The notes below the pieces were generated by a model that was given only the letters and a program-made list of their open reading frames with translations, searched no databases and was not told the DNA's origin. A stretch of 34,162 nucleotides of DNA, taken from positions 1 through 34,162 of IMG/VR virus record IMGVR_UViG_3300049782_000084; one strand, 5' to 3'. The position numbers were made by a program, and so were the translations under genes. Source of the DNA: a virus (Duplodnaviria > Caudoviricetes). Below, piece by piece: positions 1 through 34,162 of the stretch (positions are counted from its first letter, which is position 1; each line of letters begins with the position of its first letter).

Positions 1-35
1 TGCGCCATCCTGACTGGCCGCGGCGGGATGGCGCA
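1..35. repeat. Inverted repeat TGCGCCATCC/GGATGGCGCA upstream of terS; candidate cos/packaging region
   Basis: Perfect 10-bp arms at 1-10 and 26-35; position just before the small terminase is where cos lies in HK97-like phages. Confidence 0.45.
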
Positions 36-83
36 CGCTCAACCTGGGGACCCCCCTTGTGACGGTGAGTGAGGGGGTGCCTG

Positions 84-554
84 ATGGCCTCTCCGAAGGG
101 TCGCCCTGCCGGCCTGAAGCTGATCGAGGGCCGCTCGCCTGGTCGTGACTCCGGTGGTCGCAAGGTCACCGAGCCGCCGGCCTTCAAGCGTGTACCGCCG
201 GAGCCGCCGGAGTGGCTGCCGGACGAAGCGCGTGCCGAGTGGGAGCGCGTGGTGCCGGAGCTTGCGCGGCTTGCCCTCTTGAAGCCTGTGGACCGCTCGG
301 CGCTGACCGCGTATTGCCTGTGCTGGGATCGGTTGGTGCAAGCCCAGCGGCAGATACAGGAGGACGGGTCTGTCCTGGCGCGCAACAGTCAGGGGCAGGT
401 GCGGCACCCAGCGGTGGCGGTGGTTGAGGCGGCGTCGAAGGAGCTGCGGGCGTGGGCGGGTGAATTCGGATTGACGCCGTCGGCCGAGGGCAGGGTGGGT
501 CGGCAGGAGGCGGACGATGGGGACGAGGCGAACCCGTTCGCAGGTTCTGGCTGA
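84..554 (+). CDS. terS: Terminase small subunit (P27 family-like)
   Basis: KGRPAGLKLIEG...PPEWL...ARAEWERVVPEL...L.AYC...HPAV...EFGLTPSA pattern; precedes large terminase; ATG at 84 after G-rich RBS. Confidence 0.92.
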   Translation: MASPKGRPAGLKLIEGRSPGRDSGGRKVTEPPAFKRVPPEPPEWLPDEARAEWERVVPELARLALLKPVDRSALTAYCLCWDRLVQAQRQIQEDGSVLARNSQGQVRHPAVAVVEAASKELRAWAGEFGLTPSAEGRVGRQEADDGDEANPFAGSG

Positions 555-2238
555 CCTGGGCATCAGCCCGGAGGTCGGCTGGTATATGAAGTCCCGCGGG
601 ATCCCGCTGCCGGACTGTCCGCCGAAGGTGCAGACGCCCAATCCGGGCGAGGCGCCGGGTGCGGTGTTCGATCCGGGCCGGGTTGACCGGGTGCTGAAGT
701 CCTTTCATCTGCTGCGGCATACGCAGGGCAAGTGGGCTGGGAAGCCGCTGGATCCGGATCCGTGGCAGGTGGCGTACATCATCGCCCCGGTGTTCGGCTG
801 GGTGCGCTGGGACGACGAGGCTGAGGGGTACGTGCGGATCGTCCGCAAGCTGTACGTGGACGTCCCGCGACGCAACGGCAAGACGACGCTCAGCGGCGGC
901 ATTGCGGTGTACTTGATGGCCGCAGACTCCGAGCCGGGCGCGCAGGTGTATGCGGCGGCCACGTCGGAGAAGCAGGCCCGCTACACGTTCGACCCGATCC
1001 GCACGATCGCGGAGCGGGCGCCGGCGTTGAAGGGCAACGTCAAGGCGTACACGAAGAAGATCACGCATCCGGCGTCGGGTTCGTACTTCACGGTGGTGTC
1101 GTCGGTCGCTGAGGCGATGCACGGGGCGAACGTGCACGGCGGCATCATCGACGAGCTACATGTACACAAAACACCCGATTTGGTCGAGACGATCGAGACG
1201 GGCACTGGCTCCAGGCGTCAGCCCCTCGTAGTGATCATCACGACGGCGGACGACGGCAAGCAGGAGTCCATCTACGACCGCAAGCGCCAGTACGTCGAGC
1301 AGCTGGCCCGCGGAGTTCTGCACGACCCGGACACCTACGGCGTCGTCTGGGGTGCGGACGATGAGGACGACCCCTATGCGGAGAGCACCTGGCGCAAGGC
1401 CAATCCCGGGTTCGGGGTGAGTCCGAGCGCCGCCTACCTGCGGGGCGCCGCGGCGGAGGCACAGCAGTCGCCTGCCGACCTGGCGAAGTTCCTGCGCCTG
1501 CACCTGGGGATCCGCACCAAGCAAAGCACCCGGTTCCTGACGATGCCCGCCTGGGACAACAACGCGGGCATGGTCGACGAGGAACTGCTGGCCGGCCGAG
1601 AGACGTGGGGTGGGCTCGACCTGGCCAGCACTTCCGACCTGTGCGCGCTGTGCTGGCTGTTCCCGAACGACGACGACGGCACCTTGGACGCCCTGTGGCG
1701 GTTCTGGACACCCGAGGACAACCTGAAGGCGCTGGACAAGCGGACGGCCGGTGCGGCGTCGAGGTGGGTGCGTGAGGGCTGGCTGACGGCAACACCGGGC
1801 AACGTGGCCGACTACGACTGGATCAGGGAGCAGATCCGCCGGGACCGCGACAAGTTCAAGGTCCGCAGCATCGGCTACGACCCTTGGAACGCCTCGCAGT
1901 TGACGAACGACCTGGTAAGCGAGCGGGCGCCGATGGTGAAGGTCCGGCAGGGCTTCGCGACGATGTCGCCGGTGCTGAAGGAGATTCAGCGGCTGGTGCT
2001 GCAGGGCACGCCGGAGCGGCCGGCGCTGCGGCATGGCGGGCATCCGGTGGTGCGCTGGTGCGTGGACAACCTGGCCGTGGCGATGGACCCGGCAGGCAAT
2101 GTGAAGCCGGACAAGGCCAACTCGGGCGACAAGATCGACGGTGTGTCTGCGCTGGCCACGGCCATGGCGGAGATCGTCGCGCGGCCCCCGCGCCGGAAGT
2201 CCCGGTACGCGGACGAAGACGAGATCATGGTCGTGTAG
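517..2238 (+). CDS. terL: Terminase large subunit
   Basis: Walker A VPRRNGKTT, Walker B IIDELH, coupling motif IITTA, nuclease GGLDLAS..D and KIDGVSA. Confidence 0.97.
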   Translation: MGTRRTRSQVLADLGISPEVGWYMKSRGIPLPDCPPKVQTPNPGEAPGAVFDPGRVDRVLKSFHLLRHTQGKWAGKPLDPDPWQVAYIIAPVFGWVRWDDEAEGYVRIVRKLYVDVPRRNGKTTLSGGIAVYLMAADSEPGAQVYAAATSEKQARYTFDPIRTIAERAPALKGNVKAYTKKITHPASGSYFTVVSSVAEAMHGANVHGGIIDELHVHKTPDLVETIETGTGSRRQPLVVIITTADDGKQESIYDRKRQYVEQLARGVLHDPDTYGVVWGADDEDDPYAESTWRKANPGFGVSPSAAYLRGAAAEAQQSPADLAKFLRLHLGIRTKQSTRFLTMPAWDNNAGMVDEELLAGRETWGGLDLASTSDLCALCWLFPNDDDGTLDALWRFWTPEDNLKALDKRTAGAASRWVREGWLTATPGNVADYDWIREQIRRDRDKFKVRSIGYDPWNASQLTNDLVSERAPMVKVRQGFATMSPVLKEIQRLVLQGTPERPALRHGGHPVVRWCVDNLAVAMDPAGNVKPDKANSGDKIDGVSALATAMAEIVARPPRRKSRYADEDEIMVV

Positions 2239-2260
2239 CGGCCTGGCGGGGAGGTCGCAG

Positions 2261-2482
2261 ATGTTCGCATGGCGTCGCACGGCGGTCCGTAAGCGGGTCG
2301 TGGTCAACCTGGCCGACAAGGCGTTCAGCGGAATCCTGTGGGCGAAGCGCGGGCCGCTGCTGGTGCTGCGGGATGTGGAACTCCTCGAGGCCGGACGCGC
2401 CCCCCAGCCGGTCGACGGCGAGGTCGTCATCGAGCGCGCCCGCATCGAGTTCACCCAGGTGCTCTCGGGTGGGGGTGGCTGA
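2261..2482 (+). CDS. Small protein with Sm/LSm-like pattern (73 aa)
   Basis: GGGGAGG RBS, ATG 2261; stop overlaps portal start (TGATG); RVVVNL..KAFSGIL....LLVLRDVE...GEVVIERARIEFTQV. Confidence 0.8.
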   Translation: MFAWRRTAVRKRVVVNLADKAFSGILWAKRGPLLVLRDVELLEAGRAPQPVDGEVVIERARIEFTQVLSGGGG

Positions 2483-4413
2483 TGGCGTTCGTGGTCAGCT
2501 CCGGGCAGCTCGCGACCACCGGCGCCGGCGTCACGCCGATGTTCTCGGCGGCCCCGATCGCAGCTGCGCCGTGGGAGTACGAGGCGATCTGGCGGGCTCA
2601 GCCGCAGGTCCGCACGGTGATCTCATTCCTGGCGAGGAACATCGCACAGGTCGGCATTCACACGTTCCGTCGGATCAGCGACACGGACCGGGAGCGGCTC
2701 AGGGATCACCCGCTGGCGCAACTGCTGGCGGAACCGCTGCCGCGGATGACGCAGTACCGGTTCATCGAGCGGATGGTGTCGGACTACGCCCTGTACGACG
2801 ACTTCTACGGGATCAAGCTGCGGCTGAACGGGCGGCTTCAGATCCTGCCGGTGCCGCCGACGCTGATCCGCCCGGCCGAGGGGAACTGGATCGCCCCGAA
2901 GTACTACGAGACCGCGGGCGGCCGGGAGTTCGCGCCGGAGGAAGTCGTCCACATCCACGGCTACACGCCGGAAACCCTCACGCACGGCACATCGCCGATC
3001 GAGTCGCTGCGTGACCTGCTGCTGGAGTCGGCTGAGTCGGCGAAGCAACGGCAGGCGATGTGGAAGGGCGGCGCCCGGCACACGGGTGTTCTGGTGCGTC
3101 CGCCAGAGGCGCCCGAGTGGGGCCCGAAAGAGAGGGCCCGCTTCCGTGAGATGTGGCGGGCGTTCACGCAGGGCGGCGGCGGCGAGGGCGGCACGCCGAT
3201 CCTCGAAGACGGCATGGATTACAAACCGGTCGGCTTCAACCCGGAGCAGGCCCAGTACATCGAGGGCCGCAAGCTCACCCGGGAGGAGTGCGCGGCCGCC
3301 TATTTCATCCCGCCGCCGCTGATCGGAATCCTCGACCACGCCACCTACTCCAACATCAAGGAGCAGCACAGCCACCTCTACCAGGACACCCTCGGCCCCT
3401 ACATGGTCATGTTCGCGCAGGAGATCCAGGCGCAGATCCTGCCGGACCTGCCGGACAGCGAAGACGTGTACTGCGAGTTCAACATCGACGCGAAGATGCG
3501 CGGCTCCTTCGAGGAGCAGGCGGCTGCGGCGTCGACGGCGACTGGCCGGCCGTGGATGACGGTGAACGAGACCCGGGCCCGCAACAACCTGCCGGGGATC
3601 GATGGCGGCGACGACCTGATCGTGCCGCTGAACGTCACGCAGGGCGGCCTGGCATCCCCACGTGATACGGCACCGGAGCCTGATGCGGTCCCAAAAGCCT
3701 CGGCCCGGCAGGTCGCCACCAAGGCCGGGCAGCAGCAAGGGCAGCCCACGCCGGATGAGCTGCGGGAGGAGTTCGCGAAGGCGCTGCGCGACCTGACCGA
3801 CGCCCAGATCGAGGCCCTGGTGGCGTCCGCGCCGGGCGGCCCCGACGCGGTGAGCAAGTGGTGGGCGGCCGGCCGGGCTACCCGCCTGGCGAAGTTCTCC
3901 AAGCTCATCGCCGACTTCATGACCCGGCTGGGCCTGCTCGCCGCACACAAGGTGCTGGACGAGTTCAATCCCGACCGGGACGGCTGGTCGGCGGACGTGA
4001 TGGAGCCATGGCTGCTCACGGCAGCCCTCCACCACGCCGAGCTCCACGACGCGGCCGGCGAACAAGCCGCGGTCGCGGCCGTCGAGGAACCGCCCGAAGA
4101 GGGCGGGATAGCGGGAGCGCTGTTGCTGGCCGGCGGTCTATGGGCGCTTGCCGCCCTGACACGCAGCGAGACCGCCGCAACGGAGGCGCTTTCCTTCGGC
4201 GGCCACGATGCGGCCGAAGCGTCCGGGCTGGGATTCAAGGTGTGGCAGACCACCAGCGGCAACCCGCGCGCCCAGCATGCCGCCCTGGACGGAGAGAAGG
4301 TCCCGCTGGACGGGGTGTTCTCCAACGGCCTGCGCTGGCCCGGCGACAACACGGGCGACGCGGATGAGACGGCGAACTGCCGGTGTGAGCTGACGTTTTC
4401 TATATCGGAGTGA
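2482..4413 (+). CDS. HK97-family portal protein with C-terminal MuF (head morphogenesis)-like domain
   Basis: HPLAQLL..P, EVVHIH, GTSPI, ILEDGMDY, IPPPLIG, TYSNI, WMTVNETRA; C-terminal KVWQT...RAQHAALDGEKVP...WPGD...ETANCRC. Confidence 0.93.
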   Translation: MAFVVSSGQLATTGAGVTPMFSAAPIAAAPWEYEAIWRAQPQVRTVISFLARNIAQVGIHTFRRISDTDRERLRDHPLAQLLAEPLPRMTQYRFIERMVSDYALYDDFYGIKLRLNGRLQILPVPPTLIRPAEGNWIAPKYYETAGGREFAPEEVVHIHGYTPETLTHGTSPIESLRDLLLESAESAKQRQAMWKGGARHTGVLVRPPEAPEWGPKERARFREMWRAFTQGGGGEGGTPILEDGMDYKPVGFNPEQAQYIEGRKLTREECAAAYFIPPPLIGILDHATYSNIKEQHSHLYQDTLGPYMVMFAQEIQAQILPDLPDSEDVYCEFNIDAKMRGSFEEQAAAASTATGRPWMTVNETRARNNLPGIDGGDDLIVPLNVTQGGLASPRDTAPEPDAVPKASARQVATKAGQQQGQPTPDELREEFAKALRDLTDAQIEALVASAPGGPDAVSKWWAAGRATRLAKFSKLIADFMTRLGLLAAHKVLDEFNPDRDGWSADVMEPWLLTAALHHAELHDAAGEQAAVAAVEEPPEEGGIAGALLLAGGLWALAALTRSETAATEALSFGGHDAAEASGLGFKVWQTTSGNPRAQHAALDGEKVPLDGVFSNGLRWPGDNTGDADETANCRCELTFSISE

Positions 4414-4415
4414 CC

Positions 4416-5231
4416 ATGCGGACTAAGAGCTGCCCGGTGCGGATCAAGGCCGCGGGCACCCACGAAGGCACCGACGAGGGCGTGTTCGAGGCCATCGTCG
4501 CCGCCTACAACCTCGACAGCGTCGGCGACAAGATCGCCCCCGGCGCGTTCGCCGAGACCCTCGCCGAGTGGAAGGGCCGCGGCGACCCGGTTCCGGTGCT
4601 GTGGTCGCACATGAGCCACGACCCGGACTACCACATCGGCGAAGTCCTGGAGGCCGAGGAGCGCCCGGAAGGTCTGTGGGTGAAGGCCCGCATCGACCTC
4701 GACGCCCCCAAGGCCGCCCAGGTGTACAAGCTGCTGAAGGGCCGCCGGGTCACCCAGTTCAGCTTCGCCTACGACATCGAAGAGGGCTCGTGGGTGGAGC
4801 AGAAGGACGGCCCCGGCTACTACGAGCTGCGCAAGCTCAAGCTGTACGAGGTCGGGCCGACGCTGATCGGTGCCAACCAGGCCACCGAGCTGATCGACGT
4901 GAAAAGCGCGGCGGCCGCCGACATGCTTCCTGACCTGACAAAGGTGCAGGAGACGCTCGAGACGCTGAAGGCCGGCAGGACGCTGTCGGCGCAGAACGAG
5001 CAGCGGGTGCGCGACATCGCGCGCCTGGCCAAGGAGCTGCTGGACTCCCTCCCCTCCAGCGACGACACGCAGGACGCCGAGAAGGCCACGCCTGCCCCGC
5101 CCGCTGCCGCCTCGCCCCAGGAAGCCCCTGAGGCCAAGGCGGACCAGCCCGCCGGGCCGAGCCCCGCCTCGCTCCGTCTGCACGCCGACCTTGCCGCCCT
5201 TGAGGCGGAGGTCTCCACGCTTACGGACTGA
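4416..5231 (+). CDS. HK97-family prohead protease
   Basis: GVFEAIVAAYN.DSVGDKIAPGAF, VLWSH, FSFAY, LYEVGPTLIGAN; alternative GTG start at 4410. Confidence 0.93.
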   Translation: MRTKSCPVRIKAAGTHEGTDEGVFEAIVAAYNLDSVGDKIAPGAFAETLAEWKGRGDPVPVLWSHMSHDPDYHIGEVLEAEERPEGLWVKARIDLDAPKAAQVYKLLKGRRVTQFSFAYDIEEGSWVEQKDGPGYYELRKLKLYEVGPTLIGANQATELIDVKSAAAADMLPDLTKVQETLETLKAGRTLSAQNEQRVRDIARLAKELLDSLPSSDDTQDAEKATPAPPAAASPQEAPEAKADQPAGPSPASLRLHADLAALEAEVSTLTD

Positions 5232-5239
5232 GGAGAGCC

Positions 5240-6532
5240 GTGAACAAGATCGAGGAGCTGAAGGACCAGCTCAAGCACCACCTGATGCAGGCCCAGACGA
5301 TCGCGGCGAAGGCCGACGACGAGGGCCGCGACTTCACCGACGACGAGCGCACCCAGGTCAAGCAGCACATGGACCAGGCGCAGGAGGCCAAGGCCGGCCT
5401 GGAGAAGGCCAGGGCGTCCGCCACCATGCGCCAGGCCCTCGCCGACCTCGGCGACGAGATCCAGGTGGAGGAGAAGTCGGGCGGCGAGCGTCGCACCCCC
5501 TCCGGCCTGGTCATCCCCGACAGCAAGGCGTCGCTGGGCGAGTCGTTCGTCAAGTCCGCCGAGTACCAGGGCCTCATGGCGTCCGCACCGAACGGCGTGT
5601 TCGGCAAGGACCACCGCGTGCAGTCCCGGCCGGTCGGCTACAAGGCCCTCGTCACCGGCGGCTCCGACACCTCCGGCGGCGCGTTCGTCACCAACCAGAT
5701 GATGGGTCTGCAGGTCGGGCAGCTGGCGTTCCAGCGGCCGCTGCGCCTGCGGGACGTGGTCACCAACCTGACGACCACGTCGGACACCATCGAGTACGTG
5801 CGGATGACGTCGCAGACGAACAACGCCGCCCCGGTGGCGGAGTCGACGGCGACCGCCGACCCGGGCACGATGAACGCCGCGAACGGCGTCAAGCCGGAGT
5901 CCGCGCTGGCGTGGGCGAAGGTCACGACCCCTGTGCGGACGATCGCGCACTGGATCCCGCTGACCAAGCGGGCCCTGTCGGACGCCGCCCAGGTCCGCTC
6001 CATCATCGACGCCTTCCTCCGCTACGGCCTGGAGGAGGAGCTCGAGGACCAGATGGTGTCCGGCGACGGCACCGGCGAGAACCTCGAGGGCCTCTCCAAC
6101 GTGTCCGGCGTGCAGGCGCAGGCGTGGGACACCAACCTGCTGACCACGACCCGCAAGGCCCGCACGAAGGTGCGTCTCGTCGGCCGCTCGACCCCGAACG
6201 CCTACCTGTTCAACCCGTCCGACCTGGAGGCCATCGACCTCCTGCAGGACAACGAGGCAAGGTTCTACTTCGGCGGTCCCTCCGGGCTGGGCACCGCGGG
6301 CACCCTGTGGGGGCTGCCGGTCATCGAGACGGAGGCCGTCCCGGCGGGCACCGGCTACGTCGGCGACTTCCGCAAGGCCGTGCTGTGGGACCGCGAGCAG
6401 GCGTCCATCACCATCTCGGACAGCCACGCCAACTTCTTCATCCGCAACATGGTCGCGATCCTCGCCGAGATGCGGGCCGCGTTCGGCGTCATCCAGCCCA
6501 ACGCGTTCGTCGAGATCGACCTGACCGCCTGA
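5240..6532 (+). CDS. Major capsid protein (HK97 fold, N-terminal delta/scaffold domain)
   Basis: GAGGAG RBS; coiled N-terminus; KPES, TIAHWIP, SGDGTGENLEG, LWGLPV, VGDF, FIRNMVAILAEMR. Confidence 0.96.
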   Translation: MNKIEELKDQLKHHLMQAQTIAAKADDEGRDFTDDERTQVKQHMDQAQEAKAGLEKARASATMRQALADLGDEIQVEEKSGGERRTPSGLVIPDSKASLGESFVKSAEYQGLMASAPNGVFGKDHRVQSRPVGYKALVTGGSDTSGGAFVTNQMMGLQVGQLAFQRPLRLRDVVTNLTTTSDTIEYVRMTSQTNNAAPVAESTATADPGTMNAANGVKPESALAWAKVTTPVRTIAHWIPLTKRALSDAAQVRSIIDAFLRYGLEEELEDQMVSGDGTGENLEGLSNVSGVQAQAWDTNLLTTTRKARTKVRLVGRSTPNAYLFNPSDLEAIDLLQDNEARFYFGGPSGLGTAGTLWGLPVIETEAVPAGTGYVGDFRKAVLWDREQASITISDSHANFFIRNMVAILAEMRAAFGVIQPNAFVEIDLTA

Positions 6533-6546
6533 TCGGAGGCCACACC

Positions 6547-6762
6547 ATGGCATACCTGAATCCGGCTGCCGGGGCGACCCGCGAAGGCAAGCAGGCCGCC
6601 GCCGTCACGCCGCTGACCAACGCCAACGGAACGGCGGACAACACGATCGCCGACGTCGGCGCGTCCTTCAACCAGGCGACGCTGAACAACAACTTCCGCG
6701 ACCTGTCCGACAAGGTCAACGCCATCATCACGGCTCTGAAGAACGCCGGGCTGATGGCCTGA
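6547..6762 (+). CDS. Small virion protein (head fibre/decoration-like)
   Basis: GGAGG RBS; C-terminus KVNAIITALKNAGLMA typical of short trimeric head fibre proteins; follows capsid gene. Confidence 0.7.
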   Translation: MAYLNPAAGATREGKQAAAVTPLTNANGTADNTIADVGASFNQATLNNNFRDLSDKVNAIITALKNAGLMA

Positions 6763-7103
6763 TGCTGGTCAACTCACGGACTGTCCGGGGCCGCTGCCCG
6801 ATGTGCGGCGCCGCTCACGCCGCCTGCGGCGCGGCCTCGGACACCACTCCCGTCGACGAACGAATGGAGGTGGCCGCCGTGGGCGGACCGCTGAAGAAGT
6901 ACGAGGTCACCACGCCTTCCGGCGTGAAGACCACCATGAAGCTCAACGAGGACGACGCTCGTCGTCTGGGCGTGCTCGACGAGGCGTCCAAGACGAGCAC
7001 CGAGGAGTCTGCGCCGGAGCCGGCGGCAAAGAGGCGGGCCGCCAGCAACAAGAGCCGTACCGCGGCCACGAAGGATGGCGGTGCGGGCGGTGGCGACGAC
7101 TGA
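6762..7103 (+). CDS. Hypothetical head-region protein
   Basis: TGATG coupling to previous gene; N-terminal CPMC..H..C; low-complexity basic tail; start could be later. Confidence 0.65.
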   Translation: MLVNSRTVRGRCPMCGAAHAACGAASDTTPVDERMEVAAVGGPLKKYEVTTPSGVKTTMKLNEDDARRLGVLDEASKTSTEESAPEPAAKRRAASNKSRTAATKDGGAGGGDD

Positions 7104-7641
7104 CTTCCTCGCAGACCCGGAAGACCTGGCGGTCTGGCTGGGCGTCCCCGCCAGCGACCCCAAGCTGCGTCAGGCCCTGGGTGCGGCGTCAAGCCGCTTC
7201 CGGGGGGCGGTCCGCCACCACGTGTCCTTCGTGGCAGACGAGACGACCGTCCTGGACGGCAACGGCAAGACGTCGCTGCTGCTCCCCGCTGCCCCGGTCA
7301 CGTCTGTGACCTCGGTCAAGCTGGACGGCGTGGCACTGACGGAGAACACCGACTTCTCTTGGTCGGCAGACGGCTATCTGCGTCGCCTGGGAGCGTGCTG
7401 GCCGGACCGTCTGCGATGTGTCGAAATCGTTTGGAGCCACGGCTATGAGACGACCCCTGAGGACATTGCCGAGGTCGTTGTCGATCAGGCGCGCGCGCAG
7501 TACGCAGTCCGCCCCGGCCTTACGTCGATGACCGTGGGCGGTCAGTCCGTGGCGTTTGGGGCGCAGGCGTCCATCGGCGTCACCGAGCAGTGGAAGACGG
7601 CCGTCGAAAAGTACGGCCTCAACGACGGGGACGAGCCGTGA
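7090..7641 (+). CDS. Head-to-tail adaptor
   Basis: FLADPEDLA, LDGNG..SLLLP..PV..V..V, V.WSHGY...PEDI motifs; gene order. Confidence 0.8.
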   Translation: MATTDFLADPEDLAVWLGVPASDPKLRQALGAASSRFRGAVRHHVSFVADETTVLDGNGKTSLLLPAAPVTSVTSVKLDGVALTENTDFSWSADGYLRRLGACWPDRLRCVEIVWSHGYETTPEDIAEVVVDQARAQYAVRPGLTSMTVGGQSVAFGAQASIGVTEQWKTAVEKYGLNDGDEP

Positions 7642-7991
7642 GCCTGATGTTCTACCAGTCCTTCGTCCGTGTCCGGGCCCCCATCGCTGAGGACCGGTAT
7701 CAGAACAAGAAGCGGGACTGGGACAACGCCTCACGCGCCACGGTATCCGGCGTGAACATCCAGCCGGCCGGTACACCGGTGCGGTCGGAGGAGGAAACCG
7801 ACGACCGGCAGACCACGGTCACCACCTGGGTCCTGCAGACCCCGGAGGGCGTCAACCTGGATCTGCTGGAAACGGACCGGATCGAGTTCGACGGCATGAC
7901 CCTCGAGGTCGACGGCAAGGTCGGACGCTGGCCCGACCCGTTCGGCCCGGGCGTGCACCACGTCGAGGCCAGGCTGAAGGAGGTCGACTAG
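7638..7991 (+). CDS. Head-to-tail stopper/closure protein
   Basis: GTGA overlap; DRY...DW, DRIEFDGMTLEVDG...W...HHVEARL. Confidence 0.8.
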   Translation: MSLMFYQSFVRVRAPIAEDRYQNKKRDWDNASRATVSGVNIQPAGTPVRSEEETDDRQTTVTTWVLQTPEGVNLDLLETDRIEFDGMTLEVDGKVGRWPDPFGPGVHHVEARLKEVD

Positions 7992-8359
7992 TGGCCCGCG
8001 CCCGCATCGTCTTCGACCGCCGCGTCTACCGTCGGATCGCTTCCAGTCCGGAGATGGCTTCCTACCTGCTGGCGCTCGCCAACCAGGGCAAGGCCATCGC
8101 TACCGCGCTGGCGCCGGTCTACACGGGCCCGACGTGGGGCACGGCGGTCCGCTCGCAGGACTACAAGCGGTCGCTGGACGCGAAGCTGGTCCGGAACAAC
8201 TTCGGCTGGCGCAGCGAGATCGCCGCGAATGTGGCCTACGCGGTGCAGGTCGAGTTCGGCACCGGCCGGCCCTACACGACGCAGGAGCGGCCTCAGGAGG
8301 GCTGGTCTCCGAAGTGGCGTGTCCTGGGCCGCACCCTGGAAGCGATGAGGAGCGTGTAA
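7991..8359 (+). CDS. Neck protein (HK97 gp10-like)
   Basis: LAPV.TG, YA.QVEFGT motif, VLGRTL C-terminus. Confidence 0.8.
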   Translation: MARARIVFDRRVYRRIASSPEMASYLLALANQGKAIATALAPVYTGPTWGTAVRSQDYKRSLDAKLVRNNFGWRSEIAANVAYAVQVEFGTGRPYTTQERPQEGWSPKWRVLGRTLEAMRSV

Positions 8360-8589
8360 TGCCCCGGATCAAGCTGTCTACCTGGTACGGCGACAAGGCC
8401 CCCGGCGACGAGATCGACGTCGACGATGCGAAGCTCAAGGCCCTGAAGCGTGACGGCCGCGTCGCCGAAGTCCTCGACCCCGGCGCCGGGGGCGTGGCGC
8501 AGCCCGAACCGGCCGTCGCGGTCAGCGAGACCGGCACGCCGGAGGCTGTCGAGGCCGCGCCGCCCGAGACGGGCCGCAAGCGGCGATGA
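8359..8589 (+). CDS. Small hypothetical virion-module protein
   Basis: GAGGAG RBS, TAATG coupling; PGDEIDVDD...L.RDGRV. Confidence 0.7.
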   Translation: MPRIKLSTWYGDKAPGDEIDVDDAKLKALKRDGRVAEVLDPGAGGVAQPEPAVAVSETGTPEAVEAAPPETGRKRR

Positions 8590-8987
8590 ATCTGCCCGTC
8601 GCGCCGATGCCGGACGTCGAGATGGTCGCGATCGACCTCCTCGCGGAGGTGCTCGACGACGCCGTCACGGTCGGCAGCGAGTGGCCGGAAGACCTCGCGC
8701 AGCATCTGCCCGTCGTGGCCGTCACCCTCGGCCCGGGCGGCGGCTCCGCCATCAAGGCCGTCACGGCAGACCGCGGCCTCGACATCGACGTCCTCGCCTC
8801 CAGCAAGGCCGAGGCGCGCGACCTGGCCGCTCTCGTGTCCGCGCACCTGCTGGCCGCCCAGGGCACGGTCCGCCCGGGCGCCCGCATCTACGGCGTCGAG
8901 GAGACCAGCCTCATCTGGCTGCCCGACCCGGTCACGAACATTCCCCGCTACGTGCTCGTGATGAGCATGGTGGTCCGCCCCGCGTAG
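8586..8987 (+). CDS. Tail terminator
   Basis: PDVE, LPVVAV..GPGG, LDIDV.A..K.EARDLA, WLPDP...PRY; directly before tail tube. Confidence 0.8.
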   Translation: MNLPVAPMPDVEMVAIDLLAEVLDDAVTVGSEWPEDLAQHLPVVAVTLGPGGGSAIKAVTADRGLDIDVLASSKAEARDLAALVSAHLLAAQGTVRPGARIYGVEETSLIWLPDPVTNIPRYVLVMSMVVRPA

Positions 8988-9069
8988 CAGCATCCAACCC
9001 GCAGCCCTCTGTCCTTTTCACCCGTCGGCGTGTGGCCGTGCGGGTCCTCGCTATGCCTGGAGGCATCCC

Positions 9070-9630
9070 GTGGCGAACGACGCCGATAACGTGCGAGTGG
9101 GCCTCAACGGCTCCGTGTACATCGCCCCGAAGGGAACGACCGCCCCGACCGATCTGGACACCGCCTGGGGGGCGGGCTGGGTCGACCTCGGCTACCTGTC
9201 CGACGACGGCGTGGAGATGTCCTACTCGACGGAGACCGAGGACATCAACGCCTGGCAGTCCCTGTCCCCGGTGCGGAAGGTCCTGACGGGTGTCGACATG
9301 ACGCTCGCGTTCACCGCGATCGAGCTCAAGACCAGCACGGTCACCCTGTACTTCCCGAGCGCGACGATGACGAACGTCTCCGGCACCGTCCACAAGCTCA
9401 GCATCCCCGCCGCGCCGGACCCGGACGAGCGGGCGATCGGCCTGGAGTGGATCGACGGCGACATCAAGAACCGCCTGATCATCGCCCGCGGCGAGGTCAC
9501 CGACCGGGAGGCCATCACCCTGGCCCGCTCGGGCGCGGTCGGTCTCGGCATGACCGTCTCCGCCTACGCGGACACCGCGCCGGAGATCGCGGTGTGGCTG
9601 TCCAACGACCCGGCTTGGTCCGCGGCGTAA
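9070..9630 (+). CDS. Major tail tube protein
   Basis: G.VYIAPKGT.AP, LGYLSDDGV, INAWQ pattern of actinophage tail tube proteins; GGAGG RBS. Confidence 0.9.
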   Translation: MANDADNVRVGLNGSVYIAPKGTTAPTDLDTAWGAGWVDLGYLSDDGVEMSYSTETEDINAWQSLSPVRKVLTGVDMTLAFTAIELKTSTVTLYFPSATMTNVSGTVHKLSIPAAPDPDERAIGLEWIDGDIKNRLIIARGEVTDREAITLARSGAVGLGMTVSAYADTAPEIAVWLSNDPAWSAA

Positions 9631-9636
9631 CCATCT

Positions 9637-9672
9637 CCCGGCAGGCGTGCCATGCGGGTCGCGCCTGCCGGG
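9637..9672 (+). terminator. Stem-loop after tail tube gene (terminator/attenuator)
   Basis: CCCGGCAGGCG ... CGCCTGCCGGG 11-bp perfect stem. Confidence 0.6.
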
Positions 9673-9704
9673 CCCCAACCCGCTACACCCGCGAGGAGCA
9701 CAGC

Positions 9705-10034
9705 ATGCCCAGCAAGACCGTCGGCACGGAGGTCGTCGACCTCAACGCGCTCGCCCAGCAGCGCCGCGACGCCCTGCCGAAGCCGACCACGTTCAACCTG
9801 TTCGACGTCGAGTTCACCCTGCCTCCGATCAAGAGCCTGCCGTTCGAGCTGCAGGAGCGCGTCGGCGACCTCGACAACACCGTCGAGGTCCTCAAGGACC
9901 TCCTCGGCCACGAGAAGGTGCGCGAGATGTACGCGGCCGGCTTCACGTTCGGCGACCTGGAGCTCATCGCGCAGGAGTGGCAGAAGCGCTCCGGGGCTGA
10001 GCCGGGGGAATCGCCGGCCTCCGCCGCTTCCTGA
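9705..10034 (+). CDS. Tail assembly chaperone (gpG-like)
   Basis: GAGGAG RBS, ATG 9705; between tail tube and tape measure; ends just after slippery site. Confidence 0.85.
   Translation: MPSKTVGTEVVDLNALAQQRRDALPKPTTFNLFDVEFTLPPIKSLPFELQERVGDLDNTVEVLKDLLGHEKVREMYAAGFTFGDLELIAQEWQKRSGAEPGESPASAAS
10004..10010 (+). other. Programmed -1 frameshift site GGGGGAA
   Basis: CCG GGG GAA (P-G-E); the -1 frame is open (GIAGLRRFLTEYGEAVEWDMARYW) through to 10453. Confidence 0.85.
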
Positions 10035-10453
10035 CGGAGTACGGGGAGGCCGTCGAGTGGGACATGGCCCGCTACTGGCCGGGCCGGTCCCTGCTGGAGC
10101 TGTACCGGGGGGAGATGTCGTGGCGTGAGCTGCGCGTGTTCCTCAAGTACCTGCCGACCGATTCGGCGACGGCGCGGGCGGTGCGCGGGTCCACGCCGGA
10201 GGAGGACGCCTGGACGCTGCAGATGCAACTGTTGGCGACGATCGCTGACGCGGTCAGGGAGAACACCTTCGCCACGGTGAAGCTCGGCGGCGACCCGAAG
10301 AAGACGGGCCGGCTGAAGCCGCCGAAGCCGATTCCGCGGCCGGGCGTAGAGGAGCCCGCCAAGAAGAGCAACGTGATCCGTTTCGGTGGCCGTCACGGCT
10401 CCGGAGCGAAGCAGTTGGCGCAGGTCTTCGGGAGGCCCGCCGCGAACCAGTGA
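10010..10453 (+). CDS. Tail assembly chaperone, frameshifted extension (gpGT-like)
   Basis: -1 frame continuation; LP.DSATARA, W.....LLA.IAD, PKPIPRPG motifs. Confidence 0.85.
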   Translation: MAGLRRFLTEYGEAVEWDMARYWPGRSLLELYRGEMSWRELRVFLKYLPTDSATARAVRGSTPEEDAWTLQMQLLATIADAVRENTFATVKLGGDPKKTGRLKPPKPIPRPGVEEPAKKSNVIRFGGRHGSGAKQLAQVFGRPAANQ

Positions 10454-10466
10454 CGGGGGTGTCGCG

Positions 10467-13400
10467 GTGGCCGGTGCTGGTGGCGTCCTCGTAGGACGCG
10501 GATACGTCTCCATTCGACCGGAGTTCGAGGGGGACTGGTCCCGCTCCGTCAACGCGCGCGCCTCGAGCGCGGGCCGGTCCGGGGCGGGTGCCTTCTCGAA
10601 GGCGTTCAGCGCGGGCTTGAAGGGGATCGGTGGCCTGGCCGCTGTGGCGGTCGGCGCGAATCTGTCGTCCGCCGCAGCCGCCGCCGCGGTACTCGCCCCT
10701 GCTCTGGCCACGGCTGGGGCTGCGGCGGGCGCCCTCAAGTTGGGCCTGACCGGTGTTGGTGAAGCGTTCAAGGCGGCTTTCGCGGACACCTCGGCGGACG
10801 CGGGCGCCGCCGCGTCGGCGACGAAGGCTGTCGAGTCGGCGCAGCGCGGGCTGGCGAACGCTCAGCGAGGGCTCGCGCAGGCGCGCGTGGACGCGGCCCG
10901 CCGTGTCGCGGACGCGCAGCGGCAGGTCGCCGACGCCGAGCGGGACCTCGTCGACGCGCAGCGGGACGCCCGCGAGGTGCAGGGGGAGCTGAACGACGCC
11001 CGCCGGGAGGCGGCGCGCGCCCTGCAGGACATGAACCAGCGGCTCGCTGAATCGCACCTCGACGAACGCGAGGCCGTTCTGCGGCTGAAGGAAGCCCAGG
11101 ACGAGCTCAAGGCGGCCCAGCAGAAGCCGGGCGTCACCCCGGACGAGCTGGAGCGGCTGCGGATCGCCTACGAGCGGGCGCGGCTCAACCTGACCGAGCA
11201 GCGCACGGAGACGGCCCGGCTCGCCGCAGACACGAAGAAGGCGAACAAGGCTGGCGTCGAGGGTTCAGAGCAGGTTGTCGCGGCCAAGGAGCGCATCGCC
11301 GACGCCAATCGGAACGTGGCGGACAAGGAGCGGGCGCTCGCGGATGCTCAGCGTGGCGTGGACGAGGCCCGCGCAGACGGCGCCCGGCAGATCGCCGACG
11401 CCCAGCGGGCCGTCGCTGACGCTGCCGCGGCGGTCGCGGACGCCCAAGCAGCGGCTGCGGCGCAGACGTCTGCGCTCGACACGGCAATGGCCAAGCTGGC
11501 GCCGAACGCCCGCTCGTTCGTCAACGCGGTCCGCGGCCTCGGGCCGGCGTGGACGGACATGCGGCTCGCCGTGCAGAACAGCCTCTTCCAGGGCCTCGAC
11601 GACACGGTCACCCAGCTCGGGCGGACAACCATCCCGATCCTGAAGCGACAGTTGACGGGCACCGCCACGGTCTGGAATCAGATCGCCAAGTCGGCGGCGT
11701 CGGGCGTCCAGGAGATGGCCAAGTCCGGGATGCTCGACCAGATCCTGGCCGGGGCGACGAAGAACCTCGCCGTCTTCAGAGACACCCCCAAGCAGATTCT
11801 CACCGCATTCGGGCAGCTCACCGTCGCCGCCCAGCCCGCATTCAATCGACTGCTCACCCAGTTCGCCGGCGCTGTCAAGAGCTTCACCGACGGAATCGCG
11901 GCGGGCTTCGAATCGGGCGGCCTGCAGGCGGCCATCGACACCGCGTTTCAGATCCTTTCGGGATTCGGCACGCTGATCGGCAACGTCCTCGGAACCGTCA
12001 AGGAAATCTTCCGGGCCGCCTCCGATGCGGGCGGCCAGATCGTCGGCGTGCTCGGATCCGTCTTCGGCGAGATCAAGAACATTCTCGCGGCGCCCGAGAT
12101 GCAGGCCCAGTTGCGGCAGCTGTTCGCGTCGGTGGCGCAGATCGTTGGCGCGCTCGTTCCTGTGATCGGGGCGATCGTGCAGGCGGTCGTGCCGCTCGCG
12201 GCGGCGCTCGCGCAGCCGATCGCCGAACTTGCCGTCGTTCTCGGCCCGGTCCTGCAGCAGCTCGTGACCACCCTGGGCGCGGCCCTGATGCCGGTCATCC
12301 AGGCTCTGATGCCGGTGCTGGTGCAGGTCGGTACCGCGATCGTGGAGATCGTCCGCGCGGTGATGCCGTTGCTGAAGCCGATCGCCGACCTGATCGCAGG
12401 GGTCATTCTGGCGCTGGCGCCTGCGCTGACGCCGATCCTCTCGGTGGTGCAGCAGCTCGTCGGCGTGCTCGTCGGGCCCCTCACCCAGATCGTGCGTGCC
12501 CTCACTCCGGTTCTGATCCAGGTTGGCGGGATCATCGCTCAGGTGTTCCGGGCGCTGGAGCCGTTCCTTGCGCCCCTCGTCCGCCTGATCGGACAGGTCG
12601 CAGAGCTGATCGCGAAGGTGTTCGCGGTCGCCCTGCAGCAGCTGATGAGGGCGATCCAGCCGCTGATCCCGATCGGGATGCGCCTCCTCGACGAGGTGTT
12701 CACCGCGCTGATGCCGATCCTTCCCAGTCTTGGCGACACGATCGGTGTCATCGCTACCGCGTTCCTGTCGATGGTCGGCCCGCTGGGGCAGGTTTTCGCC
12801 GGTCTCGCCCGGCAGCTCCTGCCGATCGTCGTCAAGCTGGTCCCGGTCATCGGCGACATGGCGGGCTTGCTCGCCGGCACGCTTGCGCAGGTGCTGCCGA
12901 TCCTCGCCGACGCCTTCATGGAGTTGGTGGCTGCGATCGTGCCGATCCTGCCGACGCTCGGCAATCTGCTCGGCCTGGTTCTGGGGATGGCGGCGGGCTT
13001 GATCGTGCAGCTGCTGCCGTCGCTGGTGCAGCTCATCAAGGCGAGCGTGCAGCTGCTGGTGGCTCTGCTGCCGATTCTGCCGCCGCTCGCTGAGCTGATC
13101 GGCCTGGTGGTGCGGCTGGCGGTCGGGGTGCTGAACCGGCTGCTGCCGCCTCTGCTGAGCCTGGCGAAGTTCCTGATCGGCGGCCTGGCGAAGGCGATCA
13201 CCACGGTGATCGGCTGGGTGTCGGGTCTCATCAAGGTGATCGCAAGCATGATCACCTGGGTGACGACCCGGCTCGGGCCGGCCATGCACTGGCTGCGCGA
13301 CAAGGTCGTGGTGCCGGTGTGGAACGGCATCCGCAACGTCATCGGCACCGCATGGGACTGGCTGAAGAAGAACGTCTTCTCGCCGATCGGCACCTTCTTC

Positions 13401-14792
13401 ACCAGGACCATCCCGGGCTGGGCGACCACCCTGAAGGACAAGGTGGTCGGCGCCTTCAACCTGGCCAAGGACGGCATCAAGACCGCCTGGGACAAGCTGA
13501 AGACCATCACCCGGGCACCGATCCAGTTCGTCGTCGACGTCGTCTACAACAAGGGCATCGTCGGCGTCTGGAACAAGATTGCTGGGGCGTTCGGTGCGCC
13601 CAAGCTGACGACGTTCAAGTTCGCCCGAGGCGGCATCCTGCCCGGCTACACGCCGGGCCGGGACCCGCACAAGTTCTACTCCCCGTCGGGCATGGCGCTG
13701 GAGATGTCGGGCGGCGAGTCCATCATGCGCCCGGAGTTCACCCGGGGCGTGGGCAGCGGCTTCGTCTCCTACTTCAACCGGCTGGCGAAGTCGCGCGGGG
13801 CAGAGGGCGTCCGACGGGCCCTCGCACCCGTGCTGGGCGGAGACCCGAACACTCCGACCGACCGGTCCCTGCGCTACGCCAACGGCGGCCTGGTGCAGCG
13901 GTTCGCCGACGGTGGCATCTTCGGCTGGATCAAGAGCGCGGGCTCTGCGGCTCTGGGCGCGGGCTCCGCCACCTGGAACAAGATCAAGGAATCGGCGAAG
14001 TGGCTGAAGGACACGCTCGAAGCGTCCGCGCGCGCGGGCGTGAAGAACGTCGTCGACCCGCTGCTACGCAACTTCCCCGGCGCCGACACCGGCTTCGGGA
14101 AGATGCTCCGCCGTATCCCGACCAGGATGATCGACGCCCTGTTCGGCTACGGCAAGGAGGCCGACAAGCAGGGCGGCGGCGGCATCGGCGGACCCCGCAT
14201 CCAGGCGGCGCTGCGCTGGGCCCGCACCCAGAACGGCTTGCCCTACCAGTGGGGCGGCAACGGCAACCCCAGCTGGGACTGCTCCGGTTTCATGAGCGCC
14301 ATCGAGTCCGTGATCCGTGGGCAGAAGCCGCACCGCCGCTGGTCGACGCACGCCTTCCACGGGAAGACGGCACCGCCCGGCTGGGTGTACCACGGCAACT
14401 CGCCGTTCCGCATCGGCATCACCGCGGCTGGCGTCGGCCACACGGCGGGCACCCTCGGCCGCACCAAGGTCGAGTCCCGCGGTGGTGACGGCGTGGTCGT
14501 GGGCCCGCGGGCGCGCGGCTACAACGACCGGCTCTTCACCAGCTGGTACGGGTTCCAGCCTGGCAAGTACGACAACGGGGGCTTCCTCCAGCCGGGCTTC
14601 AACCTCGCCTACAACGGCACCGGCCGGCCGGAGCCGGTGCTCACCGGGGCCCAGTTCAACGCGCTCGCGCGCGCGGACGAGGGCCCGATCACGGTGGAGA
14701 TCCACACGCAGGATCGGGCGCTCGCCGAGTTCATCGACGTGCGCGTCCACCGCAACAACCGCGAGTTTCTGGCCGTCATCGACGCAAGCTGA
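10467..14792 (+). CDS. Tape measure protein with C-terminal NlpC/P60 peptidoglycan hydrolase domain
   Basis: VGRGYVSIRP N-terminus, long Ala-rich coiled coil, amphipathic Pro-punctuated repeats, W-periodic segment; GLPYQWGG...WDCSGF...GHT. Confidence 0.95.
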   Translation: MAGAGGVLVGRGYVSIRPEFEGDWSRSVNARASSAGRSGAGAFSKAFSAGLKGIGGLAAVAVGANLSSAAAAAAVLAPALATAGAAAGALKLGLTGVGEAFKAAFADTSADAGAAASATKAVESAQRGLANAQRGLAQARVDAARRVADAQRQVADAERDLVDAQRDAREVQGELNDARREAARALQDMNQRLAESHLDEREAVLRLKEAQDELKAAQQKPGVTPDELERLRIAYERARLNLTEQRTETARLAADTKKANKAGVEGSEQVVAAKERIADANRNVADKERALADAQRGVDEARADGARQIADAQRAVADAAAAVADAQAAAAAQTSALDTAMAKLAPNARSFVNAVRGLGPAWTDMRLAVQNSLFQGLDDTVTQLGRTTIPILKRQLTGTATVWNQIAKSAASGVQEMAKSGMLDQILAGATKNLAVFRDTPKQILTAFGQLTVAAQPAFNRLLTQFAGAVKSFTDGIAAGFESGGLQAAIDTAFQILSGFGTLIGNVLGTVKEIFRAASDAGGQIVGVLGSVFGEIKNILAAPEMQAQLRQLFASVAQIVGALVPVIGAIVQAVVPLAAALAQPIAELAVVLGPVLQQLVTTLGAALMPVIQALMPVLVQVGTAIVEIVRAVMPLLKPIADLIAGVILALAPALTPILSVVQQLVGVLVGPLTQIVRALTPVLIQVGGIIAQVFRALEPFLAPLVRLIGQVAELIAKVFAVALQQLMRAIQPLIPIGMRLLDEVFTALMPILPSLGDTIGVIATAFLSMVGPLGQVFAGLARQLLPIVVKLVPVIGDMAGLLAGTLAQVLPILADAFMELVAAIVPILPTLGNLLGLVLGMAAGLIVQLLPSLVQLIKASVQLLVALLPILPPLAELIGLVVRLAVGVLNRLLPPLLSLAKFLIGGLAKAITTVIGWVSGLIKVIASMITWVTTRLGPAMHWLRDKVVVPVWNGIRNVIGTAWDWLKKNVFSPIGTFFTRTIPGWATTLKDKVVGAFNLAKDGIKTAWDKLKTITRAPIQFVVDVVYNKGIVGVWNKIAGAFGAPKLTTFKFARGGILPGYTPGRDPHKFYSPSGMALEMSGGESIMRPEFTRGVGSGFVSYFNRLAKSRGAEGVRRALAPVLGGDPNTPTDRSLRYANGGLVQRFADGGIFGWIKSAGSAALGAGSATWNKIKESAKWLKDTLEASARAGVKNVVDPLLRNFPGADTGFGKMLRRIPTRMIDALFGYGKEADKQGGGGIGGPRIQAALRWARTQNGLPYQWGGNGNPSWDCSGFMSAIESVIRGQKPHRRWSTHAFHGKTAPPGWVYHGNSPFRIGITAAGVGHTAGTLGRTKVESRGGDGVVVGPRARGYNDRLFTSWYGFQPGKYDNGGFLQPGFNLAYNGTGRPEPVLTGAQFNALARADEGPITVEIHTQDRALAEFIDVRVHRNNREFLAVIDAS

Positions 14793-14802
14793 GGGAGGTC
14801 AC

Positions 14803-17034
14803 GTGGCGATCCCCGGGAACTTCCTCAGCGCGTCGACGGAGAGCATGGATCCGTCGATCTCCGGCTGGACGGCCAAGCTCAACTGCACCCTGTCGAAGGG
14901 TACGGGCGGCCGGTCCGGGGACGGCGTCCTGACGGTCAAGTCGGTGGCGGCGGGCGAGATGCAGGCCCGCACCGTCTCCTCGTACCCGGTGACGGCGGGC
15001 ACGCTGTACCAAGCCTTCGCGGACGCGTCGGGTGCGACGGTGCCGGAGCGGATCGGGATCCGCTGGCTCACCAGCACGGGCACCGAGGTCAGCATCACGT
15101 GGTCGCTGACCACCAGCGCAGCTTCGGCGTCGTGGCACCGGATTGCGGTGGCGGGCACCTGCCCGGCGGGGGCGACGCAGGCGCAGGTGCTGCTGTCGTC
15201 CACCCCGGCCGCCGGGCTCGTCAACTCGTTCTACGAGAACGTGTACCTGGGCCTGCCGATCCGGACGCCCGGCAACCTGTTCGACGTCAACTCCGAGTCG
15301 ACGGAGGTGGACGCCTCCGGGTGGACGGTCGAGACGAACTGCACGCTCGCCCGCCAAGTGCCTCCCATCTCGTGGGATGTGACCTGGTATTACGCGGGCG
15401 GCCATACCATGGCCATGACGGCGACGGCCTCCGCGAACGCAGCAATGCGCATGACGGCACGCCCTGTGGTCACGCCGGGCACCGAGTACCTGGGCTACAT
15501 CTACCTCAACCCGCCCACCTCCGGTTCGACGACCTGGGTCGAGTTGCGGTTCTACGACTCGGGCGGCACCCAGATCCAGGCGACCCGCTCCACGCTGGCC
15601 GCTCCCGGGACAGGCTTCTACCGGCAGGTGGTGTCGGATACGGCGCCCGCGAACGCGGCGTCGTGCGCTCTCGCCGTGGGTATCGACAGCGCGACGGCCG
15701 GCCAGGTGCTGCGGGTGGACACGGCGGTCGTCCGCACGGTGGTGCCGATCAAGGCCGGTACCGTCATCCCCTACGCCAACGGGTCGTTCGAGCAGTCCGC
15801 GGGCGGGTGGACGGTCACCTCCGGTGTGGCGACGGCAGCCCGGTCCAGCCCGTGGGGGACGGCCGCCTATCTCGGCTCCTACTCGCTCGCCGTTTCGTCG
15901 GCTACCGCCACCTCGTCGACGTGGCGCAGCGGAATGTTCGCCGTACCGAACGCACCCGGGCTGAACTGGCGGGCTCAGATCGTCTGCCGCCTGAACACGG
16001 GCTCATGGACGACCGTCACAGTGAAAATCCGCTGGTACGACGCGTCCAACGTCGACCTGGGCGCCTCCACGGGCACCTCCTACAGCTTGCCTGCCGGCAT
16101 CTGGGGTGCGATGCCCACCGATGCGATCGCCCCGGCCAACGCCGCGAAGGCCGCGATCGAGGTCGTCGGGGTGGCGGGTACTGCGCCGTCCAGCCTCTGG
16201 ATGGACGGGGCCGCGTTGTGGCAGGTGCTGCCGCTGACGGACGTCGTCGAGAACGACGCGGAGGCGTACAACACGCTGACGCTGCGGGAGCTGACCGTCG
16301 ACGGCCTGGTCACCGTGTACCGGGTGACGGCGGACGGCACCCGCACGCTGGTGCGCGGCCCGTCCGGACTGATCGACCGGGATGTGATCACCTCCGACCT
16401 GCTGGTGATCGAGGACCATGAGGCGCCGCTCGAGGTGCCGCTCTACTACCACATCGAGATGTACACCTCCGCCGGAGTCCTGTCGGGGACCCGCTCCTCC
16501 GCGACGGTCACCCTCGACCACGACGACGTGAACCTCGCCTGGCTGAAAGACCCGGGCTACCCGACGAGGAACTGCCTGGTGATGGTGCAGCGGGCGCCGG
16601 ACTGGCAGCGGCCCATCGAGCAGGCCGCCTACGTCGTCCGAGGCCGCCGCAACAAGGTCGTCCTCAGTGGCACACGCCAGGGCCTCGAGGGGGAGCTCAC
16701 CGTCTACACCCGCTCCGACCAGGAAAGGGCAGCACTCCACACCCTCCTCGACTCCGGGAACGTGCTGCTGTGGCAAGCCGCACCGGGCATGGGCGTGACG
16801 GACATGTACGTCAGCGTCGGCCAGATCACCGAGGCCCGGGTGGGCGCGCTCGCACAGGAGGAATGGCGGCTGTGGACGCTGCCCCTCGTCGAGGCGGACA
16901 TGCCCGTCGAGGTCGGCGTCAACGGGGCCGCGGGCCGCACCTGGCAGGACATCCTCGCCGAGAACACCACGTGGCAGCAGGTCCTGGACCGGTACGCCAC
17001 CTGGGAGGACGTGTTCCTCAACCGGCCGAAGTAG
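14803..17034 (+). CDS. Distal-tail-like protein with three N-terminal carbohydrate-binding-like repeats
   Basis: GGGAGG RBS, GTG 14803; three repeats ES/GSFE...GWT...I.W/FYD..G..I...APANA; C-terminal EDHEAPL...AWLKDP...V.GR domain. Confidence 0.8.
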   Translation: MAIPGNFLSASTESMDPSISGWTAKLNCTLSKGTGGRSGDGVLTVKSVAAGEMQARTVSSYPVTAGTLYQAFADASGATVPERIGIRWLTSTGTEVSITWSLTTSAASASWHRIAVAGTCPAGATQAQVLLSSTPAAGLVNSFYENVYLGLPIRTPGNLFDVNSESTEVDASGWTVETNCTLARQVPPISWDVTWYYAGGHTMAMTATASANAAMRMTARPVVTPGTEYLGYIYLNPPTSGSTTWVELRFYDSGGTQIQATRSTLAAPGTGFYRQVVSDTAPANAASCALAVGIDSATAGQVLRVDTAVVRTVVPIKAGTVIPYANGSFEQSAGGWTVTSGVATAARSSPWGTAAYLGSYSLAVSSATATSSTWRSGMFAVPNAPGLNWRAQIVCRLNTGSWTTVTVKIRWYDASNVDLGASTGTSYSLPAGIWGAMPTDAIAPANAAKAAIEVVGVAGTAPSSLWMDGAALWQVLPLTDVVENDAEAYNTLTLRELTVDGLVTVYRVTADGTRTLVRGPSGLIDRDVITSDLLVIEDHEAPLEVPLYYHIEMYTSAGVLSGTRSSATVTLDHDDVNLAWLKDPGYPTRNCLVMVQRAPDWQRPIEQAAYVVRGRRNKVVLSGTRQGLEGELTVYTRSDQERAALHTLLDSGNVLLWQAAPGMGVTDMYVSVGQITEARVGALAQEEWRLWTLPLVEADMPVEVGVNGAAGRTWQDILAENTTWQQVLDRYATWEDVFLNRPK

Positions 17035-17043
17035 GGGGCGCCC

Positions 17044-18135
17044 GTGTATCCCGTCTCCGACCGGTTCCTGGCCCGGATCGCCGAATCCCACCAGGTCGCC
17101 ACGCAGGTGCAGCTGATGATGACGGACGGCCGGGTCATCGACCTGCCGCACACGGGCGGGTCGGTGACCGTGGACCGCGGGCAGGCCATCCGCCGCACCT
17201 GCACCGTCACGGTCGCCGACCCGGCCCTGATCCCGCGCACCCCGTCGGATCAGCTCGCCACCTACGGGGCCCGCCTGCGGATCAGCCGCGGCGTCTACTA
17301 CGGCGACGGCACCAGCGAGCTCGTCCCGCTGGGCGTGTTCAGACTCGACAGCGTCGAGGGCGATGTCAACGAGGGCCCGGTCACCCTGTCCGGCAAAGAT
17401 CTTGCGGCGGTCATCCAGGACGACAAGTTCACCGCGACGTTCCCGGTGGGCGGGACCGTGCTCAGCGCCGTCACCTCGATCATCCAGCGGTCTCTGCCGG
17501 ATGCGGAGGTCGTCTCCACCGTCACCGATCCGGCGATCGGCCGCAGGACGTTCGATATCGAGGCCGACCCGTGGGCCGCAGCGCAGGAGGTCGCGGCGGC
17601 GGCCGGCGCGGAGGTGTACCCGAACGCCGACGGCACGTTCGTCCTCGCCACCTTGCCGGACATCCTCACCACCACGCCCGTGTGGGAGATCGCGGCGGGG
17701 GAGGGCGGCTCCTACATCCGCGCCACCCGCGGCATGACCAGCGACCGCGTGTACAACGGCGTCCTCGCTCGCGGCGAGAACACCGCCGACGGCGTCGCCC
17801 CCGTCTCCGCCCTCGTCGTGGACACGGACACCTCGAGCCCCACCTACTGGAGCGGCCCCTACGGGCGGCGCCCCTACTTCTACTCCTCGTCGACGCTGAT
17901 CTCGGTGGCTGCCTGCACGAACGCGGCCACGCTGAAGCTCGCGCAGCTGAAGGCGCCGAACGCGTCGGGCGACATCAGCTCCCTGCCGAACCCGGCGCTC
18001 GAGCCCGGGGACGTCATACGGATCGTCCACCCGGACGGTAGCCGCGAACTCCAGCAGGTCGCCTCGTTCTCCGTCCCGCTGAGCGAAGGCGGCGACTTTC
18101 CCATCACCACCATCAGCGCCAAGGAGGACGCGTGA
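17044..18135 (+). CDS. Baseplate hub/Tal-like minor tail protein (DUF5047-like)
   Basis: MYPVS.RFL..I..SH, GGSVTVDR...IRRTC, VPLGVFR, YNGV.A.GE, PNPALEPGDVI. Confidence 0.85.
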   Translation: MYPVSDRFLARIAESHQVATQVQLMMTDGRVIDLPHTGGSVTVDRGQAIRRTCTVTVADPALIPRTPSDQLATYGARLRISRGVYYGDGTSELVPLGVFRLDSVEGDVNEGPVTLSGKDLAAVIQDDKFTATFPVGGTVLSAVTSIIQRSLPDAEVVSTVTDPAIGRRTFDIEADPWAAAQEVAAAAGAEVYPNADGTFVLATLPDILTTTPVWEIAAGEGGSYIRATRGMTSDRVYNGVLARGENTADGVAPVSALVVDTDTSSPTYWSGPYGRRPYFYSSSTLISVAACTNAATLKLAQLKAPNASGDISSLPNPALEPGDVIRIVHPDGSRELQQVASFSVPLSEGGDFPITTISAKEDA

Positions 18136-18734
18136 CGAAGAGCGCCCTCGGCACCCACCGCGACCTCGCCTACGCACTCAAACAGCAGGCCCGCCGGACG
18201 GGGGAGCGGAACCCCTTCTCCGACTGGCGGCAGGCCACCGTCACCGCCGTCAACGCCGACGGCACCATCAACGCGGACGGCATCCCAGGCATCCGCCGCT
18301 GGGACGGCTACGTCCAGCCCGTCATCGGCGACGTCATCGTCATCACCCAGTCCAGCAACGGGAACTGGCTGGCCTGGGGGCGGCCGGTGCCGACCACCGG
18401 AGACGACTGGCAGACGCCCACACTCACCGCGCCGTGGATCAACTACCCGGGCGGCGGCAACTACCAGCCCGCCAGGTACAAGCGGCTCCCCGACAGGACC
18501 GTCGTCCTCGAGGGCCTCATCGCCTCCAACGGCGTGTCCGTGTCCGGCATCAGCAACGCCCTGACGCTGCCCGCCGGATACCGGCCGACCGCCACGCTCG
18601 TCTTCGCAACCATGTCCACCGGCGGCACGGCCCGCCAACTGGAGATCGTCGAAACCGGCGTCGTGAGGTTCGCAGCCCTGCCGGCCGGGGCCGTCGGCTA
18701 CATCTCCATCAGCTGTCGATTCCAGGCCGCATAG
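18132..18734 (+). CDS. Minor tail protein
   Basis: N-terminal ATVTAV..DGT...Y.P.IGDV; C-terminal W...TL...W...LP.GYRP beta domain. Confidence 0.8.
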   Translation: MTKSALGTHRDLAYALKQQARRTGERNPFSDWRQATVTAVNADGTINADGIPGIRRWDGYVQPVIGDVIVITQSSNGNWLAWGRPVPTTGDDWQTPTLTAPWINYPGGGNYQPARYKRLPDRTVVLEGLIASNGVSVSGISNALTLPAGYRPTATLVFATMSTGGTARQLEIVETGVVRFAALPAGAVGYISISCRFQAA

Positions 18735-18748
18735 GAAGGGAGGGCCCG

Positions 18749-19354
18749 ATGGCTACCACCGACGACTACGGCCAGGGCGTGACAATTGCGTCCCTCACGG
18801 ACGCCCCGAACGCCGAGACCCTGGCGAAGAACATCGCCAACGCGCTTGCACAGCGCGGCGTGATGCGGTTCGCGTCCGCCTCCGCACGGGCGGCCACCCT
18901 CACCTCCCCGGTGGAGGGCATGACGACGTGGCTGCAAGACGTGAACCTGCTGTACGTGTACGACGGCAGCAGCTGGATCGCGCAGCCCACCACCGTCATG
19001 GACTGGACGCCGCTCACCAGCCTCGGCAGCTTCTCGGGCGGGTTCTCCGCCTCGGCCCCCGCCCCCCGCATGCGCAAGATCAACCTGTTGGGGACGGAGA
19101 TCTGGGAGTACGAGGGCCGCATCACCGCCAGCAGCCTGTCGCCCGCGACGACCAGCACCATGTTCACCTTCAACAGCGGGCACCGGCCCGTGTCGGGGCG
19201 GGGCTTCATGGTCTACAACAGCTCGCACTACGCGGCCCGGCTCACCATCACCCAGACCGGGCCCATGACCATCAGCGTTCCCACCGAGGCGGGCTCGGGC
19301 GTCACCACGATCTACCTCGACGGCGTCCGCATCACCAACCCCGCAGCAGCATGA
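18749..19354 (+). CDS. Minor tail/receptor-binding protein
   Basis: TDDYGQGV...L.DAP, MRFASASAR.A.L..PVEGM..WL....YVYDGSSW. Confidence 0.8.
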   Translation: MATTDDYGQGVTIASLTDAPNAETLAKNIANALAQRGVMRFASASARAATLTSPVEGMTTWLQDVNLLYVYDGSSWIAQPTTVMDWTPLTSLGSFSGGFSASAPAPRMRKINLLGTEIWEYEGRITASSLSPATTSTMFTFNSGHRPVSGRGFMVYNSSHYAARLTITQTGPMTISVPTEAGSGVTTIYLDGVRITNPAAA

Positions 19355-19806
19355 GGAGCCGCGGCTTCCTGGCCGGCCTGGTCGCCGCGCTTGTCCTCGC
19401 TTTCGCCCCCGCAGGGACGGCTGCCGCACCGACGGCCACCTCGGATGTGCTGGTTGCCGAGTCGGGCGCCCGCCTGGCCGTGGTCTCCTGCGCGCTCCGC
19501 AACACCGGCACGGGCTGGACGGTCATTAACGACAGCGGGCACATGCCGTCGGGATGCTCGGGTGTCGTGCAGCGCGCCGACCACCTCGAACTCCAGCACG
19601 ACGTCGGCGCGGTGCGGGTGTCGTCCCTGACCGTCACCGTCGACGAGACCTACGCCAAGGCCGGCATCCGCTGCGGCGCGAGCGTCGGCTTCGCCCTGTC
19701 CCGCATCTACTGCCATACCGGCGCCGCCGGCACGGCCCCGCTCGAACCGGCCACCCTCACCGCCAGCACCGGCAACCTCTGGGTGTACGGACTCCTCCGC
19801 CTCTGA
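19351..19806 (+). CDS. Predicted secreted protein with signal peptide
   Basis: ATGA overlap; MRSRGFLAGLVAALVLAFAPAGTAAA signal peptide; four Cys in mature part. Confidence 0.8.
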   Translation: MRSRGFLAGLVAALVLAFAPAGTAAAPTATSDVLVAESGARLAVVSCALRNTGTGWTVINDSGHMPSGCSGVVQRADHLELQHDVGAVRVSSLTVTVDETYAKAGIRCGASVGFALSRIYCHTGAAGTAPLEPATLTASTGNLWVYGLLRL

Positions 19807-19871
19807 CCCCGCCACTCCACCGACTCCCGCCCCCGCCATCTGCCGGGGGCTTCTGCATGAAAGGGGGAGCC

Positions 19872-20822
19872 GTGGCCCTCAAGCTCGTCACCCGCTCCCA
19901 GTGGGGCGCCCGGCCCTACCGGACACCCAACGGCGCCACGCCGTACAGCCGTCCCCGCCGCGGTGTGAAGCTCCACTACCTCGGCACCCCGTACACCGAC
20001 CGCACGCACGACCGGTGCGACGACTACGTCCGCCAGATCCAGGCCCAGCACATGGACGGCAACGGCTGGTCGGACATCGGCTACAGCTTCGTCGTCTGCA
20101 CCCACGGCTACGTCTACGAGGGCCGCGGCCTCAAGCGCCGCAACTCCGCGAACGGCAGCACTGCGCTCAACGACCAGGACTACGCGGTGCTGCTGATGGT
20201 CGGCTCCTCCGGGCTGACCCGCCCGACCGACGACCAGCTGGACGGGACGCGGGACGCCATCGAGTACTGCCGCGAGAAGGGCCCGGCCGGCGCGTGGATC
20301 GGCGGACACCGCGACGGCTACGCCACCTCCTGCCCCGGCGACGTCATCTACGCCTGGGTGAAGAAGGGCGCGCCCCGCCCGGCCAGCAGCACGCCCGCCC
20401 CTGCTCCGACCGCCCCGACACCCGCGCAGGAGACCGACATGCCCAGCGTCCTCAACGAAGCCAACCCCCTGGACGTCGAGCTGGAATCCGGCGAGTGGAC
20501 GGCGCTCGCCTTCGAGGACGCGGGCGCTCTGATCACCGGGCCCGTCCCCGCCCTGAACCTCACCATCCACCTCTACTTCGACGTGGCGACCAGCACGGAC
20601 ACCAAGGTGCAGGGCCGCTTCTACCTCACCGACCTGGACGACAGCGACCCGTCCGGCTACCTCGTCGTCGACAGGCGGGGCGGCGGAGGCCACCAGTTCG
20701 CCCACTCCATCCCGGTCCCGGCAGGCAAGAAGCTCTGGTTCGAGGCGCGGGCGATCTCCCCCGACGGCAAGCCGGTCCGGCTCCTCCACCGCGTCGCTTC
20801 CGGCCCTTACTGGACCGCCTGA
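19872..20822 (+). CDS. Endolysin, N-acetylmuramoyl-L-alanine amidase (Amidase_2/PGRP-like) with C-terminal domain
   Basis: VTRSQWGA, LHY, GWSDIGYSF, VYEGRG, GHRD, TSCPG Zn ligands; Pro/Thr linker. Confidence 0.93.
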   Translation: MALKLVTRSQWGARPYRTPNGATPYSRPRRGVKLHYLGTPYTDRTHDRCDDYVRQIQAQHMDGNGWSDIGYSFVVCTHGYVYEGRGLKRRNSANGSTALNDQDYAVLLMVGSSGLTRPTDDQLDGTRDAIEYCREKGPAGAWIGGHRDGYATSCPGDVIYAWVKKGAPRPASSTPAPAPTAPTPAQETDMPSVLNEANPLDVELESGEWTALAFEDAGALITGPVPALNLTIHLYFDVATSTDTKVQGRFYLTDLDDSDPSGYLVVDRRGGGGHQFAHSIPVPAGKKLWFEARAISPDGKPVRLLHRVASGPYWTA

Positions 20823-20853
20823 CCGCGGCCCGACCACAGAAGGAAGAACCCTC

Positions 20854-21210
20854 ATGAAGATCTTCGGCAGAGAGCCGGTCGTCGTCCTGAACACCCTGTC
20901 TGCGGTGCTCGGCCTCGTCGTCAGCCTCGGCGTGACCCCGCTGTCCGCGGAGATGGCCGGCGCGATCGTCGGCATCGCGACCGCGATCCTCGGCGCGATC
21001 GCCGCGGCCATGACCCGACCCGTCGCCCCGCAGGCGTTCACCACCGTGGTCGCCGCCGGTGCTGTCCTCGTCGGGACGTTCGGTTACGAGGTGTCGCAGG
21101 AGACCGTCGGCGCCATCAACACGGTCGTCCTCGCGGTCCTCACCCTGCTGACCCGGGTGCAGGTCACCCCGTCCTCGCCGTCGGCGCCGACCAGGCCCAC
21201 GGGAGTCTGA
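20854..21210 (+). CDS. Holin
   Basis: MKIFGREPV start, several hydrophobic helices, R.QVTP end; follows endolysin. Confidence 0.85.
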   Translation: MKIFGREPVVVLNTLSAVLGLVVSLGVTPLSAEMAGAIVGIATAILGAIAAAMTRPVAPQAFTTVVAAGAVLVGTFGYEVSQETVGAINTVVLAVLTLLTRVQVTPSSPSAPTRPTGV

Positions 21211-21657
21211 GTGCCCTGCCGGGCGGCCCGGAGGCTGCGCAAAGTGCTGGGCCGCCGCGGCGCCTTCCTTCTCATCCTCGGTATCGGCAAGACCTGCTGG
21301 GGCATCGGCATGATCGTCGCCCCTCAGCCCGCACCCCAAGGCCTGCGACTGCTCCTGGAAATGTGCCCTCTCAGCTCCTGGGCCTGGCTATGGATCAGCT
21401 GCGGGCTCATCACCACCGCGTCCGCGTTCCTCAGGATCGGACGCGACTGGACTGGCTTCGTCGCTGCCCTCATTCCCCCCACCGTGTGGGCCATCGCCTA
21501 CACATCCGCTGTCGTCACCGGCGAGTTCACCCGAGGCGGGTTCCTCGCCGCCTGGTACCTCACCTCGCACGTCGGGGTCATCATGTGGGCGGCCACGGTG
21601 CCCGAGCATTCGGTCCCCCATGCGCCGCGGTCTGCCCGGAAAGGCAGGCCCGGGTGA
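21211..21657 (+). CDS. Multi-pass membrane protein of lysis cassette
   Basis: LGRRGAFLL plus about four TM segments. Confidence 0.8.
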   Translation: MPCRAARRLRKVLGRRGAFLLILGIGKTCWGIGMIVAPQPAPQGLRLLLEMCPLSSWAWLWISCGLITTASAFLRIGRDWTGFVAALIPPTVWAIAYTSAVVTGEFTRGGFLAAWYLTSHVGVIMWAATVPEHSVPHAPRSARKGRPG

Positions 21658-22013
21658 GTATCTGGGCGGGGATCGTGGCCGCGTTCGGCACGGTCGGAAT
21701 GGTGGTAGCCGGGCTGTTCGCGGCCCGCGCTACGAGACAGGCCGCTGCTGCTACGGCGGAGGCAACGCGGGCGGCGGCGCAGGCGCAGGCCGAACCGAAC
21801 CAGCGGGCTGAGGATCGGGCGGCGTTCGACGCCATCAAGAAGGAGCTCCGGGAGGATCTCGCGTCGACGAAGGCGGAGATCGTGCGGGTGCGCGGGGTGC
21901 TGTACTCGTTGTCGCGGTGGGCGCTGGCGTTGCGGGACCAGGTGCTGGACTTGGGCGGCACGCCGCGCCAGACGCCGGACGACGTCGAAGACTACTACCG
22001 AACTGGAGTGTGA
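21654..22013 (+). CDS. Membrane-anchored coiled-coil protein of lysis cassette
   Basis: GTGA overlap; N-terminal TM then coiled coil ending LGGTP. Confidence 0.8.
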   Translation: MSIWAGIVAAFGTVGMVVAGLFAARATRQAAAATAEATRAAAQAQAEPNQRAEDRAAFDAIKKELREDLASTKAEIVRVRGVLYSLSRWALALRDQVLDLGGTPRQTPDDVEDYYRTGV

Positions 22014-22396
22014 TGGTCGGCGTCCTGCTGGCCCATCTCGTCGGCGACTACATCTTGCAGTCGGACTGGATGGCGAACGAGAAGACGAAGCGCTGGCTTC
22101 CCGCGTGGGCGCACGCGGTGACATACGGTCTGCCGTTCCTGCTGGTGACCCAGTCGCCTGCCGCGCTGGCCGTCATCGTCGTGACGCACGCGGTGATCGA
22201 TCACTACCGGCTAGCCCGGCATGTGGTATGGGCGAAGAACTTCCTGGCGCCGCGTGCCTGGTGGCACCCGTGGGCGGAGTGCTCCGGCACCGGGTACCAC
22301 AAGGATCGCCCGCCATGGATGACTGTCTGGCTGATGATCATTGCGGACAACACGATGCATCTCATCATCAACGTCGCCGCCGTCCACTACCTGTAG
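22013..22396 (+). CDS. DUF3307-like membrane protein
   Basis: AHLVGDYILQSDWMA..K, H...Y, H..IDH, DNTMH motifs. Confidence 0.85.
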   Translation: MVGVLLAHLVGDYILQSDWMANEKTKRWLPAWAHAVTYGLPFLLVTQSPAALAVIVVTHAVIDHYRLARHVVWAKNFLAPRAWWHPWAECSGTGYHKDRPPWMTVWLMIIADNTMHLIINVAAVHYL

Positions 22397-22406
22397 GGAG
22401 AAGCCC

Positions 22407-22541
22407 ATGCCTGCACCTGAGCCGCGGCCTCTGGAGCCGCGCCGCCAGGACGGCGCCGCCGACGTCGCCAGCCTCGTGGCGCTGGGGAAAGCGGTAGCGC
22501 CACCGACCCCGAAGTCGGCCCCCGCGCCGCCGAAGGGGTGA
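22407..22541 (+). CDS. Small hypothetical protein (44 aa)
   Basis: GGGAG RBS, ATG 22407, ends before terminator. Confidence 0.55.
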   Translation: MPAPEPRPLEPRRQDGAADVASLVALGKAVAPPTPKSAPAPPKG

Positions 22542-22567
22542 GCCCCGTCGACGACGAAGACTGACAA

Positions 22568-22603
22568 CGCCCCGCCCTCCTGCTTCGGCAGGGGAGCGGG
22601 GCG
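22568..22603. terminator. Terminator hairpin ending the late operon, between convergent genes
   Basis: CGCCCCGC-CCTCCTGC-TTCG-GCAGGGGA-GCGGGGCG with TTCG loop. Confidence 0.8.
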
Positions 22604-22620
22604 CTTCGTCGTGTCTCGGG

Positions 22621-22899
22621 TCAGAACGGCGCCTCTCCGCTGCCGAGGATGCGGATGACGAAGGGGTTCCCGCTGTTGATGGTCCAGTCCGACCTGTCGG
22701 GTCGGATGAACTCGCCGGGTCGGCCGCCGACGAGGAGATGGCCGTCGTCGACGTTCAGCAGCACCGGCACGAGGGACTGGTCGTGGAACGTCAGGGTTCC
22801 GCGCCATGTCCCGGACGAGTCCTTCGTCAGGTCGGCTTCAGTGTCGAACTGGCGGCCGTCGTCGATGAGGAGGACAGCCGCCCCCTTGTACGTGGTCAT
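22621..22899 (-). CDS. Small beta-rich hypothetical protein (DUF4873-like), moron
   Basis: Y.G.A.L....V.A.L....WRG.L...G.GEAPF pattern; -10 TACCGT 6 nt before ATG. Confidence 0.7.
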   Translation of the reverse strand: MTTYKGAAVLLIDDGRQFDTEADLTKDSSGTWRGTLTFHDQSLVPVLLNVDDGHLLVGGRPGEFIRPDRSDWTINSGNPFVIRILGSGEAPF

Positions 22900-22980
22900 G
22901 ACCCGACGGTAGCGGTGCCGTCAAGCCGCCCGAGCACGAGCCTCGTTGGGGCCATCGACTCTCGATAACATGCCATATCC

Positions 22981-23010
22981 GGGCCCCGCTCCCACCGAGG
23001 AGCGGGGCCC
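22981..23010. terminator. Terminator hairpin
   Basis: GGGCCCCGCTCC-CACCGA-GGAGCGGGGCCC 12-bp perfect stem. Confidence 0.75.
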
Positions 23011-23048
23011 TTCGTCATGCCCGGAAGTGCTGGCGATCACTCAACTCT

Positions 23049-23076
23049 ATGGTTGATAATGACAGTTATCCCATAC
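23049..23076. other. dif/lox-like tyrosine recombinase core site
   Basis: ATGGTTGATAA-TGACAG-TTATCCCATAC (11-6-11); AT-rich island in high-GC DNA upstream of recombinase operon. Confidence 0.65.
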
Positions 23077-23092
23077 AAGGAGGAGGACGGGA

Positions 23093-23335
23093 ATGCTGGG
23101 ACTGCGAGCACGGTGTAAGCGAGCCCTCAGGAGGCAGGCGGAGAGAGTCGCGAGTGAGCTGGATGCATTCCGCCCCAAGGAAGGAGTGCGCCACTCGATC
23201 CAGACGCCTCCCGTTGAAGACCTACCGCGCGTGTTGCAAGACTTGCGTGCACGTCTGGAGCGAGAGCGCGCCCTCTACGGCGACATCAATCTCGGAGCCC
23301 GAGCAGAACGACGTCCCTGGGAGCGACGTCCATGA
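23093..23335 (+). CDS. Hypothetical protein (80 aa)
   Basis: Strong AGGAGGAGG RBS; stop overlaps recombinase start (ATGA). Confidence 0.65.
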   Translation: MLGLRARCKRALRRQAERVASELDAFRPKEGVRHSIQTPPVEDLPRVLQDLRARLERERALYGDINLGARAERRPWERRP

Positions 23336-24369
23336 CGGATGTCACCCTCGTCCCCCGCCCGTCGGCGGAGCTGTCGACCGACCGGCACGACCCCCGCGAC
23401 GACTGGCCCGACGAAGCCCGCCAGCTCGCCGACCACCTCACAGCCATCTACGGCGACCGCGACCCGCTCCCCACCATCGCCGGAGGATGGATCGCCCGCC
23501 AGAAAAGCCGCCACACCCGGCGGGCCTACGTGCGCACCTTCAAGGCGTGGGAGGAGTACGCCCGCTCCACCGGCATCCACCCGCTCCAGGCGAAGCTGCC
23601 ACTCGCCGACGCCTACGCCAAGCACCTCGCCAAGACACCGACCCGCAACGGCAAGCCCCCCGCCGAGACCACCCAGGCGCAAGCCCTCGCCGCCGCCGGG
23701 AGCTTCTACACCTACGCAGCCCGCCTCCAAGCCGTCGACACCGACCCGTTCGCCGCCGTCAACCGGCCCTACGTCGACCCCGACTACTCACCCACCGAAG
23801 GCCTCACCGAAGCCGAGATGGACCGGCTCATCGAGACCGCTCGCGACTGGGCGCCCCGCTCCTACGCCCTCGTGACGATGCTGTACCTGACCGGCGCCCG
23901 CGTGGAAGAGGTCCTTGCCCGCGACATCAGCGATCTCGGATACGACAAGGGGCACCGCACACTCAACCTCACCAAGAAGGGCGGCAAGCGCAAGCGAGAC
24001 CCGCTGCCGCCGCTCGCCCTCGACGCACTCCTCGCCTACCTCGGCGACCGCACCGAAGGCCCCCTCTTCACCACCGAGAGCGGCCGCCGCTGGACCCAGC
24101 CCGAAGTGTGGAAGCACCTCCGCGTCCTCGCCCGACGGGCCGGCATCCCACAAGCCGCCAGCATCAAGCCCCACACGCTGCGGCACCAGTTCATCACCGA
24201 CAATCTCGCCAACGGCGTCCCCCTCCAAGACGTCCAGGACGCCGTCTCCCACTCCGACCCGCGCACCACCCAGCGCTACAACCGCCGCCGCCGCCAGCTC
24301 GACAACCACCCCGCCTACGCCCTCGCCGCCCGGCTCGGTGCAAGGCTGCAATCCCAGGAGGCCGAATGA
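23332..24369 (+). CDS. XerC/D-like tyrosine recombinase (resolvase type)
   Basis: S.HTRRAY SAM-like domain, TGARVEE, KKGGK, PHTLRH, SHSDPRTTQRY; no arm-binding domain evident. Confidence 0.93.
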   Translation: MTDVTLVPRPSAELSTDRHDPRDDWPDEARQLADHLTAIYGDRDPLPTIAGGWIARQKSRHTRRAYVRTFKAWEEYARSTGIHPLQAKLPLADAYAKHLAKTPTRNGKPPAETTQAQALAAAGSFYTYAARLQAVDTDPFAAVNRPYVDPDYSPTEGLTEAEMDRLIETARDWAPRSYALVTMLYLTGARVEEVLARDISDLGYDKGHRTLNLTKKGGKRKRDPLPPLALDALLAYLGDRTEGPLFTTESGRRWTQPEVWKHLRVLARRAGIPQAASIKPHTLRHQFITDNLANGVPLQDVQDAVSHSDPRTTQRYNRRRRQLDNHPAYALAARLGARLQSQEAE

Positions 24370-24521
24370 GCGACGAGCCATCCAAGGACTGGATGGAGAT
24401 CTGGTACGAGACCGGCGAGATCACCTGGCAGAAGCCGCTCTCGCCAGAGGCTAAGGCGCGGATTCTCCACCTCTACGACGAGCTGCTCGAGGAACAGGGC
24501 AGGAACGAAGCCGATGAGTAG
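24366..24521 (+). CDS. Small acidic hypothetical protein (51 aa)
   Basis: AGGAGG RBS, ATGA overlap with recombinase stop. Confidence 0.65.
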   Translation: MSDEPSKDWMEIWYETGEITWQKPLSPEAKARILHLYDELLEEQGRNEADE

Positions 24522-24595
24522 AAGCCCCGCCGTGCCACACTGGCCGCACGCCCGTCAGGCCCCCCGTCCTGGCGGGCTTCCGTTCGGGAGGGTGC

Positions 24596-24964
24596 ATGGC
24601 TGACGAGCTGCGGCAGCTGGTGAAGGCGCGTCGACAGGAGCTGAGGCTGTCGTACACCTCCTTGGCCGCCGCTTGCGTCGATGGCGAGTCGGGCGCGTCC
24701 GTGTCGGTGGGTTGGCTGCATCGGCTGGAGACGGGGGAGCCGGTCATTGCCCCGAGTGTCGAGGTGCTGGCCGCCCTGTCGGTCGGGCTGCGGCTTGACC
24801 TGGTTCGACTGCAGGAGGCGGCGTCTGCACAGTTCTTCGGCCTGCGCCTGCCGCCGGAGGCTTCGGGTGAGCCGGCCGAGATTCTCAGGGCGCTGGCGGT
24901 GCTCCCGGAGAGGCAGCGGCAAGCGCTCGCGGACCTGGTCCGCGTCGTGGCGAGGGACTGCTGA
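24596..24964 (+). CDS. XRE-family HTH regulator
   Basis: LVKARRQELRLSY..LA...WLHRLETG...P....LAALS.GL. Confidence 0.85.
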   Translation: MADELRQLVKARRQELRLSYTSLAAACVDGESGASVSVGWLHRLETGEPVIAPSVEVLAALSVGLRLDLVRLQEAASAQFFGLRLPPEASGEPAEILRALAVLPERQRQALADLVRVVARDC

Positions 24965-25140
24965 AGGCCACGCCAGAAACCCGTGGCCGATCTCTTTCCC
25001 TATGGCCGGATCGTGGTGCATCGTAGGCGCACGGGATCCGCTTCACCCCCGGGTGGGTGCCGCTCTCGGGCCCTGCCGTCCTCGGATGGCGGGGCCCGCC
25101 GCTCCTCCCGGCTCCCCACGGGAGGCTCTGCGGCTGCCCG

Positions 25141-25464
25141 CTACTCGCCGATCCCCAGCGACGCGGCCGGCGCGCAGAACTCGCAGGCTTGGAAGAACTG
25201 CTTGTCCTTGGTGAGGGCGTGCCGTGCTTCGTCGGCGCTTACGGTGCGGGTCTCCCGCTGAACCATGGTGCAGGTGGCGAGGTGGATCGTGGCGCCGAGC
25301 GGGTGTCCTTCGCGGATCTCTTTCTCGACGATGTAGCCGGCCTCCTGCTGCACCTCCCGCTCGACGGCCGCGATATTCCGCCGGGTCTGGTCGAGTTGCC
25401 AGGCGAGCCATTCCTCGAGCGTGCGGAGTTTGGCGAGGCGCTCAGCGGGCGGAAGATCGGTCAT
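25141..25464 (-). CDS. DUF6233-like protein (H/C metal-binding)
   Basis: L..LRTLE.WL...L...R..I, IH...C, EAR.AL, AC.FC.P...LG; -10 TAGAAT 7 nt before ATG. Confidence 0.8.
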   Translation of the reverse strand: MTDLPPAERLAKLRTLEEWLAWQLDQTRRNIAAVEREVQQEAGYIVEKEIREGHPLGATIHLATCTMVQRETRTVSADEARHALTKDKQFFQACEFCAPAASLGIGE

Positions 25465-25472
25465 GCGTTCGA
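25457..25472. promoter_or_regulatory. Degenerate actinobacterial LexA (SOS) box over the start codon of the DUF6233-like gene
   Basis: Minus strand TCGAAC-GCAT-GACCGA versus consensus TCGAAC-N4-GTTCGA. Confidence 0.5.
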
Positions 25473-25510
25473 TTCTAGGGCTAGCGCTCCGCTCTGCCAC
25501 CCTGGGGGTC

Positions 25511-25708
25511 ATGCAGCCCGCCCGCTACCACCTCCTCCTCACCTCCGCCGGCCGCCCCGTACAGCACGGCTGGTGGGACGACGAGGCGACCGCACGCTCA
25601 AAGTTCAGCGTCTGGATCGGCGAGTGGAGCGAGGTCCGCGACGCGCGCATCACCCTCACCGACGAGGACACCGGCGAGACGTTGACGACCTGGCCGGAGC
25701 AGGCGTAA
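25511..25708 (+). CDS. Small hypothetical protein
   Basis: RYHL.LT..GRPV.HGWW..E.TAR.KF..WIG...ARITLTD...TWP, a pattern I recall from Streptomyces prophages. Confidence 0.75.
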   Translation: MQPARYHLLLTSAGRPVQHGWWDDEATARSKFSVWIGEWSEVRDARITLTDEDTGETLTTWPEQA

Positions 25709-25728
25709 CCGTCTGCCATGCTGGCGCG

Positions 25729-25857
25729 ATGAACGACGAGACGCCGCAGCTGGACGATGAGATCCCCGACGTCATGGCCGACGACTACGAGATGCCCGTT
25801 GTCGGCGAGTACGTCCTATCCACGCGGCGCCCCCGCATTGTCAGTGACGACTCGTAA
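25729..25857 (+). CDS. Small acidic hypothetical protein (42 aa)
   Basis: CATGCT 6 nt before ATG; GC3-rich codons. Confidence 0.45.
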   Translation: MNDETPQLDDEIPDVMADDYEMPVVGEYVLSTRRPRIVSDDS

Positions 25858-25860
25858 AGT
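25838..25860 (+). promoter_or_regulatory. RecA-NDp/PafBC-type DNA-damage promoter motif
   Basis: TTGTCAGTG-acgactcg-TAAAGT matches tTGTCRgtg-N8-TAnnnT. Confidence 0.6.
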
Positions 25861-25902
25861 GGTGTGACTATCCCACCGAGCAAGTCGGGATTGCTGCTGA
25901 GC

Positions 25903-25931
25903 CCGGCCCCGGCGTGATGCACCGGGGCCGG
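25903..25931. terminator. Hairpin between convergent units
   Basis: CCGGCCCCGG-N9-CCGGGGCCGG. Confidence 0.65.
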
Positions 25932-26017
25932 ACTGCTGCCAGGCCGACCGTGTGTGCGTCTCCGCAAAGTGGTGCGACCTGCGAAGACTCATCACTTCAT
26001 GCGTGCCCATAAAGTGA

Positions 26018-26197
26018 TCAAGCCGCGGTCGCCATCTCCCCGCGGACCGCCTCCACCCATTCGTCCCGCAGCTGCTCGTAGCGCTCCCGGGTCGGCCCCC
26101 ACAACCAGCCGCCCGTCGCCACCAGCAGCGCGCGAATCTCCGCATCCACGGCCGCAGCAGACCGCGGCACGCCATCCGGCGGGGGAGTGGAGGACAT
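26018..26197 (-). CDS. Small hypothetical protein (59 aa)
   Basis: RSAAAVDAEIRAL...RYEQL..EW..A; -10 TAGACT 7 nt before ATG. Confidence 0.7.
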   Translation of the reverse strand: MSSTPPPDGVPRSAAAVDAEIRALLVATGGWLWGPTRERYEQLRDEWVEAVRGEMATAA

Positions 26198-26207
26198 GCC
26201 GGCCAGT

Positions 26208-26465
26208 CTAGGAGCCGGGTCTGACGGCAGGCGGGTCGTCGGCGACGAACGTTCCGATACCGACCTCGCCCCGCGCGAAGCCCTGCTCCTGCAGGTGCTT
26301 GTACACCTTCTGCACGGTGGACGAGGCGATCGAGAACTCAGCCGACAACTCCACGACGGAGGGCAGCTTCGACCGGGCCGGGTAGGTGCCGTCGGCGATG
26401 CGGTCGGCGATGATCGCCGCGACCTGCCGCCAGATGGACCGAGTCCGGTCAAGATCAACGCTCAC
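26208..26465 (-). CDS. GntR-type winged-helix regulator (DNA-binding domain only)
   Basis: WRQVAAII..RI.DGTYP..SKLPSV.EL..EF.IA..TV.K....L...G......G.GTFV; GTG 7 nt after TACGGT. Confidence 0.85.
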   Translation of the reverse strand: MSVDLDRTRSIWRQVAAIIADRIADGTYPARSKLPSVVELSAEFSIASSTVQKVYKHLQEQGFARGEVGIGTFVADDPPAVRPGS

Positions 26466-26483
26466 CCTGTCGACCGTAGATAT

Positions 26484-26535
26484 CCGCAGTACACCGCGCG
26501 ACCGCAGTACAACTCGGTACACCGCGGTATACCGT
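26484..26535. repeat. Tandem ~10-bp repeats (CCGCRGTACA) between divergent promoters; probable operator
   Basis: CCGCAGTACA at 26484 and 26502, ACTCGGTACA 26512, CCGCGGTATA 26522. Confidence 0.7.
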
Positions 26536-26606
26536 GAAATTGCACCAGAGCCCCCGGGGAGCGTGGCCCGCCACCCCGGAGGCAAGCCGACGAACGGAGC
26601 GTCGAC

Positions 26607-26834
26607 ATGGACGAGGGTAGACAGCCACCTGGCGACAACGAAAGCACGCGGCCGCCCCTGGTGACCGTCAACAGCCCGCTGAGCCCGCTCCAGCAGGCCT
26701 ACGCTGCCTACGCCCAGCACGCCACGCGCTGCCTCGTCTGCCGTGACGTCGACGCCGGCCCCTGCCTGAAGGCGGAGCAACTGTGGAAGGCGTACCGGGT
26801 CATAGGTGACGACGCGTGCGACAGGCTCGCCTAG
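26607..26834 (+). CDS. Small H/C-motif hypothetical protein
   Basis: GGAG RBS; Q.AY..Y..H...C..C......C...L..AY; divergent from wHTH gene. Confidence 0.7.
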   Translation: MDEGRQPPGDNESTRPPLVTVNSPLSPLQQAYAAYAQHATRCLVCRDVDAGPCLKAEQLWKAYRVIGDDACDRLA

Positions 26835-27011
26835 TCAAGATCGTTGCCTCTGGGGTAAGTGCAGGCCAGAGCCTTGACGAAGGGTAACGGACGAGTAAAT
26901 TCCGTTCGGATATATGCGCCGTCCACCCTTCCCCTGCGGACCGTTTACCGCTTGACTATCAGTCAGGCGCACAACGGCATATGCCCCTGTCGGCGCCCAC
27001 CGTCGTGCTGG

Positions 27012-27620
27012 CTACAACCGAATCAACCACCGATCCATCGGCAAGATCAGATCAGCAGTCTCCAGGGAGCGGCCGTGATCATCGAGGCGAGTGCGCACCA
27101 CGCGATACGCCACGGTATCCACCAGCAACCCCAGCGCATGAGCCTGCTCAGCCGTGAGCTCTACACACCCCAGCTCCGCCGTATAGGAAGCATGCGGACG
27201 GCGCTGGCCATGCCACCACGACGACACCAGCATCGCCGACCGGCCGCCCGGATCCATGCACTCCACCGTCTCGTGCCGCAGCATCGCGCCCACCTCGACG
27301 CCAAGCCGCTCCGCAAGCTCCACGGTGGCCGGGCGCGGTCGGGTGTCGGTGGTCTCGCTGGACCACGGCCACTCGGCGTCCGCATCGGTGAGAGTGCGCA
27401 TAGCAGGAGGATGCGCCACATAAACCGCCCTGCGCTCCTCACCCTCCAGAACTCCGGTACGGCGCAGTAGCACGTAGGCAAGACGCACAGTCTGAGGGTG
27501 CACGCCGAGTTCGGCAGCCAGCTCGGCCCTCGATGGCAAGGCCTCCCCAGGCCGCCACTCGCCGGCAGCGATACGGCGCCGGATGTCAGCGGCGATGCGC
27601 CGAAAGCGCGCTTCTGACAT
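27012..27620 (-). CDS. GntR-family regulator with degenerate UTRA-like C-terminal domain
   Basis: IAADIRRRI..GEW.PGE.LPSR.ELA.E.GV...TVR.A; C-terminal A.RLGV..G, RV.RT..D..GR..E. Confidence 0.88.
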   Translation of the reverse strand: MSEARFRRIAADIRRRIAAGEWRPGEALPSRAELAAELGVHPQTVRLAYVLLRRTGVLEGEERRAVYVAHPPAMRTLTDADAEWPWSSETTDTRPRPATVELAERLGVEVGAMLRHETVECMDPGGRSAMLVSSWWHGQRRPHASYTAELGCVELTAEQAHALGLLVDTVAYRVVRTRLDDHGRSLETADLILPMDRWLIRL

Positions 27621-27677
27621 CCAGACCCCTGCCGTCGATCATGGCGTGAGGTCTGAAGCTACGAAGTCGCTTGGGCG

Positions 27678-27691
27678 CTGGATATATCCAG
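27678..27691. promoter_or_regulatory. Perfect 14-bp palindrome CTGGATATATCCAG upstream of GntR gene
   Basis: Direct reading; about 17 bp upstream of a minus-strand TAGCTT -10 candidate at 27656-27661. Confidence 0.55.
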
Positions 27692-27729
27692 GCGGGGCGA
27701 GGGATGCTTGGCAACTGAAGAAGGAAGGT

Positions 27730-27968
27730 TTCGGCACCCCGGAGTTCAGGTCCCCGGTGGGGTCGAAGGGCTCACCTACGGCTTCGTACCCCCTTGGCCG
27801 GACGGTGCAGCCCGCTCGGGTACCCGGCAACTCGAACCGGGTATCCACCCGAACGGGTGAACCATTTTTCGGCACGGCGAAGCGGGTCGCTCGTTACGCA
27901 GAGAGCCGGAGCCGGAGTCGGTCCCACTACCCCCAAGGTGTGCAAGACGACTCCGGCTCCGGTTTTTC
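27730..27968 (+). ncRNA. Candidate structured non-coding RNA
   Basis: Consecutive and nested stems at 27730-27767 and 27811-27857, ending in a terminator; no convincing ORF. Confidence 0.35.
27906..27968 (+). terminator. Intrinsic terminator
   Basis: CCGGAGCCGGAGTCG-N27-CGACTCCGGCTCCGG followed by TTTTT. Confidence 0.75.
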
Positions 27969-28006
27969 TATTACGCCTCACCGGCGGCCGGTTGCTCAGC
28001 TCGAAC

Positions 28007-28248
28007 GGGAATTGGGAAACGAATGGGAGATGATCTCCGGGAGGGGCTGCTAGGTTCCGCTAATTTCTGCGAACTTCTGCTTTGCTCCCGTCGGCCTCTC
28101 CCAGCTCAAGGTGCTGGTCTGCAGGTCACGGGCTCGAGCCTCACATCGTCAGCAGCATGGCCAGCATCCCGATGGAGAACCTTCGGAAATCCGCCTCACC
28201 TGGGAAGACAGGGCACCAGATCACCCTTATGGGAGACTACTGGGAAAC
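28007..28248. other. attP: arm-type TGGGA(A/G)A repeats flanking a core at ~28141-28174
   Basis: TGGGAAAC 28013, TGGGAGA 28024, TGGGAAGA 28201, TGGGAGAC 28230, TGGGAAAC 28241; immediately downstream of integrase. Confidence 0.7.
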
Positions 28249-29543
28249 GGCGGTGACCACCAGACGCCCATTTCCCAGAACGCCTCCCACCGAGCCTGCA
28301 GCGTCTCTGCGATCCGGCGCTCCATTGGAGGCGTCAGGTTCGAGTACAGGCCCTCCACGCCGGCTACCTCGTGCCCCATCCGGGTCTCCATCGCGATGCG
28401 CGCATGACCGTCTTCCTCCAGCCACTCTCGATGCCCGTGGCGCAACAGATAGATCCGCTTGCCGGACATCTCCTGGACGGGAGGAATCGCCTGCCGCAGA
28501 TGGTCGCGCCGCGCAGAACGCTGCGGAGATCCACCCCGGATGTAGGGCCAGTACGCCTTCCCCCACTGGGTGCCCATCTGGCTTCCGCCCAGCGCGGGAA
28601 AGACCCACGGAGAGTCATGCGACGCCAGCAAGGCGGCATGCATCTCATGCAAGAAAGGCGGCACAACCAAGGTGCGGTGGGAGTCGTACTTCGGGCCCAC
28701 CTGCGTCCGCTTCCCGCGCTCGTACTGCGACTGGTACTGAACACGCAGGGCCGGCATGACGTCGGGCCCGTACCGCTCCAGCATGCTCTCCCGGCGCTCG
28801 GGGTCAGGGTCACTCGCCGGCCAGGTCGGGGAGGCGAACTCCCGACGGAGCCCCCACATCTCCCCGGGCGGGCGCATGCCCGTGAACGCGAGCGTCCAGA
28901 TGTAGGTCCAGCCGGTGAAGCCCCACACGTGGTAGGCGTTGCACGCCAGCGCATGCAGCACGGCCATCTGCATGGGCCGCTTGATCTCGCGCTTCTGCTT
29001 GCTGTACCGGCCGCGGCGCTGCTGCCGGATGACGGGCGACTCGCTCCGCAGCTTGTACTTGACCACGGCGTCGGTCATCAGCATCCCGAAGAGACCGGTG
29101 AGCTGATCGGCGTAGTGGTGGGAGAGCTCTTCACGGGCGACTGCGGCCTGCAGGCTCTTCTTCCACGCCTCGTACTCCCAGGTAGTGATCTCGCCGACCG
29201 CCCGGTCGCCCCAGTAGGGGATGATCCTCGACCGCAGCCGGCTCCGGTAGCGCGTGATGGACGTGTCGCGAAGATCCTGGGCCTCGAGCCACATCCAGCA
29301 GTAGTCGCGCATGAGCGTCTTAGCGCTGGCGCGGGGGATGTGGGTGCCGTGCCGGACCTCGTGCTCGCGGTCGAGCCCGTAGTTGTAGGCCTCGTCCTCG
29401 CTGTCGAAGGGGATGCCCGGCTCCGGGCCGCTCGCGGACTCGTACCTCTTGCGCCGGGTCGCCCGGCCTTCGCTGTCGAGGTGGTACTCGCCGCCCCACC
29501 ACTTCACACGGATGCTGCCGCCGCGGACCTCAACGTAGGGCAT
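28227..29543 (-). CDS. int: Tyrosine integrase
   Basis: N-terminal arm-binding-like beta domain, TGMRP, PKY.S.R, YLLRH, RMGH, LYS catalytic set. Confidence 0.93.
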   Translation of the reverse strand: MPYVEVRGGSIRVKWWGGEYHLDSEGRATRRKRYESASGPEPGIPFDSEDEAYNYGLDREHEVRHGTHIPRASAKTLMRDYCWMWLEAQDLRDTSITRYRSRLRSRIIPYWGDRAVGEITTWEYEAWKKSLQAAVAREELSHHYADQLTGLFGMLMTDAVVKYKLRSESPVIRQQRRGRYSKQKREIKRPMQMAVLHALACNAYHVWGFTGWTYIWTLAFTGMRPPGEMWGLRREFASPTWPASDPDPERRESMLERYGPDVMPALRVQYQSQYERGKRTQVGPKYDSHRTLVVPPFLHEMHAALLASHDSPWVFPALGGSQMGTQWGKAYWPYIRGGSPQRSARRDHLRQAIPPVQEMSGKRIYLLRHGHREWLEEDGHARIAMETRMGHEVAGVEGLYSNLTPPMERRIAETLQARWEAFWEMGVWWSPPFPSSLP

Positions 29544-29618
29544 GCGTTCCCCCCTGGGTGTTGCTGGGCGCGGTAGTCCGGCAGGTACCCCTACCGCCTG
29601 GACTCCGCGGCCTCGTGC

Positions 29619-29813
29619 TCAGGTACCGAGCCAGCAGCCTCGGCATCCCTTGCAATCTCCTCCTACGCGCTTCACGACCTCGCGCATCGAGCGGCGTGCA
29701 TCTTCGCTCGTGGCGATCTCGGGAGGCGCTACACAGATCATTCTTCCATTGGCCGGGCCGGCCCAGCCTGCGAAGTTCGGGCCGGCGTCAACTATGGACA
29801 GACTGCTCCGCAT
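29619..29813 (-). CDS. Small Cys-rich hypothetical protein
   Basis: AAGGGGG RBS; C...CKGCRGC; between repressor and integrase. Confidence 0.7.
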   Translation of the reverse strand: MRSSLSIVDAGPNFAGWAGPANGRMICVAPPEIATSEDARRSMREVVKRVGGDCKGCRGCWLGT

Positions 29814-29977
29814 ACCTGGTCCCCCTTCGTGGGTGCTACCGGGGAACCCCCAAGGTGTAGCAACGACTTTGCCATGTCAGGGACCGGTTGGGACCGTGTG
29901 GGGCCAAAGTGGTGGCGGGAAATTTGTGACTCGAGCGCAGGTCGCAGATGGTTGTACATCGATGTACTGAGTTTGAA

Positions 29978-30388
29978 TCAGATGACGCCCTGTTCGCGTA
30001 GTTCTTCGATCACCCGCCGGTTCAGCTCGAGGATCTCATCGCCAGTCAGGTCGCCTCGCGTTGCGATCGCCGCGTGCTGCACCGCGTTGCCTACGAGGCG
30101 CTCGAGATCCGACTTGGGTACGTCGGCGACCTTGACCCCGTTGTGAAGGGGCTCGCTGGTGACCGGATCGTCGCCGGCCAGAACGCGGAGACAGCTGCCG
30201 GCGGCCCATTGAAGGGCGGCGTCGATACCAGCGTAGGAGCGGTCCCAGACTTTTTGGCCCGCCTCGACTCTCTTCCAGGTGTCCTTGGAGATGCCGCCCA
30301 GCTTGGCGGCTGGCTCGATGCCGAGCCGTAGCTCGGTCCGTCGCTTCTGTACGAGCGTCGCCAGGCGCTCGAGGTGGGGGCTGGTCAT
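29978..30388 (-). CDS. Immunity repressor (XRE-family HTH)
   Basis: LA.LV..RR.EL.L....AA..GGIS..TW.RVE.G...ID.AL.W..GS; divergent from Cro-like gene; ATG 30388 preferred. Confidence 0.85.
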   Translation of the reverse strand: MTSPHLERLATLVQKRRTELRLGIEPAAKLGGISKDTWKRVEAGQKVWDRSYAGIDAALQWAAGSCLRVLAGDDPVTSEPLHNGVKVADVPKSDLERLVGNAVQHAAIATRGDLTGDEILELNRRVIEELREQGVI

Positions 30389-30525
30389 GGCGCCATCTTC
30401 GCAGGACCCGCTAGGACCAGCTAGGACTGGGCCAAAGGAGTCCGGAACGTGCTGCTTCAAGTGCGCACGGTGACCGAAAACCGGTCACTCGACCGGATTA
30501 CCACCATGAGCTGCAGCGACGATGA

Positions 30526-30580
30526 TCCGCTAACTTCTGCGAACTTCTACTAGACTCTGGCGCTGTCTTCCGCTAACTTC
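30526..30580. promoter_or_regulatory. Operator-like 10-bp repeats (GCTAACTTCT) and rightward early promoter
   Basis: GCTAACTTCT GCGAACTTCT ACTAGACTCT ... GCTAACTTCG; TAACTT 6 nt before ATG 30586. Confidence 0.7.
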
Positions 30581-30585
30581 GGTGC

Positions 30586-30840
30586 ATGGAACAACCCCCT
30601 CCCACCTACCAGGTGAAAGGGGCGGAAATCCGCAAGCTCCGCATGCAGGCAGGGCTGAGAACCGAAGAGCTGGCTCAGAGAGCACGCCTCAGCAGGCGCT
30701 ACCTCAACCACCTCGAAAACGGATACCGCACCCGCATGAGACCGGACTCCTACGCCCGGCTCCGCACCGCGCTCGGCCTGCCGGCCGAATCCATACGCAT
30801 CCTCCTCGCATCCCCAGAGGACCCACCCGAAAAGAGGTGA
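30586..30840 (+). CDS. Cro-like XRE HTH protein
   Basis: IRKLRMQAGL..EELA.RA.LSR.YL.HLENG. Confidence 0.88.
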   Translation: MEQPPPTYQVKGAEIRKLRMQAGLRTEELAQRARLSRRYLNHLENGYRTRMRPDSYARLRTALGLPAESIRILLASPEDPPEKR

Positions 30841-30841
30841 C

Positions 30842-31123
30842 ATGCCCCCGCGTAAGGCTCCCCCCACGAAGCAGCCGATCAAGCTTGAGGGCTTCTACGA
30901 CGTCAAGCAGGCCGCCGTCAGGCTCGGCCTGGCCACCGAAGACCCCGACGACATCCGCGGCCAACGCTGGCTCCGCGACGGCGTCAACCACAAGGGCTTC
31001 CCGCACCACCGCATGAACCGGGTCCTGATGTTCTCCGACTCGGACCTCGCCGAGATCGCGGCCATGCACCGCAACGCTCCCACCCGAGCCGGCCGCCCCC
31101 GCCGCGCCCGCGTCGCCGCCTAG
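30842..31123 (+). CDS. Excisionase-like (MerR/HTH_17-type) DNA-binding protein
   Basis: FY.VKQAA.RLG...RWLRD....FPHHRM...LMFS.SDL..I. Confidence 0.75.
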   Translation: MPPRKAPPTKQPIKLEGFYDVKQAAVRLGLATEDPDDIRGQRWLRDGVNHKGFPHHRMNRVLMFSDSDLAEIAAMHRNAPTRAGRPRRARVAA

Positions 31124-31212
31124 CCGGCCAACGCAATGAGGCCGCCCCGCGGCTACGGGACGACCTCGAACGCTCCACCCCTACCGAACACCAGAAACGA
31201 AAGGGGCTTCAC

Positions 31213-31497
31213 GTGCCTCAATCCTCTCAGACGACCGGGACCATGACGGTCCGGGTCTGTGACCGCGGCTCCGGTCGCGAGTACGTCGGCGTGACGATCC
31301 GCACGGTCACGGTCTCCGACCGCTGCCCGCAGTGCGGCGGCCCGCGCGGTGTCGACACGATCCGCAACCACAACTTCCACGAGGACGGCGAGTGGCTGTC
31401 CGTGGACCGCTGGACCAATCCGTGCGGCCACGTCGACATGTACTCCGCCGTGCTGGCCGAGGCCCGCGCCAACACCCAGGACGAGGTGATGGCATGA
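31213..31497 (+). CDS. Hypothetical early protein with CxxC/CxH motifs
   Basis: AAGGGG RBS; CPQCGGPRG, W.NPCGH.D.Y. Confidence 0.75.
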   Translation: MPQSSQTTGTMTVRVCDRGSGREYVGVTIRTVTVSDRCPQCGGPRGVDTIRNHNFHEDGEWLSVDRWTNPCGHVDMYSAVLAEARANTQDEVMA

Positions 31498-32081
31498 AGT
31501 GCGGCGAGCCGATGCCCGGCGGCAGCTACCAGACCTGCGACCGCGACCTCAAGCACAGCGGCGACCACGCCTACCTGAACCAGCGCTGGCCGCGCCCCGT
31601 CCTGGCCGGGCCTGACTGGGAGGTGCAGGAGTTCCTCGAGGACGCCATCCCCGCGACCGCGTGGGGCGTGGAGGAGCGCAGCTACCCGATCGTCGTCACC
31701 GAGACCATCACCCGGATTCTCTGGGTCGACGCCGAATCCGAGGACAAGGCGCTCGCCTACTGGGCGGACGACTGGACCGACATCCCGCTGAAGAACGCCG
31801 ACGTCATTGACGGCTACCTGGAGTTCGAGCGGCCGGACGAGTTCCAGCGGCAGGAGGCGTTCAGGGCCAACCGCTCCGAGCAGAAGATCGGCCCGCTGAT
31901 CCAGTGCCCGGACTGCAGCGCAGAGGCATTCCGGCGGGAGTGGATGCACAACCCGATGCGGAAGTGCCACGGCCCCATCGAGTGGCGCAAGACCCCCTCG
32001 AAGGACCCGCGCTTCCAGTGGCGCCGCGAGTTCAAGCTCACGCCGGCCCGCAACGCCGCCCGGAAGCAGGTGGCGGCATGA
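31494..32081 (+). CDS. Hypothetical early protein
   Basis: GAGG RBS, ATGA overlap; C...C....H.GDH N-terminus, CPDC. Confidence 0.75.
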   Translation: MKCGEPMPGGSYQTCDRDLKHSGDHAYLNQRWPRPVLAGPDWEVQEFLEDAIPATAWGVEERSYPIVVTETITRILWVDAESEDKALAYWADDWTDIPLKNADVIDGYLEFERPDEFQRQEAFRANRSEQKIGPLIQCPDCSAEAFRREWMHNPMRKCHGPIEWRKTPSKDPRFQWRREFKLTPARNAARKQVAA

Positions 32082-32692
32082 CGACGACGTGCACCTGCAT
32101 CCACGAGCCTGAGGTCGACGCCGGGCGAACGCTGCACGCCAGCTACTGCCCGATGACCGAGCCGATCACCACTGTCGAGGCTGCTGTGGCCGAGCTGGGC
32201 GCACTGCCGATGCCCGCCGGCAACCCGACGCAGGCGCTCAGCGACGAGCGGCTCGCCGAAATCCAGGCCCGCGTCGCCGAACTGGGCAAGCACGGCCTGC
32301 CTGGCGGCACGTGGAAGGCCAGCCCGACCGACGGCAAGAGCGTGCTCCCGCCGGAGACGGCACACGTCGTCGAGGACGTGCTGCGCACGAGCGGGGCCCT
32401 GCTCCGATCTTCGGTCGGGGTCTTCGGCGAGGCGGTCCACGCCGAGTTCGCCGCCCACGCCAGCGAGGACGTGCCCGCGCTGCTGGCGGAGATCCGCCGC
32501 CTGAAGGACGAGCTGGAGCGCCCGCCCGCCACCGAGTACGCCATCCGGTTCTCCGACAGCTCCGTCCTCCGCGAGGGCAACCCGCTCGACCGCGGCGAGC
32601 AGGAGCGGCGCCTGGCCGACTACCTGCCCGAGTGCCCGCAGGCCCGGCTCGTGCAGCGCACCGTCAGCCCGTGGACGGAGGCCGACCGGTGA
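32078..32692 (+). CDS. Hypothetical early protein
   Basis: ATGA overlap; LGALPMP, LSDERLAEI.AR, EF.AHA.EDVPALLAEI.RL motifs I recall from Streptomyces phage early genes. Confidence 0.75.
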   Translation: MTTTCTCIHEPEVDAGRTLHASYCPMTEPITTVEAAVAELGALPMPAGNPTQALSDERLAEIQARVAELGKHGLPGGTWKASPTDGKSVLPPETAHVVEDVLRTSGALLRSSVGVFGEAVHAEFAAHASEDVPALLAEIRRLKDELERPPATEYAIRFSDSSVLREGNPLDRGEQERRLADYLPECPQARLVQRTVSPWTEADR

Positions 32693-32928
32693 CCACCGAC
32701 ATCGCCCGCCTGGACGTGCCCACCGAGGTGCTGGAGCGGCGCGTCGCCGCCTGGCACTTCGAGCAGGCCGCCGCGAAGACCCACTCCCCGTCCGACCAGA
32801 TCGCCTTCCGCCTCGACGCCTGGCTCGTCACCCACCCCACCGCCTGCGCCACCAGCGCCGACTACCCCGGCTGGGCCGAACAGTTCGCCGCCATCAAAGC
32901 CGCACACAGCAGCAAGGAGACGCCGTGA
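32689..32928 (+). CDS. Hypothetical early protein
   Basis: GGAGG RBS, GTGA overlaps at both ends. Confidence 0.7.
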   Translation: MTTDIARLDVPTEVLERRVAAWHFEQAAAKTHSPSDQIAFRLDAWLVTHPTACATSADYPGWAEQFAAIKAAHSSKETP

Positions 32929-33434
32929 CCGCCACCGTCGTCGAGTCCCTGCCCGTCCGCCCCCGCAAAGCCTCCGCGTCCCGGCGCCGCCGCCACATCC
33001 AGCAACTGCCCTACCGCCTCCACCTGATCGCCCCCGGCGCGGCCACCATCCTCGTCACCCCCATCTGGACCGACGGCCGCGGCGACGGCGTCCGCCACTA
33101 CCTCGCCCGCGCCCTCGACCAGCGGGGACGCATCGTCAAGTTCGCGGCGGGCGGCTCACAGCGCATCGCCTCCCTGCTCCAGGGCGCCTACCCGGCCGCC
33201 GACTGGAACCAGCCCCAGACCTGGCACGCCGAGACGAACACCCTCACCACCCGCCGGGTCCAGTCGAACGCGGAGATGCGGGCGGCGATCCAGCGGCTCG
33301 AGGAACGCGCGGCCGGACTGGAAGCCGAGCTGGCGATCCAGCGCGAACGGCGCTTCGAGCTGGTCGTCGCCCGCGACTTCGCCGACAGCCTCGACGCCGG
33401 ATACATCGACCGCGAAGGGCTGGCAGCGTCATGA
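32925..33434 (+). CDS. Hypothetical early protein
   Basis: AAGGAG RBS; FP/YP.ADW...QTW motif; C-terminal coiled coil. Confidence 0.75.
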   Translation: MTATVVESLPVRPRKASASRRRRHIQQLPYRLHLIAPGAATILVTPIWTDGRGDGVRHYLARALDQRGRIVKFAAGGSQRIASLLQGAYPAADWNQPQTWHAETNTLTTRRVQSNAEMRAAIQRLEERAAGLEAELAIQRERRFELVVARDFADSLDAGYIDREGLAAS

Positions 33435-33787
33435 GCCTCACCACCGCACCGGCCGCCGCCGACATAGCCGCGGTCCTCGACCTGGCCGCCGACCACATCG
33501 ACTCCGTCGGCTACTGCAAGAAGTACCTGTACAGCGTCCCCCAAGCGGAGACCGGCCTCCCCCTCGACAAGTGCAGCGTGGACCTGATCGGCGCCATCAA
33601 CGTCGCCGTGCACGGAACCCCCCGGCACGTCGGCGGCGACCCCCTCACCTGGGCCGCCGAACAGGCCCTCGCCGAGCGGATCGACGCCCCGTCGGTGGCC
33701 ACCTGGTGCGACTACCCCGGCAACGGCAAGACGACCGCACTGGCCCTCCTCCGCGACACCGCGGCGAGCCTGCGAGGCGAGTCGTGA
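33431..33787 (+). CDS. DUF6197-like hypothetical protein
   Basis: VL..AAD.I...G.C, C...GAI..A, W.D.PG......L..A. Confidence 0.75.
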   Translation: MSLTTAPAAADIAAVLDLAADHIDSVGYCKKYLYSVPQAETGLPLDKCSVDLIGAINVAVHGTPRHVGGDPLTWAAEQALAERIDAPSVATWCDYPGNGKTTALALLRDTAASLRGES

Positions 33788-34092
33788 ACGGCCGCCGCAA
33801 GCACAGCGCCGTCGCCGACAACGCCCGCCTGCGTGAAGCCCGCCGCTCAGACCGCGAATACATCCGCTGGTGCCACGAGCGGTTCGCCGAACTCGGCCGG
33901 CAGGTCCGGGCCTGGCGGGCCCGCGCCGAGATCGCCGAAGGGCGACTCGCCCAGTGCGAGCAGCTCGTCGAACGGCAGACCGCCCAGCTCATGGAACGCG
34001 ACTCCCGCATCGCCGAACTGGAACGCCTCGCCAAGACGGTCGGCGACGACACCGTCGAAACGCCCCGCCCCGCGGCCCTCGCCGCCGCATAG
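33784..34092 (+). CDS. Coiled-coil hypothetical protein
   Basis: GAGG RBS, GTGA overlap; coiled coil ending D.TVETP. Confidence 0.7.
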   Translation: MNGRRKHSAVADNARLREARRSDREYIRWCHERFAELGRQVRAWRARAEIAEGRLAQCEQLVERQTAQLMERDSRIAELERLAKTVGDDTVETPRPAALAAA

Positions 34093-34162
34093 ACCCGTCG
34101 GCCGGGCGGCGACCACCACACCCGCCCCGCCGACGACAAACCCCCGCCGCCCGGCCGACGGG

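Follow-up and report, generated by a model that had tools for sequence, protein, structure and literature searches.

We propose that the 345-aa Xer-like tyrosine recombinase of this phage, together with the dif-like site lying upstream of it (site A), is probably a self-contained multimer resolvase, which would monomerise circular multimers or collapse tandem copies. A first-pass annotation had already put the locus forward as a self-contained module of a recombinase and its cognate site; we arrive at the same view, with resolution as the most likely activity, from the co-occurrence of the site with the gene and the co-variation of site type with protein clade. The module sits in a slot that follows the lysis genes and precedes the integrase, where small recombinases of unrelated families appear to have displaced one another. 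It is this displacement pattern in one slot that is new, the enzyme class itself being familiar; in the full-text literature outside subscription journals that we searched, we found no description of such a slot in integrating Streptomyces phages.

The window (the whole stretch of DNA analysed, 34,162 nucleotides) holds part (34 kb) of the genome of a tailed phage that is rich in G+C and has a virion gene order, and whose relatives are nearly all Streptomyces prophages and plasmids. Going by the translations for the head and tail labels, it appears to run from a terminase-like gene through head and tail genes, lysis genes (~19.9-22.4 kb), the recombinase module and regulators to a leftward integrase. 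The three-ORF operon coupled by ATGA overlaps lies exactly where it was first described, as do the two motifs ahead of it, namely ATGGTTGATAA-TGACAG-TTATCCCATAC at 23049-23076 and, 91 bp earlier, GATAA-CATGCC-ATATC at 22964-22979. With at most one mismatch allowed, GATAA-N6-TTATC has just these two matches in the 34 kb, against a shuffle mean of 0.06, and 1 of 100 shuffles reached two; the region 22669-23600 is further covered by an assembled contig of a second sequencing run with zero differences. The TC(G/A)ACTCT prefix reported as common to both motifs is indeed present before each, but its sharing looks coincidental, since CAACTC is conserved to the left of A while the bases left of CTCTC vary among the copies of B. 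Left of site B, at 22621-22899 on the minus strand, lies an apparently leaderless 92-aa gene that recurs in this position in relatives with any slot enzyme (25 matches). The features of the module and the separate integrase are as follows:

22959..22985, plus strand: site B, an orphan lox/mrpS-type site with a decayed right arm, found in 74 viral contigs and identical to SCP2 mrpS at 21 of 36 positions
22981..23010, no strand assigned: G+C-rich hairpin (~-30 kcal/mol on either strand), a likely terminator, overlapping the right end of B
23015..23048, plus strand: conserved leader left of A, with CAA at -14..-12 in 47-50 of 51 loci
23049..23076, plus strand: site A, dif-like with 11-6-11 architecture, the putative target of the 345-aa recombinase, present upstream of 84 of 92 homologues
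23093..23335, plus strand: 80-aa ORF at a hypervariable cargo position, with no homologue in 308 loci or the protein database
23332..24369, plus strand: Xer-like tyrosine recombinase, 345 aa (PF02899 and PF00589; best PDB match XerD 1a0p, E 2e-17)
24366..24521, plus strand: 51-aa gene 3' of the recombinase and not specific to it, with homologues in 7 distinct records
24550..24577, plus strand: hairpin 3' of the three-gene operon, a possible terminator judging by its fold
28227..29543, minus strand: the tyrosine integrase proper of the phage (438 aa), distinct from the module (weak Pfam match; a family member lies at a tRNA-Val att repeat in prophage genome G002)

The 345-aa protein combines a SAM-like and a catalytic domain (Pfam) and belongs to the tyrosine recombinase superfamily, its PF00589 match lying above the cut-off and its lambda-Int-type domain displaying the complete R-K-HxxR-H/W-Y set (R190, K216, H281, R284, H307 and Y316). 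Five of these residues are invariant in all 80 aligned relatives and R284 is kept in 57 of the 80; in the other 23, which are distant homologues mostly from plasmid-type clades, the HxxR arginine is a lysine (HVLKH, HGVKG etc.). The scores fall far short of the cut-offs of the narrower families: 110-112 bits against 330-335 for XerC/XerD, 33.7 against 267 for XerS (NCBIfam), 114 against 220 for XerA and 61 against 265 for the integron integrase. The PDB matches include XerD, XerA and XerH, with XerD as the closest likeness and Cre absent among them. We rejected orthology with MrpA, the match amounting to 26% over 176 aa in one patch (E 0.008) and not to the full length. Relatives on Streptomyces plasmids share 41-47% identity; all five that were inspected are circular, three of them show such a site in the fetched flank, and further relatives reside on phage-plasmids. 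These comparisons draw on 98 fetched loci of homologues, 92 of which passed E 1e-5, and on a quick IQ-TREE phylogeny of 80 proteins from which 12 fragments or duplicates had been excluded; the recombinase counts were taken from six-frame HMM searches, because the gene caller sometimes picked antisense shadow ORFs.

Comparison of the upstream regions of the homologues, as had been suggested at the outset, shows that the dif-like motif is conserved: ATAA-N6-TTAT precedes 84 of the 92, at distances of ~40 to 2700 bp, and the remaining eight comprise four without upstream DNA, two gene fragments and two real misses (L032 and L075). In the reverse search, 26 of the 35 viral contigs bearing site A have the recombinase gene at most 5 kb away; two of the remaining nine end within 140 bp, and seven are low-GC core-only matches. 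Further, four clades in the 80-protein tree correspond to four site types that differ in their arms and spacers, and the segment aligned to the XerD recognition helix varies together with the site type among the four. Site A is hence the likely cognate site of the 345-aa recombinase. Its core is near-invariant in 51 loci, which were chosen by that core, and its spacer is TGACAG in 48 and TGCCAG in 3 of them; the selection pattern fixed the spacer, but the same spacers are seen unselected among the homologue loci. In keeping with the action of a single enzyme, the arms in the sister clades form almost perfect palindromes; the outer arms of the window clade are poorly symmetric, and this could mean a partner protein. 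GATAA-N6-TTATC occurs once in each of four prophage-bearing genomes and three times in a fifth. Among the joints listed from the sequencing contigs (37 more exist), none lies inside the spacer of A, contigs being blind to rare products.

The position of site A also makes autoregulation through it plausible. The -10 box of the operon may coincide in part with the right end of the site, where -10-like columns show A in 46 and T in 29 of the 51 loci, and the conserved leader to the left of the site might supply an accessory sequence or the -35 element of a leftward promoter. Column conservation is the sole basis of these promoter assignments; a sigma-70 promoter scan found no promoter.

Site B had been taken for a second, degenerate site of the 345-aa recombinase, an assignment that we revise, for it belongs to an MrpA-like family. 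In the 74 viral contigs that carry it, the next recombinase is a member of the main MrpA-like clade in 44 and the window's recombinase in nine; five have another or a partial MrpA-like gene, six a small serine resolvase, five another serine type and one another Xer-like gene, and no recombinase was seen in four. The 44 contigs share an arrangement of B, variable cargo and then a ~339-aa MrpA-like tyrosine recombinase, which aligns with SCP2 MrpA at 33% identity over 321 aa (E 1e-24); together with the 21 of 36 positions that B shares with mrpS, this protein homology makes B and its partner family members of the MrpA/mrpS group. The circular record pZL12 likewise has an MrpA-like relative (41%) with a B-like site, in the form GATAA-N6-ATATC. 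The right arm of B carries, of 11 positions, 0.3 mismatches where the main MrpA-like clade follows, 2.6 where Xer-A follows, 1.7 before small serine enzymes and 4.0 before the other serine type. In L046, L058 and L150, the first 38-42 codons of an MrpA-like gene remain between B and a newer module. Given the association with the partner family, the decay of the right arm and these truncated genes, the window's copy of B is best read as a relic of an MrpA-like module that would have held the slot earlier in the lineage. The truncated genes (L046:5422-5532, L058:5547-5660 and L150:5955-6077) all break at codon 38-42 with different modules after them, and this common break point may reflect a shared event or a hot spot.

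We rejected B as a host dif site, as it is present in 1 of 61 genomes, and there beside a prophage module. Hairpins similar to that at 22981..23010, which a simple terminator scan missed, follow B ahead of Xer, serine and other MrpA-like modules. To the right of B in L173, L174, L197, L198 and L284 is a ~280-aa serine recombinase type after the palindrome ACATCTATG-N-CATAGATGT, which overlaps a leaderless promoter-like sequence; in L044, L144 and L236, the recombinase module lies in the opposite orientation to the lysis genes and site B.

The two small ORFs had been offered as accessory factors, a role that their distribution does not support: the 44 ORFs called in the first slot behind A in 44 loci fall into 33 families, and the homologues of the 51-aa gene follow the window's family (three), MrpA-like recombinases (two) and another Xer subfamily (one) or lie near a serine resolvase (one). 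Both would instead be exchangeable passengers. The cargo genes start ~10-45 nt after A with their own RBS and mostly end at the recombinase start; the genes downstream of the recombinase and those behind B are equally variable, and members of these families are also encoded at other places in the genomes. Although a good RBS precedes the 80-aa ORF, its GC3 of just 0.62 and its want of a homologue make it the least certain gene. Phage-encoded Ku genes (L050:8089-9000 and others, cluster 62) also turn up in the variable region that follows the slot.

A census of the slot was anchored on the holin-like gene, using the best 80 of its 246 matches and loci with at least 4.5 kb downstream, with relatedness uncorrected. 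In this sample (best 80 of 246), a small recombinase occupies the slot in 54 of 69 loci, which by the first recombinase met are 27 MrpA-like, 16 serine and 11 Xer-like; the figure is 52 of 67 when two near-duplicates are dropped and 36 of 42 among loci with a full 10 kb downstream. Again among the best 80 of 246 and uncorrected for relatedness, two kinds occur together in 1 of 67 loci against 11.1 expected (0 of 20,000 permutations), and 15 of 67 have no slot enzyme against 26 expected. A Pfam scan of 53 larger ORFs from the slot-negative loci returned the main integrases and no other recombinase. The serine-type slot enzymes carry the Pfam Resolvase domain, and most of the tyrosine subfamilies are preceded by a palindromic site of their own. 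Where orphan sites are stacked, C comes first, then B and then A or D. Of 50 close relatives, 23 retain orphan B and 16 retain orphan C, some of these copies without mismatch, and shuffled controls yielded none; no two sites of one type were found in any of 309 partly redundant loci, and the flanks switch abruptly at the edges of A and B. The orphan sites and truncated genes thus appear to form a record of slot replacements.

Several further observations concern this slot. A second Xer-like subfamily, in L215, L229, L236, L243 and L290, has the palindromic site C, GCGCATAA-CGTTCCC-TTATGCGC, upstream, its 7-bp centre being unusual for Xer-like enzymes; orphan copies of C are found at L012:5636, L050:4785 and L241:13211, and also inverted just 3' of other recombinase genes. 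Additional MrpA-like subfamilies, each with a distinct palindromic site, are found in L220, L242, L246, L249, L250, L256, L262, L276 and L288. One 88-kb record (L002/L155/L289) contains two phage lysis regions ~70 kb apart, with an MrpA-like module in one and an Xer-like module in the other. In L036, L095 and L096, an EndoVII-like gene behind the MrpA-like gene ends in the last ~25 codons of the Xer-like protein, which is no more than suggestive of a C-terminal scar. A phage FtsK/SpoIIIE gene (TraB-like, ~700 aa, e.g., L320:4048-6123) is encoded in 17 of 50 phage records; its split between slot-positive records (16 of 42) and slot-negative ones (1 of 8) does not amount to a clear link. As for the main integrase, a slot enzyme is present in 13 of 14 loci with a tyrosine integrase and in 0 of 4 with a serine integrase; we claim no link with integrase type, given that an Xer-like gene is paired with a serine integrase in L074, L084 and L087.

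That the phage has an integrase besides the 345-aa recombinase was recognised correctly in the first-pass annotation: it lies at 28227-29543 on the minus strand, adjoined at its 3' end by a gene-poor gap (27620-28227) that is likely the attP region. The fetched flanks of the 345-aa recombinase family likewise contain a separate tyrosine integrase in 13 cases and a serine integrase in three. Prophage ends were examined in three genomes (G001, G002 and G003), and in two the att repeats lie at the other integrase: the 65-kb prophage of G002 is delimited by a 43-bp tRNA-Val repeat, next to which lies an integrase from the same family as the window's, with A 6.5 kb inside, and the 66-kb prophage of G003 ends in a 20-bp repeat beside another integrase, with A 4.9 kb inside. 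Hence A, being internal, differs from the attL/attR ends made by a lambda-type integrase; nor does the module resemble an IMEX, as it has its own recombinase and the host has no copy of the site. The clade's site A was found in 3 of 401 Streptomyces genomes, and we rejected it as a host (chromosomal dif) site on that count. The second integration route through A that had been envisaged is contradicted by the same rarity and by the internal position, and a partitioned form of the suggested plasmid-like state finds no support, given that ParA was found in none of the 46 slot phage records, compared with 3 of 4 from the phage-plasmid clade. Twenty-six of 42 slot-positive records are classed as proviruses.

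Briefly, we advance the following mechanism. The 345-aa enzyme alone would bind both arms of A, as a homomer and without accessory proteins, and recombine two directly repeated copies of A in the direction of resolution. In this way the non-integrated, circular genome of the phage, when present as dimers or multimers, would be split into single units, as would prophage copies in tandem, and we infer a stage of the life cycle at which this would matter. The operon would be autoregulated through the overlap of A with its promoter; B would have been left by an earlier MrpA-like module, with the 80-aa and 51-aa ORFs riding along. A shared resolution function is suggested by the slot enzymes being interchangeable and mutually exclusive and by their known relatives being resolvases, the alternatives to the Xer-like enzyme being themselves of resolvase type, that is, MrpA-like (33% to SCP2 MrpA) or possessing the Pfam Resolvase domain.

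Several observations count against this proposal. One is the strict conservation of the spacer, which self-resolution does not require. Spacers fixed within clades would suit an enzyme whose main role is recombination between elements, joining an incoming phage to a resident prophage or plasmid with the same site; cointegrates or arm swaps would then result, and orphan sites would have been retained as places where enzymes acting in trans can dock. The abrupt flank changes at the edges of A and B would also fit such exchange, as would the orphan copies of B (23/50) and C (16/50) in close relatives, some free of mismatches. We nevertheless consider it unlikely to be the main role, in that two same-type sites occur in 0 of the 309 (partly redundant) loci, GATAA-N6-TTATC is present just once in each of the four prophage-bearing genomes, decay is seen in orphan B (2.6 mismatches of 11, against 0.3) and serine resolvases fill the same slot; serine resolvases are usually limited to sites in one molecule. 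Another is that 15 of 67 loci (from the best 80 of 246 matches) have no detected slot enzyme. This, together with the truncated genes and the placement of cargo with its own RBS directly behind A, might be expected of a largely neutral or selfish passenger, an autoregulated operon derived from plasmids or phage-plasmid ancestors and kept for a promoter that drives the cargo. Such a passenger is less likely still, given that the catalytic residues are invariant across the 80 proteins (five of them, with R284 in 57/80), that the loss of one enzyme is usually made good by an unrelated enzyme and that the kinds are almost mutually exclusive.

The cargo itself, with 33 families in 44 first-slot positions, starts close behind A and ends mostly at the recombinase start, could bring to mind an integron-like capture and shuffling of small genes at A. 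We regard this as highly improbable, for the distal end of the cargo shows neither a repeated site nor a remnant of one, variation is equal downstream of the recombinase and behind B, and the same families occur elsewhere in the genomes; with no same-type site pair in 309 loci and an integrase score of 61 against 265, the locus is not an integron. An equally faint prospect is that A serves as a second attP for the host chromosome, or for a P1 Cre-like circularisation of the infecting DNA. In PMC5559632 and PMC4982277, the second tyrosine integrases of Gordonia phages are read as possible integration systems, but here the site is found in 3/401 Streptomyces genomes, tail or lysis genes lie to the left of A in 43 of 48 loci, the att repeats are at the other integrase, 4.9-6.5 kb from A, in two of three prophages, and A is 23 kb from the terminase genes. 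The resolvase proposal is itself weakened by the fact that symmetric single-enzyme systems also make multimers, MrpA/mrpS having been used to multimerise a plasmid according to PMC4685060.

Integrating phages are not expected to need a resolvase, and the usual reason for one is missing here, as these phages integrate and lack ParA. That about three-quarters of the relatives sampled have one, with several unrelated families as sources and two kinds hardly ever together, points to an undescribed step in the life cycle of Streptomyces phages. Tentatively, and as a possibility rather than a probability, many integrating Streptomyces phages might have an unrecognised extrachromosomal stage, in which the circular genome replicates without partition and spreads through the multi-chromosome mycelium before integration, in some cases with an FtsK/TraB-like translocase. 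The need for monomerisation would then have led to the recruitment of any resolvase family to the one slot, and the second 'integrases' known from Gordonia and Arthrobacter phages would be enzymes of the same kind, which offers a testable reading of these unexplained genes of actinobacteriophages. On general grounds, unregulated exchange between sister copies would be harmless on a linear Streptomyces chromosome, and this may explain why the modules are tolerated. The natural recombinase-site pairs, with their differing arms and spacers, are also candidate orthogonal Cre-like tools in Streptomyces, and the stacked orphan sites offer a readable record of gene displacement.

Among known systems, XerS/difSL, XerA/dif and XerH/difH appear similar to the window module in having the Xer fold, one enzyme and a dif-like site with a 6-bp spacer near the gene, as judged here by co-occurrence; XerS/difSL is presented as a single-recombinase Xer system in PMC2965235. 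Unlike these, modules of the window type reside on phages and plasmids rather than chromosomes, and the enzyme scores far below the family cut-offs. The second 'tyrosine integrases' of Arthrobacter and Gordonia phages (e.g., Cole gp34 and Bowser gp37) share up to 36% identity with the window enzyme and, in all four records inspected, lie in the same orientation and place, a short way ahead of a second tyrosine integrase; a scan of these four records picked up no comparable palindromic site upstream. Those of Gordonia phages are noted but left unexplained in the accessible text of PMC5559632 and PMC4982277. Cre/loxP of P1 and the resolvases of plasmid prophages are similarly phage-encoded resolution modules, if our reading of the window module from its sequence is right. 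Xer-like recombinases alternate with small serine ones among related plasmid prophages of Bacillus, and such tyrosine recombinases are believed to resolve dimers, as stated in PMC8026635. P1 and these plasmid prophages, however, persist as plasmids with partition genes, whereas the slot phages integrate and lack ParA. MrpA/mrpS of SCP2* is likewise a single tyrosine recombinase with a site just upstream of its own gene and likely the same job. This system of the Streptomyces plasmid SCP2* was reportedly assigned a resolvase role by Warth et al. in 2011. Site B and its partner family are its true relatives (33% protein and 21/36 site identity), while the window enzyme is related to MrpA at the superfamily level only, is paired with a dif-like ATAA-N6-TTAT site and is carried by an integrating phage.
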